This document shows positions 1 through 64,000 of a stretch of DNA of 64,000 nucleotides, piece after piece (position 1 is the first letter of the stretch; each line of letters begins with the position of its first letter). Source of the stretch: a virus. The stretch is from the IMG/VR virus record IMGVR_UViG_3300017788_002882, positions 1-64,000 of that record. The stretch is one strand, 5' to 3'. The translations under genes were made by a program, and so were the position numbers. The notes below the pieces were generated by a model, which did not search any database, was not told the DNA's origin, and worked only from the letters and a program-made list of their open reading frames with translations.

Positions 1-144
1 AGGTCTTGCGAATGAATTTCGGTATAAATCAACTACTTCAACCAATTCACCATTTTTTTCTAATTCATCCTTAATTGTTTTGAAAATACCATTATAACAA
101 AATGATTCTTCATTTGGATGACCTATTACGATTAAGTTTCGCAT
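1..144 (-). CDS. Flavodoxin-like NAD(P)H dehydrogenase (quinone) family protein, N-terminal part (runs off window edge)
   Basis: Not in ORF track. Manual translation MRNLIVIGHPNEESFCYNGIFKTIKDELEKNGELVEVVDLYRNSFARP matches the Flavodoxin_2/KefF-MdaB N-terminal pattern (HP..ESF..AI...V.V.DLY...F.P). Confidence 0.7.
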   Translation of the reverse strand, partial: MRNLIVIGHPNEESFCYNGIFKTIKDELEKNGELVEVVDLYRNSFARP

Positions 145-248
145 TATATTTGATTTACATCATATGCTTTGGGTGATGGTAAACCACTATACTCACAAAA
201 CAACTCTTGTCAAGTCGGACTCTGTCAATTTGATTATTTTTGTCATGA

Positions 249-620
249 TTAGTATTTTAGGGTCAAAAGGTATTTCGATTTGTTTATTGTCGCCAGCATT
301 TCATCTCGAATGTTCAATAAATCTGTATCGTATCTTTGGTCTAATTGGTCTGAAAAACTAACTAAAAATTCTGTGATTCCATCCAAAAAGTTCTGCATAC
401 TAATTGCAGTTATGTCTTGAAACATTAAAGCAAACTCAGGTTCGAATTCAGGTCTCCCGTACTTTCCCATCATTACCTCCGTAAATTCGTCAATCAAATC
501 TCCAAGTCCTTCGTAGATTTTTCCATAGATTCTATGTTTCGCATCTCCATATGTTTGCCAATGTAAAAATTTCCATTGAAGTTGCATTTGAACCAGTTTT
601 TTAATTAATTCTTCTTTCAT
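249..620 (-). CDS. Ferritin/Dps-like four-helix protein (DUF5856-like)
   Basis: LHWQT..AKH...G.IYE.L.DLIDEF.E pattern of Dps/ferritin-like phage proteins. Confidence 0.7.
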   Translation of the reverse strand: MKEELIKKLVQMQLQWKFLHWQTYGDAKHRIYGKIYEGLGDLIDEFTEVMMGKYGRPEFEPEFALMFQDITAISMQNFLDGITEFLVSFSDQLDQRYDTDLLNIRDEMLATINKSKYLLTLKY

Positions 621-641
621 GACAATAAATATAATATAAAC

Positions 642-666
642 AAAAAAAGGTCCGTGAAGACCTTTT
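642..666 (-). terminator. Intrinsic terminator downstream of the DNA methyltransferase
   Basis: Stem AAAAGGTC/GACCTTTT, 6-nt loop, T-run on the minus strand. Confidence 0.6.
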
Positions 667-1528
667 AAGTTTGAGGAACTGTAAAATCAAATTCATGTTG
701 TTTCTTACTATCAATGAAAAACTGAACTCTTTTTCTCCCAACTTCACAATAGTTTGTGCTCAATTCGATTCCAATCCATCTACGACCCAAAATTTCTGCA
801 CTGACCAATGAGGTTCCTGAACCAGCAAAAGGATCTAAAACTACATCATTCTTGTAAGTTAAAATTTTAATTGCTTTCGAGGGAATATCCATTGAGAATG
901 TGGCCTTTGTTTGTTGTTTTGTGTCAGCAAAATATTCCCACTGACCATAAACTAAACTCATAAATTCTTTCTTATCCTCTTCTTTATATACAGTTTTCTT
1001 CTTAACGGAACCATCCTCTTGCTCTATGTCCATTATTTCGGAATCCCATTGAGATTCCCCCTTCAACTTCTTGATTCTATCTTTCTTGTATGCAAGAATC
1101 ACACATTCTTTGGGATTGTAGATATATGGACTCGATGGAGACATCCATGAACCCCAAGCTGTGGTCTTACTTCTGTGAGGTGAATTCTCATCCAAATCTA
1201 CAAGTCCATAAAACTTGAACCCGACTTTTTTCATGATGGACCAAAACTCAGCCATGAATAATACTCTACCTCCACGGTCTTGAACGTTGACTTCATAAGG
1301 AATGTTTATTGCAATCCTACCATCATCTTTGAGAATTCTAAAAGCCTGAGTCAACCAATCATCAGTAAACCTCCAGTACAAATCCATAGATTGATTGTCA
1401 TCATGAACATCATAATCAATCCCGACATTATATGGTGGTGATGTGACAATCAAGTCGATTGATGACTCGGGAAGTTTACCCATCTCCTCTGCACAATCTC
1501 CATTTATAATTCTATTTGTTTCTAACAT
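665..1528 (-). CDS. N4-cytosine/N6-adenine DNA methyltransferase (beta class)
   Basis: DLIVTSPPY (motif IV) near the N-terminus and VLDPFAGSGT (motif I) near the C-terminus. Confidence 0.92.
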   Translation of the reverse strand: MLETNRIINGDCAEEMGKLPESSIDLIVTSPPYNVGIDYDVHDDNQSMDLYWRFTDDWLTQAFRILKDDGRIAINIPYEVNVQDRGGRVLFMAEFWSIMKKVGFKFYGLVDLDENSPHRSKTTAWGSWMSPSSPYIYNPKECVILAYKKDRIKKLKGESQWDSEIMDIEQEDGSVKKKTVYKEEDKKEFMSLVYGQWEYFADTKQQTKATFSMDIPSKAIKILTYKNDVVLDPFAGSGTSLVSAEILGRRWIGIELSTNYCEVGRKRVQFFIDSKKQHEFDFTVPQT

Positions 1529-1929
1529 CGTAATTTACCTTCGTTTCTTAATTGTTCTCTAATCTTAGTCGCAGATATGTCAGAAACTTCTTGGGGTGGA
1601 ATATGTTCTATAATATCGTATCCAACTCCTCTTCCGAAGTTTATCGATTCAATATCAGGTATTATCATAACTCTAACTCTACCATCCTTAATTAAGTCTA
1701 AAAGTTCTCCAGCAATTCTATTCTCAACCTCTTGTGAAGTATAAGGATTTTTATCGTCAGGTTCAATGTCCCTAATACAAATTAGAACATTTTTACCTTC
1801 GTCTAATATTTCATTAACAATCCACCTATGTCCCGCGTGAAAGGGTTGAAATCTTCCCACAAACATGGAATATTGTTTCCCACCAGTATTTTTTAACTTT
1901 GGGTCTCCCTCAACGTGAATTTTTTGCAT
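1522..1929 (-). CDS. HxGH nucleotidyltransferase (cytidylyltransferase-like; possible minimal ATP sulfurylase)
   Basis: GRFQPFHAGH motif, NP motif and C-terminal ISATKIR; overlaps the APS kinase gene. Confidence 0.75.
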   Translation of the reverse strand: MQKIHVEGDPKLKNTGGKQYSMFVGRFQPFHAGHRWIVNEILDEGKNVLICIRDIEPDDKNPYTSQEVENRIAGELLDLIKDGRVRVMIIPDIESINFGRGVGYDIIEHIPPQEVSDISATKIREQLRNEGKLRC

Positions 1930-2353
1930 ACTCTGAAACTTTTTTTACTGACTCTTCAATACTATCGTTTGTTGTGTCTAATCTGAGATACTTTTCAGTT
2001 GGTGCTTCATATTCATTTACGAAGTAGTCTTCTCTACCTCTAATCTCACTCGTATAAAGATAAACTTCGAAAAGATTATCCCCCATCTTTGATTTGAACT
2101 TATCTCTTTGGTCTTTGTATGGAGACACTAAGGAAACAAATACGTGTTTACCTTTGTTATGAAGATATTCTGAGATTTGTTGAGCAAGTTCAATGTTTTT
2201 TCTACGTCCAACTTCAGAGTAATCCTTGTTTTCGAATAAATCCCTGAGATCATCACCATCTATATGAAATACATCTGACCCCATGTTCAACATCATTTGT
2301 TTACATAAGGTTGTCTTACCTGAGCCAGGTTGTCCTGTGAGCCAAACTATCAT
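1910..2353 (-). CDS. cysC: Adenylyl-sulfate (APS) kinase
   Basis: WLTGQPGSGKTT P-loop, IDGDDLR, DYS..GR..NI, VSPY...R and YE.P motifs. Confidence 0.85.
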   Translation of the reverse strand: MIVWLTGQPGSGKTTLCKQMMLNMGSDVFHIDGDDLRDLFENKDYSEVGRRKNIELAQQISEYLHNKGKHVFVSLVSPYKDQRDKFKSKMGDNLFEVYLYTSEIRGREDYFVNEYEAPTEKYLRLDTTNDSIEESVKKVSEYAKNSR

Positions 2354-2574
2354 TTTTCTGAATTTTTAATCCTACGGTTCAAATAAAAAGCAGCTTTTTT
2401 GAGATCTTCTAATTCCTTTGTTTGGTCTTTTACACCAGCTCTTGCTACATATTTTACCACGTTGAACAAGTAAGCATCGTGGTCCAACCCCCAAGCTTCG
2501 CAAACTTTAATTACTTCATAAACATTATCTTTCCCACCATAATGGTTGGGATGATTAACCATATCATTCTTCAT
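2350..2574 (-). CDS. DUF3310 family phage protein
   Basis: DMVNHP.HY...E.I....N.VKYV.RAG.K....EDL.KA.FYL signature. Confidence 0.85.
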   Translation of the reverse strand: MKNDMVNHPNHYGGKDNVYEVIKVCEAWGLDHDAYLFNVVKYVARAGVKDQTKELEDLKKAAFYLNRRIKNSEK

Positions 2575-2704
2575 TCTTATCCCCCCATTTTTTTTCTAAG
2601 TACTCGACATATCTATCGTACTTGTTTGGATTGTATAACATCCAAACAAAATATACATCGATGAACCATTCAATTTTTTTAAAAAATGAATTTATCTTTT
2701 CCAA
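2564..2704 (-). CDS. Possible small protein (46 aa, TTG start)
   Basis: Manual translation MEKINSFFKKIEWFIDVYFVWMLYNPNKYDRYVEYLEKKWGDKNEE fills the gap between co-oriented genes. Confidence 0.45.
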   Translation of the reverse strand: MEKINSFFKKIEWFIDVYFVWMLYNPNKYDRYVEYLEKKWGDKNEE

Positions 2705-2903
2705 AATATTTTTCTAAAGTTTCGATTCTTTCATCAGCATCTATCAACATTCTTAGAGCTTCTTCAGCATTTTCATAAAAATCTTTAGTCGAGTGGTCAC
2801 CAATACCAACACCAGTGTTTCCCATCAAATCCAAAGTTAGAAGTGCTTTTGCTTTATCAGCTTCCGCTGAGGTTCTTAACATATTAATCAAGTTCGCGTT
2901 CAT
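2679..2903 (-). CDS. Hypothetical phage protein
   Basis: Co-oriented ORF containing a GVGIGDHS motif. Confidence 0.6.
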   Translation of the reverse strand: MNANLINMLRTSAEADKAKALLTLDLMGNTGVGIGDHSTKDFYENAEEALRMLIDADERIETLEKYFGKDKFIF

Positions 2904-2909
2904 GTATTT

Positions 2910-3092
2910 TTAATTTATAATTTTGATTATTTCTGATTCAGATTTGCCTTGAAGATACAACTTATAGATGGTTAAGCTAATGTTGTTGTCAAACATTAAC
3001 ATATCACTTTTCCCAAAGTATTCTCCTAATTTTCCATCTTTGAGGGCTTGAACACACTGGTCCAATCGAACCCATCTTTTGTTGAAACTCAT
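2910..3092 (-). CDS. Hypothetical protein
   Basis: Co-oriented ORF, tight spacing. Confidence 0.55.
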   Translation of the reverse strand: MSFNKRWVRLDQCVQALKDGKLGEYFGKSDMLMFDNNISLTIYKLYLQGKSESEIIKIIN

Positions 3093-3110
3093 TTGGAAAA
3101 TATAATAAAG

Positions 3111-3890
3111 TTATTGTTGAGAGTCAAAATTATTTAGTTTCTCAAAATTTACCACCTGAAAAATATATGACATTACTTTCCTTTTGATAATTGGAATCAT
3201 TGTTTGCTCGAATGGAAAGTTTTGATTACATTTGATTTCGAATATGGGAAGCTCTTTAAAATATTCTGTTTGGTTCCAACTTGAATTTGTATCGATGATT
3301 TCTGTAAGAGTTTTATCATCGATATTTCCTTCAGAAATCAACTGCAGTTGTGTTCTATTTGTTGATTTGTCTCTCTTATCAGTTTTGATTTCATATTCCC
3401 AAACATACAACTTTTCCTCGAACTTACGATAGAAAAAAATGTATCCCGAACCCGATATTAAGTTGTTTTTATTTTTTCTTAAATATAAATCAATAGATTC
3501 AAAAGCAATATTCCATATTGATTTGGCAATGTTGAAAGCATCAAATAATTTGGGGCCAGAGAATCTGAGGGTTTTATCCAATTCCTCTTCTTCTTTGTCA
3601 GTAAGATTTCTTGGTTTTTTTTGGGTAAGTTCTTTTACTAAAATTTCATCATCAGGAGATTCGAATTTCTTGTTGGTAAGTAACAGTGTATTTTCTTTCG
3701 ATATGGATTGTATGTTTGCTAAATGTAAGGACAGTTCAACAAAATCAGGGTACAATTCAAACTTGTCGAAACTTTTGTCGCACTTTTGAAGATAGTCCAA
3801 TAATGTATATTTGTTGTATTCGAAATCTAAAGGTTCTTTGTACATCCACTCAGGATTTAGTTTGAATGGAATTTTTTTCTCTCTCCCCAT
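3111..3890 (-). CDS. Hypothetical protein resembling a conserved Bacteroidota protein
   Basis: W....DFEY.KY.LL.YLQ......LYP N-terminus recalled from Bacteroidota hypothetical proteins. Confidence 0.6.
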   Translation of the reverse strand: MGREKKIPFKLNPEWMYKEPLDFEYNKYTLLDYLQKCDKSFDKFELYPDFVELSLHLANIQSISKENTLLLTNKKFESPDDEILVKELTQKKPRNLTDKEEEELDKTLRFSGPKLFDAFNIAKSIWNIAFESIDLYLRKNKNNLISGSGYIFFYRKFEEKLYVWEYEIKTDKRDKSTNRTQLQLISEGNIDDKTLTEIIDTNSSWNQTEYFKELPIFEIKCNQNFPFEQTMIPIIKRKVMSYIFQVVNFEKLNNFDSQQ

Positions 3891-3916
3891 GTAAAAATTA
3901 TAATGGTCAAAAATTA

Positions 3917-4762
3917 TTAATCAATTCTCATTATATAAAATAACTCACCATCTGCATAAACTTCATGTGCGTCTCCATCGTACCTAGCAAGAAAATGACC
4001 GTAACCATCCAAATTGATAGCTTCTTCAATCATCTCGTCTTTATCGATAAATTCTTCCCAATCGACTGAGTATTCATCAATATATTGCCAAGGATTTTTT
4101 GAAGCCCAAAGTACGTTTTCTTCTACTTTTTTTTCAATAAGTTCATCAGGGAAATCACCTTGTGGATCGCTTTGAATATCCAAAATTTCTTCCTCATACT
4201 CAGTTATTACTTCATTAAACTCTGCAATTTTCTTTTGGAACCATTCAGAATTGGGACCATCCGACCTTTCCTCAAACTGTTGAATACTTTGTTTCAATCT
4301 ATCAAGTCTCATTTGTAGAATTTCGACCTGTTCTCTTTGTTTGTTAGACAACATCCTGTCTTCTTCATCGAAATAACCCTCAGGATAGTTATAAATGTCA
4401 TCACTGAAAAAGTCGGCAGCATAATTTTGCAAATCTTTCTTGTCGAGAAATTGTTTTACAAAATCTGTATTGAAAGATTGAATCCCATCAGTTTCAATGA
4501 TATTTTCAATATATTCTTTACAGCTTTTATCGGTTTCATATTCGGTTCCAATAGCATATTCCATCATTCCCACCGCGAATAAATCCATATCATAATAGTC
4601 TCCACGAAAAGTCAATTCATTTAAGGTCTCATCTTCATCCACTTCTCCAACGTCTTTCAACCAACTTAAAAGCAGTTCCGCTTTCAATTTTAGTGAGGGG
4701 GTATTTTCCATAAATAATCGAGTTCGCTCTTGAGCAGATTCTGTTTGTTGAGAAAAATTCAT
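3917..4762 (-). CDS. Acidic hypothetical protein with central coiled coil
   Basis: 281-aa ORF preceded by TATTTAT motif. Confidence 0.65.
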   Translation of the reverse strand: MNFSQQTESAQERTRLFMENTPSLKLKAELLLSWLKDVGEVDEDETLNELTFRGDYYDMDLFAVGMMEYAIGTEYETDKSCKEYIENIIETDGIQSFNTDFVKQFLDKKDLQNYAADFFSDDIYNYPEGYFDEEDRMLSNKQREQVEILQMRLDRLKQSIQQFEERSDGPNSEWFQKKIAEFNEVITEYEEEILDIQSDPQGDFPDELIEKKVEENVLWASKNPWQYIDEYSVDWEEFIDKDEMIEEAINLDGYGHFLARYDGDAHEVYADGELFYIMRID

Positions 4763-4847
4763 CAGTTTTTATTTAATAAATATTATTGTACAATATAATT
4801 AGAAATGTCGACTATTTATAAACATAAACGAATTAAATTCTATTACC

Positions 4848-4997
4848 ATGGGATGCGGATGCAAAAATAATCAACAAGCACAACCTCAGGTTCAACAACC
4901 ACAGCCTGCGACTCCTCAACAACAAAATGAGAGTGTAAAAGCAGCAATAAAAAAAACTGTTGAGAAGTATTATAACGTAAACAAATCTTCCAAGTAA
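4848..4997 (+). CDS. Small MGCGCK-start, Gln/Pro-rich protein (49 aa)
   Basis: Manual translation MGCGCKNNQQAQPQVQQPQPATPQQQNESVKAAIKKTVEKYYNVNKSSK, followed by a plus-strand terminator. Confidence 0.6.
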   Translation: MGCGCKNNQQAQPQVQQPQPATPQQQNESVKAAIKKTVEKYYNVNKSSK

Positions 4998-5021
4998 AGA
5001 CACTTGTAAGGGATGTATGAG

Positions 5022-5048
5022 AAGGGACAATTTTTTTGTCCCTTTTTT
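5022..5048 (+). terminator. Intrinsic terminator
   Basis: AAGGGACAA-TTTT-TTGTCCCTT followed by a T-run. Confidence 0.7.
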
Positions 5049-5060
5049 GTATTTATCATT

Positions 5061-6053
5061 ATGAATTTCGATAGAATAATAGACCAATTTCATCAAGGAG
5101 AGTTCGACCCCGAAGAGTGGTTTGGGGATTACGAAACATTTTTCAAAATTTTACAGAAAAGAAAGTTAATACACAAATTGGATATTGAGGATTCCGATAT
5201 TCAAAATCGTCTTTTACTATGGTTACGTGAGGACAAACCCTCTGAGTTTTATGATTTCCTCACGGACAAATTGACTGACTTAGAAATTGATGAAAATGGT
5301 GTAGTATATTTGGACTTGGACGACCCATCCGATTTATCCAAGTTATTTTGTAGCAACTCAAGAAATGGAATCTCAAGAGATGGTGTGGAATCTATCTTAT
5401 CAGGCGAAAGATATTATGATTGGTTTTCTGATACAACTGACGATGTATACCGAGATGTAATCGATAATTTAAATTCAAGAAATCGGAAATTTCTTGAGGA
5501 GAATATTGTCGAAACTTTACAAAATCAATCCATTCAGCCCGCAACACCCGAATTGATAGAAATTGCTCAAGAACAAGGTCACAATGAATATGCCACAATT
5601 GACCAATCTGTTGTAAGTAGAGTTGTTGATGATGAAGAATCTATGAATTATTTACTCGAAGACTACCTTTCTAGCATCAACTCTGATTTATTAACAATTC
5701 ATTCCAACGCATACGAAACTGCATTCGAAGACGAAGTTTTGGAAAGTATTTGGAGTGAACTTCAGGAGTATGTGGATGGAAGAGGTGAATTTTATTCAAG
5801 ACCTCATCGTTTCAAGAAAGATACAATGACCCAAAGATTCAGAATTCCTGTTGCGTCGAACTTCAAAGATATAATTGTGAATTATTTGGAGGACGGAAAG
5901 AGGAGAGGTTCCCGTGGGTTATTAGAATTTTGGGGAGATTACCTTTCCCTAATTGAAGGAGAACTCGATTGTTTGACAGTAAGGCCGAGTGATTATCCTG
6001 ACCATAGGAAAGTAATTTATTATATGAATGAAATTTTCACGGATTATATATAA
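5061..6053 (+). CDS. Acidic hypothetical protein (start reassigned to 5061)
   Basis: ATG at 5061 lies after the terminator and 4 nt after TATTTAT; the ORF-track start at 5013 would run through the hairpin. Confidence 0.65.
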   Translation: MNFDRIIDQFHQGEFDPEEWFGDYETFFKILQKRKLIHKLDIEDSDIQNRLLLWLREDKPSEFYDFLTDKLTDLEIDENGVVYLDLDDPSDLSKLFCSNSRNGISRDGVESILSGERYYDWFSDTTDDVYRDVIDNLNSRNRKFLEENIVETLQNQSIQPATPELIEIAQEQGHNEYATIDQSVVSRVVDDEESMNYLLEDYLSSINSDLLTIHSNAYETAFEDEVLESIWSELQEYVDGRGEFYSRPHRFKKDTMTQRFRIPVASNFKDIIVNYLEDGKRRGSRGLLEFWGDYLSLIEGELDCLTVRPSDYPDHRKVIYYMNEIFTDYI

Positions 6054-6110
6054 TAATTCTATTCTTTTTATACATGTAAATTCGTATCATTCTACAAATC
6101 AATAATTTGA

Positions 6111-6854
6111 ATGATATTAAAAAGTAAAAGTAGTAGGATATTCACAATCAACTTGTTCGCCGATTTTTTATTGACAAAAACTCCAAACGCAGAATCAATT
6201 TTTTCATTAGTAGATTGTAAAAATTTTGTAGTAATCAAAGGGAAAACTACACAGAAAGAAATTTTGGACATCAGTTCAATACTGAGTGAATTCAATGAAA
6301 AATATAAACCCTCACATCCGATTTCCCATACAATAGATTTGATTGAGTATGATTATAAATTTTCCAAAGTCAATCAATTGGAATTTGTTCTACACAAATC
6401 AGATAATTGTTCATATCACAAACAACAAATCGAAAGGTTTAAATCCAATTCCAACTCATGCGATTTCAAGTCCTATCCCATTGAAATTAATGACGATGAT
6501 TTTATCGCAGTGTCAGAATTCCCCCATGGTTACTCATTAACTCAAGGAAGATTGATTTATCTTTATGGTAAACACATTTTTTATAATATTCCAACTAATT
6601 ATTTCGATTCCTCACTTTTGATGAATATTTCATTAGAAAAAAACGAAGAAAATGAAAATATCATTTCCATAATCAATTTGGAAAAAAACTCAGAGGATGA
6701 GAAACTCAAATCCGCGATTTTAGATGTATTCGATTTCGACATGTCATGGATTTCCAATGAAATGAAAAAAGTGGATTGGAGCGTCGAACTCACAAATCCA
6801 CTCGAGGATTATTCTTTTATCAAAAAGAAAAATAAAGATTTTATTATTTTTTAG
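6111..6854 (+). CDS. Degenerate S-adenosylmethionine synthetase (MetK)-like protein
   Basis: N-terminal FADFLL..TPNAES.......FVVIKG.TT...DI and C-terminal DEKL..AILDVFDF resemble MetK terminal domains; catalytic motifs not seen. Confidence 0.4.
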   Translation: MILKSKSSRIFTINLFADFLLTKTPNAESIFSLVDCKNFVVIKGKTTQKEILDISSILSEFNEKYKPSHPISHTIDLIEYDYKFSKVNQLEFVLHKSDNCSYHKQQIERFKSNSNSCDFKSYPIEINDDDFIAVSEFPHGYSLTQGRLIYLYGKHIFYNIPTNYFDSSLLMNISLEKNEENENIISIINLEKNSEDEKLKSAILDVFDFDMSWISNEMKKVDWSVELTNPLEDYSFIKKKNKDFIIF

Positions 6855-7150
6855 AGTAATCCTACATTCTTCCTGTGTTCTTTGATTATCTGTACTGCCT
6901 CTGTTAATTCATTGTAATTTCTCTCAGGGGCATAAAGAAAGGATTTATATTTTTTTCCATTACCTTCGATAATAAGTAATGCTGGAATCATGTCATTGTC
7001 GATTACTTCACTGAACACATCGTATTCGTCTTTATATTCATCGATGTCTCTATCGAAAAATTCAATTCCCTCTTCATTCAACATTTTTTTGAAGTCGACA
7101 CAGAATGGACATCCTTTCATTGTATAGACGATTACATTCAGATCTTTCAT
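6851..7150 (-). CDS. Glutaredoxin-like protein
   Basis: VYTMKGCPFC motif; probable cis-Pro in MIP. Confidence 0.85.
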   Translation of the reverse strand: MKDLNVIVYTMKGCPFCVDFKKMLNEEGIEFFDRDIDEYKDEYDVFSEVIDNDMIPALLIIEGNGKKYKSFLYAPERNYNELTEAVQIIKEHRKNVGLL

Positions 7151-7153
7151 AAC

Positions 7154-7477
7154 TTAATCCAATTGTCTTAGAACTTGATCTGGAGACATAATACCTGCTT
7201 TTGAAAATACTTCCTCTCCTTCTTTGAATATTTTGATTGTGGGAACTCCTCGAACACCCCATTTTTTCATTAAATCCATATCTTCTTCAATATCGAACTT
7301 ATATACACCGAACTTAGGATTTCCATTAGATTGTTCAATAAGAGAATCATTAACTTTCTCTAAATTTCCCAACATTATTTTGCATGGCCCACACCATGTT
7401 GCAAATAAATCGAGAACAAAGTTTTCTTTAAGCTCAATTTTTTGTTTTAATTCTTCACTCGTTAATTGTTTTGTCAT
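7154..7477 (-). CDS. trxA: Thioredoxin
   Basis: FATWCGPCK and VRGVPT motifs. Confidence 0.9.
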   Translation of the reverse strand: MTKQLTSEELKQKIELKENFVLDLFATWCGPCKIMLGNLEKVNDSLIEQSNGNPKFGVYKFDIEEDMDLMKKWGVRGVPTIKIFKEGEEVFSKAGIMSPDQVLRQLD

Positions 7478-7799
7478 TGTTAAATTGTTTTAATAATTGT
7501 GTAATAAAAATTGTTAATTCACTTTCTTGATTCTGTTTATAATAAACAAGTAAATTCACATTGGTGGTATTCATTGATAAATACAGATAGAATCCTTGTT
7601 TTGTTTTGAAAATTATTTTTTCAACTATAATTTTTCCTGTCCCTGTGTGTATATCCGAGAGACCCTGACTCCAAGCGACTTCGAAACTTCTTCTATTCAA
7701 AAATTTGAAAATAGAATCGTCAGGAAAATTTATTTTGAGTGATGAAAGAACTCCTAAAGTTTTTTCATTACGTTTTATGAACTTAGGTTTTTTTATCAT
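7455..7799 (-). CDS. Hypothetical protein (start likely 7799)
   Basis: ATGA overlap with the upstream stop codon. Confidence 0.55.
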   Translation of the reverse strand: MIKKPKFIKRNEKTLGVLSSLKINFPDDSIFKFLNRRSFEVAWSQGLSDIHTGTGKIIVEKIIFKTKQGFYLYLSMNTTNVNLLVYYKQNQESELTIFITQLLKQFNNDKTINE

Positions 7800-9484
7800 A
7801 ACCATTGGTATTGGATTGTATGTGGGCCATCGATTGTTTTGTGGGTCCATTTAATTGAACCATCCTCATCCCAATATGAATCAGAATGAAGTTCAATTCC
7901 ATTTGAACATTTTTTAGTAATCTTAACAGTTTCAAAATCTTTGTGGTTTATGTAATCTGACATTCTTGAGTCCAACTTCAATATATAATATAACCAAGTT
8001 TCAGGTAATTTTCCATTGTATTTTCCCAAACTTTGAATTCTTCGATACTCGATCTTGTTTCCAACTTTAGATAGTTGATATTCAATCGTAGCCCTTTCAT
8101 TAGAATCCCTTGAACCTTTTCTGATTGATATTATTATACTCGAAGGTTTTCCAATATATGATTTGACACAATTGGATTGCACTGAAGTTTCTTCATTGTA
8201 GTTGACTGAAGAATTCAATACAACAGGATAATAATTCAATATTGGTTTTTCCAAAACTTCATAAGTGTAAATCGGATAAATCCTTTCATAATTACCCAAT
8301 TTATAAAAACTTAACTTGTCAGTCCAATCTAAGTGTTCATTTCTGAATGCAGGACCCTCAACATCAGTAGCCGTCCATTTCAAATCTGTTTCTCCATACA
8401 TTTTCAAATCCGTATATAAGTTGATATGGTCAATGAAAGTGTATGAGTCCATAAGATTTTCGAAAAAAACTTTCTTAAATGTATGAAAAACTTTCCTTAA
8501 TTCATCCTTACTGACTAAATCAATAAATTCATTCGGAATCGATCTGTCTCCAATACCGTACTCACAATTTAATGTGTTCGAAATAAAATTTTCATCTTGA
8601 TTAATCCAATCATCCCCAAATAACTTCTTTGTTTTTTTGTATAAGTCAATGTTCAAACGTGAACAAGTGTGTAATGCCTGTTTCAACTTTTTCCCATTCA
8701 AGTTGTTGTATCCCATAAACGTATCAACTAACCTGTAATCATTTTTTTTTAGGAGTTTTCTTATCTTGGGGCCAATTAGTTTGGAAGAATAAAGATGAAA
8801 GTTGTTAGGATATTTAATCCCTTTTTTATCCAAATAGAATTTGAACAATCTTTTTTCATAAGTCAACTCATCAGAATCAGACCTTCCATCGATTTCATAA
8901 ATAAATTTTGAGACGGATTCCATTATTACCTCACCGTGATTATGGATGTAAGACCAAACGCAATCTCTTATGGACAACATAAATGAATTGATTGGTTCAT
9001 CTCCAAAGAAATTCTTACAAATTTTCTTAGTAAATTTTTTCTTTTTTTGGTAGTTTTTCAAATACCCTGTATATACATCACCAGTTTTTGTGTTGACCGT
9101 AATAAAAGTTACATTTCTTGAATTTTTGAACCAAGTGTTCCCCACCTTTCTTTCCCTCAAACCATTATATAACTTCATAGAGACCTTATCTCCATCCCGA
9201 TCGACTACTACCATTACGTAAGACTTTAAAACCCTACAGAGAGGATTTCCATAGTGTTCTATATAGTCTTGTTCGACATGAGAAGTATAATTTTCTAAGA
9301 ATAATGGTCCTGGTTTTCTTTTTGTTTTCGGGGAAGATACTTCATCGAATCTTTCAAGAATTTCATCCTCAATTTCTTTTTTCCAATATGAGTTGGTAGG
9401 ATGAGGAAAATCAATCGGCATAATATCATTATACATTGTCATTGTATAAGATTCGTAATTAACTTTGAAAATTTCTTGTTTCAT
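7796..9484 (-). CDS. PcfJ-like domain protein
   Basis: C-terminal E..VQSNCV.SY...IISIR.....ATIEY......Q..GKYN matches the PcfJ pattern. Confidence 0.65.
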   Translation of the reverse strand: MKQEIFKVNYESYTMTMYNDIMPIDFPHPTNSYWKKEIEDEILERFDEVSSPKTKRKPGPLFLENYTSHVEQDYIEHYGNPLCRVLKSYVMVVVDRDGDKVSMKLYNGLRERKVGNTWFKNSRNVTFITVNTKTGDVYTGYLKNYQKKKKFTKKICKNFFGDEPINSFMLSIRDCVWSYIHNHGEVIMESVSKFIYEIDGRSDSDELTYEKRLFKFYLDKKGIKYPNNFHLYSSKLIGPKIRKLLKKNDYRLVDTFMGYNNLNGKKLKQALHTCSRLNIDLYKKTKKLFGDDWINQDENFISNTLNCEYGIGDRSIPNEFIDLVSKDELRKVFHTFKKVFFENLMDSYTFIDHINLYTDLKMYGETDLKWTATDVEGPAFRNEHLDWTDKLSFYKLGNYERIYPIYTYEVLEKPILNYYPVVLNSSVNYNEETSVQSNCVKSYIGKPSSIIISIRKGSRDSNERATIEYQLSKVGNKIEYRRIQSLGKYNGKLPETWLYYILKLDSRMSDYINHKDFETVKITKKCSNGIELHSDSYWDEDGSIKWTHKTIDGPHTIQYQWL

Positions 9485-9499
9485 GAATCAATTATAATA

Positions 9500-9528
9500 A
9501 AAAAAAAGGGGGTAATAAACCCCCTTTT
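9500..9528 (-). terminator. Intrinsic terminator
   Basis: AAAAGGGGGT...ACCCCCTTTT hairpin with long T-run on the minus strand. Confidence 0.75.
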
Positions 9529-9529
9529 A

Positions 9530-10279
9530 TTAACAATAAGACTCCGCCAGTTCCCAAAGATTAGTATTAATCTTGTTGATGGATTGGAAGTTTTTCAACT
9601 CTTTCATCGAGTTGAACCTCCCCTTTTCAGTTTGATATCTCAAACCCCCTCTAACAAACTTCTCTTGAACCACGTTGAAGGTTTTCCAAACTGAGTTCCC
9701 CGAATCCTCATGTCTCAAAGGACGAAGAAAATCTTCAACATTGATTTTGGGAACTGACCCTTTTTCCCAACGAAGGACAGCAGCTTTACTCACAAAATCT
9801 ACCATCTTTTCCTCATTCAAAAAAGTGGTTTCCATCTTACCCACAGACCTTTGGATTACTGGCAGTCTCTCCGCAAATTGGTCTGTGATTTCTCTAACCG
9901 CTCCCAAGTCGAATCTCATATGTCTGACAGAGATTTTATCCGAGATGGACGTTGGTACTGTCAAACCATTTGAACAAACGAGTCTATGAAGTCCCGCACT
10001 TACTGAGAATGAACTCATTCCATTGTGAGAATTTTTGATGACCGCCTCAACCAAGGAATCACCGACCTGTGGGAATTCCACATTACGTAGCCTTAACTGA
10101 TGAAGGGCAAAATTTCCTTGACCAACTTGTTTGGCGGAAAACACATTCCATCCTTCCTTCTCGAAGTTCTCGAGAATTTCCAAAGTCGAAACAAACGTAT
10201 ATTTGTTCGACATTTTTGGGGATGGAGAAGTGGTGAATACTGATGGAGCGATTCTCTTGAGGTTGTCTGTTGTCATCAT
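9530..10279 (-). CDS. DUF932/DUF945 family protein
   Basis: APSVF......S.KY.FV.T, NSHNG.S.F...AG..RLVCSNG and WKTFNVVQE signatures. Confidence 0.88.
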   Translation of the reverse strand: MMTTDNLKRIAPSVFTTSPSPKMSNKYTFVSTLEILENFEKEGWNVFSAKQVGQGNFALHQLRLRNVEFPQVGDSLVEAVIKNSHNGMSSFSVSAGLHRLVCSNGLTVPTSISDKISVRHMRFDLGAVREITDQFAERLPVIQRSVGKMETTFLNEEKMVDFVSKAAVLRWEKGSVPKINVEDFLRPLRHEDSGNSVWKTFNVVQEKFVRGGLRYQTEKGRFNSMKELKNFQSINKINTNLWELAESYC

Positions 10280-10298
10280 GTCTTATCGATTTAGACTT

Positions 10299-10330
10299 CA
10301 AAGATATGATAAGAAATTTGATTTGCCAAA
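10299..10330 (-). promoter_or_regulatory. Bacteroidota-type sigmaA promoter (TTTG-N20-TATCTTTG)
   Basis: Minus strand reads TTTG gcaaatcaaatttcttatca TATCTTTG just upstream of the DUF932 gene. Confidence 0.75.
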
Positions 10331-10331
10331 C

Positions 10332-10616
10332 TTAATTCAAAAAAATAAATCCGAATTGTGTTTTTTGTACAAAATTTTTCGAAATTTCTTCTTCAACCTT
10401 TTCCTCATACTTATTGATTTCCGAACACACAGAAATTAGTTGGGATTGAGTCAAACTAACATCATCACCTTTTTGGTAGTTTTCCAAAGAAACTTCTCTA
10501 ATCTTCCGATATAATAGTTGTTCTTTTTCTTTGGGCACCAAGTTCAACAAATCATTCGGATTTTCTTTGAAAAATTTAATAATGTTACTCAAATAGATTT
10601 CTACATCTACGCTCAT
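10332..10616 (-). CDS. Hypothetical protein
   Basis: Co-oriented ORF. Confidence 0.6.
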   Translation of the reverse strand: MSVDVEIYLSNIIKFFKENPNDLLNLVPKEKEQLLYRKIREVSLENYQKGDDVSLTQSQLISVCSEINKYEEKVEEEISKNFVQKTQFGFIFLN

Positions 10617-10622
10617 AAACTA

Positions 10623-11966
10623 TCAGTCTTCTTCTAATTCTGGCTTGAAATCCCACATACCTTTACCCATGTCCTCAGCCTTTTGTTGTACTTCTTTTGG
10701 AATTTGAACGTTAGTACTTCCTTTCACATTCAAGAACAAAAGATTTGGTAAATCAGCTATACAACCTGGTAAAGTTCTCAATCCAGGACAGTTCATAAAT
10801 GCCAGGAATTCCAAATTATCCAAATCACAAATACTTTCAGGACATTCCGAAGTAACATTATCCATAAGGATTTGCTTCAAATTTTTGAATCGACCTATAT
10901 CTTGAGGTAATGTAATATTAACATTGACATCTTTATCCCTGTTGGCAATGTAAATATTCTCTAAGGTTGGGGGTAAGCTTTCAATCAAATCATCAAAACC
11001 ATACAACGCAATAAATTTACCCACACTTCCTGAACTAAAACTTTCGATTTTCAAATTTGTTCCTCCAACTGAAATATTTTTTGCAAATTCAGGTCTAAAG
11101 AAGTCTTTTAACTCCTCCATCGGTCCGTTCAAGTATTGAATCAAATCAATTCTTCGGTCATCTTTATCCATGAATTGGTTGTCTTGGAAATGGAACTGAT
11201 ATCGTTCAACAGGAAGACCAGTTGCAGGTTGAATATTAGGATCATCCGTTTTATAGATTACATAAAGAGGTCCTTTAGTAATATAATAGTTGAATTGTCC
11301 TCCACCTGGAGCTGCAGTACACCAATTTGTCTCTTTAGGGGTTTGTGCTCCACCTCCATAGAAACATGCAGCTTCTTGACCTAACTTTCCTTTATCTTCG
11401 ATTTTGATTACTCTCCAATTTGGTCCTTCGAACGCCAATTCAGCACCTGGGTGCACTGGTAGTTTTTTTCTTTCCGCTTTTGTAGTTGTAGCCAAAGTCA
11501 AATCGAAACCTTTTATTGCGTCAAACAATTGGTTGGGGGTCAATTTATTAATGTCCCTCATTTCTTGAGGAAGTCTACCCTTGAATCTATCAAATTTAAC
11601 GAGGTCCTCAGTAATTTTGTAAAGATCCTCGATGAAAACTTCCTTCGCTCTCTTCAAATCTTTCTCGTAAGTTCTGTCACCAGGACTAGTTTCGGTCATT
11701 GGAAGAAGATAATGCTTAATCAACCATGGAACATAACTACCTGCTTTGATTTTGGTGAGCTCCTCAGGAGTTGCGTTCTCAATCTCAACATTGTTCAATC
11801 TAGTTGTAGGGTCAGCTAATACCAGTTGAATAAATTCCTCTTTGGAAAGTTTTGGTTTTGTTTTGTTCCCTTCCTTGTCTTTTCCAGGTTTTGTTAAAGC
11901 GTTCATCAAAATTTCAAATCTTGAGTTTTCAACTATTAACGATTTAAGTAACGAAGTAAATTTCAT
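10623..11966 (-). CDS. T.WCT-motif (PcfJ-related) protein with C-terminal leucine-rich repeats
   Basis: TNWCTAA...FNYY...GPLY core; LPQDIGRFKNL / PESICDLDNLEFL / LPGCIADLPNLLFL LRR units. Confidence 0.7.
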   Translation of the reverse strand: MKFTSLLKSLIVENSRFEILMNALTKPGKDKEGNKTKPKLSKEEFIQLVLADPTTRLNNVEIENATPEELTKIKAGSYVPWLIKHYLLPMTETSPGDRTYEKDLKRAKEVFIEDLYKITEDLVKFDRFKGRLPQEMRDINKLTPNQLFDAIKGFDLTLATTTKAERKKLPVHPGAELAFEGPNWRVIKIEDKGKLGQEAACFYGGGAQTPKETNWCTAAPGGGQFNYYITKGPLYVIYKTDDPNIQPATGLPVERYQFHFQDNQFMDKDDRRIDLIQYLNGPMEELKDFFRPEFAKNISVGGTNLKIESFSSGSVGKFIALYGFDDLIESLPPTLENIYIANRDKDVNVNITLPQDIGRFKNLKQILMDNVTSECPESICDLDNLEFLAFMNCPGLRTLPGCIADLPNLLFLNVKGSTNVQIPKEVQQKAEDMGKGMWDFKPELEED

Positions 11967-12010
11967 TTAATATTAATTTATTAATAAATATATTGGTCCT
12001 GCAAAAATAA

Positions 12011-12850
12011 CTAATAATTCAATATGAGTAACTCCTCACCCATATTTTGTTTTGTACCCTTTTTGGCCGCAGCGGCTTTATTGAATTCTTTCTTCTCCCA
12101 ACGAAATCTGTTTTCAGGGAACCAATCGTATAATAACTCGAAATCATAATATGATAAACTGAATCTTCCTTGAATCTTGTTAAGAACAATTGCAAGTCGT
12201 TCATGGTCATCTCTATCGAAATCATGATTACTGTAATAGTTCTCAGTTTTCCAATAAGGTGGGTCAACATAGTTGTAAGTGGATGGTGAATCATATTTCT
12301 CAATTACACTCTGAAAATCCATATTCTCTACATCCGTGATTTTAAGAAAATGGTCAACCCAATTTGGTTTACTCAACTTATCTCTGAACGCCAAGTACTT
12401 CGATCTGTATTTTCCTTTTAAGTCTATAAAATTTGATGTCTCGGGTTTACTTCCACTAAAAACTTGGGACAAAACATAAACATATTTTGCCGCCACAAGA
12501 TAATCATTCTTCTCAACTTTGAATCCCTCACCAAAAATTTCGGACTGAAATGTGGTAAATTTTTCTCTAAATTCGATTGGAGTGTCGACTACCCCAAATT
12601 TTTGAACCTCTATTTCATCCATCGCTTGTTGAAGCTCGGATGGATTTCGGACACATTGAAATAAATTGTAATTTAATGGATTAAAGTCATTATAAACGAC
12701 TTTCTTAAGGTTTGGATACTTCTCCAAGTCCATGTTGAAAAAACACCAAAACATACCCGAAAATGGTTCTACGTACGTTTCTATGTCTGTGGGATAAAAT
12801 GGAACTATCCACTTACCTATTTTTGATTTACCTCCGATATAACTTATCAT
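12011..12850 (-). CDS. Dam-like (D12 class, alpha) N6-adenine DNA methyltransferase
   Basis: ISYIGGKS, YVEPFSG, YNDFN and VDPPY motifs. Confidence 0.92.
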   Translation of the reverse strand: MISYIGGKSKIGKWIVPFYPTDIETYVEPFSGMFWCFFNMDLEKYPNLKKVVYNDFNPLNYNLFQCVRNPSELQQAMDEIEVQKFGVVDTPIEFREKFTTFQSEIFGEGFKVEKNDYLVAAKYVYVLSQVFSGSKPETSNFIDLKGKYRSKYLAFRDKLSKPNWVDHFLKITDVENMDFQSVIEKYDSPSTYNYVDPPYWKTENYYSNHDFDRDDHERLAIVLNKIQGRFSLSYYDFELLYDWFPENRFRWEKKEFNKAAAAKKGTKQNMGEELLILNY

Positions 12851-12885
12851 TCCCTAATGATAATAAAAAAATCTAACAAAGGCAA

Positions 12886-13059
12886 TTACTTATAACAATT
12901 TTTGTAAGGACGACATGATGCTTTTTGAGTAAATCCCATCTCGTCACATGGAGTTGATTTACAATACGATTTACTATATTTACGAGGTTTTTTATATTTT
13001 CCTTGTTCCTTCTCGTCGAGGTACATATAAAGAATTCTTCGAATTTGTTCACTTAACAT
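12886..13059 (-). CDS. Small basic Cys-rich protein (57 aa)
   Basis: Manual translation MLSEQIRRILYMYLDEKEQGKYKKPRKYSKSYCKSTPCDEMGFTQKASCRPYKNCYK. Confidence 0.6.
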   Translation of the reverse strand: MLSEQIRRILYMYLDEKEQGKYKKPRKYSKSYCKSTPCDEMGFTQKASCRPYKNCYK

Positions 13060-13069
13060 ACTTATAATT

Positions 13070-13207
13070 ATGTCTGAATGTAAAAAATGTAATCAAAAAC
13101 CTACAAGTAAATCTCAATATCTTACAATAGCAGCAGGATTTTATTTGTTAGGTTCATCAATATATGGTACTGTAAAAATTGTAGAATATCTTGTTAATTT
13201 ATTTTAA
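13070..13207 (+). CDS. Small CxxC membrane protein (45 aa)
   Basis: Manual translation [45 protein letters not shown]; one TM segment. Confidence 0.55.
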
Positions 13208-14118
13208 CTGATTCTTTCGAATTTTACGTTCAATTTTACATACATATCTCCTCCGTTATATCCCTTACCTCGTAACCTGAGAGGTTTAGATGAATCAAAC
13301 ATTTTTGGTGAATCAATTCTTAGCTCACCATCAGGATGTGGGATAATGTATTTATCTTTTTGTAAATCTTCAAGGTTCAAAAATAAATTGTAAATCAAAT
13401 CATTGTTGAATTTTTCGAACCCATCCTTGGGTACAACTTCGATTTGAATTACCAAATCCCCATAGTCCCCATTTTTGAAGTCTCCCGCTCGTTCTATCTT
13501 GAGATATTGTCCACTGTCAATACCTTTTGGGACCATGAATTTAAGGTCACCAGCGGTCTGTTTAGTACCTCTTCCGTCACATCCGTAACATTTATGAACC
13601 AAAGTATATCCTCTACCTCCACAGGTTGGACAAGCGGTTCTGATTTGTTGATTCATGAAACCTGTCCCGAAATTTTTAATAAATGATCCTTGTCCATTAC
13701 AACTAGCACAAGTTTGTTGTTCTCCACCTGAACCACTGCAAACGTTGCAGTGAGTATCTTTCATATATTGAATCCTTTTTTCCTCACCTTTGTATGATTC
13801 AATTGGATTAATTTGGACTCGAACTATCTTGTCAGGTGCCGCCTTTCTTCTTTGTTGTTGGAATCCTCCACCAAACACTTGTGAAAACATTTGCTCATAA
13901 GCAGTACCTTGAAATGGATTACTCCCTCTGTTGTCATATTGAGACCTTTTTTCAGGATTACCAAGAATTTCATATGCTTCAGCAATTTCCTTAAATTTTT
14001 CCTCTCCCTGTGGATTTTTATCAGGATGGTATTGAGCAGCAAGTTTCCTGTAGGATTTTTTTATTTCGTCTTGAGAAGCTTTCTCTTCAACTTCTAAAAT
14101 TTTATAGTAATCTTTCAT
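13204..14118 (-). CDS. dnaJ: DnaJ (Hsp40) co-chaperone
   Basis: J-domain with HPD, four CxxCxGxG zinc-finger repeats and C-terminal domain. Confidence 0.95.
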
Positions 14119-14120
14119 GT

Positions 14121-14765
14121 ATGGAGAACTACTTGGTAGTATTGTTTAAGGATAAAAAAAAGAAGAAAATTATAAAGAAATTTATAACTTTAAGTCGTGC
14201 TAAACAATTCTATGACAAACTCATGGGAAAATCAAATGATGTTGTTTTCGAAGTAAAAGTTGAAGCTGGTAGGGAATGTAAGTATGAGTTAGGGTTGGTG
14301 GAATTGAGTGGAAGACAATTGATTCCTGTTTATATGACTGACGAGTTCGGTAGGAATATCAAAGTCAAACTTGATGAAGATGGAATGACTCTTCTAAAGA
14401 TCGAACCTTATAAAAAGCAGGAATTAATCTATGACATCAAAGAGGGTAAGAAAATTTCAACTGATTTTTTTATAAAAAAATATTTGAAAGGTGATGGTTT
14501 GAAAATGGTTTCTGTCTTGAATAACAAAATAGTTGTTCAAGAAGATGAAAAAATTTATTTGTTCACATTGAAATCTGAAAATGAATCCTCGAGATTTGCC
14601 GACAATTTGTCTTCTTATTTTTTCAAAATAAAACGAGGAGATTGTTTGTTTGTGAAGGACTATTCCACGGCTCAGAGAAAGTCTTTGTATTCTCTGTTAG
14701 AAACCGCTGGAATAGATAAAAAAATATTATACAGAAAGTTTACGACTTTACCTCAGTCAAAATAA
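14121..14765 (+). CDS. Hypothetical protein (start likely 14121)
   Basis: ORF-track start at 14010 overlaps dnaJ antisense; MENYLVVLF start preferred. Confidence 0.6.
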
Positions 14766-14970
14766 AGTGAAACTCTGTTCCTGAAATATCTATAGAAAAT
14801 TGCTTGTGATGTCTATCGACCTCTCTGAAATGATTAATAACACTTGTATATTCTCCCTTCGGTAATTCGAAAACAATTGTTGCCTTTCCACTGAATATTG
14901 ATTGACATGATTCAGCAATTAGTGCCAACTTTTCTAATTCCCCAAGAGGAGTATTTTGAGTTTCTGCCAT
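14740..14970 (-). CDS. Hypothetical protein
   Basis: Co-oriented overlapping ORF chain. Confidence 0.55.
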   Translation of the reverse strand: MAETQNTPLGELEKLALIAESCQSIFSGKATIVFELPKGEYTSVINHFREVDRHHKQFSIDISGTEFHFILTEVKS

Positions 14971-15128
14971 AATGTTAATTTTTTTGGTTGCTTGAATATT
15001 TCTTCTTTTTTTAGTCCTTTGATTTCTTGAATGTATTTTTTTTTTACATTTTCAACTTCCTTACTGTCTTTAAGTTTTTCACTTTCGAACCATCTAAGTA
15101 TCGATTGGTTTTTTGTCGTCTTGCTCAT
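14934..15128 (-). CDS. Hypothetical protein
   Basis: Co-oriented overlapping ORF chain. Confidence 0.55.
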   Translation of the reverse strand: MSKTTKNQSILRWFESEKLKDSKEVENVKKKYIQEIKGLKKEEIFKQPKKLTLWQKLKILLLGN

Positions 15129-15549
15129 ACTCTAAATCATCTTCATCTTGTAAATCTACGTTCAACTCAGGGGTCTCGTCTTCTTCGTTGAAATCGAAAT
15201 AAAGATTTTTAAGTTTATCCAAATCATTTTTTTCGAAGGTACTCTTTAACTGCTCAACAGCTTCTTTGAAAAGTTTTTCTTTCAATTCCTTTTCTTTGTT
15301 CAACTTTATAATTTTGGAAATTTTAGTCAGGGTCTTGGAAACTTCTAATTCCTCGATAGGGGAAACGAATGAAATACCTTTGTGATTTTGGTTTTCAGTT
15401 TCGAATCCAACAATCTGTCCTTCTTCAACAATACTTTTTGGAATAGACCATTTATTTGGAAAAACCATGTCAAAACTCAGATATGATTTCAACTTCCTAA
15501 TGGAGTGAATGTATTCAACGAACGGAACTAATTCTTTATATAAAGTCAT
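15094..15549 (-). CDS. Hypothetical protein
   Basis: 151-aa ORF with acidic tail. Confidence 0.6.
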   Translation of the reverse strand: MTLYKELVPFVEYIHSIRKLKSYLSFDMVFPNKWSIPKSIVEEGQIVGFETENQNHKGISFVSPIEELEVSKTLTKISKIIKLNKEKELKEKLFKEAVEQLKSTFEKNDLDKLKNLYFDFNEEDETPELNVDLQDEDDLEYEQDDKKPIDT

Positions 15550-15758
15550 GATACAAAAATAAATGTAATTATGTAACTAATTGATAATGCTAAAATTAAA
15601 AGTTCCCTGTTAGTATAGACCAAAGGTTTTGGTTGTTTATCTAACAGGGCAACTAATACTTTCGAAGCATTTTTCAATGCAACTAATATTGAAAATACAA
15701 ATACAAAAAAATATATTGTATCAATATTATGCATTTTTATCACTTTTACTTTGTTCAA
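15546..15758 (-). CDS. Small two-TM membrane protein
   Basis: Two hydrophobic segments. Confidence 0.55.
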   Translation of the reverse strand: MNKVKVIKMHNIDTIYFFVFVFSILVALKNASKVLVALLDKQPKPLVYTNRELLILALSISYIITFIFVS

Positions 15759-15909
15759 GAATTTCAGTTCTGAATTGTTGTAGCAAAGCTTTCAGTTCCT
15801 GTGCAGATTTTCTTGCTCTTGTTCCTGCACTCTTATTTCCTTTATAGAATTTTACAGTATCAACTGACAATAATTCGGTAAGTTCTTTGATTTTTTCTAA
15901 TGTTTCCAT
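15727..15909 (-). CDS. Histone H1-like (Hc1 family) small DNA-binding protein
   Basis: KF..GNKSAGTRARK...ELK.L.Q.FR signature of Bacteroidota Hc1-like proteins. Confidence 0.8.
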   Translation of the reverse strand: METLEKIKELTELLSVDTVKFYKGNKSAGTRARKSAQELKALLQQFRTEILEQSKSDKNA

Positions 15910-15991
15910 TTCTAATCGGTTTGTTATTTATAGTTTATCTTTCCCAAAAATAAGTTTATTTGGTCTTGTGTAAATAGAGTAATGAATTTTT

Positions 15992-16468
15992 TCATTTAAC
16001 ATTTTTATCCATCATCTTATAAATTTCAGTAATCATCTCCAAATCTGATTTGCTAAATGGTTTTGACATATCAAATATTTCTGCCAAGAAAATAGAAACT
16101 GACATTTTTACCTTTTTATCACTTTGATTGTAATAAGTGTCCATGTAAAAAGATTTCAAATATTCTTTGTGTTCCCCCTCAGAGGTGATAATAATATTTT
16201 CTTTGACAAAATTATCTACCATTTTTCCCCAACACCAATCAAAGTGAGATTCTTTATCTTGTTGAGATAAAATAATTTTAGTCTCAACTGAATCTACGTT
16301 TGTGTCACCCATGTAAGTGTCTTCAATCAAATAATCGAGTGATTTGAAAATGTCTCCAAACAGTTCAACTTTTTCGTGTATCATGTTGTGTGCGTCGAAC
16401 CACATTGCCACTTCTTCATTCGGAAGTGGTTTAGTGACCCAATTAAAAAAATTCTCCATAGAGTTCAT
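15992..16468 (-). CDS. Hypothetical protein
   Basis: 158-aa ORF (start may be ATG at 16459). Confidence 0.6.
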   Translation of the reverse strand: MNSMENFFNWVTKPLPNEEVAMWFDAHNMIHEKVELFGDIFKSLDYLIEDTYMGDTNVDSVETKIILSQQDKESHFDWCWGKMVDNFVKENIIITSEGEHKEYLKSFYMDTYYNQSDKKVKMSVSIFLAEIFDMSKPFSKSDLEMITEIYKMMDKNVK

Positions 16469-16507
16469 CTATGGAGAATATATTAACTATTCAGAAAATG
16501 TGAATTT

Positions 16508-18202
16508 TTATTGAGTTTTTCTGTTGTATTGGATTAGATTTTTCATCTTTTCCATCTCTTCTGAGATTACTTTTCGTTTTTTGTCTTGTGTAGACTCCAA
16601 TTGGTTCATAATTTTCTCAGCCTTTGCAGTTGAATTTTTCTTCAAACCACCTGATTGTTTCTTATCACCAGCGATGTCAACAGGTTGAGGTTGTCTCTTG
16701 TAAGATACATTCATTTGTTCTGCTCCATACAAATTTTCATCAAAATTTTTCTTGAATCTTTCTCCTGTCTTTTCACTTCTTTTCGAAACATTCCCTAATG
16801 CTTTACCATCAGATCCAGTAACAGCGTTTCCATTCTTTACATCTCCTTTGATTTGTTTTGAAATCATTTCATCATCAGGTTTGATTTCATCATAAACTAA
16901 GTTTGTCATGCCTGGATACGCGAAAGCTTCAATGTATTCTTCTACCGCATCTGATGGATGGTATTTTTTCTCATTATGTTCTTTTTCCATGTCGTAATTA
17001 CTTTGAGGGAAGTCATCGGGGTTTTCATCATAACCTTTGCCACCCGAAACCATATCCTTCATGTAATCCTTCATTTTCTTAACAACCTCTTTAGCATAAT
17101 CTTCGTTTTCTTTTCTGTTTTGTCCCAAAACTTTCTCAGTCTTTTTCAAACCTTCAGGACTTTTCTTGGTAATATTTTCTTTCTCAGCAATATCTTTTAC
17201 TTGTTGTTCTAAAACGATTTGTTCAATCATATCAATCAATTCATCTTCGGTTACAACCAAAGAGGATTTTGTACTTTCTTTAACCTTTTTCAGAGTAAGT
17301 GCTAAATTCACTTGCTTGAGAAGTTTAGCGTCAGCTGCTGAAAGTTTTTTATCTCCTTCACCTTTTTTCATTAATTCACTTTTGAGTGATTTCAATTTGG
17401 ACACAGGGATTTTTTCTCCTTCAGGTATTCCCAATTTCTTGTGAAGAGCTCCTTTTTCCATATCAGTTTTCTGTATCCACTTTTCTTCAGCCTCTTTAAC
17501 ACTGAATTTTTTACCGTCAACCTCGAAAGAATCTTTACCTTTTTCTTTTGCTTGAGCCAAAGCTCCCGTGAATGCATTACCTTCTTCTGTTTCAGCCTCT
17601 TCCATATCTTTACGGAGTCTAACTTTCATTGGTCCATACTTTTTTCTGTAGATGTCGAAAAACTTTTTACCAGTTTCACCAGGTTCAAAAAATCTTTGTC
17701 TATCCCCAAACTTTGACATAAATGTGTCAAAATCTTCAATATCCTCTTCTTCATAATCGAAATCAAAATCACCAGGATATGACCTTTCATATTCGTCGAA
17801 CCATCCTGATGGGTCATCAGGGAATGACGCGAACATTTGAGCAGGTTTGTTGTCACTTAATCCTCTTCCAACATAAGTTGGTTCCTGAGCAGACAACTCC
17901 TCCGCTTCTTCCTCTTCTCCCTCATCACCTTCATAGTCACCTGGTGTCGATACATCATCAGCACTGTAGTAAAATTCTTTTGTCTCTTCCTTTTTGCTTC
18001 TGAGTTTCTCGAAATCAGCACCAGTTATTTTACCTTTGGGCTCAGCGACATCCAATTTCTTTTGACCCCCATGAAGTTCCTCATCGACTTCGATTTCAGT
18101 CCACTCACCCATTTCTTCAAGAAGTTGTTTTGTTTTATTTTCAATTTCCTCACTCAAAATTTTGGAAACCAATTTGTCTATGTCGTTTTTGAATTTATTC
18201 AT
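16508..18202 (-). CDS. Highly charged modular protein, probable virion/head-internal protein
   Basis: Short modules (LHGGQKKLDV, EGNAFTGAL, KWIQK...KGALHKKLGIP) separated by Glu-rich segments; TATTTAT upstream. Confidence 0.55.
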   Translation of the reverse strand: MNKFKNDIDKLVSKILSEEIENKTKQLLEEMGEWTEIEVDEELHGGQKKLDVAEPKGKITGADFEKLRSKKEETKEFYYSADDVSTPGDYEGDEGEEEEAEELSAQEPTYVGRGLSDNKPAQMFASFPDDPSGWFDEYERSYPGDFDFDYEEEDIEDFDTFMSKFGDRQRFFEPGETGKKFFDIYRKKYGPMKVRLRKDMEEAETEEGNAFTGALAQAKEKGKDSFEVDGKKFSVKEAEEKWIQKTDMEKGALHKKLGIPEGEKIPVSKLKSLKSELMKKGEGDKKLSAADAKLLKQVNLALTLKKVKESTKSSLVVTEDELIDMIEQIVLEQQVKDIAEKENITKKSPEGLKKTEKVLGQNRKENEDYAKEVVKKMKDYMKDMVSGGKGYDENPDDFPQSNYDMEKEHNEKKYHPSDAVEEYIEAFAYPGMTNLVYDEIKPDDEMISKQIKGDVKNGNAVTGSDGKALGNVSKRSEKTGERFKKNFDENLYGAEQMNVSYKRQPQPVDIAGDKKQSGGLKKNSTAKAEKIMNQLESTQDKKRKVISEEMEKMKNLIQYNRKTQ

Positions 18203-18227
18203 TTCTTTGATTTTAATATAAATATCT

Positions 18228-18998
18228 TTATTTACCGCTTTTGCTCTTCTTTTGGTATTCCCTCTCCAAAATAGTTACTATCACAGATTCATCAAGATTT
18301 AGTCTTGACGCAACATTCTTAATTGCTTCTTTGACTGATTCGTTTTTCGAAAGTTTAAGATTTGTGATGTCCCCCTGATTACAATATGGGAATCGAGTAC
18401 ATTTTTTCTTTACTTGAACAAATGACCCTCCTTTATACTGAGTTTTCCTGCTTGGTCCCCAATCTTTTTTCTTTGTAGATTTTGCCCACATTGCGGGAGT
18501 TTCATATCCACCAGAAGAACCTGTAGTTGTCGCCTCTTTTGCCTCAACCTTTTCCACTTCGCTTTCTTTTAACTTTGGATTCTCACTTCTACTTCGCTCC
18601 CAAAACTCATCATCACCACCGAATACAGGTCCAACGTAAGCTCCTGAGGAACCAGATCCTGTAGCTTCTTTGGTTTCGATTTTTTTCAACTTATCGTAAT
18701 ATTTTGGGTCTTCGAACAAATGGTCCATAGCGATTTCTTTTGCTTTGGTTTTGTCTTTTGTATGTTCCATTTCAACTTTCATTCCATCATTCAAATGTTT
18801 CTTTATTGATTGAACATCCATTTTATGTTTTTTTGCGATGTCTCCAACAGTTTTTTTATCTGCCAAACCACCCTCTAACTTTTCCTCTTGGAATCCCTGT
18901 TTGTATTTCATATGATCACCTAATGTTGATGAATTTAAGGTTATAGTTGAAAAAGCCTTATCTAAACTGTTTTTAAATAAATCTGCTGAACTTTTCAT
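18228..18998 (-). CDS. DUF5661-like domain phage protein
   Basis: G.KVEMEHT....AKEIAMDHL.EDP.YY.KL signature. Confidence 0.7.
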   Translation of the reverse strand: MKSSADLFKNSLDKAFSTITLNSSTLGDHMKYKQGFQEEKLEGGLADKKTVGDIAKKHKMDVQSIKKHLNDGMKVEMEHTKDKTKAKEIAMDHLFEDPKYYDKLKKIETKEATGSGSSGAYVGPVFGGDDEFWERSRSENPKLKESEVEKVEAKEATTTGSSGGYETPAMWAKSTKKKDWGPSRKTQYKGGSFVQVKKKCTRFPYCNQGDITNLKLSKNESVKEAIKNVASRLNLDESVIVTILEREYQKKSKSGK

Positions 18999-19000
18999 AT

Positions 19001-19246
19001 TTAAGCGTTCTTAAGTCTTGGTTCCCAATAACTTCTATTGGTCCACATAAATTGATAAAACTCTCGGAACATCCTCAAAGTAATTTCTTTGACTTCTCCT
19101 TCGAGTTTTCCTCTTTTTATTTCTTTCTGAATTTTGTCCATCAATTGGTCTTCGAATTGTTTGATGGTATTATTATTCATGAAAGATTTTATTTCTTTCC
19201 GAATAAGTGTTTCTATTTCTCTTGTATCTGAACTTGTAAGTGCCAT
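19001..19246 (-). CDS. Hypothetical protein (start likely 19246, MALTSS)
   Basis: TAATG stop/start overlap with the upstream gene. Confidence 0.6.
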   Translation of the reverse strand: MALTSSDTREIETLIRKEIKSFMNNNTIKQFEDQLMDKIQKEIKRGKLEGEVKEITLRMFREFYQFMWTNRSYWEPRLKNA

Positions 19247-19671
19247 TAATTCCCAATAATTAAAACTGTTGTTAATCCAATTCCTAAAAAAGTTCCAACT
19301 TTCCACAACAACGTCTGAGCTTTCTGACCTTTTAGTTCTCTGTTAAGTTTATCAGTCAGTTCCTTTGATAATTTGAGTTGTTCGTCCTTTTTGTTGATTA
19401 TGAATTGGTTATTCTCATCTTTTTGAGTAAGAATCGTAATAATACCGTCTTTCTGAATTTCTCTTTCCTCAACCTTTTGTAGTTTGAGTTTCAATAAGCC
19501 CATTTCTTCCTTCAAACCATCGTACTTCAACAAATCTTGATAAACCAACCTTGCTGTTCTTACACTTAACACTACTTTTGTGGTGTCTATTTCATTGGTT
19601 TGAGTAACGCTCTGCGAAAAGCCTTTCAAGCTCAACATTACCAATAAAAACAACATTATTAACTTTTTCAT
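19246..19671 (-). CDS. Exported coiled-coil protein with C-terminal TM (spanin-like candidate)
   Basis: Signal peptide MKKLIMLFLLVMLSLKGFSQ, coiled coil, C-terminal hydrophobic helix; overlaps the upstream TM/coiled-coil gene. Confidence 0.5.
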   Translation of the reverse strand: MKKLIMLFLLVMLSLKGFSQSVTQTNEIDTTKVVLSVRTARLVYQDLLKYDGLKEEMGLLKLKLQKVEEREIQKDGIITILTQKDENNQFIINKKDEQLKLSKELTDKLNRELKGQKAQTLLWKVGTFLGIGLTTVLIIGN

Positions 19672-19945
19672 CAGTTTGTTCTTTGACAGTTTCAATATTA
19701 TTATCGATTTCATGAATTTCCTTAGTGATTGAATTTACAGTTTCTTTTATCACTAATACTTTTTCATCCATCTCTTTGTTTACCGACTGAGCAGAATCTA
19801 TTTCAACTTGGATATTTTCAATCTTTTCTTTGTAGGATTTCACATCTGTCTTTATCCCATTTGTATTCATGATATTCCACAAAGCCAAAATGATTACTAT
19901 GACAAGTAATATGTTTTGTTTGTTGTTGATGATTTTCTCTCTCAT
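19592..19945 (-). CDS. N-terminal TM plus coiled-coil protein (i-spanin-like candidate)
   Basis: ILLVIVIILALWNIM TM followed by heptad-rich region, near the amidase. Confidence 0.5.
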   Translation of the reverse strand: MREKIINNKQNILLVIVIILALWNIMNTNGIKTDVKSYKEKIENIQVEIDSAQSVNKEMDEKVLVIKETVNSITKEIHEIDNNIETVKEQTDEKVNNVVFIGNVELERLFAERYSNQ

Positions 19946-19946
19946 T

Positions 19947-20519
19947 TTACATTGGTGACTCTTTCGTCTTTTTTCTATTTGCTAAAACTCTACCCCACTT
20001 AGATTTGAACTTTTGGTAAAACTGTTGTAGTTTACTAATCATGTCCAAAAATTCTTGGTCCACTTTAATCATGTCTCCATTGATATAGATTCCACTATCT
20101 TCACCAATGGTAAGACTGAAGTCTATATCTTCATCAATTAATTTACCAGACCATTCCACACTGTTCTTATAAACATTCAATGTGTTAAAATCTGCTAAGT
20201 CAGAAACCTCTTCCACGAATTCATCCATCGTCTCTTGGAATGCAATTTTCTCATCAGTTGTTATGTCCAAATCACTTCTGTCTTTACCATGAAGTTGTAG
20301 GATTCCACCTGAAATTCTATACTTTTGGGATTTATCTTTCGGTGACGGAGTTTCACCCTGAGAAATTTCAGTCTCGGCTGTGTCATATTCAACATCTTGT
20401 TTCATTCTACTCTCAACATCTTTAGCGACGTTTATCTGAGTATCTTGTTCAAAGATTAACTTTGATTTTCGTAAGAGAGACTTAATCTCATCGTACCTTT
20501 CGTTATGCAAATTGTTCAT
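19947..20519 (-). CDS. Hypothetical protein
   Basis: 190-aa co-oriented ORF. Confidence 0.6.
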   Translation of the reverse strand: MNNLHNERYDEIKSLLRKSKLIFEQDTQINVAKDVESRMKQDVEYDTAETEISQGETPSPKDKSQKYRISGGILQLHGKDRSDLDITTDEKIAFQETMDEFVEEVSDLADFNTLNVYKNSVEWSGKLIDEDIDFSLTIGEDSGIYINGDMIKVDQEFLDMISKLQQFYQKFKSKWGRVLANRKKTKESPM

Positions 20520-21108
20520 TTTCTAAGAATTTAATAAAGGTTTCAAAATTGAAAGATGGGTTTAGGTCAGTGAAGTTCGAATTATAATTACTTCTTGTGG
20601 TTATTCCTTCGAAGTTTTCTATTCCGTCTACTTTAGTATTATGACCTACACACGTCTTTTCGATTTGGAGAGTATCTGTCAAATGTTTACACAACTCAGC
20701 AGTCATTTCTATTTGTTGAGGAGTGTAAGGTTGCCAGAAATAGTAATCTCTCCATTTCTTTTCATATACCTGCTGATTATAAATACTTCCTTTCCAGTTA
20801 ATATAATTGTTGGATAATGGTTTCTTTTCCAACCATCCCAAATTCTCCAAAGAAACAATTATAGAAAGCTTATTTACGATTACATCCTTGAAAAAATTAC
20901 TGTATCCGTTGTCAGGAAGTAATTGTAACACTTTCCCTTCACGAGTAACGATGTAGTTAGGTATTTTATCGTATTTGGAGTTGTACCTAAATTTAAGGGA
21001 AGCCAGGTATTCCCCGACTTCCCTTGAAGTATGACACAAAATTATTTGTGATTTTGGTTTGTATTTTCCAGTTAGTTTAAAATTTCCGTATTTTTCAATA
21101 TTAACCAT
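20503..21108 (-). CDS. N-acetylmuramoyl-L-alanine amidase-like protein (Amidase_2; endolysin candidate)
   Basis: IIL.HT, Y.V.R.G.V.Q, S.EN.G, YT..Q...T.EL...L and D.NP pattern. Confidence 0.7.
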   Translation of the reverse strand: MVNIEKYGNFKLTGKYKPKSQIILCHTSREVGEYLASLKFRYNSKYDKIPNYIVTREGKVLQLLPDNGYSNFFKDVIVNKLSIIVSLENLGWLEKKPLSNNYINWKGSIYNQQVYEKKWRDYYFWQPYTPQQIEMTAELCKHLTDTLQIEKTCVGHNTKVDGIENFEGITTRSNYNSNFTDLNPSFNFETFIKFLENEQFA

Positions 21109-21832
21109 GACTTCTCAAATAACTGAGTCTTTTAGGATTCGAATCATTTTCTTCAAGTTGTATTTCTACATCGAACTCCTGTACAGATTCATCATTCAAT
21201 GTCCCAAATTTTTGTTCATTTAATTTTCTTAACTCTTCTTCCAACTTTTCTAATTCCTCAGGAGTTGGAGTATATTTTTCTTTATCAAGTTCTGCTTCAA
21301 TTTTACCAGCCTCTTTACTCAATTCGTCAATATTGACTACCTGTGGTTCTATTGTTTGAACTTTTTTCTTCTCTTCTTCTTCGAACTTTACCAACATATG
21401 TAGGAAGGAAAGGGAGATGATTGGCAACATTCCACCAGCAAATAATGAAAGGAATCTTTTGTGTCCAACAAAATCACCTGATTCAACTCCCAAGTAAGTC
21501 ACAAATGGATCTACCAAGTCTACCCAATCTCTGAAAGATTCAGAGTTAATATCGATGTATTGATATGCGAAGAAGATGTTTCCAATGAACTGAATCAATG
21601 TAACAATACCAAATGGGAAATATACCTTTGCTCCCATCTGAGCGGAAATAGCCGCTAATGCTGACAACGCAGCAATTTCAATACCCACAGACAAATAAAT
21701 CGCCCAACTCAAAGGATTAGACAATCCATACCATGATGTTACGTGAGATATGGAAACAAAAGCAACTGTCAGAATCGGGACCAAAAATGAAATATAAATT
21801 ATGGTTCTGAAGTTTTTCTGAATCCAATTCAT
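21101..21832 (-). CDS. Multi-pass membrane protein with acidic tail (holin-like candidate)
   Basis: About four TM segments, adjacent to the amidase. Confidence 0.5.
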   Translation of the reverse strand: MNWIQKNFRTIIYISFLVPILTVAFVSISHVTSWYGLSNPLSWAIYLSVGIEIAALSALAAISAQMGAKVYFPFGIVTLIQFIGNIFFAYQYIDINSESFRDWVDLVDPFVTYLGVESGDFVGHKRFLSLFAGGMLPIISLSFLHMLVKFEEEEKKKVQTIEPQVVNIDELSKEAGKIEAELDKEKYTPTPEELEKLEEELRKLNEQKFGTLNDESVQEFDVEIQLEENDSNPKRLSYLRSHG

Positions 21833-22116
21833 TTAACTTGTGTTTTGAGTTTTTTTATCTGTTCTTCAATTTCTGTTTGTCTTCTGACATCAAGTAATTT
21901 TCTATCAGTTGCTTGAATCATTCTTTTTTCAGCTTCGAGACCAGATATTTGTAATTCTATATTCAGTTCTTGTTTAGTATATGTTGAATCTTTGATTGCC
22001 TCAATCTCTTGTCTCATTTTTGTAAGTTCCCTCGAGTCCCCACAGGATTTGAAAAATCCCAATACAGCAATAACCAATACGATTATAACGAAGTTGTTTT
22101 CAATAAATTTTTTCAT
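21829..22116 (-). CDS. Membrane-anchored or lipoprotein coiled-coil protein
   Basis: Hydrophobic N-terminus ending in FFKSCG. Confidence 0.55.
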   Translation of the reverse strand: MKKFIENNFVIIVLVIAVLGFFKSCGDSRELTKMRQEIEAIKDSTYTKQELNIELQISGLEAEKRMIQATDRKLLDVRRQTEIEEQIKKLKTQVK

Positions 22117-22147
22117 TTTGAAATATTTTATGTTTATCCTAAAATAT

Positions 22148-22177
22148 AAAAGGTGTATTAAATAAATACACCCTTTA
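22148..22177 (-). terminator. Probable terminator hairpin after the sigma factor
   Basis: AAAGGTGTATT...AATACACC(C)TTT inverted repeat. Confidence 0.5.
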
Positions 22178-22184
22178 TTCTATT

Positions 22185-22982
22185 TTACAAATAATCAAAC
22201 AAGACACCCGTCTCATTCCTTAATTTTCTCAGAGCTTTTTCTTTGATTTGTCTAACTCTTTCTTTGGTCAAATCGAAGTCGCCACCAATATCTTCCAATG
22301 TCCGTGTTGAACCTGACAAACCGAAATAGTCTTCGATAATTATCTTCTCCCTCTCATCCAATACATCCAACATACCCAAAAGTTTTCCCTTCAAATTATC
22401 CTCTGTGGACAAATTTTTGTCAGCAGAATCCGCATTTGGATTAACCAATACATCCAATAATGTATCACCCTCCTCATTCAAGGGATTATCCAAATTGATT
22501 GTGTAAGGAAGATTCACCAACTTCTCGGGTAATTCAACTCCCGCTTTTTCAAGTTCTTTCTTGGCCTTATGAAGTTCTTGAACAACATTGACAGGAAGTC
22601 TGATTGTTCTTGCATTCTCATTCAAGGATTGCAAGATTGATTGTCTCACCCACCAAACAGCGTATGAAATGAATCTTAACTTTTTTGTCCAATCGAAATT
22701 CTCAATCGCTTTCATAAGACCAAGGTTTCCCTCAGCAATCAAATCACACAAATCCAATCCTTGATTCTGATATTGTTTGGAGACTGTAATTACGAAACGC
22801 AAATTACCTTCCAACAATTCTTTTTGGATTTCTTTTTTCTCATCTTCTGTAATAACTCCTGACAACATTCTTTCAGCAAGTTCTCTCTCCCTTTCGGGAG
22901 TCATAACTTTAATCTTACGAATGTCTTTCAGGTAATGGCTAATCTCTTCTTGATTAATCGGAATTGAGGATTTTTCTTTCAT
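22185..22982 (-). CDS. rpoD: RNA polymerase sigma70 factor, short Bacteroidota RpoD/SigA type
   Basis: YL.DI, NLRFVI.V.KQYQNQGL...DLI.EGN.GL, FISYAVWWVRQSILQ, RTIRLP.N and LTKERVRQIKEKAL; no region 1.1. Confidence 0.93.
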   Translation of the reverse strand: MKEKSSIPINQEEISHYLKDIRKIKVMTPERERELAERMLSGVITEDEKKEIQKELLEGNLRFVITVSKQYQNQGLDLCDLIAEGNLGLMKAIENFDWTKKLRFISYAVWWVRQSILQSLNENARTIRLPVNVVQELHKAKKELEKAGVELPEKLVNLPYTINLDNPLNEEGDTLLDVLVNPNADSADKNLSTEDNLKGKLLGMLDVLDEREKIIIEDYFGLSGSTRTLEDIGGDFDLTKERVRQIKEKALRKLRNETGVLFDYL

Positions 22983-22983
22983 A

Positions 22984-23541
22984 TTAGTTTTTGCTGTAAT
23001 TTTGAAGTAGAGTTAATTCGTGTTTGGTGAGAGAATCCATTCCTAAGACATTAATCTTATCTAAGATAGTATCTAAAGTTGTTTTCACTGCTGGAGTACC
23101 CATCCATTGTGCAATCTTGGACTTGAATTGTGATTCCAATTCGTTAGAAAAACTCATGTCAATATCATCATCCTCGTCGTAGTCATCATACAAGTCAGTA
23201 TTCTCAACAACACCTCTCATGTCGATTGCATAGTCATTGTTTTGACCAGGATTATCCAAGTCAAATAAATGACCAGATTTTTCGTAAGGGACATGAACTG
23301 ACACTTTGTCAGATACTTCTGTCAAAATTAATATTTCACTATCAACATGGATAAGTCCAGTGATGTAATCAAAGATTTCGTCTTTGGGAACATCTGTTGC
23401 GAAGTACATCATTATAATTCCTCCTCCGAACTGATACTTCATGTTTGGTGATTCCACCAATGGTGCAACTGACATTACCAATTGATTACAACTCTCGTCT
23501 GTGATAAAATTTCCAATGACTGTCGCTAAATAGTTTTTCAT
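22984..23541 (-). CDS. Hypothetical protein with C-terminal LD.ILDKI...G.DSLT..E (DUF6576-like) motif
   Basis: C-terminus TLDTILDKINVLGMDSLTKHE. Confidence 0.6.
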   Translation of the reverse strand: MKNYLATVIGNFITDESCNQLVMSVAPLVESPNMKYQFGGGIIMMYFATDVPKDEIFDYITGLIHVDSEILILTEVSDKVSVHVPYEKSGHLFDLDNPGQNNDYAIDMRGVVENTDLYDDYDEDDDIDMSFSNELESQFKSKIAQWMGTPAVKTTLDTILDKINVLGMDSLTKHELTLLQNYSKN

Positions 23542-23556
23542 GTGTTTGATTTTTTT

Positions 23557-24057
23557 TTACAAAGATACTGATTTAATATTATTAACAAAATAAACTCTTC
23601 CTTTAGTTCCCGAATGTTGCTCGTACCACTTACCTTCTTTATCTTTCCAAACATAAGGATTGGTAGGATCGACATCCCATCGATACTGTGAATAAAAATC
23701 GAAGTCCTTTTTCAATAAATTGGACTTGTGGGAATCATGGAACTTTTGATTACCGAACCAGTCAGGATATTCCACAACCTCATCGATTTCTTCTTTGTCC
23801 ATGGTATTTCTGAAACCACGATTGACCCATTCATCAATACTCGCATTCAAGTACATCTTAAGAAGTGGAACATGGTTTCTCCACATAACAGAGCATGGAT
23901 GGTTTACCCACCCTTTATAGGGGGAACCATCCAACTTAGGTCTGCCAGTAATTGCACTGATGATTTGATAGGTTTCAACTCTTTGTTTGCCGAGTCTTTT
24001 GTCATCGAGGACTCTTAGTGATTCGGTCAAGTCGGCGTATGGTAGGAACGTTTGCAT
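23557..24057 (-). CDS. Pyrimidine-dimer DNA glycosylase / MSMEG_6728 family
   Basis: MQTFLPY...LD.KRLGKQRVE, W.NHP...MW, EW..RG and SH.SNLL.KD motifs. Confidence 0.88.
   Translation of the reverse strand: MQTFLPYADLTESLRVLDDKRLGKQRVETYQIISAITGRPKLDGSPYKGWVNHPCSVMWRNHVPLLKMYLNASIDEWVNRGFRNTMDKEEIDEVVEYPDWFGNQKFHDSHKSNLLKKDFDFYSQYRWDVDPTNPYVWKDKEGKWYEQHSGTKGRVYFVNNIKSVSL
23560..23589 (-). promoter_or_regulatory. Bacteroidota-type promoter (TTTG-N18-TATCTTTG)
   Basis: Plus strand CAAAGATA at 23560-23567 and CAAA at 23586-23589. Confidence 0.55.
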
Positions 24058-24084
24058 GACACAAAGATATAAATTAATTTGAGA

Positions 24085-24558
24085 TTAACGCAACATTAAA
24101 TCTGATAATCCATCAATTTGTATTTTACAAGCTAAATAACTCTCGTAATTCAAATAGGTTGGATTCTGTTTTGCAACAACTGTGACCTTACTGTGTTCTT
24201 CTTTTGATAATTTGACAGTTGAACAATATTTTTTCAATAGTTGAATGAATTGATTCAGTTCCATGTTTTCATTATTATCCAACTCAGAAAATATAAATCT
24301 CATTGCCTTACTTCTCTGTATGAAGTGGTCATCAACCAACTGACTCAACTCAATATCTTTTGCAGACTCAGACATCAACCCAGTCTTGAAAAACTTACAG
24401 TTTGTTAAGTCCCAAATCGGATTTCTGTTTCTAACAAAAAACTGTTTTAATTTGTTTTCATTTCCTCTGATGTTTCTGTAACGAATTAGTAACACCTTGA
24501 AATCTTCCAAAGTTTCTTCAATTTTGGATAATTGATTACGATTTAATTTTGCTTTCAT
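24085..24558 (-). CDS. Hypothetical protein (possible HNH-like remnant)
   Basis: DDHFI.R and EEH motifs; weak. Confidence 0.5.
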   Translation of the reverse strand: MKAKLNRNQLSKIEETLEDFKVLLIRYRNIRGNENKLKQFFVRNRNPIWDLTNCKFFKTGLMSESAKDIELSQLVDDHFIQRSKAMRFIFSELDNNENMELNQFIQLLKKYCSTVKLSKEEHSKVTVVAKQNPTYLNYESYLACKIQIDGLSDLMLR

Positions 24559-24597
24559 ATTGACAATTATAGTTGTTTTTTTTTATACTATCAAATC

Positions 24598-24620
24598 AAA
24601 ACCCCACCAAAGGGTGGGGT
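24598..24620 (-). terminator. Intrinsic terminator after the RM-like gene
   Basis: ACCCCACC-AAAG-GGTGGGGT stem followed by TTTG on the minus strand. Confidence 0.65.
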
Positions 24621-24626
24621 CTATTT

Positions 24627-27026
24627 CTACTTCTTCAAGAAACCAAGTTCATATACTAATGGTCTCATTCTATCTTCCAACGCTTTGTATAGTTGACGAA
24701 ACTCTTTGAACTCTTCTTGGAAATATTCTTTCCATACAAGTTTTAGTTGAGCATAACCTGCATCCCATGAGTTTAAGTGGTTCTCATCATTTGCCATAAC
24801 TTGACGAAGTTCCATGGACCTTTCAACAAGTTCTGTTGCTTTGTCCAGCACCGCCTTTGCATCGGGAGAAAGTTTGTCGTAGATTCTTTCTTCACCGAAT
24901 AGAAGTTTGTGAACATAACGGTCTGAAGATGTTCTTGCGTCGTTGTAAAGTTCATCATATCCGTTTTGGTCCGCAAATTCTTTCATCTTGTCTACAGACA
25001 TCCAAAAGAATTCGTTTTTGATATCCCATAGTTGGTCTTTGTATTCCACTTGGCGGAGAGAAGATTGTTGAGAACCATTATTGAATAAAGAATAAACAAT
25101 AGAGTCAACATTGAAATTTGAGGAAATTAAAGACTCTTCGTTTGGTGCAAGATATTCATCTTTTTCGTTTATCCAAGTCATTTTGATTGATTTTCTAACT
25201 GTGAATAAAGAAATTACCTTATGAAAATTGAATGGTAGTATATCAACATTAGCATTCAAAGATGAAGGACTTGTTGTTATGAAAACTTCAGTGCCACTTT
25301 TGTATATTTGATTACTATTGTTATTCATAGTTCCAAAAGATTCTTCACTTGTTTTCTTATCCTTCTGACTAACAGTAAGTGAACTACTTAAATTGGGTTT
25401 TACAATTTTTTTTTGTTTTTTTAACCCTTCTCTAACCCAATCACCTGCTGACTTTTGTGTATCACAATTATAAAAAACTTTGTTAGCTACTTTTATAATT
25501 TCCAAATTTTCATTTTTTACCAAAACATCGAAGTTGAAATTATTTTCTGTGCTATTTTTTTTCCAAATACTAAATGATAATCCCCAAGATTTAGTGTCTG
25601 CGAATTCATTAGAATTCATGAGAAATCCATTTTCGAAACCATATTTACATAAAATCTTTTTTCTGAAATCAGTAAACCCCTCACTAGTCAAAAACATTGG
25701 TTTACTGAAAAAAGCAATATTAATATTAGAAGAGATTGAATCAAGTCTCCAAAAAAATTGGGTGTAGAGTTGCTTCTGAGCTTGAGAAAATTTCTCTTTG
25801 GACATTTCTCGCTGAATCATATTTTCAGTAGTTCCTTCTTTACTATCATCAACTTTATTCATATTGGAACTCGTAGCGTAAGGCGGATTCATCAACACAA
25901 TTATTTCTCTACCGCTCTCAATCGCATTTCTCAAACCTACGGGAAGTTTCTCGTAGTCATCATTTAAGAAGTCATATTGAAACTTCACGGCTTCAGGATT
26001 ATATCCCATCTGATTTGCAGTATCAATATCTGATTGATTCAGAGTTGAAACATAAAGTTCTTTGAACTTGTAATCACGGGTAAGATTACCTGTACCCCAA
26101 GCTGGGTCCCAAACAATATACTTCTCCTTCCAATCTTCACCATACACTGATGCAATGTATTCGTGAGCTTTATCCACCCAAATTGCAGGTGTGAAGAACT
26201 CACCTTGTTTACGACGGGTTGTGTCCTCAATAATACGGTCAACCACAGCAGCTAACTTGTGTTTCTGTGATGGAGAGTAGGATGACGCAAAGTGAGCAAA
26301 GAATGATTGAAACGCATCTCTTGATACAATTGAAACCTCCCCAAATGATTTGGTCACAACAGTTTTTCTTTTGTTTACAGGATGAAGGTAATTATCATCT
26401 TTGTTAACAAGGATTTGAATGAAAAGGTTCGCCCTCTCATTAGTTGTAAGTTTGGTTTTTCCCAAAACTTTTTCATCAAAGTAACGGAATACTTCAGTCA
26501 TATTCTTATCAGTAACAAGAACTTTACGTTGAACATTGTCCGTCAAATCCTGAACTTTATCAATACAATCAAGGAAATGATTTGAGGTATAAACAAATGG
26601 ATTGATGGATTCGTCTTTCATAAGGGCAATAACCAACTCACCTATGGTATGAGCTTGTGAAGGAGCAATCGACCAATTGAGGTCCATCTCAAGATACTTG
26701 ATAATATCATTGACGTGGATTGCCACACACTCATTTCTATCTCCGATAAAAATGGTAGATGGTGGAATAATACCCTTGTCATAGAATTTTTTGATATAGA
26801 AAACAGATTGAGCGAGAACCTTGACAAGATCAGCCTTGTTTGAAAGATTCACATCGTCTTTGAACTCCATAAGAGTTCGGACTTTGAAAATTTTTGAAAC
26901 CCCAAACCCATCACATCCGAATGGAGAAGTAATCTCCATATCCTTAAATTTCTTGAGGAAATTGTGACGGTAGGTGTTCTCTACATCTTTTTCGTTTATA
27001 GCGGAAGTCAATACGTTTGTCATCAT
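24627..27026 (-). CDS. Type IIG-like restriction-modification fusion (PD-(D/E)XK nuclease-like + gamma N6-adenine MTase + TRD)
   Basis: N-terminal E.DV...CDG...LMEFK; GEFFTP, WDPAWGTGNL and MNPPY in gamma order. Confidence 0.8.
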   Translation of the reverse strand: MMTNVLTSAINEKDVENTYRHNFLKKFKDMEITSPFGCDGFGVSKIFKVRTLMEFKDDVNLSNKADLVKVLAQSVFYIKKFYDKGIIPPSTIFIGDRNECVAIHVNDIIKYLEMDLNWSIAPSQAHTIGELVIALMKDESINPFVYTSNHFLDCIDKVQDLTDNVQRKVLVTDKNMTEVFRYFDEKVLGKTKLTTNERANLFIQILVNKDDNYLHPVNKRKTVVTKSFGEVSIVSRDAFQSFFAHFASSYSPSQKHKLAAVVDRIIEDTTRRKQGEFFTPAIWVDKAHEYIASVYGEDWKEKYIVWDPAWGTGNLTRDYKFKELYVSTLNQSDIDTANQMGYNPEAVKFQYDFLNDDYEKLPVGLRNAIESGREIIVLMNPPYATSSNMNKVDDSKEGTTENMIQREMSKEKFSQAQKQLYTQFFWRLDSISSNINIAFFSKPMFLTSEGFTDFRKKILCKYGFENGFLMNSNEFADTKSWGLSFSIWKKNSTENNFNFDVLVKNENLEIIKVANKVFYNCDTQKSAGDWVREGLKKQKKIVKPNLSSSLTVSQKDKKTSEESFGTMNNNSNQIYKSGTEVFITTSPSSLNANVDILPFNFHKVISLFTVRKSIKMTWINEKDEYLAPNEESLISSNFNVDSIVYSLFNNGSQQSSLRQVEYKDQLWDIKNEFFWMSVDKMKEFADQNGYDELYNDARTSSDRYVHKLLFGEERIYDKLSPDAKAVLDKATELVERSMELRQVMANDENHLNSWDAGYAQLKLVWKEYFQEEFKEFRQLYKALEDRMRPLVYELGFLKK

Positions 27027-27074
27027 GATGCTAATGTAATCATAATTAATTTAGATACAAAAAAAATCTCACAA

Positions 27075-29456
27075 TTATTGTGAGACTTTTGAAATGTTGT
27101 CAGTCTTGGTGATTCTGACCGTGTTGTTAGCCCAGTTATTAACCAGTGGATTGTGAGTGATAACAAATATCTTTTCGAAATAGTCTTTCATCTTTGTGAA
27201 GAATTCTCCAACCATTTCCAAGTTATCATTAGATATCTTTCCGAAGACCTCATCCCAAACAATTACATTTGCCTTTGGTAAGGAACATACTTTAGATAAT
27301 ACCGCTCTTAACGCCATTGCCGCAATTGTTCTTTCATAACCCGATCCCGAAACCATGAGTTTTTCAATACCAGTTGAGTTATCGATCATCATGAACTCCA
27401 CCTCATTTTTGTCATTGATACGAATCTCCAAGTTGAAGTAAGCCGAATCCTGTAAAAGTCTTTGAAGTTCAGAATTAATTAGAGGAATCAAGGTCTTCAT
27501 AATCATTTTAGTAATTCCATTCTTACCATAAACTTCAACATAGATTTTATAAATCTTTTCTCTTTCAAATTCTTCAGCAATTTTCAAGATTAGTTCGTTG
27601 TTCTTTTCGATTCTCGATTCAAGTGTCTCGATACGAGTTGAATTTGTATTTTGAACTTTTTCATACCCTCTTTTCTCCCCAATTAATTCGTCGATGCGTA
27701 ATCCCGCCTTTAACAACTGAGCATCGATGTCGTTGTTCTTTTTGATTTTGTCTTGAACTTCCTCATATCTTTTGAGTTTATCTTTGGCTTGACCCAACTT
27801 TAGTTGAGTGGATTCCAAAGATAACTCATATTTTTCTTTTATGAGTTTGTTTCTTTCATATTCATCAAAATCTTTTTTGAGTTGAGTAAAAGATTGTTCC
27901 TTCTTCTCATACCCATCGATTTCTTCTTTGAAGTCTTGAACTAATCTTTTGAATGAGTCAAGTTGCTTAATCTTTTCATTGATTAACTTTGCTTCCATCA
28001 ATTTGATTCCACAGTGTTCGCATTGAATTCCATCACCATATTTTTCAATAAGGTCTTGGATTTCCTCAACTTTGTTCTCACAAGTAACCAGCTCAGCAAA
28101 TCTAGATTTGATTATTTCTTTTACATTGTCATGTTTGTCCTCATGATAGAATTCTTTAGGTTCAACAATCTTAACCTCTTTGATAAGTCTGATTGTTTTT
28201 TCTTCAGACTCTTCGAGGTCAGAGATTTCTGATTGCAACTTGATTGGATTAAGGGTAATGAGTTCCTTGTCCAAATCTGTAAACTTGGACTTCAACAAAT
28301 TATCTTTATACTCTTGTCCCTTCTGAAGTCTTTTGTCAACATCTGAGATGTTTTTGGACATCTCGATAATCTCATCCTTCATTCTGACAATCTCCTCACC
28401 AGAGGTCTCGTTATCCTGTTTAAGAGACTCCGTATTATAGACATTGGATATCATTCCTTTGGAGAATTGTGAGTAAAGTTCTTTACCTGTTTCCTCCTTT
28501 TTCTTAAGGAACTCAAGTCCGAGGAACCTACTCAATACTTGTCCTCGAGCAGTTGGTTTCGCCTCCAACAAATCCTCAAGATTGGATGCTGTTGTAACAA
28601 TGGTCATCAAGAAGTCTTCCATACTTCCGATGGATTTCTTCATGAAGTTTTCTGTCTCACGTCTTTGTTCACCAGTGAAGTTTTGAAGTTGACCATCAGC
28701 AAGTTTCTTGAAGAACTCAAGATCGGTTTTAATATTCCATTCACCTGCTTTGGATTTCTTTCTTTCAATCTGACGAACAATAACATAATCTTCACCATCA
28801 ATTGTGATATCACCCTTGACACTAACTTTATTCACATCAGTAAATCTGTTGAAGATTTCTTCAGCCTTTTGGGTTTTGGTTGTTGTGTTGAAAAATAAAA
28901 ACAACAGAAGGTCGACGGTTAATACCGTCTTCCCTCCGAAGTTTGGTGGGTCAGATTCAACTACCGTAATCCCATTACACTTTTCAAAATCAATTATTTG
29001 ATTCTGTCCATAAGACAAGAAGTTACTGAATTCAATTTTCTTGATGTACCATCTTTTGAATGGAGTAACTTCAACTTCATCTGCCAACATTTTGTTTTCA
29101 ACCGCAAGGTCGATATTCATTAGTTGGTCAAAATATTGTTCTTGACCTTTGGACTCCAAATAAGTTTTTACCAACTCCTTTTGGTAATTCTTATCCATGA
29201 TGTTTACAGAAACATCAATGGTCTGCATTGAGTCATCATCAGAGGTCTTTACCTTTGTAATAACATTAATGTTTGTTGAAGAATACTTTTTCATAAAGTA
29301 TTGCTTCACAGACTTGATTCTTTCCTGAGTAAAGTTTTCTGGTGTATCTTCCCAAATTACCTGAATGTAAGGATTTTCTAATATAGATACGTCTAAATTA
29401 GTTGGCATATTTGAATAGTTGTAAGTTGGATATGGATTGAATAAATCCCATTTCAT
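27075..29456 (-). CDS. SbcC/Rad50-like ATPase (gp46-like recombination endonuclease subunit)
   Basis: NFLSYG, Walker A NFGGKT, coiled coil with CEHC zinc hook, signature SGSGYE, Walker B WDEVFG and H-loop ITHN. Confidence 0.9.
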   Translation of the reverse strand: MKWDLFNPYPTYNYSNMPTNLDVSILENPYIQVIWEDTPENFTQERIKSVKQYFMKKYSSTNINVITKVKTSDDDSMQTIDVSVNIMDKNYQKELVKTYLESKGQEQYFDQLMNIDLAVENKMLADEVEVTPFKRWYIKKIEFSNFLSYGQNQIIDFEKCNGITVVESDPPNFGGKTVLTVDLLLFLFFNTTTKTQKAEEIFNRFTDVNKVSVKGDITIDGEDYVIVRQIERKKSKAGEWNIKTDLEFFKKLADGQLQNFTGEQRRETENFMKKSIGSMEDFLMTIVTTASNLEDLLEAKPTARGQVLSRFLGLEFLKKKEETGKELYSQFSKGMISNVYNTESLKQDNETSGEEIVRMKDEIIEMSKNISDVDKRLQKGQEYKDNLLKSKFTDLDKELITLNPIKLQSEISDLEESEEKTIRLIKEVKIVEPKEFYHEDKHDNVKEIIKSRFAELVTCENKVEEIQDLIEKYGDGIQCEHCGIKLMEAKLINEKIKQLDSFKRLVQDFKEEIDGYEKKEQSFTQLKKDFDEYERNKLIKEKYELSLESTQLKLGQAKDKLKRYEEVQDKIKKNNDIDAQLLKAGLRIDELIGEKRGYEKVQNTNSTRIETLESRIEKNNELILKIAEEFEREKIYKIYVEVYGKNGITKMIMKTLIPLINSELQRLLQDSAYFNLEIRINDKNEVEFMMIDNSTGIEKLMVSGSGYERTIAAMALRAVLSKVCSLPKANVIVWDEVFGKISNDNLEMVGEFFTKMKDYFEKIFVITHNPLVNNWANNTVRITKTDNISKVSQ

Positions 29457-29457
29457 T

Positions 29458-29646
29458 TTATTGGTTTGTTTCAGAAGTTCCGTTTTGTTGTTCTTCTTGT
29501 TTTTTCTTAAACTCTTCCATCTGAAGTTTCATAGTTTCATTGAAAAGTTTTTGAATTGCGGATTGTTGAGTCTTTATGTTTTGATTTCTATTCTCAACTC
29601 TTTTTCTGTGTGCCTTAGCTCCACCTCTTACTTTTGATTTACCCAT
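29458..29646 (-). CDS. Small basic hypothetical protein
   Basis: MGKSKVRGGAKAHRKRV start; co-oriented. Confidence 0.6.
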   Translation of the reverse strand: MGKSKVRGGAKAHRKRVENRNQNIKTQQSAIQKLFNETMKLQMEEFKKKQEEQQNGTSETNQ

Positions 29647-29650
29647 TTTA

Positions 29651-30244
29651 TTAATCGTTTAGCGTAAATAATTGAACGGTCACACCTTTTCCATTGGTCT
29701 CTTGAAAGTCATAATCAACTTCCAGTTCATTCCCTTTGAAGAAAACTTTGTCAATGAAATCATAATCCATGTAGTCAGTTCCTATTGTACCAGGGATGTA
29801 TGAAAAGTCTTTTGGAGTTGGAACTTCTTCAGATTCGAAGTTGAATCCATAAACTACTCCTTTGTTGTCTTCGATGAAAAGCAAAACATTTTCATTTTCT
29901 CCTTCAGATGGATATCCATGATAATCCATACTTTCGTAATTCTCCTCAATCTCATAATGATCGGTCATTTCATCCAATTTGAATGTTGAAATCTCTTCCC
30001 CATTTTCATCTGCAATTATGAAACTAAGCCCATCGTTGTCAAATGGTTTATTGAGAACCCACATGTTTGTGTTAAAAGGTTCATAACCTTCAACAATTGT
30101 TTCTAACTCCCAAGCCATTTCACTCAAGTCTTCATACTCATTCTCTTCTTGATATTCTTGAATATCTTGAACTTGTTGGTCGGTTAAGGATTGTGCGGAT
30201 GCATTCAATTCCCATCCATAAACTTTCAATTGATACTTTGCCAT
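29651..30244 (-). CDS. Acidic hypothetical protein
   Basis: 197-aa ORF. Confidence 0.6.
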   Translation of the reverse strand: MAKYQLKVYGWELNASAQSLTDQQVQDIQEYQEENEYEDLSEMAWELETIVEGYEPFNTNMWVLNKPFDNDGLSFIIADENGEEISTFKLDEMTDHYEIEENYESMDYHGYPSEGENENVLLFIEDNKGVVYGFNFESEEVPTPKDFSYIPGTIGTDYMDYDFIDKVFFKGNELEVDYDFQETNGKGVTVQLFTLND

Positions 30245-30276
30245 TGTTTTTTTTATTATTTGTTTGTGATTAATTT

Positions 30277-30627
30277 TTACTCTGATTTAGGTCGGTTTAC
30301 TTCGAACCATTCTATGATTGCATTTATTGCCCAAACGGCTCCTGAAGCGAGCATTCCATCAAAGAACCATGAATACCATACTGATTCTCCAAGAAATATA
30401 TTCCAAGGCGAATATACAAAAATTCCAAGAAAGAATCCAACCCATGTGGATGTACACATCATACATCTTAACATATCCGCCAAAAAAATCCAAAAATCTT
30501 GGAATATCGCATCTACATTTGATGCCCATCTGTTGATTGCATTTCTCGGTCTATTAAAAATACTTCCATAAACGAGGATGTTGCTCATACCATAAGCCAT
30601 AATCATCCAAATTAATAATTGTGTCAT
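30277..30627 (-). CDS. Membrane protein with C..C.S.W motif (DUF1360-like)
   Basis: TM segments and L.C.MCTSTWVG. Confidence 0.55.
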   Translation of the reverse strand: MTQLLIWMIMAYGMSNILVYGSIFNRPRNAINRWASNVDAIFQDFWIFLADMLRCMMCTSTWVGFFLGIFVYSPWNIFLGESVWYSWFFDGMLASGAVWAINAIIEWFEVNRPKSE

Positions 30628-30632
30628 AGTTT

Positions 30633-31532
30633 TTATTTATAAAGTGTGTCGTCCAAATTTGAACCTTTAAGGAATGCTGCTTTTCTATCTTGTTGAAACT
30701 TTTGAATTTCTTGAATAGTTTTTTCGTATTCCATTATTTGTTTATCTTTCTCAATATTGTCCTGTTTTAGTTTCTGTAGTGTAAGTTGAATTGCATCTAA
30801 CTTGGACTTTAATCCAATATCCGTACTTTCTTTCTCAATAACTACTTCCTTGATTACTTCAACAGGGACCTCTTTAATTACCTCAACTATTTTTTCAAGT
30901 GGTGGAGTTTGTCTAAAAATGTCTAAAGAATGTCTAAGTTCGTCTAATTCTTGGTCCTTTTTAGACATTTTATCTCGGAACATATTCTCTATTTCTTGAA
31001 CTTTAGTGGAAAATATTTTACGCTGTTCTTCAAATTCCTGTTCTTTTTGAAAAATTTTTGTCTTCATTTCTTCTTGGTCTGTAACATAGACAATTTTCTC
31101 CACAGGAACCTCTTGAATTATCTCTTTAACTACAACTTTTTCAACTGGTACTTCCTTGATTACTTCAACTACTTTTTCAATAACTCTTTCAACGGGAACC
31201 TCCTTGATAATCTCCATCACCTTTTCAACAGGTATTTCTTTGATGATTTCTTTGAAAACTACTTTTTCAACAGGTTTTTCCACCTCTACGTACTCGATTT
31301 TAACCACCTCTTTGATTACTTCAATTGGAACCTCCACCCGTTTTTCAACTATTACCTCTTTTTCCACCCATTTTTCACTGGTCCCACCCATATTTAACAG
31401 ACCATACCTCTCAATGTTGAATCCTTCAAGGTAAGATTTCTTGATGACTTCACTAATTCTTAAGTCATTAAGATTACAATAAGAGATGAGGTCTTTGTTC
31501 TCGGTGGAAGTGAGGTTAAGTTTATATTCCAT
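30633..31532 (-). CDS. Protein with V-E-K-(I/V)-V-E-V-I-K-E-V-P repeats and coiled coil
   Basis: Many EVPVEK(V/I)(V/I) repeats. Confidence 0.75.
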   Translation of the reverse strand: MEYKLNLTSTENKDLISYCNLNDLRISEVIKKSYLEGFNIERYGLLNMGGTSEKWVEKEVIVEKRVEVPIEVIKEVVKIEYVEVEKPVEKVVFKEIIKEIPVEKVMEIIKEVPVERVIEKVVEVIKEVPVEKVVVKEIIQEVPVEKIVYVTDQEEMKTKIFQKEQEFEEQRKIFSTKVQEIENMFRDKMSKKDQELDELRHSLDIFRQTPPLEKIVEVIKEVPVEVIKEVVIEKESTDIGLKSKLDAIQLTLQKLKQDNIEKDKQIMEYEKTIQEIQKFQQDRKAAFLKGSNLDDTLYK

Positions 31533-32312
31533 TTAGAAGTTCACTAATTTTTCATTCCCATCAACTAAGTTGTCAATAGAGTTTATGTAGAATGTTAGAA
31601 ATGGTTTCGGATTAGGTAAATCAACAAAATCATATTGGTCTTGCATTATGTCATAAACACCATATCCATGTTTTGTGACTTTTTCTCCGAAGTTTTGTTG
31701 AATTGTAGATCCGACCATGTACGCTTTTTTATCACCAGGTATATCAAACACTTGTCTCTTATGAATGTCACCACACAGAACCAAATCACATCCCTTGAAT
31801 TTACTCACGTCGAACCCATCTTCAAACTTGTAACCAATGTCGGTATATAAACCTGTAATTGGTCCATGAAACAGTCCGATATTTTTGTTTTTGGACTTTT
31901 GGATGTCTGGTTGGATGTTATGTTCCATCAATGAATAAACACACCAATTGACATTCTCATCTTCATAAACTCCACGATTCTTGTAATAAACAATATTTTC
32001 GTTTTTCAATGAATCGATGATTGGAGTGAGTGCATCCAATCGGGTATTGTTATTTTCGAGGAAGTCGTGGTTTCCAATAATTACTATCGTTTTAGCAATT
32101 TTAGCACACTCAGTCAATATCCAAGCAACAAACTCTACCAACTCAGGTGTCATCTGATTTTTGGAATGAACTAAATCACCAGTAAAAACTATCCTGTCGG
32201 GTTTAAGTGTTTCCCATTCCTTAAGCGCAATCTCAAGTATTCCACGATATAAATCATGGTCCTTGAAAAGTCTAACGTGTAAGTCAGAGAAATGTACTAA
32301 TCTATTTATCAT
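31533..32312 (-). CDS. SbcD/Mre11-like metallophosphoesterase (gp47-like)
   Basis: SDLH, FTGD, IGNHD, LFHG and GDIH motifs. Confidence 0.88.
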   Translation of the reverse strand: MINRLVHFSDLHVRLFKDHDLYRGILEIALKEWETLKPDRIVFTGDLVHSKNQMTPELVEFVAWILTECAKIAKTIVIIGNHDFLENNNTRLDALTPIIDSLKNENIVYYKNRGVYEDENVNWCVYSLMEHNIQPDIQKSKNKNIGLFHGPITGLYTDIGYKFEDGFDVSKFKGCDLVLCGDIHKRQVFDIPGDKKAYMVGSTIQQNFGEKVTKHGYGVYDIMQDQYDFVDLPNPKPFLTFYINSIDNLVDGNEKLVNF

Positions 32313-32538
32313 TCAACAATACCTTATCCTCTTCGAAGGGATTGAACCCTTTGTTTATGTGCCCGCATGAGTCGCACTTATAGATAGGAAAAGGTACGGT
32401 AGTATCTTCTGCAGATCCTGTCATCAACTTTGGTACAAGTTTAAGGTAAGTTACTTCTCTGAAGTAAACACCTCGACAATTGTCACATTTGATTGTTAGA
32501 ACATCCCTTAAATTAATTTTCGGTTTTTCTAATTGCAT
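32302..32538 (-). CDS. Zinc-ribbon protein
   Basis: CDNC and CDSCGH. Confidence 0.65.
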   Translation of the reverse strand: MQLEKPKINLRDVLTIKCDNCRGVYFREVTYLKLVPKLMTGSAEDTTVPFPIYKCDSCGHINKGFNPFEEDKVLLNDK

Positions 32539-33403
32539 ATTTTGAATTGTTGATAGATTCTATAAATGATTCCACTTTGTTTTTAGCATCCTGTATGAAA
32601 GAGGAATCATTACTTTCAGACAATTTACTCAGGTGCATATCAAACTTTGTAAAATCAAGTTTATTAAGATTGTTCACAAATGAGGTCACAAACTCTTTGT
32701 TATTTTTATTTTCTCTTACTTTAATGAAATAATACCTAAAAGTTGTGAATATCTCAAATAAATCTTCCAATGCCCATCCATCACTCAACATGTATTGCTC
32801 GGTGGTATACTTATCTTTCATGTCATAGAGTTTGATATTATCATTTAACGCTAAAACATTGAACTCATGGTAGAAACCAACCTTTTTATGTTCCCCTGAG
32901 GTACATTCAGTTTTGTCTATAAGATAAAGTAAAAGACCGTTCTTTACATAGTTCTTGAATATGGTTGAGTTATTTTTTGTAGTTGTACACCATTTAGTGT
33001 TTGCTCCATATTTTATTGACCCTTTGTGAGTCAAAGGTTGGAGTAAGATATATCTTTCATTCTCAAGAATTACATTGATGTGTTCTTCTCTATTGAAAGA
33101 TTTTTCTTCTTTGGCTTCCTCAGCCATATCTAAAACTAAAAGTAAATTTCCAAAGTTTCCATAATAATCTTTGGAATAGATGTCTTTGTTTTCGATGAAA
33201 GGTAAAAGATTATGAAACTTGTTTACAGACTCAACAATACTGCCAGTGGTCCTGTAAGGTCCATCAGTTTTCCTGTCTTCCCAAGTTTTCAACATAAAAT
33301 CCAAATATTTTTTGGTTGCAGTTGTGTCTGCTTCCACGAATTTGTTGAAGCTGGAACTGGAAACGGATGAGTATCTTTTTTTCAATTCATCTACCTTTGA
33401 CAT
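32513..33403 (-). CDS. T.WCT-motif protein, paralog of 10623..11966 (start likely 33403)
   Basis: KYGANTKWCTT...FKNY...G.L.Y; promoter lies between 33403 and the ORF-track start. Confidence 0.65.
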   Translation of the reverse strand: MSKVDELKKRYSSVSSSSFNKFVEADTTATKKYLDFMLKTWEDRKTDGPYRTTGSIVESVNKFHNLLPFIENKDIYSKDYYGNFGNLLLVLDMAEEAKEEKSFNREEHINVILENERYILLQPLTHKGSIKYGANTKWCTTTKNNSTIFKNYVKNGLLLYLIDKTECTSGEHKKVGFYHEFNVLALNDNIKLYDMKDKYTTEQYMLSDGWALEDLFEIFTTFRYYFIKVRENKNNKEFVTSFVNNLNKLDFTKFDMHLSKLSESNDSSFIQDAKNKVESFIESINNSKYAIRKTEN

Positions 33404-33427
33404 ATTAATTTGATTTTGAAGTATTAA

Positions 33428-33458
33428 CAAAGATAATAATTTTTTTCCGAAAATCAAA
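33428..33458 (-). promoter_or_regulatory. Bacteroidota-type promoter (TTTG-N19-TATCTTTG)
   Basis: Plus strand CAAAGATA at 33428-33435 and CAAA at 33455-33458. Confidence 0.7.
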
Positions 33459-33477
33459 AAAACCACCCGAAGGTGGT
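33456..33477 (-). terminator. Intrinsic terminator
   Basis: ACCACC-CGAA-GGTGGT (TTCG loop on minus strand) followed by T7. Confidence 0.7.
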
Positions 33478-33481
33478 GTCA

Positions 33482-34324
33482 TTACTTTAGATATTTTTTC
33501 ATATCCATTCCCATGATGATGTCAACAACTTCTTGAGGTACTTTGTATTCATCGAAGTTTGAATCCTCTTTGAGATGGGAAATCACACATCCATAAAGTT
33601 TAAGATTTTCATACTTTGTGCCCTCCAACATCTTCAATAATAACTTACCATAAAAAGGTAGTTGAAGATAATAGTGACCCAAGGCGGTGTCAGGAAAATT
33701 TTGAAATGGTTCGAACAATCTATTTGTGTATTTCGTAGTCAAAAAGTTTTTTGGTTTATTTGTTTTGTAATCTGTAATTACAAGTCCGAAATCACTTTTA
33801 TCACGATTCATCATTATCCATACTTTATCTGGTTGTCCAACATATCCCAAGTCAGGATCTCCAAGCACCATTTCCGTGTCCAATAGGACAGCTCCCCTTT
33901 CTTCCATCAGGTCCAAGTACTTTTTACCTGCAACAACCATATTATCCCCCTTCATTATCTGTGATAGGTCACAGCGATAGACAGGTTGTCTTAGTTCTTT
34001 ATAACTACCATTCCTCTCAATCAATTCTTTTTCGAGAAGAAAGTGTACTCTTGAACCCATGTTGGTGGAATAGTCACCAGCAGCCGCCCATGATTCTTTC
34101 AATCTTTCAGCTTCCTCGGGGTCTCCACCAGATTTCTTGAGTGCAGCTTCATCTAAAGGAAACTCTTCATAAAACTTCTTGAGGATTTTGGATACTGACG
34201 GGTAATCAGTTCTTCCTCTCATGGTGTAGATGTGATTGTCTTCTTCGAATACCAATCCCAATTGTTGTTGTCTATCAGAAATAATCTCACGAATTTCTGA
34301 TGCAATCATTTTCAAATCTGTCAT
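33482..34324 (-). CDS. PD-(D/E)XK exonuclease (Cas4/RecB-like; start likely 34324)
   Basis: H.Y...PSVS, G.RVH..LE, E......GQPD, DYKTNK and Y.LQL..Y. Confidence 0.85.
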   Translation of the reverse strand: MTDLKMIASEIREIISDRQQQLGLVFEEDNHIYTMRGRTDYPSVSKILKKFYEEFPLDEAALKKSGGDPEEAERLKESWAAAGDYSTNMGSRVHFLLEKELIERNGSYKELRQPVYRCDLSQIMKGDNMVVAGKKYLDLMEERGAVLLDTEMVLGDPDLGYVGQPDKVWIMMNRDKSDFGLVITDYKTNKPKNFLTTKYTNRLFEPFQNFPDTALGHYYLQLPFYGKLLLKMLEGTKYENLKLYGCVISHLKEDSNFDEYKVPQEVVDIIMGMDMKKYLK

Positions 34325-34325
34325 T

Positions 34326-35240
34326 CTATCTAATTTCGTAATAGTAATCGTCAATTTGACCTTTGAGGTCACAAACGTCTTTGTCGAGTGGTAATTTAAC
34401 AATTTTTATTTTATTATACAACCTTCCTCCATTCAATTCATGATATACTCGGAGTCCATCCTCGAATGCATCCCCATCACAACATATAATAATTTGGGCG
34501 TTTGCCTTGGTATATAATGTTTCGAACAATAATTTACTCATCTTCTTTCCCAACATTACAATCGAATTATCGAGAAAGAACGAATCGAAGGCTCCCTCAC
34601 ACAAATATATATCCTTGTTCCAATCAATCAAACTCTCATTGAAGATAATCTCATCTTTTGGAACTGAAGGGTTTTTGTATTTCATTTTCTTGGAAACCCA
34701 TGCTCGTGCGACAAAGTAGTTGAGAGTCCCTTCCTTATTGAAAGATGGAACAATGATTCTGTACGCGAAGTCACCGCTTACTGTATATCCAATTTTGAAT
34801 CTTTCAATCATTTCGTCGGTCATTCCTCTTGACTGAAGATATTTGTAAGCTTCAATGTGTGGAATGAATCTTGGGTTGGAATCTTTAAATGTGGTGAAAC
34901 CCTCAGGTAATCTGAGTTTGGGTCGTCTGACATCATCCTGTTTGAGTTCTTCAGGTTTAATGAGGTTGTATACCTTCTTCTGACTTTTGGTTGCGTATTG
35001 GTCGAAAAGTTTCCCGAGTGGTCCATGTGTTCCGTGCGTCTCCCCACAAGACCAACACTTATATACATGTTTACCATAATTTATTTCGAGGTTCCCTTTC
35101 CCGTCTCCACTGTCCAATCCTTTTTCTTCTGCACAGACAGGACAGTCAAATGATATTTGACCTTTTGACTCATAGTGTTGGTGTGGGTCACCAAGGAACT
35201 CAGTCAACAATTCTACCAATACATCAACCTCGTCAGACAT
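34326..35240 (-). CDS. DNA primase (zinc finger + TOPRIM)
   Basis: CPVC...CWSC zinc finger, YL..RG, RIIVP, KYKNP, CEGAFD and DGD. Confidence 0.9.
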   Translation of the reverse strand: MSDEVDVLVELLTEFLGDPHQHYESKGQISFDCPVCAEEKGLDSGDGKGNLEINYGKHVYKCWSCGETHGTHGPLGKLFDQYATKSQKKVYNLIKPEELKQDDVRRPKLRLPEGFTTFKDSNPRFIPHIEAYKYLQSRGMTDEMIERFKIGYTVSGDFAYRIIVPSFNKEGTLNYFVARAWVSKKMKYKNPSVPKDEIIFNESLIDWNKDIYLCEGAFDSFFLDNSIVMLGKKMSKLLFETLYTKANAQIIICCDGDAFEDGLRVYHELNGGRLYNKIKIVKLPLDKDVCDLKGQIDDYYYEIR

Positions 35241-35253
35241 TTATATATTATAA

Positions 35254-35406
35254 TCAATTTTCGGGGTTTAATCCAACCACGTGTTTCCTCCACCACTTCA
35301 TGATTGGATGGGACTCATCAAAATATTTTTCGATGAAGTAAAAACAAATGAGAAAACAAAACGTGATGGCAACGCTTGTCAGGTAGAGATATATTAAGTA
35401 GTCCAT
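35254..35406 (-). CDS. Small single-TM protein (50 aa)
   Basis: Manual translation MDYLIYLYLTSVAITFCFLICFYFIEKYFDESHPIMKWWRKHVVGLNPEN fills the gap. Confidence 0.55.
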   Translation of the reverse strand: MDYLIYLYLTSVAITFCFLICFYFIEKYFDESHPIMKWWRKHVVGLNPEN

Positions 35407-35759
35407 TTCACTTTAGTTAAATCTGTGATATATTTCAAATCAATTCCGAAAATGAGCACTCGATCTCTTACTCCGTCGAAACAATTTTTTTTCAAAAATC
35501 GATTGAGCTTCACTTTCGAAACTCCCTTACCGAAGGAAACAACTTCTTCGTAACCAAACCACTGTAGTTGCATTCCAATTTGTGCTAAAATTTTACCACG
35601 GAAAATCACATCGACTTCCTCACGTCCTGTATATTTACGATAGCCTGTGATTTGAATTTCCCCTTCCATGTGTTTGGTCTTGATGGGAAATTTGCCATAT
35701 TTTTTGGCAACCTTTTTCAATGTTCTGATTTCGGGAGAGTTTATTGCGTATCGAGCCAT
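35394..35759 (-). CDS. Basic hypothetical protein
   Basis: Preceded by a sigmaA-type promoter. Confidence 0.6.
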   Translation of the reverse strand: MARYAINSPEIRTLKKVAKKYGKFPIKTKHMEGEIQITGYRKYTGREEVDVIFRGKILAQIGMQLQWFGYEEVVSFGKGVSKVKLNRFLKKNCFDGVRDRVLIFGIDLKYITDLTKVKWTT

Positions 35760-35763
35760 GGGA

Positions 35764-35794
35764 CAAAGATACTAAAAAAAATCAACTTACCAAA
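35764..35794 (-). promoter_or_regulatory. Bacteroidota-type promoter (TTTG-N19-TATCTTTG)
   Basis: Plus strand CAAAGATA at 35764-35771 and CAAA at 35791-35794. Confidence 0.7.
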
Positions 35795-36389
35795 TTTCTT
35801 TCATCTTCATATAACCAAGTGCTGCACAATAAGCGTCAGTTTGGTCAAAATTTTCTTTTTTCAAAGTATTGTTCTTAGTATATTGCCATGTAATTTGTGG
35901 TTCTCGTTTTGCAACCAATTCCCAAATAACGACCTTCTTGTCAATGTCTTTTGGCATACCACCAAACAAAACATATTTGTCTTTGTCATTGGGTTGAACT
36001 AAGTGAGGAAAAGCGAATTTTCTTGAATTGTAGGTTGAAATGAATTCAGGTACAACACCCAAGACATCGTAAACCTCCTTACAAATGAGGGTATTGAATC
36101 TCATTAAAGCCCCCACGGTGTATACGTTATTAGAATTCAATAATGGTTCTTCAATTACAACATATTGAATTCCCATTCCCTTGTAAGATTCCAACTTTTC
36201 TCGAAAGATTCGACCTTTCAACAATAATTCTTCAATCTTATTTTCTACTTTTGGTTTCGGTATTGGAGAAATGTGGGTTAGTTCTAATAAATTTCCACTT
36301 TCGATGTCAAATAATGACCAACCGATAGTTTTTGTTGATACATCCAACCCAAGTACTTTGGGTGAATCCTTTTTAATTTTTCTTGACAT
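35787..36389 (-). CDS. RuvC-like Holliday junction resolvase
   Basis: VLGLDVST..IG, VVIEEP and D.TDA acidic catalytic pattern. Confidence 0.8.
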   Translation of the reverse strand: MSRKIKKDSPKVLGLDVSTKTIGWSLFDIESGNLLELTHISPIPKPKVENKIEELLLKGRIFREKLESYKGMGIQYVVIEEPLLNSNNVYTVGALMRFNTLICKEVYDVLGVVPEFISTYNSRKFAFPHLVQPNDKDKYVLFGGMPKDIDKKVVIWELVAKREPQITWQYTKNNTLKKENFDQTDAYCAALGYMKMKEIW

Positions 36390-36391
36390 AC

Positions 36392-38578
36392 TTAGAAATC
36401 TAGCTTAACCACAAACTGCTGAATCCCTTGTCTGAGTTCAGGAGATTGTAGTTTAGAAATAACAATAAGATCTTTATTCTGATCGTAAAGCCCAATTTCT
36501 GTTATATATGATTTTGTTCCTCGGGTCCATGTTGGATTCGAGGTATTTGTGAATTGATTGTTATTCAAATTTATCAAATACTTCATTTCATAAATGGTTG
36601 CAGAAATGTCTGTCTCGAAGTTTCCATAAAAATAGTACTCATCACCAAAGTTCAATTCTCCTGTTTCTCCGTTCAACGGAATATCCAAATAGTTTTGTAG
36701 TTGATAAGCTGATGCATTGTTGTAATCATCTAAGTCAATTTGGAAAGTTGTACCAGTCAAAGATGATTGGGTGATGTATCCATTCGAAAGTGTCATTGCC
36801 GATGTCACATCTATTTGTCTCCAAAGAGTTGGTGACGGTCTTGTATCACCAGTAACCATTTGGCAAATGATTTTCATTGAGGTTGCTGTATATCCTGTGA
36901 ATTGATTGGTTCCCAAGAATCCGAATTCTCCTCCAAACCTCACAGCGACATTTTGAGTGTTTGCCGTAACTGTGTTGTTTGCCGCAACCACTGAATAGTA
37001 ATTACAATGTAATGAACTTGTTACACCCGTTTCTGATTCAAATAAATAACTTACCCAAAGTCTTTCCAATGGGTTCGACATCAAACCAGTATTGTTATTC
37101 CCCGTAGCACAAATGTTTGGAGTAATTAAACTCAACTTAGGTGCTGGTAAAGTGAAATTTCTATTTGACTTATAAGATAATGCTGCAACCACTTCCTCAT
37201 CATCGATTACAATAATTTCTTGGTCAGGAAAAACTTTACCAATTCTATTCAGATTATTGTTACTATCAGCATTAGTATCCCACAAATGGAAATATCTTAT
37301 ACCTGGGTCATTCATATCTAAATTTTTTGTAGATTTGATGTAGAATGGTTTACACAAATCGTAGTTTGGTGGGTCGATGTAAAATGTTTGACCGATGGTT
37401 GTTCCTGTCGATTTGTGCCACATCAAAGTTGGGATGTTCAATTTGAAGTGTCTTGCTAATCCAATATCATCCGTAGGATTTTGTGGGTCAAATGGTTGAG
37501 TTGAAAACTTTTCTCCGTATATGTGGTCAATATCCTGATTGGTGTAGTGAATAATAGCAATGGCTTTTTGGTCTTGAGGTCTAACTACAATTTTTTCATC
37601 GAATGAATTGTAATAAAAAACTTGACTCGTATCAGTCTGACCTGATGGTTCGTTGTATCCCAAATATTCTTTAGTACCTATATAAGACACCGAACCGAAC
37701 TTTGTATAATCTTCATAGGTACTACTGAATAGACCTGCTGGACTTTCTGTCCACGGAATGTTCATATTCCAAATGGGAGTATTTTCTCTATTAGATACAT
37801 CACAAGGGGATTCAAAATTCAATGTATCTGTTTGCCAATATGGTGCTGGTGTAACAAAGTCATAGAGTTCTGTCATCCCCGAAGGATAAACATACATTCT
37901 TGCAAAGTTAGTTTGAATCGGTAAGAAATCGTAGGTAGGTAAAGCTCTATCTAACGTCAAAGTGAAAGTACTTCCTGTAGTCCCCGTAACAGGACTCATG
38001 TTTTGGATTCTATACGTTAGGATTTGATTCGTTCCAAAAGTTCCACACCCACCATTACCATCATATACAATAGTCACAAAGTCATTAATGGATGGTGTCC
38101 CTGAGAATAAACAGCTTGTTGGTGAATTGTCAAATTCAATTTGCATTGAGGTTTGGCCTGAAAGGGTTGACATATCAACCCAATAACTTGAGGTCAATGT
38201 GTAAGCCGTTGTTGTCTGAATTTGAGTTGTACCCGTAGTGAAAAATCCCTTCACTCCCGCTGAGTTATAAACCTGTTGGAAGTTACTATCCATGAACGGA
38301 ATACCATAAGTATTACCAGTTGTACCTTGAACGTAGTATGGATACTTAATGTTCTGTTTGTTTGACTGCGGAGAACCTGTGTCGTTTTGTGCGTTGAACG
38401 CTGGCATCAATATATTATTATTGGTTTGGTTGTAATTCGGAACTGCAGTATAACTTACCTCACTATCACCAATTTGAAAATAAGATATGTTGAAATTTCC
38501 CTGAGACAAATTTCTCCTTCCTACATCAGTTAGACGAGTGTTAATCAATCCTGCAGTATTTTTAATAATATATGCCAT
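36392..38578 (-). CDS. Probable virion structural protein (tail/baseplate-associated)
   Basis: N-terminal LTD.GR......F.IGDSE and C-terminal YITEIGLYD....LI.ISKL..P resemble tail-collar/baseplate-type motifs; TATTTAT upstream. Confidence 0.6.
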   Translation of the reverse strand: MAYIIKNTAGLINTRLTDVGRRNLSQGNFNISYFQIGDSEVSYTAVPNYNQTNNNILMPAFNAQNDTGSPQSNKQNIKYPYYVQGTTGNTYGIPFMDSNFQQVYNSAGVKGFFTTGTTQIQTTTAYTLTSSYWVDMSTLSGQTSMQIEFDNSPTSCLFSGTPSINDFVTIVYDGNGGCGTFGTNQILTYRIQNMSPVTGTTGSTFTLTLDRALPTYDFLPIQTNFARMYVYPSGMTELYDFVTPAPYWQTDTLNFESPCDVSNRENTPIWNMNIPWTESPAGLFSSTYEDYTKFGSVSYIGTKEYLGYNEPSGQTDTSQVFYYNSFDEKIVVRPQDQKAIAIIHYTNQDIDHIYGEKFSTQPFDPQNPTDDIGLARHFKLNIPTLMWHKSTGTTIGQTFYIDPPNYDLCKPFYIKSTKNLDMNDPGIRYFHLWDTNADSNNNLNRIGKVFPDQEIIVIDDEEVVAALSYKSNRNFTLPAPKLSLITPNICATGNNNTGLMSNPLERLWVSYLFESETGVTSSLHCNYYSVVAANNTVTANTQNVAVRFGGEFGFLGTNQFTGYTATSMKIICQMVTGDTRPSPTLWRQIDVTSAMTLSNGYITQSSLTGTTFQIDLDDYNNASAYQLQNYLDIPLNGETGELNFGDEYYFYGNFETDISATIYEMKYLINLNNNQFTNTSNPTWTRGTKSYITEIGLYDQNKDLIVISKLQSPELRQGIQQFVVKLDF

Positions 38579-38604
38579 TTTCTATAAATAGTTGTTCTGT
38601 TTTT

Positions 38605-41100
38605 TTATGATATAGGTCCGAAGTCACAATTTACCACCACAGTGAGACAAGTCACATTTGATGGGTTGTTAGTATCTCTCAATCCAAGATAAACTGTACC
38701 ATTAGGTACGTAAAGATAATCTTTTGTATCTCCTGGTAATGTGTTGAATACTCCATTCAACGCATCATTACAAGTTAGATAATATGTGTCAGTCATATCG
38801 TATTGTCCTGACCCACCAACTATTCCTGTTACGAATACCGAATTAATTCCCTCGAATCCACAAAGTACCGTTGTGTTTGCAAATAATGGTTTGGATGGAA
38901 CATTACCCGTTGAACTAAATGTTACAGAATTACTGTTGATTGAGTTAGTTCTTGAATCCGCAACAACTGTACAACATTGACATCCATTAACACTTACTTG
39001 AGTAAACTGTGCAAATATTTCTTGTGTCAAGTTAGTAATACAATTACTTTGGGAATTGGTCTGTCCACTTGTTATTGACAACACTGAGGTGTCAGTAATT
39101 AAGACAGGACTGTTGTTAGAAATTTGTAATTGGTAAGTGTCAGCTTCTGTAACAGCAGTGAAAGTTTCAGGACTACAATTAGGTCTGCTTCCAAACTGAG
39201 TCGCAGTTTGTGTAGTTGATGGTGTTTTTGTCACCCCACCCTGTGTGATGTTAAATGTATCAGTAATCAATCCAGTACCAGGACCATTGTAAGTCTTGAT
39301 AGATGATATTGTAAGATTGAAGGACACCGTAACACCTGGTGGTAATGGAGGAGTACTTACAACTTGATAGTAAGTTGTACGTGAATTATAGTTACTCAAC
39401 GAAATCGATTGGGTCGCCAAAGTATTTGCGCTCAATGAAAGTTGATAAGTAATTGGTTGTTGGTTGAAACCAACAGTAGCAGTTACTATTTGTGTATTCC
39501 CCGCTGAGTCTCTTACAGTTATGTTGTAAGTGCCAGCACAAAGATCTTCAAACACATTGGTCGATTGATAAGTTGAACCTCCATTGATGGAGAAAAGGTA
39601 TGGTGCATTTCCGAACCGAACATTTACGGTTATGTCTCCATTACAGTCGGAAACAGTGTCACATGAGTTATTATTTACTGAAAGATTCACTTGCATTGGG
39701 ATTACTGCAGGACACACCCCTTGAGTCATTGTTACACTATAAGTGTTCAATCCACCAGCTATTACCCATCCTGACAATGGTACTGATGCAGAGGAAGTGG
39801 AAATAAATAAACCTCCTCCAACAGGATTGAACGCCACATTCGGGTCAGATCCTCTAACTTCCCATCTCGATTGAGAAGGATTCCATACTATGTTGTATTG
39901 ACCGTCGCTTGTGGTCCACGTAGTTCTTCCATTTCTCATTCCGTTGCAAAGGAACTGTAAAGGTCCATATGCTGTTGATGTACTTACTGCAATCAAACAT
40001 AGTTGAGGACAAACTCCTGAAGGTGTTACAGTCGGTGTCACAGTTGGGCTTGGTGTAATGCTTGGGGTTGGTGGGAACAAACTACATACAGTTGACGCAG
40101 TGTAATCACCATAATAATCTACAACTGTCACTTGATAATTACCCTGTGGAATTCCTACTAATGTTTGAGTTCTTTGACCACCCTCCCAATAAATAGAATA
40201 TGGTGTTGTACCACCAGTTATTGTTAATGACAACACCCCATTTAATGAATTCGGGGAACTTGGAATTGTAATTGGATTACATCTTACTCCCATATCAAAT
40301 AAAGTGAAAACTTCACAATCATTTTTCAACCTAACAACCGCACTGTTACTTGGAGTTGGACTAGAAGATAAAGTTGGTGTCGGAGTTTTTGTGGTTGTAG
40401 GAGTAAATGTTGGAGTGGTAGTATTGGTCGGAGTTAATGTAGGAGTCTGAGTCGGAGATGGGGTCGGGCAACTAACTGATGCGACAACATTTAATTTTAC
40501 AACACCATTCGATGGTTTTGTATAATCCAATGTAACAGACAATCCACTCTGAGTTCCACTTTGAACTACACCACAACAATCAGTATAGAAATAACTTGAA
40601 CCAGGATTGACTGAAGTAAAACCTTGGCCACATAATATAGGGGTCGGACTTGGAGTCGCATTAGGTGTTCTTGTTTGAGTCTGAGTTTGAGTTGGGGATG
40701 TAGTAACGGTAGGTGTGGCTCTTGGGGTTTTGGTCGGAGTTACTGTCGCTGTTTGAGTCTGTGTATTTGTCGGTGTAACTGTAGGTGTGGCAGTTGAAGT
40801 TGGAGTAATCGCAGGATAGCAAGATGAATTATCAGTACATGGATTACCAGTATCAGTTACTATGATTCCCTCAATCAGAAGTGTGTCACCGAAAAATCCA
40901 TACTTGAACGTAGGAGTACCTAATGCAGATGAACAGATGTAAAAAGCAAAAGAACTTCCTAAATTTGTACTTGGTAAATTGAGGGCAATACTACTATCAG
41001 CTTGACCATTACAGTCAGTATAAACCACATATAAATCTTGACCTTCACTAGTGGCTAATGAATAGGGTACTTCAATATAATAACAGGTACAAACCGACAT
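38605..41100 (-). CDS. Cys-rich, Thr/Pro-repeat surface/fibre protein with SprB-like repeats
   Basis: TPT repeats; GGTTPYSI.W and G.APY.FSINGG..YQ..N.F..LCAGTY...VRD units. Confidence 0.65.
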   Translation of the reverse strand: MSVCTCYYIEVPYSLATSEGQDLYVVYTDCNGQADSSIALNLPSTNLGSSFAFYICSSALGTPTFKYGFFGDTLLIEGIIVTDTGNPCTDNSSCYPAITPTSTATPTVTPTNTQTQTATVTPTKTPRATPTVTTSPTQTQTQTRTPNATPSPTPILCGQGFTSVNPGSSYFYTDCCGVVQSGTQSGLSVTLDYTKPSNGVVKLNVVASVSCPTPSPTQTPTLTPTNTTTPTFTPTTTKTPTPTLSSSPTPSNSAVVRLKNDCEVFTLFDMGVRCNPITIPSSPNSLNGVLSLTITGGTTPYSIYWEGGQRTQTLVGIPQGNYQVTVVDYYGDYTASTVCSLFPPTPSITPSPTVTPTVTPSGVCPQLCLIAVSTSTAYGPLQFLCNGMRNGRTTWTTSDGQYNIVWNPSQSRWEVRGSDPNVAFNPVGGGLFISTSSASVPLSGWVIAGGLNTYSVTMTQGVCPAVIPMQVNLSVNNNSCDTVSDCNGDITVNVRFGNAPYLFSINGGSTYQSTNVFEDLCAGTYNITVRDSAGNTQIVTATVGFNQQPITYQLSLSANTLATQSISLSNYNSRTTYYQVVSTPPLPPGVTVSFNLTISSIKTYNGPGTGLITDTFNITQGGVTKTPSTTQTATQFGSRPNCSPETFTAVTEADTYQLQISNNSPVLITDTSVLSITSGQTNSQSNCITNLTQEIFAQFTQVSVNGCQCCTVVADSRTNSINSNSVTFSSTGNVPSKPLFANTTVLCGFEGINSVFVTGIVGGSGQYDMTDTYYLTCNDALNGVFNTLPGDTKDYLYVPNGTVYLGLRDTNNPSNVTCLTVVVNCDFGPIS

Positions 41101-41127
41101 TTATAAATTAATTATTTTCTATAATTA

Positions 41128-41772
41128 TTAACATGTTACGAAATTAAGTATGGTTCCAGATGTATCAACTTGAACCCCGTAATCATTTCCTCCGAATTTG
41201 AATTTAGTGAATTGATTATTTCCGTTGTATGGATTAAATAAAGTACCTCCAAAGGCATTTTGATATATTTTCACACCAATCACGGGTATTGCATCAGCTT
41301 CATTCAAGTAAGTATAATAATACAAGAATGTATAATTGTCACTACAAACATTGTCCGAAGTTTCGAACATACTCTGTCCTCTCTGATGAAGTGAGAACAC
41401 CTGAGTTTGAGTTGGACTTGGAGTATTGGTTGTCGTATTGGTTGGGGTTTGAGTTACTGTTGGAGTCACTGTAGATGTTGGCGAAGGGGTCCTTGTTGTA
41501 GTCTGAGTCACAGTTGGAGTTTGCGTTACAGTTGCCGTAATACTTGGGGTTGGGGTCGGTGTTATACCGATTACCTCCCCATCAATACATCCATTAACGT
41601 CTTCAATCTTTATGACAATACTCGAATTACTATAAGGTGGAGGCACATCAAATGTGTACGGGAAAACTGCCACAGTTGCAACATAAACACAACTTGCACT
41701 CAATGAATCACAATAGTATATTTCAACAGGTGTGTTTGCGGTTACGGAAGTTATTGTGACTTGTTGACTCAT
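41128..41772 (-). CDS. Thr/Pro-repeat protein
   Basis: N-terminal V.IT......P...Y.C......C.Y domain followed by a TPT tract. Confidence 0.65.
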   Translation of the reverse strand: MSQQVTITSVTANTPVEIYYCDSLSASCVYVATVAVFPYTFDVPPPYSNSSIVIKIEDVNGCIDGEVIGITPTPTPSITATVTQTPTVTQTTTRTPSPTSTVTPTVTQTPTNTTTNTPSPTQTQVFSLHQRGQSMFETSDNVCSDNYTFLYYYTYLNEADAIPVIGVKIYQNAFGGTLFNPYNGNNQFTKFKFGGNDYGVQVDTSGTILNFVTC

Positions 41773-41996
41773 GATACTACAGCGCTTGTTCCTGATATAA
41801 CACAGTTATTATTATCAATTGCCTTAATCATATAATTCGGTGAGGAATTATATGGTGCAGGAATATCGAAAATATATGGAAACGAAGAGTTTGTAATCGT
41901 TGAAATATAAAAACATCCCGAACCATCCACCTGACAAACATAAATGTCAAATGGAGTTTGTCCTGTAATGTTGGTAATTGTTACTTGTACTTCCAT
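41769..41996 (-). CDS. Small paralog of the N-terminal domain of 41128..41772
   Basis: QVTIT..T..TP..IY.C.....C.Y..T....FPY.FD.P.PY....IK..D.N.C shared. Confidence 0.7.
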   Translation of the reverse strand: MEVQVTITNITGQTPFDIYVCQVDGSGCFYISTITNSSFPYIFDIPAPYNSSPNYMIKAIDNNNCVISGTSAVVS

Positions 41997-42009
41997 ATCT
42001 ATATTTTAT

Positions 42010-45000
42010 TTAACATTGAGTTGATGATAGTCCGATTACAACACCTGACCCATTCAAGTCCCAGTTTGCTCCTTGATGGAACACGTAAGTTTGACTTACC
42101 ACGTTTAATAATGTTGAGTCAACATACAATATACATCCTGAAGCAATTTCTTGGCAGTTGGAAAATAAGGTTTTAGGGTCGATTATTGCGTCAGAACAAG
42201 CATCAAATACGCTTATATCACTCACACCACTATTCCCAAACGTGCCAATATTTGCTGTGGCACAAGTCACACAGTCCGTATAAGTTTGAGTCGGAACTCC
42301 CGTAAAATAATTACCACCAAAGTTTATTGGTGTAACTTTTGCCGAAGGGATATAAGAGGTATTGAATCTTCCAACGTAATACCAACAATTTGCGTCATTG
42401 TCCTTGAATACTTCATTAACTGCTATTGGGAAAGATACTGGTTGTGTTTGAATTACTTGAATAATCGTTCCTCTTCCTCCACCGATACGATTACAGGATT
42501 GGTAAACATATAGGAAATTAGGTGTCACGGAAGGTGACGGTGTAATTGTTTGAGTTGGCGTGTTAGTTGCGGTTGGAGATTTAGTTTGAGACGGTGTTGG
42601 TGGAGGTGTAGTTCCATTGGTCGCAGTTTGTGAAGGAGTTGCGGTTGCAGATGGAGTTACAGTTGGTGTGACTCCCCCTGTAGCTGATGGTGTATTTGTT
42701 GGTGTCGTAGTTGTAGTTGGTGTCGCGGTAGGGATTGTAGTACAACCTCCACAACTTCCATAAAGCTGAATTATGTTTCCGATATTAGTGTTCGATGACA
42801 AATTACTATCATCTCTTGTATAAGTAACACAACGAATTTGTCCATTAACATTCGCTGAAATAGTCATACCAGTTGTGACTGGAATTCCTGAGAATGATAA
42901 TGAGTCAGAAGTATAATACTCTTGACCATCTTGACAGTCAGTAAATACTTTAACGGAAACACAACTGAATGTCTCATCCAACATTTCAAATGTAACATTA
43001 CCTCCAATTGCAACTGTCTTTGTCAAAGTTACTGAAGGAGTCAATGTCACCGTAGGAGTTGACGCATTGTATCCGCTAAGGCTAAAAGATATACCAACCC
43101 CTGAACAGAAATTACCTGTAGGAGATGGTGTCGGGGTGACACCAATTGAATTTAGAAGGAAATTTACATCGTCACAATCAACACTTGGTGTAGGTGTAGG
43201 AATTGGTTCCCAATCACAATCGAAGTAAGCATTGAAATCAAATGTCGAACAATCGATTGGAGTTGGTGTAGGTGTAGGACAAATTCCTCCCGTGAAATCA
43301 GTTGCTGAAATGTCAGGACATTGTGACCTACAAGGGTAGGCTCCTCTCAACAAACAACTTCCTCCCAATGAGGTACTTAGACACCAATATTCGGAGGTGT
43401 AATAAATTACCGCATAAGTTGTACCATCTCCCGAATAATAATTTTTGGAATTGTAAGTACCCGCTAAGCTATAATTTCCATTGTACCCTGAAAATGCAGG
43501 AAGGGTAGTGTACAAACAAAAATCAGAATATGTACAAGCTGAAGGTGATGCGGATACTGTTGGAGTATTCGTTGGAGTTGGTTGTGGTGTATTGGTTGGT
43601 GTAGGAGTTGGAACACATAATATACAATTATCAAAATCAGGTTCTCCGAAATCTGGCCCACCTGGTCCTGAGAATTCCACAAAACTGTAACACTCCCCAT
43701 TGTACAAATATGCCGCACCAACGAAGGCGGTGTCTTCATCTACGTTTGCGTATAAAACTTCACCATTGGAACATTTCGTCAATAATGCCGCAGTCAAAGC
43801 TGTTCTTGGACATAAAGAATCCGCACAAGTTGGAACTTGAGTGAATGTTACTCCAAGCGAATTATATAATGTTCCAACGGTGAATCCACTTACAATTGTA
43901 GCACATCCTTCAAACTCAGTACTTCCTGTAATATAGTATGTGTTTCCGAGTACATCAGGAATACCTGGTCCTCCGAATCTAAAAATATTGGACCCATTTG
44001 TACAATCTTGGAACTGTACGACTTTACTATTTGTTGGACTTGGACTTTGTGTTGGAGTCTGAGTTTGTGTCTGAGTTTGTGTCGGAGTTTCCGTAGGAGT
44101 TGAGGTGTTTGTTGCTGTTTGAGTTGGAGTCTCCGTTTGGGTTGGTGTCTGAGTTTGTGTCGGAGTTTCCGTAGGAGTTGAGGTGTTTGTCGCTGTTTGA
44201 GTTGGAGTTTCTGTAGGAGTACTTGTGTTCGTTGCAGTTTGTGTAGGGGTCTCAGTTGGTGTTTGTGTAGGAGTTTCAGTCGGCGTGTTAGTCGGTGTTT
44301 CAGTTGGTGTTTGTGTTGGAGTTTCTGTAGGTGTTGATGTATTAGTTGGAGTTTGAGTTGAGGTTTCTGTGGGAGTTTGAGTAGGCGTTTCTGTTGGAGT
44401 CTGAGTCGGAGTTTCCGTAGGTGTTGATGTATTAGTTGGAGTTTGAGTAAGCGTTTGTGTTGAAGTCTGAGTAGGGGTTTCTGTAGGTGTTGATGTGTTT
44501 GTTGTAGTCTGAGTCGGAGTTTCTGTATTTGTTGGAGTTGGAGTCGGTGTTAGTACTTCAAAACAACCTCCACAAAAACTTTCATCAACTTGAACAATTG
44601 TTAAACCTGCAGTCGCAGATACACTTCCAAGAATTGCACAAAAATATCCTGTTCCACCAGGGTAGGGTACATTGTTTATTGATTGAGAAACGTGGCTGCA
44701 ATCTAAATAACTTATTGTATTAATCCCACTCGGATCTCCATCATTAGTATATTGAAAACAAACACATCCGTCACCAGATGGAGTTATAGTAGGAGTTGGT
44801 GTTAGAGTGGGGGTTTCTGTAGGAGTGGTTGTTTCTGTGGGCGTTGGTGTTTCGGTATTAGTTGGAGTTGGAGTTGGTGTTTGGTTAGTAGGTGTTTGTG
44901 ATGGGGTTGGATTTGGAGTTGGAGTCACTGGAGCCGCACAACACTCGGTCAAAGTCTGACTTATAGAAGATATAGGCCCAATTATTTGTGTATTATTCTT

Positions 45001-45222
45001 GTAATAATATATGTTTGGTGATGGTGTCCCTGTCGTATCGATACAAAGGTCGTTCAAGAATGTACCTGAAAGTGTGTATAAATCTTGTTGAGAGTTTCCA
45101 CTACAATCTATGTAATCAACGTATACGGTATTGTCAAACTTACCAGGGTCGGTATTACCAATTGCATCATCTAAATCGACTTGGTCGATGACTACATCAT
45201 AATAAAAACACGTACACGCCAT
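42010..45222 (-). CDS. Large Cys-rich, mucin-like Thr/Pro-repeat protein (probable virion fibre/surface protein)
   Basis: 1070 aa; long TPTETPTQ tract between Cys-containing modules; N-terminus MACTCFYY resembles MSVCTCYY of 38605..41100. Confidence 0.7.
44040..44550 (-). repeat. Imperfect coding tandem repeat encoding T-P-T-(E/Q/N) units
   Basis: About 170 codons of [15 protein letters not shown], with synonymous variation between units. Confidence 0.9.
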
Positions 45223-45333
45223 AAAAACTTTTTTGTATAATATAAATAACCTGATTACAGGTTTTTACACATTAGGTAATATAGTTTTATCAAAAAACAA
45301 ATAAAGTGGAGACATCAGAATATTTATTGTTGT

Positions 45334-45507
45334 ATGAAACTTCTAAAGACAATACAAAACATTATTAAGGAAGCTGAGGAACAATATCATCTTGCTTGTG
45401 AATCTTGTGTCCCGATTGAAGAAATAGACAAATTAGAAAAACAATACAAAGATTCTTTAAAACTGATGAAATTGTATCAATCAGAGGAAAAAAAGAAAAG
45501 TAAATAA
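45334..45507 (+). CDS. Small hypothetical protein (57 aa)
   Basis: Manual translation MKLLKTIQNIIKEAEEQYHLACESCVPIEEIDKLEKQYKDSLKLMKLYQSEEKKKSK; TATTTAT 6 nt upstream. Confidence 0.6.
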   Translation: MKLLKTIQNIIKEAEEQYHLACESCVPIEEIDKLEKQYKDSLKLMKLYQSEEKKKSK

Positions 45508-45543
45508 TAGATTTTCCAACAGTCTTTTGTATATTTCTCCAAT

Positions 45544-46497
45544 ATGAAAGACCCATTATTGGATTTACATTTGTCTAAAGGACTTGGAGATACAATTTCA
45601 TCTACCCCTGTACTTCGTAAATTATTTTTTGCATACGGAAAAAAAATATCAGTACTCACAGACCATCCAGACATTTTTAAAAACAACAACTACGTTGACA
45701 AAATTTTCAACACTTCCGAAGTAAGTCGTGAAGATTTGGCAGAAAATTATGAATTGTTGGTGAGTTTTGCTCCGAATTTGGAAAACCAATACAAATTAGG
45801 ATTACGTCATAATACAATGGACATCCGACAGTTTCATGCATCGGGATTGGGATTTTCACTATTACCTGAGGAATGTCACACGGACTTTATTCCTGACGAA
45901 TGGGAACCGATTCAGGATTTACCTGAAAAATTTGTTGTGATTCATCCTGTTCAAAGTTGGGCATCAAGGACTTGGGATATTGAAAAATGGAAATTATTAA
46001 CCTCAATGTTGAATGACAATGGAATTGCGGTTGTATCTGTTGGGAAGTCTTCGAGCGAAATAGGATTTCATATGGTACAAAAACCCATTTTTGATTTTCC
46101 TATAAAATTTGGTCTGAATCTCATGAATCAAACATCCATATCTCAAACTTGGTGGTTAATCCAAAAAAGTTTGGCAATTATTACGATGGATTCAGGACTT
46201 TTACATTTGGCAGGAACCACAGATGCTCAAATCATTCAATTGGGTAGTTCAATTAATTGGAAATTGAGAGCCCCTTTCCGACACGGAAGACAAGATTATA
46301 AATATAATTATGTCGATGGTGATTGTAAAATCGCTTGCGCTTCTGACATGAGATATGGTGTCAGAGAATGGAATTCAATACGTGGAATCCCACCACTTGT
46401 TGGTTGTTTGGAAAATAAATCAGAATTTGTTTGTCACCCCAATGTGCCACAAGTTTTCAATAAAGTTTTAGAAATTCTGAAAATAATAAACCAATAA
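45544..46497 (+). CDS. GT9 (ADP-heptose heptosyltransferase-like) glycosyltransferase
   Basis: GLGD...TP, VIHP..SW..R.W and DSGLLHLA motifs; C-terminal Cys cluster. Confidence 0.85.
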   Translation: MKDPLLDLHLSKGLGDTISSTPVLRKLFFAYGKKISVLTDHPDIFKNNNYVDKIFNTSEVSREDLAENYELLVSFAPNLENQYKLGLRHNTMDIRQFHASGLGFSLLPEECHTDFIPDEWEPIQDLPEKFVVIHPVQSWASRTWDIEKWKLLTSMLNDNGIAVVSVGKSSSEIGFHMVQKPIFDFPIKFGLNLMNQTSISQTWWLIQKSLAIITMDSGLLHLAGTTDAQIIQLGSSINWKLRAPFRHGRQDYKYNYVDGDCKIACASDMRYGVREWNSIRGIPPLVGCLENKSEFVCHPNVPQVFNKVLEILKIINQ

Positions 46498-46517
46498 ATT
46501 ATAAAATAGTCAAATAT

Positions 46518-47138
46518 ATGAAAAATAGAACCAAATCTCGTATTGATTTGATTATGGAAATGGGAAAAAAATTTCCGATTGGTAAAGGTATTGAAATTGG
46601 TACATTCAAAGGGGAATTTTCTAAGAAAATTGTAGAAAATTGGGGTGGGACATTGTACATGGTAGATGTTTGGAGACCCCTTCCGAATGAGGAGTACTTG
46701 GATTCGAGTAATCACGGTAATTATGAAAATGAAATTTATGTCGAGGCAATGAATAACATAAATGGATTTGAAGATAGAGCAATTATGATAAGGGCTTCGT
46801 CGGAAATTGCTTCGAACATTTTTGAAGATTACTCGTTAGATTTCGTTTACATAGATGCAAACCATGCATATGATTATGTTGTCCGAGACATTGAGTTATG
46901 GTTTCCAAAAGTAAAAAAAGGTGGTTATTTGTGTGGTCATGATTATATTGATATGGATTGGTATAATGACCCTAATTTTTGCGAAAATGGAAAAGACAAA
47001 CACATCTACAGTTCTAACTTTCAGTTTTATCACGGAGTGTTCGGAGTTAATCCTGCTGTTGATGAATTTTGTGAAAAATATAAATATGATTTTCAAATCA
47101 CAAATGAGTGGTTTGGGACATGGTGGTTAGAAAAATAA
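46518..47138 (+). CDS. Class I SAM-dependent methyltransferase (Methyltransf_24-like)
   Basis: EIGTFKG, VDVW, DFVYIDANH.Y and GGYLCGHDY. Confidence 0.88.
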   Translation: MKNRTKSRIDLIMEMGKKFPIGKGIEIGTFKGEFSKKIVENWGGTLYMVDVWRPLPNEEYLDSSNHGNYENEIYVEAMNNINGFEDRAIMIRASSEIASNIFEDYSLDFVYIDANHAYDYVVRDIELWFPKVKKGGYLCGHDYIDMDWYNDPNFCENGKDKHIYSSNFQFYHGVFGVNPAVDEFCEKYKYDFQITNEWFGTWWLEK

Positions 47139-47140
47139 AT

Positions 47141-47863
47141 ATGAAACTTTCAGTTATTGTTTTGTGTTATAATTTCGAAAAATACATTGAACAATGTTTA
47201 TTATCTATTTTGGCTCAGAGGACTACCTTTGATTTCGAAATTTTAATTAGGGATGATTTTTCGTCCGACAAGTCATCATCCATTATAAAACGAATTGCAT
47301 TTTGGAATCCAAATATTAAATTCATCGAAGGAACCGAAAATATTGGGTTTGCAAAAAGTTATAAACAACTTTTAGATTTATCACAAGGTGAATATATTGC
47401 ATATACCGACGGTGATGACTATTGGACTAATTTGTATAAATTACAAAAACAATGTGATTTTTTAGATTTCAATCCTGATTACGTTTTAACTTGTACGGGC
47501 TATTGGCAAAAGGACGAAAATGAAAATTTTATCCCGTCAGAACCAAATTTATGGCTCTGCCCACTCAAACGTGATGTCGATAATAACATTCTTTCTGAAT
47601 ATATGTTAGAAGCGAATCACTCACATTATGGAAAGTTATATCGTAATGTACCACATTTTTTTGAATATATGTACGATTTACCTTTGTTGGACTGGCCGAT
47701 GAATTTTGAACTTTCGTTATTGGGTAAAATTAAATTCTTAGACTACCCAACAGGAGTTTATAGGAAACATTCTCAAGGACTAATGAAGTCCGTAAGTTCC
47801 CAAATAAATGCAGGAGAACAAATTATAACTATCTTGAAAAAAAGGTGGAATGAAATAAATTAA
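47141..47863 (+). CDS. GT2 family glycosyltransferase (start likely 47141)
   Basis: SVIVLCYN, DDFSSD, GEYIAY.DGDDYW and KLQKQ. Confidence 0.9.
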   Translation: MKLSVIVLCYNFEKYIEQCLLSILAQRTTFDFEILIRDDFSSDKSSSIIKRIAFWNPNIKFIEGTENIGFAKSYKQLLDLSQGEYIAYTDGDDYWTNLYKLQKQCDFLDFNPDYVLTCTGYWQKDENENFIPSEPNLWLCPLKRDVDNNILSEYMLEANHSHYGKLYRNVPHFFEYMYDLPLLDWPMNFELSLLGKIKFLDYPTGVYRKHSQGLMKSVSSQINAGEQIITILKKRWNEIN

Positions 47864-47868
47864 TAAAA

Positions 47869-48510
47869 ATGGCTAATGGAATTTACAAAATAACTGAGGA
47901 TTTTGAAAAAGCACTTTCGGACTACACTGGGTCTCCGTATGTGGTGACTTTAGATAATATGAGTAACGGGCTTTTCCTTGCGTTATATTATGAACATAAA
48001 ATTAAAGGCAGAACTGAAAAGATAATTACCATCCCATCACGAACTTACCCATCGGTCCCTTGTGAAATTATTCATGCGGGGTTAAAAGTTGGGTTTGAAT
48101 CCGTAGAAGGTAAAACGATAAAAGGAGTATATCAACTTAAAGGCTCTAATGTTTGGGATTCCGCCTTAAGATTCACTGCAGATATGTATATACCAAACAC
48201 TCACATGTGTATATCATTTACTGGTCCATACAAACATTTCAAATTATCCAAGGGCGGTGCAATTTTGACGGATGACCATGAAGCATATCTTTGGTTTAAA
48301 AGAGCAAGATATAGTGGTAGAAGAGAAACTTCATACCATGATGACCATTTTGATATGTTAGGTTGGAACTTTTATATGATGCCAGAGTTAGCTGCTAGAG
48401 GAATATTATTAATGAACCAATTTTATAATTTGGATGGCACTAAAAAACACAATCAAGATTTAGAATTACCATATCCTGATTTAAGTAAATTTGAAATTTA
48501 TACAAAATGA
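47869..48510 (+). CDS. Shortened DegT/DnrJ/EryC1/StrS-type sugar aminotransferase-like protein
   Basis: FE.AL..Y.G, TY.SV...I..AG, DSA, SF...K......GGAILTDD and G.NFYM; only 213 aa. Confidence 0.7.
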   Translation: MANGIYKITEDFEKALSDYTGSPYVVTLDNMSNGLFLALYYEHKIKGRTEKIITIPSRTYPSVPCEIIHAGLKVGFESVEGKTIKGVYQLKGSNVWDSALRFTADMYIPNTHMCISFTGPYKHFKLSKGGAILTDDHEAYLWFKRARYSGRRETSYHDDHFDMLGWNFYMMPELAARGILLMNQFYNLDGTKKHNQDLELPYPDLSKFEIYTK

Positions 48511-49094
48511 AAAAGGCATTAATCGGCGCAGGAGGGTTTGCAGATGAGATAAAGGCTCAGATGAATGAGTTTGATATGATTTGTTTTGTTGATGATTTTT
48601 ATTACAAAGAAAATAATAAAAATATCCTACCTCTATCAGAATTTAATCCTGCCGAATATGAAGTTTTGGTCGCAGTGGGCGATAGTTTTTTACGAAAAGA
48701 TTTAATTAATAGATTGCCAAAAGAAACTAAGTATTTTACATTCATACATAGTTCTGCACAAATATTAGGAAATGATGTGGAAATTGGCGAAGGTAGTGTT
48801 GTATGTGCGGGAACAATAATAACTACAAATTGTATAATAGGAAAGCATACGCATTTAAACTTACATACAACAATTGGGCACGATTGTAGAATAGATGATT
48901 ACTTTACTACTGCTCCTGGTGCAAAAATATCTGGAAATAATCAAATAGGTGAGTGTGTGTACATAGGAACAAATGCATCAACTAAACAAAAGTTAAAAAT
49001 ATCAGATAATGTAGTGGTTGGGATGAACGCAGCAGTTGTAAAAGATATTTCTGAACCAGGAACCTATGTAGGAGTTCCATCAAGAAAAATATAA
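48507..49094 (+). CDS. NeuD/PglD-like sugar acetyltransferase (hexapeptide repeats)
   Basis: IGAGG, hexapeptide repeats, IGHD and GVP. Confidence 0.9.
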   Translation: MKKALIGAGGFADEIKAQMNEFDMICFVDDFYYKENNKNILPLSEFNPAEYEVLVAVGDSFLRKDLINRLPKETKYFTFIHSSAQILGNDVEIGEGSVVCAGTIITTNCIIGKHTHLNLHTTIGHDCRIDDYFTTAPGAKISGNNQIGECVYIGTNASTKQKLKISDNVVVGMNAAVVKDISEPGTYVGVPSRKI

Positions 49095-49103
49095 TTTACA
49101 CAT

Positions 49104-52100
49104 ATGAAGTCATTCATTACTCACACAACCGAAAATTATGAACATATAACATTGAATTTGGTTAAAAGTATTAACAAATATTCTGACTATAAAATTATTG
49201 TTTACACAATAGACTATGATGGTTCTGAAACCCTAAAAAAAGAAACTGAATGTATTAGATTGGATTTGAATCTTCCAAATTTGGACGATTCTAGTTTCGT
49301 TTCAGATTTGAATGGTAATTTATATGTGAATCGAGGACAATTAAGGACTTATCTAACCTTAGGGGCTAAAATTGACGTTATGTTGTCAGCATCGTCGATT
49401 GTTGACGAATGGATTTATATTGACTCAGATAGTATTGTCAATACAAATATTGATGAGTTATTCTATTATTGTGAAAAAATTACAGATTTTCCTTTAGCAA
49501 GTTTAGGGCCCCAACAATACGTTTTAATTGTTGATTCTGATGGTAAAGTGAGGGGAAACCCTTATTGGAAAGAAAACGGAACTATTGATAATGAAAATAC
49601 TTTAGAGTGGCCATTAATGAGATTTATGGGTATGAATCCGAATCAGAGAAGTGATTATAGAACCACAAATTTGATTGTAGGAAATTTCAAAACTAAAGAG
49701 TTTTTGAGGACATGGAAAGAACTCAAAGATTTTTTACCGAAATTTGTATCACTAAAGACCATTGTTCCTTATCACGAAGAAACACTATACAATGTATTAA
49801 CTTGGAAAATTAACCCGAATCATGAAGGGTTGCCTATTTCATACATAAATGTTGATAGTTCCTCCACATTAAACCACTTTTTTTCGTTTGAATCAAAAAA
49901 ATTAACGAGATTAGGAGCCTTTTACACCATACCAGAAAATAAAAATGAAATCAAGATTTTCCACGGAGAAAAACGACAATCAGAAATTGATAAGATGTTT
50001 GAAATAATTGATAGTCAGAAAAAAATCAGAGTATTATTTCTATCCCCCCATCTTTCAACGGGTGGGATGCCATCTTATCTATTAAAGAGAATCGAATCTT
50101 TAATTTCATTGTATTCTGACGTTGAAATTTATGTTGCGGAGTTTTGTGAATATTCAACTCTCTATACAGTCCAAAGGGACAGGATAAAACAACTCATACC
50201 TGAAAATAGATTTTGGACAATTAATACTCTGAGTAATCACACTGTTGAAAATTCAATGAAGGTTATAGACATCATCAAGGAAAATCAAATAGATGTTGTC
50301 CATATTGATGAAATGGTGGAGGGATTCGATTCATTCAATAAAATGCCAAATGAGTTGAAAAACGCTCTATATACTGATGATAGAACATGGAGAGTTGTCG
50401 AGACTTGTCATAATATTTGGTTTGACCCCAACACTTCCAAATCGTTTCATCCCGATGCTTATGCTTTTTGTACTCCATACCATAAGGAAGTTTCTTTCAA
50501 AAACATGCCGTCTCGGAAAGAGGTTTTCGAATTTCCTATCGAAAACCGATTCAGAACTCGTGAAGAACAAGTCCGTTGTTTGGAAACTTTGGGATTGGAT
50601 ACTTTGAAGGTTCACGTTCTTAATGTTGGACTTTGGACTTCAGGGAAAAATCAGAAAGAAGGTCTCGAAATTGCAAGACATTTCCAAAATTACAATGTAG
50701 AATTCCATTTTGTTGGTAATCAAGCATCCAACTTTGAAAGCTATTGGGGACCGTTGATGAACGATTTACCTTCAAACGTCAAAGTTTGGGGTGAAAGAAG
50801 TGATGTTGAAACTTTCATGAAAGCTTCAGATGTTTTGATGTTCAATTCCACTTGGGAATGTAATCCTTTAGTAATCAGAGAAGCTGCTTCATTTGGTCTT
50901 AAGATTATTGCTCGAGATCTGCCGCAATATGTTGGAATGTTCAAGGGACTTATTTGCCCACTCGAGAATGATATACTATCGAATGTCCATTTGTTGAAAA
51001 GGCTCATTTCATCAACACGAAATTATAAAGTTTTGGATGGAATGACCTCGGAATTTGCTAAAAAACATTATGACTTATATAAATCAATTATTACTCAATC
51101 ACCAACGAAGAACGTGAAAAAAAATTCGAATGTGAAAATCAAAAAATACTTCATCACCCAACCTTTCTTAGAAATAATTGGAGAAAGTGATAGTGAGTTC
51201 GAAGTCAAATTTTTCGATGAAAAAGGTATTTGCCATTATAAAAACAAAATAAAGTCAAACCACTGGGTCAGATTGAATAGACAATACTTTACTAAATGGA
51301 ATACAAAGATTTATGAAAATGGTCTTTTGATATATGATAAAACTTTGAATTATAGTGATAAAAGGGTTTTTATTAACTTCGATAGTAAATCTTTGGGTGA
51401 TACTGTTTCTTGGATTCCTTATGCACTCGAATTTAAAAAAGCTCACAACTGTGATGTAGTTGTTTCAACGTTTTGGAACCATCTATTTAAGGAAGTTTAT
51501 CCTGAATTAGAATTTGTCCAACCAGGAACTGTAGTACACAATATTTTTGGGCAATATAATCTTGGGTGGTTTTGGGACGAAAGTAAGGAACCTGAATTAC
51601 CTAATACAATCCCATTACAAAAAGCCGCATCGAATATATTGGGTCTACCTTTTAGTGAAATCAAACCAAGAATCCATTATAAAATAGGTGAAAGACCATA
51701 CTCCGAGAAGTACATTACAATTGCAACAAATTCCACAGCGGGATGTAAATTTTGGACTAAAGAAGGTTGGCAACAATTGATAAATTATCTAAACTCAATA
51801 GGATATAAAGTTGTCAATGTCTCGAAAGAAAATAATCCGTTCGACAACTGTGTAAAATTGCAAGATACTTCTATTGAAAATACAATCAATGTTATTCACC
51901 ACAGTGAATTTTTTATTGGACTCTCAAGTGGATTGTCTTGGTTGTCATGGGGAATTGGAAAACATGTGGTTATGATTAGTAACTTTACAGAAGCCGACCA
52001 CGAATTCACATCGAATTGCACAAGAATTACGAATCCAAGTGTTTGTAACAGTTGCTGGAATAACCCTAACTACAAGTTTGATAAAGGAGATTGGAATTGG

Positions 52101-52196
52101 TGCCCAGTTCATAAAGGAACAACTCGCCAATTTGAATGTCACACATCAATAACATCTGAAATGGTGATAAATAAAATACAACACTTATTAAAATGA
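49104..52196 (+). CDS. Three-module glycosyltransferase: GT-A-like + GT4-like + TibC/Aah-like protein O-heptosyltransferase
   Basis: YIDSDS (DxD); HLSTGGMP...KNQ...E.NPLV.REA (GT4); SLGD...W.PY...F...H.C...FFIGLSSGLSWL.W...CNSCWN...WCP...RQFEC (Aah/TibC with four Cys). Confidence 0.85.
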   Translation: MKSFITHTTENYEHITLNLVKSINKYSDYKIIVYTIDYDGSETLKKETECIRLDLNLPNLDDSSFVSDLNGNLYVNRGQLRTYLTLGAKIDVMLSASSIVDEWIYIDSDSIVNTNIDELFYYCEKITDFPLASLGPQQYVLIVDSDGKVRGNPYWKENGTIDNENTLEWPLMRFMGMNPNQRSDYRTTNLIVGNFKTKEFLRTWKELKDFLPKFVSLKTIVPYHEETLYNVLTWKINPNHEGLPISYINVDSSSTLNHFFSFESKKLTRLGAFYTIPENKNEIKIFHGEKRQSEIDKMFEIIDSQKKIRVLFLSPHLSTGGMPSYLLKRIESLISLYSDVEIYVAEFCEYSTLYTVQRDRIKQLIPENRFWTINTLSNHTVENSMKVIDIIKENQIDVVHIDEMVEGFDSFNKMPNELKNALYTDDRTWRVVETCHNIWFDPNTSKSFHPDAYAFCTPYHKEVSFKNMPSRKEVFEFPIENRFRTREEQVRCLETLGLDTLKVHVLNVGLWTSGKNQKEGLEIARHFQNYNVEFHFVGNQASNFESYWGPLMNDLPSNVKVWGERSDVETFMKASDVLMFNSTWECNPLVIREAASFGLKIIARDLPQYVGMFKGLICPLENDILSNVHLLKRLISSTRNYKVLDGMTSEFAKKHYDLYKSIITQSPTKNVKKNSNVKIKKYFITQPFLEIIGESDSEFEVKFFDEKGICHYKNKIKSNHWVRLNRQYFTKWNTKIYENGLLIYDKTLNYSDKRVFINFDSKSLGDTVSWIPYALEFKKAHNCDVVVSTFWNHLFKEVYPELEFVQPGTVVHNIFGQYNLGWFWDESKEPELPNTIPLQKAASNILGLPFSEIKPRIHYKIGERPYSEKYITIATNSTAGCKFWTKEGWQQLINYLNSIGYKVVNVSKENNPFDNCVKLQDTSIENTINVIHHSEFFIGLSSGLSWLSWGIGKHVVMISNFTEADHEFTSNCTRITNPSVCNSCWNNPNYKFDKGDWNWCPVHKGTTRQFECHTSITSEMVINKIQHLLK

Positions 52197-52864
52197 ACTT
52201 AGACCAATTTGTATGGGAACCAAAATGTTATAATGGATTCCGCGAAACCGTAGAACAAGAAATTTTTATTGATAAAATTTATGAAAGACATGTTCGAGTT
52301 GAAGAAGGTGATGTAGTTTTTGACATTGGAGCAAGTTTGGGGCCATTCACATTTTCTATATTAGATAAATCCCCGTCACAAGTTTTTGCTTTCGAACCAA
52401 GTTACGAAGAATTCAAAACATTGGTCCTTAACACAAGACATGGGAACGTAACTCATATCAATAAGGGCATTAGTAACATTGTAGGAGAATTTAATTTTAC
52501 AGACGTATTCGATTTGACAGGGAATCACAAACTATATTCAACATCATTTAAAAAAGTTATTGAAGATTATGGAATCAAAAAAATTGATTTTTTGAAAACG
52601 GATTGTGAAAGTGGTGAGTATGAGATTTTCACTTTAGATAATTTGTTTTGGATTAAAAACAACGTAAAAAAAATATCAGGTGAGTGGCACTTGAGAACTC
52701 CTGAACTTAAGGAAAAATTTAAGATTTTTAGAGATGTTTACCTACGATTTTTCCCAAACTTCAAAATATTTTCTTTCGATGGAGTTGATATTACTTGGTC
52801 AATTTGGAATGAGGATTTTATTCCGTACTATAATGAAGTTATGATATACATTGATAATAGATAA
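52193..52864 (+). CDS. FkbM family methyltransferase
   Basis: VFDIGAS.G.F, AFEP, IDFLKTDCE.GEY and EWH. Confidence 0.88.
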   Translation: MNLDQFVWEPKCYNGFRETVEQEIFIDKIYERHVRVEEGDVVFDIGASLGPFTFSILDKSPSQVFAFEPSYEEFKTLVLNTRHGNVTHINKGISNIVGEFNFTDVFDLTGNHKLYSTSFKKVIEDYGIKKIDFLKTDCESGEYEIFTLDNLFWIKNNVKKISGEWHLRTPELKEKFKIFRDVYLRFFPNFKIFSFDGVDITWSIWNEDFIPYYNEVMIYIDNR

Positions 52865-52912
52865 AGACTTTGAGTTGCACTATATTTATACTTAAGGAAA
52901 AAACAAAAAAAT

Positions 52913-55651
52913 ATGAAAGGAACAGTATTCTCAGCCGATTTTGTCAAAGACTCTAACGGAAACTTAAGATTATTAGAACTGAACACGGATACAGGGTTTA
53001 TAGATCAGGAATTAGTAAATTTTGATTTCAATGGATTCTTGACTGTATTGTCTTCTAATAACATCACAACATTAGACATTATTTATAAACCATTTTTGCA
53101 CATTGATTTTGTTAATAAATTGATAGAAGAGGTGAATAATACCTTACCACTTATTTCAATCACCTTACATGATGAAAACATTAATTCAATCTATCCGACA
53201 TCAGTTCCTGATGCCGCAGATAAATTTGTGTTGAGATTAGCTTACGACGAAACTGCAATATTTGATAGTGTTTACTGTAAAAATAGATTGAATGTTTATA
53301 ATTTGTTCACTGAAGGTTCAATTACAGACAACTGTGTTGGTTATTACCATTCTTCATCTTTGGGAACTTTTGACACCTTAACAAAAGAGGTAAATGCCTC
53401 TAATATACCAGATGCCGCGATAAAAGACATTTACGAATCATTCAATCCAATTGATTTTTACAAAATAAATGTTGACAATGGAACAGTTGAAGAAAATTGG
53501 GATAATTTTATTCAAGATAAATCTGCAGAAGATATTCTGATTGAACAATACCATTTTCATTCGTCAACTCTCGATGAGAATAACCACGTTACGTCTATCA
53601 GATTTTTTGCAATAGTATATGGCCCTAATTTAGACATTCTTCCTTTACATAGTTACAAAATAAGTTCAATATTCGAACTACCCACTTCGATTGATTTGGA
53701 AGAAAACTCAAATAAAGTGAAAGATTATCATTTTTATGAATTTGCAACTAATATGTTCAAAAAAGATTCTGCTGGAATCTTATCTTCACACGAAGTTTTA
53801 ATGGGGGACCAAACTTGGGAAGAAATATCCGAGATTCAGGTTGGAGATAGTATTCAATCTTATTTAATTAGTGGTTCACCACAAAGTGAATCTGATTTAA
53901 ATTCTTTGAGTTGGAACTATGAAGGTGACGAATTTCCTGAAGGGTCTTATCTAACAACCTCCAATGTAGTATTCAAAGATGTTGCCAATTTAAAATATAA
54001 TTCTATGATGGAAATGGTAATAGATAGTGATTCATTATTTTCAGGCATTAATAAAAAATATTTAGTCTATGATAGTTTAACTAATAAAAGTAGTTATAAA
54101 TTTATCTCAGAAATCAATGCAATTACAGACTACCTTTATGACATAAATGGACAACTAATTCAAGTTGATGAACTAAATTTTTATGTATCTTCAGAAAATG
54201 GGTTGTCGTTTGTAGAACTTGATGTTGAAGATTCGGACACTTATATTATAAATGGATCTACAGCGTTTCATAGTGTAGTTTCTCATAACGCTCCTTGTTT
54301 TGTAGCAGGAACTCCGATTTTGATGGCAGATGGAAGTCAGTTGAACATTGAAGATGTAAAAATTGGTGACAAAATTTTATCATTCGATTTTAAAAATAAT
54401 GATTCAAAAATTGGACAAGTGCTCAATATATTTTCAAGAAAGGTTAATAAAATTGTCGAATATGAATTTTCTAATGGTGGAATACTCAAATCTACATTGG
54501 ACCATCCATTATATGCTTTAGACAAAGGATGGTCATCATATTCTGAAACCTTATCAAATAATTTGTACAGTTTAGAAGAGTCTGTTAAAAAAATTGAAGT
54601 CGGTGATACTATAAAGTTTTACGATAGTACTTCAACTATTACTCAAATGCAAGTTTTTGATGGAGATTTTACGGTTTACAACTTATCAGAAATCGAAAAA
54701 TACCATAATTACTACGCTAATAATGTCTTAGTCCATAATCGATTTTGTTTTGTAAAAGGTACAATGATTGAAATGGCAGATGGGACATCAAAAAAAATTG
54801 AAGATGTTAAAATAGATGATTTAGTAATTTCTTTTAATGAAGAAACAAAAACTAAGGAATCTCAAAAAGTTACAAAAATAGTTTCCCCAATTCACAACGA
54901 TTTAGTAATTTATCATTTCGAAAACGGTAAAAATATTACTTGTACATTTGACCATCCATTCTATGTAAATGGTTTAGAACTAGCTTCATATAAACCTTCT
55001 TTGACAAACGACAGATATAAACTTGGTGTCGATGTTTCCCAAATAAAAATCGGTGATGTTGTCAACTTAATTGATGATACGTTTACTACAATAACTTCAT
55101 TCGAGGAATTAGAAAAGTCTCAGACTGAAACTTTTATATTTGAAGTAGAAAATAATCATAATTTTTATGCAAACGGTATTCTTACTCACAACAAATTCTG
55201 TTTCATAGCAGGAACAAAAATTTTGTTAGAAGACGATATCGAAAAAAACATAGAAGAAATACAAATCGGTGATGTAGTTTTATCATATAACGAAGAAAAA
55301 AAAACCATCGAACCCAAAAAGGTTACAAACACTTCTTCACCAATACATGATGATTTAGTAGAATATACTTTATCGAATGGGATTAAAATAACTTCAACTT
55401 TTGACCACCCGTATTATGTTAATGGTTTGGAACTTGCGTCTTACAAACCAGAGTGGACCAATGAAAGATACATTTTACCTTCCAATGTGATTGAAATTAG
55501 AGTTGGAGATTTTGTAAATCTGTCTGACAATGAAACTGTAAAAATTGAATCTATAATGGAATTAAGTCGAATTAACACTCGGACGTATATCATTTCTGTG
55601 GAAGACAATCACAATTTTTACGCAAATAAAATTTTAGTACATAACAAATAA
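52913..55651 (+). CDS. Circularly-permuted ATP-grasp-like domain followed by four tandem Hint (intein-like) domains
   Basis: N-terminal SADFVKD.NG.LRLLELNTD; Hint domains at G288-N459, C462-N609, C612-N760 and C763-N911 with CF.AGT starts, T.DHP block B and terminal HN. Confidence 0.85.
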   Translation: MKGTVFSADFVKDSNGNLRLLELNTDTGFIDQELVNFDFNGFLTVLSSNNITTLDIIYKPFLHIDFVNKLIEEVNNTLPLISITLHDENINSIYPTSVPDAADKFVLRLAYDETAIFDSVYCKNRLNVYNLFTEGSITDNCVGYYHSSSLGTFDTLTKEVNASNIPDAAIKDIYESFNPIDFYKINVDNGTVEENWDNFIQDKSAEDILIEQYHFHSSTLDENNHVTSIRFFAIVYGPNLDILPLHSYKISSIFELPTSIDLEENSNKVKDYHFYEFATNMFKKDSAGILSSHEVLMGDQTWEEISEIQVGDSIQSYLISGSPQSESDLNSLSWNYEGDEFPEGSYLTTSNVVFKDVANLKYNSMMEMVIDSDSLFSGINKKYLVYDSLTNKSSYKFISEINAITDYLYDINGQLIQVDELNFYVSSENGLSFVELDVEDSDTYIINGSTAFHSVVSHNAPCFVAGTPILMADGSQLNIEDVKIGDKILSFDFKNNDSKIGQVLNIFSRKVNKIVEYEFSNGGILKSTLDHPLYALDKGWSSYSETLSNNLYSLEESVKKIEVGDTIKFYDSTSTITQMQVFDGDFTVYNLSEIEKYHNYYANNVLVHNRFCFVKGTMIEMADGTSKKIEDVKIDDLVISFNEETKTKESQKVTKIVSPIHNDLVIYHFENGKNITCTFDHPFYVNGLELASYKPSLTNDRYKLGVDVSQIKIGDVVNLIDDTFTTITSFEELEKSQTETFIFEVENNHNFYANGILTHNKFCFIAGTKILLEDDIEKNIEEIQIGDVVLSYNEEKKTIEPKKVTNTSSPIHDDLVEYTLSNGIKITSTFDHPYYVNGLELASYKPEWTNERYILPSNVIEIRVGDFVNLSDNETVKIESIMELSRINTRTYIISVEDNHNFYANKILVHNK

Positions 55652-55654
55652 ACT

Positions 55655-55807
55655 ATGGATATTACAAAACACCCAAATCTATATAAAAAGAAACCACTAA
55701 GCGAAGTAAAGAATAGAACAACTTCATATTTGTCTAATACTGAAAAAGCTAGATTAGACAGTGTAATCAACAAGTTTTTTGAATTATTCATCGCTAAACA
55801 TTTGTAA
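55655..55807 (+). CDS. Small basic protein (50 aa)
   Basis: Manual translation MDITKHPNLYKKKPLSEVKNRTTSYLSNTEKARLDSVINKFFELFIAKHL; starts after a 3-nt gap following the Hint gene stop, TAATG overlap with the next gene. Confidence 0.7.
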   Translation: MDITKHPNLYKKKPLSEVKNRTTSYLSNTEKARLDSVINKFFELFIAKHL

Positions 55808-56262
55808 TGGATGCATACAATTACATAAAAAATCATGTTTTTGTAAAACTTAAACCAAGCAAAATTTCGGGTGTAGGAGTCTTTGCGATTAAGGAAATTC
55901 CAATGGATACAGAATTGTTTCATGTGTGGGAAGGTAAAACTGGATTCTATCCCATTTCACAGACCGAATTGAATGATTTGGATTCTGATTTACAAAATCA
56001 CATTCATGATTTATTTTTATTATCTACTCAATTTCCATTAGACACTAATATCTATGTTAAGTTGACTAAAGGTTGTCATTGGATTTACACAAATCCATAC
56101 TATTTTGTTAATAGTGGGTTTTATACTAAAAATGCAAACATTGATAAAGAAAGTATGAAATCAATCGAACATATTAGGAAAGGTGAAGAACTTTTGAGTA
56201 ATTACCAAAGACATGAAAAAATAGATACACAATTTTATGGTTCAGTTAATAAAATTATCTGA
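55807..56262 (+). CDS. SET domain protein
   Basis: LKPSKI.GVGVFA...I, FVNS and I.KGEELL.NY. Confidence 0.8.
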   Translation: MDAYNYIKNHVFVKLKPSKISGVGVFAIKEIPMDTELFHVWEGKTGFYPISQTELNDLDSDLQNHIHDLFLLSTQFPLDTNIYVKLTKGCHWIYTNPYYFVNSGFYTKNANIDKESMKSIEHIRKGEELLSNYQRHEKIDTQFYGSVNKII

Positions 56263-56836
56263 TAAATTCACAATTTACAAATCTCACGACGAGAATTTTT
56301 CTAATATCAAAAACGATTGCATCAAATATGTGAAATTAAATGATTCATTAGTTATTCACCCAACTCCACAAAATAAAAACAATTCAATTTGGGTAGAAAT
56401 AAAATCTGAATGTTTTTTAACCATTAACAACTTAATCAAAAGTCATGTGGAAAAAATTTCTGGTGAAAAATTTAAAAATTACGCTGAACATTTTTGGATA
56501 TATACCCAAACTAAAGGGTTTAATTTAGAATGGATGCATCAACATCTATTAGTTCATCCACCTGGAGTATCATTTATTAAAACAGATTATACTTTCACAT
56601 ACTATTTTCAAACCCCAACTGATATAAGTGGAGATGAGGGTCACATAGTATTTGAAACTGAGGATGGTGTAAGACATAAGTTTTTACCTGAAGAGGGAGA
56701 TTTTTTTATTTTTCCAGCAGACATACGACATACTGCAATACCGACTCCTAACTCTGAGATAGATAGAATCGTTTACGCAGGAAACCTATGTTTAAACATT
56801 GAAAATCAACGAGAAATTGGGACAACTTTAATTTAA
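56237..56836 (+). CDS. Putative 2OG-Fe(II) oxygenase (TIGR02466-like)
   Basis: HQH...YY......G...F....P.EGD..IFP....H...P....R...AGN. Confidence 0.8.
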   Translation: MVQLIKLSDKFTIYKSHDENFSNIKNDCIKYVKLNDSLVIHPTPQNKNNSIWVEIKSECFLTINNLIKSHVEKISGEKFKNYAEHFWIYTQTKGFNLEWMHQHLLVHPPGVSFIKTDYTFTYYFQTPTDISGDEGHIVFETEDGVRHKFLPEEGDFFIFPADIRHTAIPTPNSEIDRIVYAGNLCLNIENQREIGTTLI

Positions 56837-56844
56837 TAAAAATC

Positions 56845-57318
56845 ATGACACCATTTGAATATATAAAAAACTATGTAGTGAGTGCACTAAAGCCAAGTCG
56901 TATTCACGGAGTTGGATTTTTTGCAATCAGAGATATTGAAATTGGTGAATCAATATTTAATCCTTGGTTTGGTGAAAGTGGGATATATTCTATCGACCAC
57001 GATGAATTATTTCAATTACCAACGGAATTACAAAAAACAATGTTAGAAACTTTTGACAATAAAATATTCTATATTAACAAAGAAAACCAAGAACAATACA
57101 TAGAAAAAGAGTATGGTAAAATTTTCTTCCCATTAGAAAAAGGGTTTCATTGGATTTATATTTGGCCGAAAACTTTTATTAATAGTGGATTAAATAACGC
57201 GAATGTCGATACAATTAATCATGTTAATCCAATTGCATTAAGAAAGATATACAGTGGCGAAGAACTATTAGCGAACTACGGCTCAGAATTTAAGACTACT
57301 CCGAAAAACTTTATATAG
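56845..57318 (+). CDS. SET domain protein (paralog of 55807)
   Basis: LKPSRIHGVGFFAIRDI, FINS and ALR.I..GEELL.NYG. Confidence 0.82.
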   Translation: MTPFEYIKNYVVSALKPSRIHGVGFFAIRDIEIGESIFNPWFGESGIYSIDHDELFQLPTELQKTMLETFDNKIFYINKENQEQYIEKEYGKIFFPLEKGFHWIYIWPKTFINSGLNNANVDTINHVNPIALRKIYSGEELLANYGSEFKTTPKNFI

Positions 57319-57335
57319 AAACCCCTATAAAAAAA

Positions 57336-57890
57336 ATGACACATAATGTAAAATACAATTGGGAGTTCAATAAAGAAGACATACTTCGAAAAGTCTATAA
57401 AAATAAATCCCTACTGAAACAACCAAATGGTAATACATCACAAAACACAGATGAATTAATGTTTTGTTGTAGAGAATTTGACTCCATCAAAAATTTTGTT
57501 GTTAATCAGTATTTTGAATTAAAAAAAACTCAACATGTAGATTATGCGGTCAGTATGTGGTCTTACATCCAAACAAAAGATTTGCCTCCATCGAATTATA
57601 TATGGCACACACACTCAAAATTAGATGGAGGTAGAACCCAACTTAAAACTGATTACACATTTGTTTTCTATGTACAAATACCCCCAAATTTGGAGAATGG
57701 GGAAGGTGACTTATTGATTAAAGATAAAAACAATCATATTCATAGGATTACACCAAAGGAGGGTGAAATCATTTTTTTCCCTGGATATTTATGGCATGTT
57801 CCAACACACACACCAACATCTACTATTGATAGGGTTGTTATTGCGGGAAATATTTCTTCTGAATTTTTATTAAATACCGTTTTAATATAA
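57336..57890 (+). CDS. Putative 2OG-Fe(II) oxygenase (paralog of 56237)
   Basis: WHTH, KTDYTFV.Y.Q.P, P.EGE..FFP..L.H.P and DRVVIAGN. Confidence 0.8.
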   Translation: MTHNVKYNWEFNKEDILRKVYKNKSLLKQPNGNTSQNTDELMFCCREFDSIKNFVVNQYFELKKTQHVDYAVSMWSYIQTKDLPPSNYIWHTHSKLDGGRTQLKTDYTFVFYVQIPPNLENGEGDLLIKDKNNHIHRITPKEGEIIFFPGYLWHVPTHTPTSTIDRVVIAGNISSEFLLNTVLI

Positions 57891-57895
57891 TAAAT

Positions 57896-58372
57896 ATGAT
57901 CACTTACATACCCAACTTCCTAAGTAATTATGAATGTGAATATTATATTAATTTGTTCAAATCAAATGATATAGAGTTTATGGAATGGATTCAAAAAAAA
58001 AATAGACTTGGTGATAATGATGTACTAAAATTTTATTACACAGATATAACAGATAATAAATTTGAGACCGACAAGTTTCCCAATTATATTTTCAAAAAGT
58101 TAAGAATACAAATGGTGAACGAATCAATAGACCAATGTAAAGCTCCACATACTCATGTGAATCCATGGTCGTTTGTCATTTTCCTGAATGAAAATTTCAT
58201 TGGGGGAGAATTAGTTTTCGATAATATCGAATATGAACCAAAAACAGGAGATATGGTTTATTTTTCTGGAGAAGAGAGGCACAAACTTAACAATTGTGTC
58301 GGTGATAGATATACTCTCATTGGAGGGATGCAAAATAATCCTTTAAACGTGAAAACAGGAAAATTAATTTGA
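57896..58372 (+). CDS. 2OG-Fe(II) oxygenase (prolyl-hydroxylase-like fold)
   Basis: FLS..EC, PHTH, FLNE.F.GGEL.F, P.TG....F....H and G.RYTL. Confidence 0.8.
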   Translation: MITYIPNFLSNYECEYYINLFKSNDIEFMEWIQKKNRLGDNDVLKFYYTDITDNKFETDKFPNYIFKKLRIQMVNESIDQCKAPHTHVNPWSFVIFLNENFIGGELVFDNIEYEPKTGDMVYFSGEERHKLNNCVGDRYTLIGGMQNNPLNVKTGKLI

Positions 58373-58379
58373 ATGTGGA

Positions 58380-64000: not shown

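Follow-up and report, generated by a model that had tools for sequence, protein, structure and literature searches.

A viral gene joining a predicted ATP-grasp ligase to a one-sided Hint domain and three tandem BIL domains: a candidate self-processing precursor

The gene described here lies at positions 52913 to 55651 on the + strand of the window, the stretch of 64,000 nucleotides that was analyzed. Its single open frame encodes a protein of 912 amino acids, consisting of a predicted ATP-grasp head, a degenerate Hint domain, three domains of the type-A BIL kind, and a terminal Lys. The four Hint folds are joined by the dipeptides AP, RF, and KF, at the junctions SHN-AP-CFVAGT (residues 457-467), VHN-RF-CFVKGT, and THN-KF-CFIAGT, and the protein ends in VHNK-stop. 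The initial annotation had described four tandem Hint domains separated by AP, RF, and KF exteins, with HN-K at the end, and the 912-residue frame bears this out. That annotation numbered the last three domains Hints 2, 3, and 4; they are called BIL 1, 2, and 3 here. It was also right to claim that the protein cannot splice canonically. The +1 residues of the four Hints are A, R, K, and K, none of them a nucleophile, and class-1 splicing is impossible because it needs Cys, Ser, or Thr at that position.

A Pfam search of the protein recognized three Hint-type stretches (Intein_splicing, 3.4e-24; Hint, 4.1e-19; PT-HINT, 3.3e-14). A match to AXH at 3.2e-35 among the same stretches is an oddity of that search. 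In a structural model of the full-length protein, the individual domains are confident, with pLDDT below 50 at the junctions (residues 449-462, 610-616, and 760-764) and a pTM of 0.50. The model of head and Hint 1 reaches a pLDDT of 94.4 and a pTM of 0.90.

Residues 1-284 (52913..53764, + strand) are predicted to form a circularly permuted ATP-grasp amide-ligase domain, given a model with a pLDDT of 94, its fold matches, and conservation. In VIA, the head model matched the glutathione-synthetase-like chain GSS22 (Z 10.3), YgiC (9.8), and GspS (9.4), in alignments that start at model residue 1; the non-permuted ATP-grasps ArgX, LysX, RimK, and TTLL align to the head only from about residue 50. 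Foldseek, given the head model, returned YgiC at an E of 1.6e-5. With Z scores of 9 to 10 and the Foldseek match to YgiC, the circularly permuted ATP-grasp head proposed in the initial annotation stands. Among 120 relatives, D9, E22, T25, and D118 are invariant, and 95% or more keep N24, R108, K171, and R230. The N-terminal motif D9...E22-x-N24 is thus invariant or almost so, and D9, E22, N24, R108, K171, and R230 are candidates for binding Mg and ATP.

Searches by sequence were far less informative. There was no Pfam match to the head at E up to 1, no match to it when the family profile was run against PDB sequences, and no link from it to ATP-grasp families in profile searches. The head of one relative matched GSP_synth (PF03738) at an E of 0.11, below the cut-off, and atlas feature matches of the head to ATP-grasp clusters (0.88-0.90) serve as leads only. 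As modeled, the head belongs with the circularly permuted ATP-grasps exemplified by GspS, YgiC, and eukaryotic glutathione synthetase. It shares fold and permutation with YgiC/YjfC, the synthetase domain of GspS, eukaryotic glutathione synthetase, and the fungal ligase Cp1B; the strands carrying the putative Mg-binding D...E-x-N come first, and the Z scores are 8 to 10 over 200-220 residues. It differs from YgiC in that it has 284 amino acids and lacks about the first 90 residues, model residues 1-279 aligning with 94-378 of the YgiC chain. YgiC and YjfC of E. coli are described as peptide-spermidine ligases (PMC12568646). Fold and literature searches found no fusion of this group of permuted ligases to a Hint domain.

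Hint 1 (residues 288-459; 53774..54289, + strand) goes undetected by Pfam. Its model (pLDDT 94) superimposes on the C. thermocellum BIL 2lwy with a Z of 19.3 and an rmsd of 1.6 A over 138 residues, and on 6tmm with a Z of 18.7. This HINT fold lacks the N-terminal nucleophile and block B: position 1 is Gly288, there is no TxxH, and the entire domain has zero Cys, while H458-N459 is kept. The initial annotation had read the domain as degenerate for the same reasons (Gly for Cys1, no T..H, His-Asn retained), and both the sequence and a HINT fold at Z 19 agree. Among the 120 relatives, position 1 is Gly in 99 and Cys in none; H458 is present in 118 and N459 in 119, and E439, D442, H458, and N459 are each at least 95% conserved. 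Since Hint 1 keeps these four residues, it is predicted to be a one-sided Hint, a C-terminal Asn lyase only.

The three domains that follow each carry Cys1, a block-B T-x-D-H, and a terminal His-Asn. All are on the + strand: BIL 1 (residues 462-609, C462-N609, 148 aa; 54296..54739) with TLDH, BIL 2 (residues 612-760, C612-N760, 149 aa; 54746..55192) with TFDH, and BIL 3 (residues 763-911, C763-N911, 149 aa; 55199..55645), also with TFDH. With 148-149 residues they leave no room for an endonuclease. Pfam Hint families match them at 1e-14 to 1e-24. When the profile of the family's canonical Hints was compared with PDB sequences, the best matches were BIL2 (6tmm, 2.7e-26) and the C. thermocellum BIL (2lwy, 3.2e-24), against 2.4e-14 for the best true intein. 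Judged from their sequences, by fold size, Cys1 and TxxH, and His-Asn without a +1 Cys, Ser, or Thr, the three domains are closest to type-A BIL domains.

The same residues are kept throughout the family. In 137 BIL domains, Cys1 is present in 130, the opposite of the loss that the initial annotation had tied to inert tandem duplication, and HN and TxxH are present in 118 each. The residue behind the BIL's His-Asn, at 118 junctions across the family, is Lys in 76 cases, Arg in 27, F in 7, Thr in 2, and never Cys or Ser. BIL 2 and BIL 3 are 56% identical. Recent tandem duplication was considered and rejected, as no BIL is closest to a copy within its own protein, and on the same grounds the BILs are old positional orthologues. 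Type-A BILs can cleave, and they can ligate their flanks without a +1 Cys, Ser, or Thr through attack of an amine on the thioester (PMC4031507). BIL2 of Tetrahymena forms an isopeptide with Lys and dispenses its own N-extein to substrates (PMC8616854). The mechanism put forward in the initial annotation took no account of type-A BILs; Cys1 and His-Asn with no +1 nucleophile are their very features, and ligation is possible with them (PMC4031507).

The BILs that have been described before, C. thermocellum BIL (2lwy) and BIL2 of Tetrahymena BUBL (6tmm, 6y75), have, as here, a HINT fold of about 140-150 residues with no endonuclease, and share with BIL 1-3 the Cys1, the block-B TxxH, the C-terminal His-Asn, and the lack of a +1 Cys, Ser, or Thr. 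Known BILs, however, are single and lie between real protein domains (in BUBL, ubiquitin-like domains within a polyubiquitin-like locus), whereas the present, predicted enzyme carries a head-to-tail series of three at its C-terminus, behind a fourth, half-disabled Hint, and the gap from BIL to BIL is 2 residues (1-29 in relatives). Canonical mini-inteins and the engineered SICLOPPS (C-intein, peptide, N-intein) have the same catalytic residues, and the order His-Asn, spacer, Cys1 mimics SICLOPPS. Here, however, there is no conserved host site and no +1 nucleophile, the domains are optional in relatives, and the flanking Hints are whole domains rather than halves of one intein. Identity as canonical class-1 inteins was rejected: the domains are appended C-terminally and are followed at +1 by A, R, K, and K, and 28 of 114 relatives do without them. 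A pretoxin-HINT (PF07591, whose match at 3.3e-14 is above the cut-off) resembles the protein in having a Hint near the C-terminus that releases the part downstream. A polymorphic toxin of that kind was also rejected, as Lys912 alone stands behind the last Hint and no toxin domain is present; what would be released amounts to 1 residue in this protein and to 1-84 amino acids in relatives without canonical Hints.

The spacers, all on the + strand, are Ala-Pro (spacer 1, 54290..54295), Arg-Phe (spacer 2, 54740..54745), and Lys-Phe (spacer 3, 55193..55198), and the +1 residue of the last BIL is Lys912, the C-terminus (55646..55648). In the close clade, spacer 1 is AP in 64 homologues and SP in 52, which accounts for all 116 that could be scored. 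Across the family it varies from 0 to 14 amino acids, being absent in 17 of the 85 BIL-carrying representatives and a single residue in 8, and x-Pro is the commonest form with two residues. Later spacers range over 1-29 amino acids. Spacer 2 retains its Arg in the close clade, the remainder varying from 0 to about 10 residues, so that RF is replaced by R, RA, RT, RAPVS, RVIVT, and others. Relatives with three BILs have KF, KA, KS, or KT at the position of spacer 3.

The basic +1 residue behind the BILs is conserved across the family. Lys is also the C-terminal residue in 66 of 114 representatives (58%, compared with 5.4% Lys overall, roughly a tenfold enrichment), including 15 of the 28 without BILs and 51 of the 86 with them. 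Members without BILs have a tail of 1-84 amino acids directly behind His-Asn, in many cases Cys-rich or Pro/Lys-rich; in a 460-residue member ending in HN-K, one Lys is the entire tail. No peptide motif shared by the tails was found beyond the basic +1 and the terminal Lys. The initial annotation had suggested that the dipeptides might be defined products, and had itself named linkers of random length among homologues as counter-evidence. The homologue tally (114 representatives at 50% identity), with its 0-3 BILs and spacers of 0-14 and 1-29 residues, speaks against this, as does the behavior of RF and KF, neither of which is conserved among close relatives; fixation is confined to [AS]P within the close clade. 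As far as sequence comparison can tell, the pairs of residues between the domains resemble leftovers of variable junctions more than dipeptides made as defined products.

The homologue sets comprise more than 700 members at 90% clustering and 265 representatives at 50%; architectures were tallied for 114 representatives at 50% identity and neighborhoods for 85 related loci. There are 0, 1, 2, or 3 BILs in 28, 42, 37, and 7 of the 114 representatives, respectively, and the copy number has undergone at least 35 changes on the core tree. The conserved part of the family is the core of 460 amino acids, that is, head and Hint 1, for which the BILs are evidently dispensable. Complete relatives carry T4 Gp23, and the source is an uncultured large T4-like phage. 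An NCLDV origin was considered as well; three related contigs gave no match to NCLDV capsid, but as controls likewise gave none, that comparison is uninformative. The head had zero matches by tblastn to 50,697 phage records, and for the whole protein the sole matches were to phage inteins that are unrelated, at about 30% identity. Megablast of 24 kb gave no match, no close relative was found in contigs of prokaryote genomes, and the viral structures of BFVD yielded matches to Hint domains only. A literature search found no paper on an architecture of ligase plus Hint array. In viral metagenomes the design is common.

Three nucleotides behind the stop of the Hint gene lies a partner gene encoding 50 amino acids (55655..55807, + strand), whose stop overlaps the start of a SET gene (TAATG). 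An ORF of 43-53 amino acids follows the Hint gene directly in 84 of the 85 related loci, and in its product Y10 is invariant, while 90% or more of relatives keep K11 and H49. A search for longer proteins that include the partner sequence yielded none, which is weak evidence against a fused form. Within about 10 kb of the gene there are homologues of 2OG oxygenases in 75 of the 85 loci, of radical SAM enzymes in 50, and of SET proteins in 28. Many neighboring enzymes end in -[LI]I, and Ile is the last residue of 13 of the 15 downstream enzymes in this genome and of 237 of 567 downstream ORFs in related loci. The number of BILs has no clear relation to the count of -I-tagged neighbors in related loci: the mean per locus is 8.4 with three BILs (5 related loci only), and there is no difference between one BIL (3.9) and two (3.3). 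Of the initial annotation's claim that the gene heads an operon of tailoring enzymes, one part survives: the gene is at the front of a conserved tailoring set, but it has no promoter signal and lies inside a + strand block that extends from 45.5 kb. Scans for promoters and terminators gave no signal above shuffles. The candidate TATAAATA, 23 nt upstream of the gene, was discarded as a promoter signal because it is on the wrong strand.

We favor, at about even odds (a probability near 0.5), the reading that the protein is made as the self-processing precursor to an amide-ligase module of the phage and that the spacers are junction remnants and not the purpose of the protein. Residues 1-284 would be an ATP-dependent carboxylate-amine ligase of the circularly permuted ATP-grasp kind. 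Hint 1 would be unable to form a thioester, since it has Gly at position 1 and no Cys, and would cut only the bond after Asn459, through cyclization of the Asn, since the block F/G residues are retained. Head and Hint 1 constitute the invariant core of 460 residues, behind which comes a variable tail, mostly Lys-terminated and here interrupted by three type-A BILs. Each BIL would form a thioester at its own Cys1 and cut after its own His-Asn, and it may re-join its flanks by attack of an amine, like type-A BILs and Tetrahymena BIL2. In inteins the N-S acyl shift is usually slower when the residue at -1 is Pro, and for that reason BIL 1 may be left uncut at its N-terminus. The predicted products are a ligase-Hint1 enzyme of 52 kDa and the three BILs, set free at about 17 kDa each; what is left over would be the scraps AP, RF, KF, and K, or the heptapeptide APRFKFK if the flanks are ligated. 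Folds, conservation, changes in copy number, and synteny are what the analysis establishes; the chemical steps, all argued by analogy, the ligation of flanks, and the substrates of the ligase are inferred.

Two observations sit uneasily with the self-processing precursor. One stop codon could be enough to remove a C-terminal BIL, yet these are old domains that have kept their catalytic residues, which suggests that the array itself is selected for something. Also, [AS]P before BIL 1 is fixed in 116 of 116 close homologues, and a mere linker need not be.

The alternative with the best claim, though itself improbable, is an autocatalytic RiPP-like route in which the enzyme is the leader and the product is what follows the one-sided Hint, a short and hypervariable peptide ending in Lys. 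The product might be APRFKFK after joining by the BILs, or the spacers as amine-free thioesters, with Hint chemistry releasing or cyclizing it and no protease needed. Later hydroxylation, methylation, sulfation, or ligation might be the work of the -[LI]I-tagged neighbors, the ATP-grasp head, and the 50-residue partner. In a plainer form we think it unlikely: Hint chemistry would release whatever variable peptide with a final Lys follows Hint 1 (APRFKFK in this protein, once the BILs have ligated it; longer spacers or Cys-rich tails in relatives), and the tagged enzymes and the ATP-grasp would tailor or ligate it. RiPP cores are typically hypervariable peptides flanked by conserved processing sites, and the idea gains from the diverse tails of members without BILs, the enrichment of terminal Lys, and the oxygenase, radical SAM, and SET homologues close by. 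Some members, however, would release one Lys only, as with HN-K at the end of the 460-residue protein; there is no conserved motif besides the basic +1 and the terminal Lys; and the action of the enzymes on the tail is putative.

Next in order, and doubtful, is conjugation in the manner of BUBL, in which the BIL thioester would pass the upstream segment to the amine of a Lys (the +1 Lys, Lys11 of the partner, or some other target) and so attach ligase-Hint1 or BILs without ATP. The closest solved relative is, after all, Tetrahymena BIL2, which forms an isopeptide with Lys and whose N-extein is dispensed to substrates (PMC8616854), and the prevalence of Lys at +1 and the conserved Tyr10 and Lys11 of the partner are in keeping with such a role. 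However, the first BIL is followed at +1 by Arg, which makes a poor nucleophile, and the target is putative. Moreover, the partner-less core architecture persists in members that have no BILs, which excludes conjugation as the function of the core.

It is quite improbable that the extra Hints are non-catalytic, serving as docking platforms for the -[LI]I tails, or are inert tandem duplicates in decay. Docking would account for the many Ile-ended products downstream and for the high count of tagged neighbors in the few three-BIL relatives, but loci with one BIL and with two are equal in tagged genes, and catalytic Cys1, TxxH, and HN are kept in 86-95% of the 137 domains, which neither a scaffold nor a dead copy would need. 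Least probable of all is the proposal of the initial annotation, that an upstream His-Asn and a downstream Cys1 release the spacers as free-amine Ala-Pro~, Arg-Phe~, and Lys-Phe~ thioesters that go on to form diketopiperazines or are transferred to an acceptor: the chemistry is possible, as each spacer has a kept His-Asn before it and a kept Cys1 after it, and the prevalence of x-Pro and the fixed [AS]P of the close clade fit in that Pro in second place favors diketopiperazine formation, but RF and KF change among close relatives, spacer 1 may be missing or one residue long and later spacers vary widely, 28 of 114 representatives have no canonical Hint whatever, and the single Lys behind the last BIL cannot be a dipeptide.

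Hint domains are known as selfish inteins, as processors of Hedgehog proteins, as releasers of toxins, and, in one ciliate, as ATP-free dispensers of ubiquitin. In the present case, hundreds of large phages of marine and fresh waters have, behind a predicted ligase, a stable array with as many as three BILs that look active. The same conserved block also encodes a very small partner protein, together with oxygenases, methyltransferases, and radical SAM enzymes that carry the tag. If self-removal is all that the array does, it would represent a new habitat for intein-like elements. If instead it delivers peptides or conjugates proteins, it would represent a new kind of post-translational chemistry in viruses, from which tools for protein ligation might be derived.

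The gene at 52913-55651 (+) is a stop-free frame of 912 aa (P0001), and its translation recovers each junction described in the initial annotation, SHN-AP-CFVAGT, VHN-RF-CFVKGT and THN-KF-CFIAGT, together with the C-terminus VHNK. Residues 462-609 (Hint 2, or BIL 1, for bacterial intein-like domain), 612-760 (Hint 3, BIL 2) and 763-911 (Hint 4, BIL 3) all possess Cys1, T-x-D-H and His-Asn. Pfam detects three Hint-type stretches (E 1e-14 to 1e-35), and the multi-Hint feature is genuine, far above chance. When the full-length protein is modeled, the domains are confident and the junctions low-confidence (pTM 0.50). The top Pfam match of residues 462-911 (window 54296-55645), above every Hint model, is AXH (the Ataxin-1/HBP1 module, PF08517; E 3.2e-35), and Ataxin-1 AXH structures are also matched by the family profile, at about 1e-12. 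The result points to kinship between AXH and BIL-type Hints or, alternatively, to a Pfam model that covers both.

The structure predicted for residues 1-460 (pLDDT 94.4, pTM 0.90) was used in an exhaustive structural search. Residues 1-282 matched a glutathione-synthetase-like protein (Z 10.3), E. coli YgiC (9.8) and GspS (9.4), and further matches were trypanothione synthetase, the glutathione synthetases of trypanosomes and plants, and the fungal ligase Cp1B. Every one of these proteins falls in the circularly permuted group of ATP-grasps, an assignment with which Foldseek is consistent. With the ordinary ATP-grasps ArgX, LysX, RimK, and TTLL, in contrast, alignment to the head begins only at about residue 50, as predicted if permutation has placed the Mg-binding strands at the N-terminus. 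The anatomy initially proposed, an ATP-grasp head plus four Hints, is supported. YgiC, like YjfC, ligates peptides to spermidine, and the ligase Cp1B forms amide bonds (PMC12568646). In an alignment of 120 relatives, D9, E22, T25, and D118 of the head are invariant, and N24, R108, K171, and R230 are conserved in at least 95%, a pattern that supports the head being an active enzyme. No sequence model recognized the head in Pfam and family-profile searches, so at the level of sequence it constitutes a new family, and it was absent from the isolate and cellular genomes searched (tblastn against 50,697 phage records; prokaryote genome contigs).

For Hint 1, the structural search paired residues 285-460 with the C. 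thermocellum BIL (Z 19.3, rmsd 1.6 Å over 138 residues) and with Tetrahymena BIL2 (Z 18.7). The first position of Hint 1 is Gly288, in a column that is Gly in 99 of the 120 relatives and Cys in none, and the domain lacks TxxH and any Cys, while E439, D442, H458, and N459 are retained in at least 95% of relatives. Hint 1 would accordingly be one-sided, able to cut only after Asn459. By family profile, Hints 2-4 come nearest, among solved structures, to Tetrahymena BIL2 (2.7e-26) and then to the C. thermocellum BIL (3.2e-24), against 2.4e-14 for the top true intein, and the three domains are best classed, from their sequences, as type-A BILs. Such domains end in His-Asn with no +1 nucleophile. 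Cleavage is their usual reaction, but ligation of the flanks can also occur: Asn cyclization frees an amine, which attacks the N-terminal thioester (PMC4031507). The claim that P0001 cannot splice canonically is therefore correct, but splicing-like ligation is not precluded.

We consider P0001 to be a self-processing ligase precursor, at a probability of about one half, the chemical steps all being inferred; the BILs would excise themselves from the precursor. There are two main rivals. One is conjugation like that of BUBLs; BIL2 forms a Lys isopeptide, delivering its N-extein to substrates (PMC8616854). The other is a RiPP-like pathway, in which the tail peptide would be the product.

Homologues of the core (head plus Hint 1) number more than 700 at 90% clustering, with 265 representatives at 50% and 160 IMG/VR loci, and share the same start Met. 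Amongst 114 full-length representatives, 28, 42, 37, and 7 have zero, one, two, and three canonical BILs, respectively, and the 137 domains retain Cys1 in 130 cases, His-Asn in 118, and TxxH in 118. The residue following the BIL His-Asn is Lys (76), Arg (27), Phe (7), or Thr (2), never Cys or Ser. The spacer after Hint 1 ranges from 0 to 14 aa (absent in 17 of 85), and those separating BILs from 1 to 29 aa. Even within a close clade of 121 proteins (core identity at least 57%), where spacer 1 is AP (64) or SP (52) and spacer 3 is K plus one of F, A, S, or T, the constant Arg of spacer 2 is followed by anything from nothing to about 10 variable residues. Linkers of random length, which the initial annotation itself had named as a refuting outcome, argue against defined dipeptide products, and the proposal that P0001 functions to release Ala-Pro, Arg-Phe, and Lys-Phe thioesters is not supported. 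The retained catalytic residues argue against inert tandem duplication. The BILs are old: each has its closest match in a BIL occupying the corresponding position of a different protein, never in a copy from its own (BIL 2 and BIL 3 of P0001 are 56% identical). Even so, the core tree requires 35 or more changes in BIL copy number, compared with 59.5 with shuffled labels. In 14 of the 114 representatives (e.g., P0019, P0122, and P0138), the last Hint has Cys1 but ends ...SGLGDN...K-x-Q... without His-Asn. These are Hedgehog-like or type-B-like Hints, where only an N-terminal cut could occur, and cleavage would leave the preceding spacer (e.g., RAPV) as a thioester.

The 64-kb window opens a viral contig from IMG/VR that is 101.7 kb long and, according to CheckV, 33% complete. 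The virus is most likely a jumbo T4-like phage, because complete relatives (214-326 kb) have the T4 Gp23 capsid gene and gp46/47-like nuclease genes lie within the window. A promoter scan gave no evidence that the Hint gene heads an operon, as had been supposed. A T4-late-promoter-like TATAAATA occurs at 45241-45248 (+), in the divergent gap between a minus-strand block ending at 45222 and the plus-strand block, starting at 45544, that includes the Hint gene. A 50-aa ORF (55655-55807, +) starts 3 nt past the Hint gene, and its stop overlaps the start of a SET gene, an arrangement indicative of translational coupling to both. Of 85 related loci, 84 have an equivalent ORF of 43-53 aa behind the Hint gene, with Tyr10 invariant and Lys11 and His49 nearly so. 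This small protein could serve as a substrate, an acceptor, or a subunit of the ligase. Downstream lie SET, 2OG-Fe(II) oxygenase, radical SAM, and sulfotransferase genes; within about 10 kb of the Hint gene, 75 of the 85 loci have a 2OG oxygenase homologue and 50 a radical SAM homologue. Thirteen of 15 consecutive downstream enzymes of unrelated folds (55807-64000, continuing past the window to contig position 65942) end in Ile (-LI, -II, -FI, -PI), as do 237 of 567 downstream ORFs of related loci; the ending is absent from seven upstream glycosylation and methylation genes. It looks like a common C-terminal docking tag. One related locus (IMGVR_UViG_3300025897_002116) has a separate 166-aa ORF similar to the Hint gene, three genes downstream of it.

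A conserved feature is a terminal Lys, which ends 66 of the 114 representatives (Lys overall, 5.4%), including 15 of the 28 without BILs and 51 of the 86 with them. In BIL-less members, the tail directly follows the His-Asn of Hint 1. Some of these tails are Cys-rich peptides of 21-84 aa, and others are short and Pro- or Lys-rich (KPKQPKK, KVKIEPPK, PAPPPKL, or a lone K). In the deep-branching P0244-P0268, a peptide of 21-84 aa with at least six Cys, often Lys-ended, follows the core in place of BILs; possibly these are released as knottin-like peptides. The spacers of P0001, joined, read APRFKFK, the same kind of sequence as the short Pro- or Lys-rich tails, which fits the idea that the BILs of the putative ligase precursor may interrupt a short Lys-ended tail.
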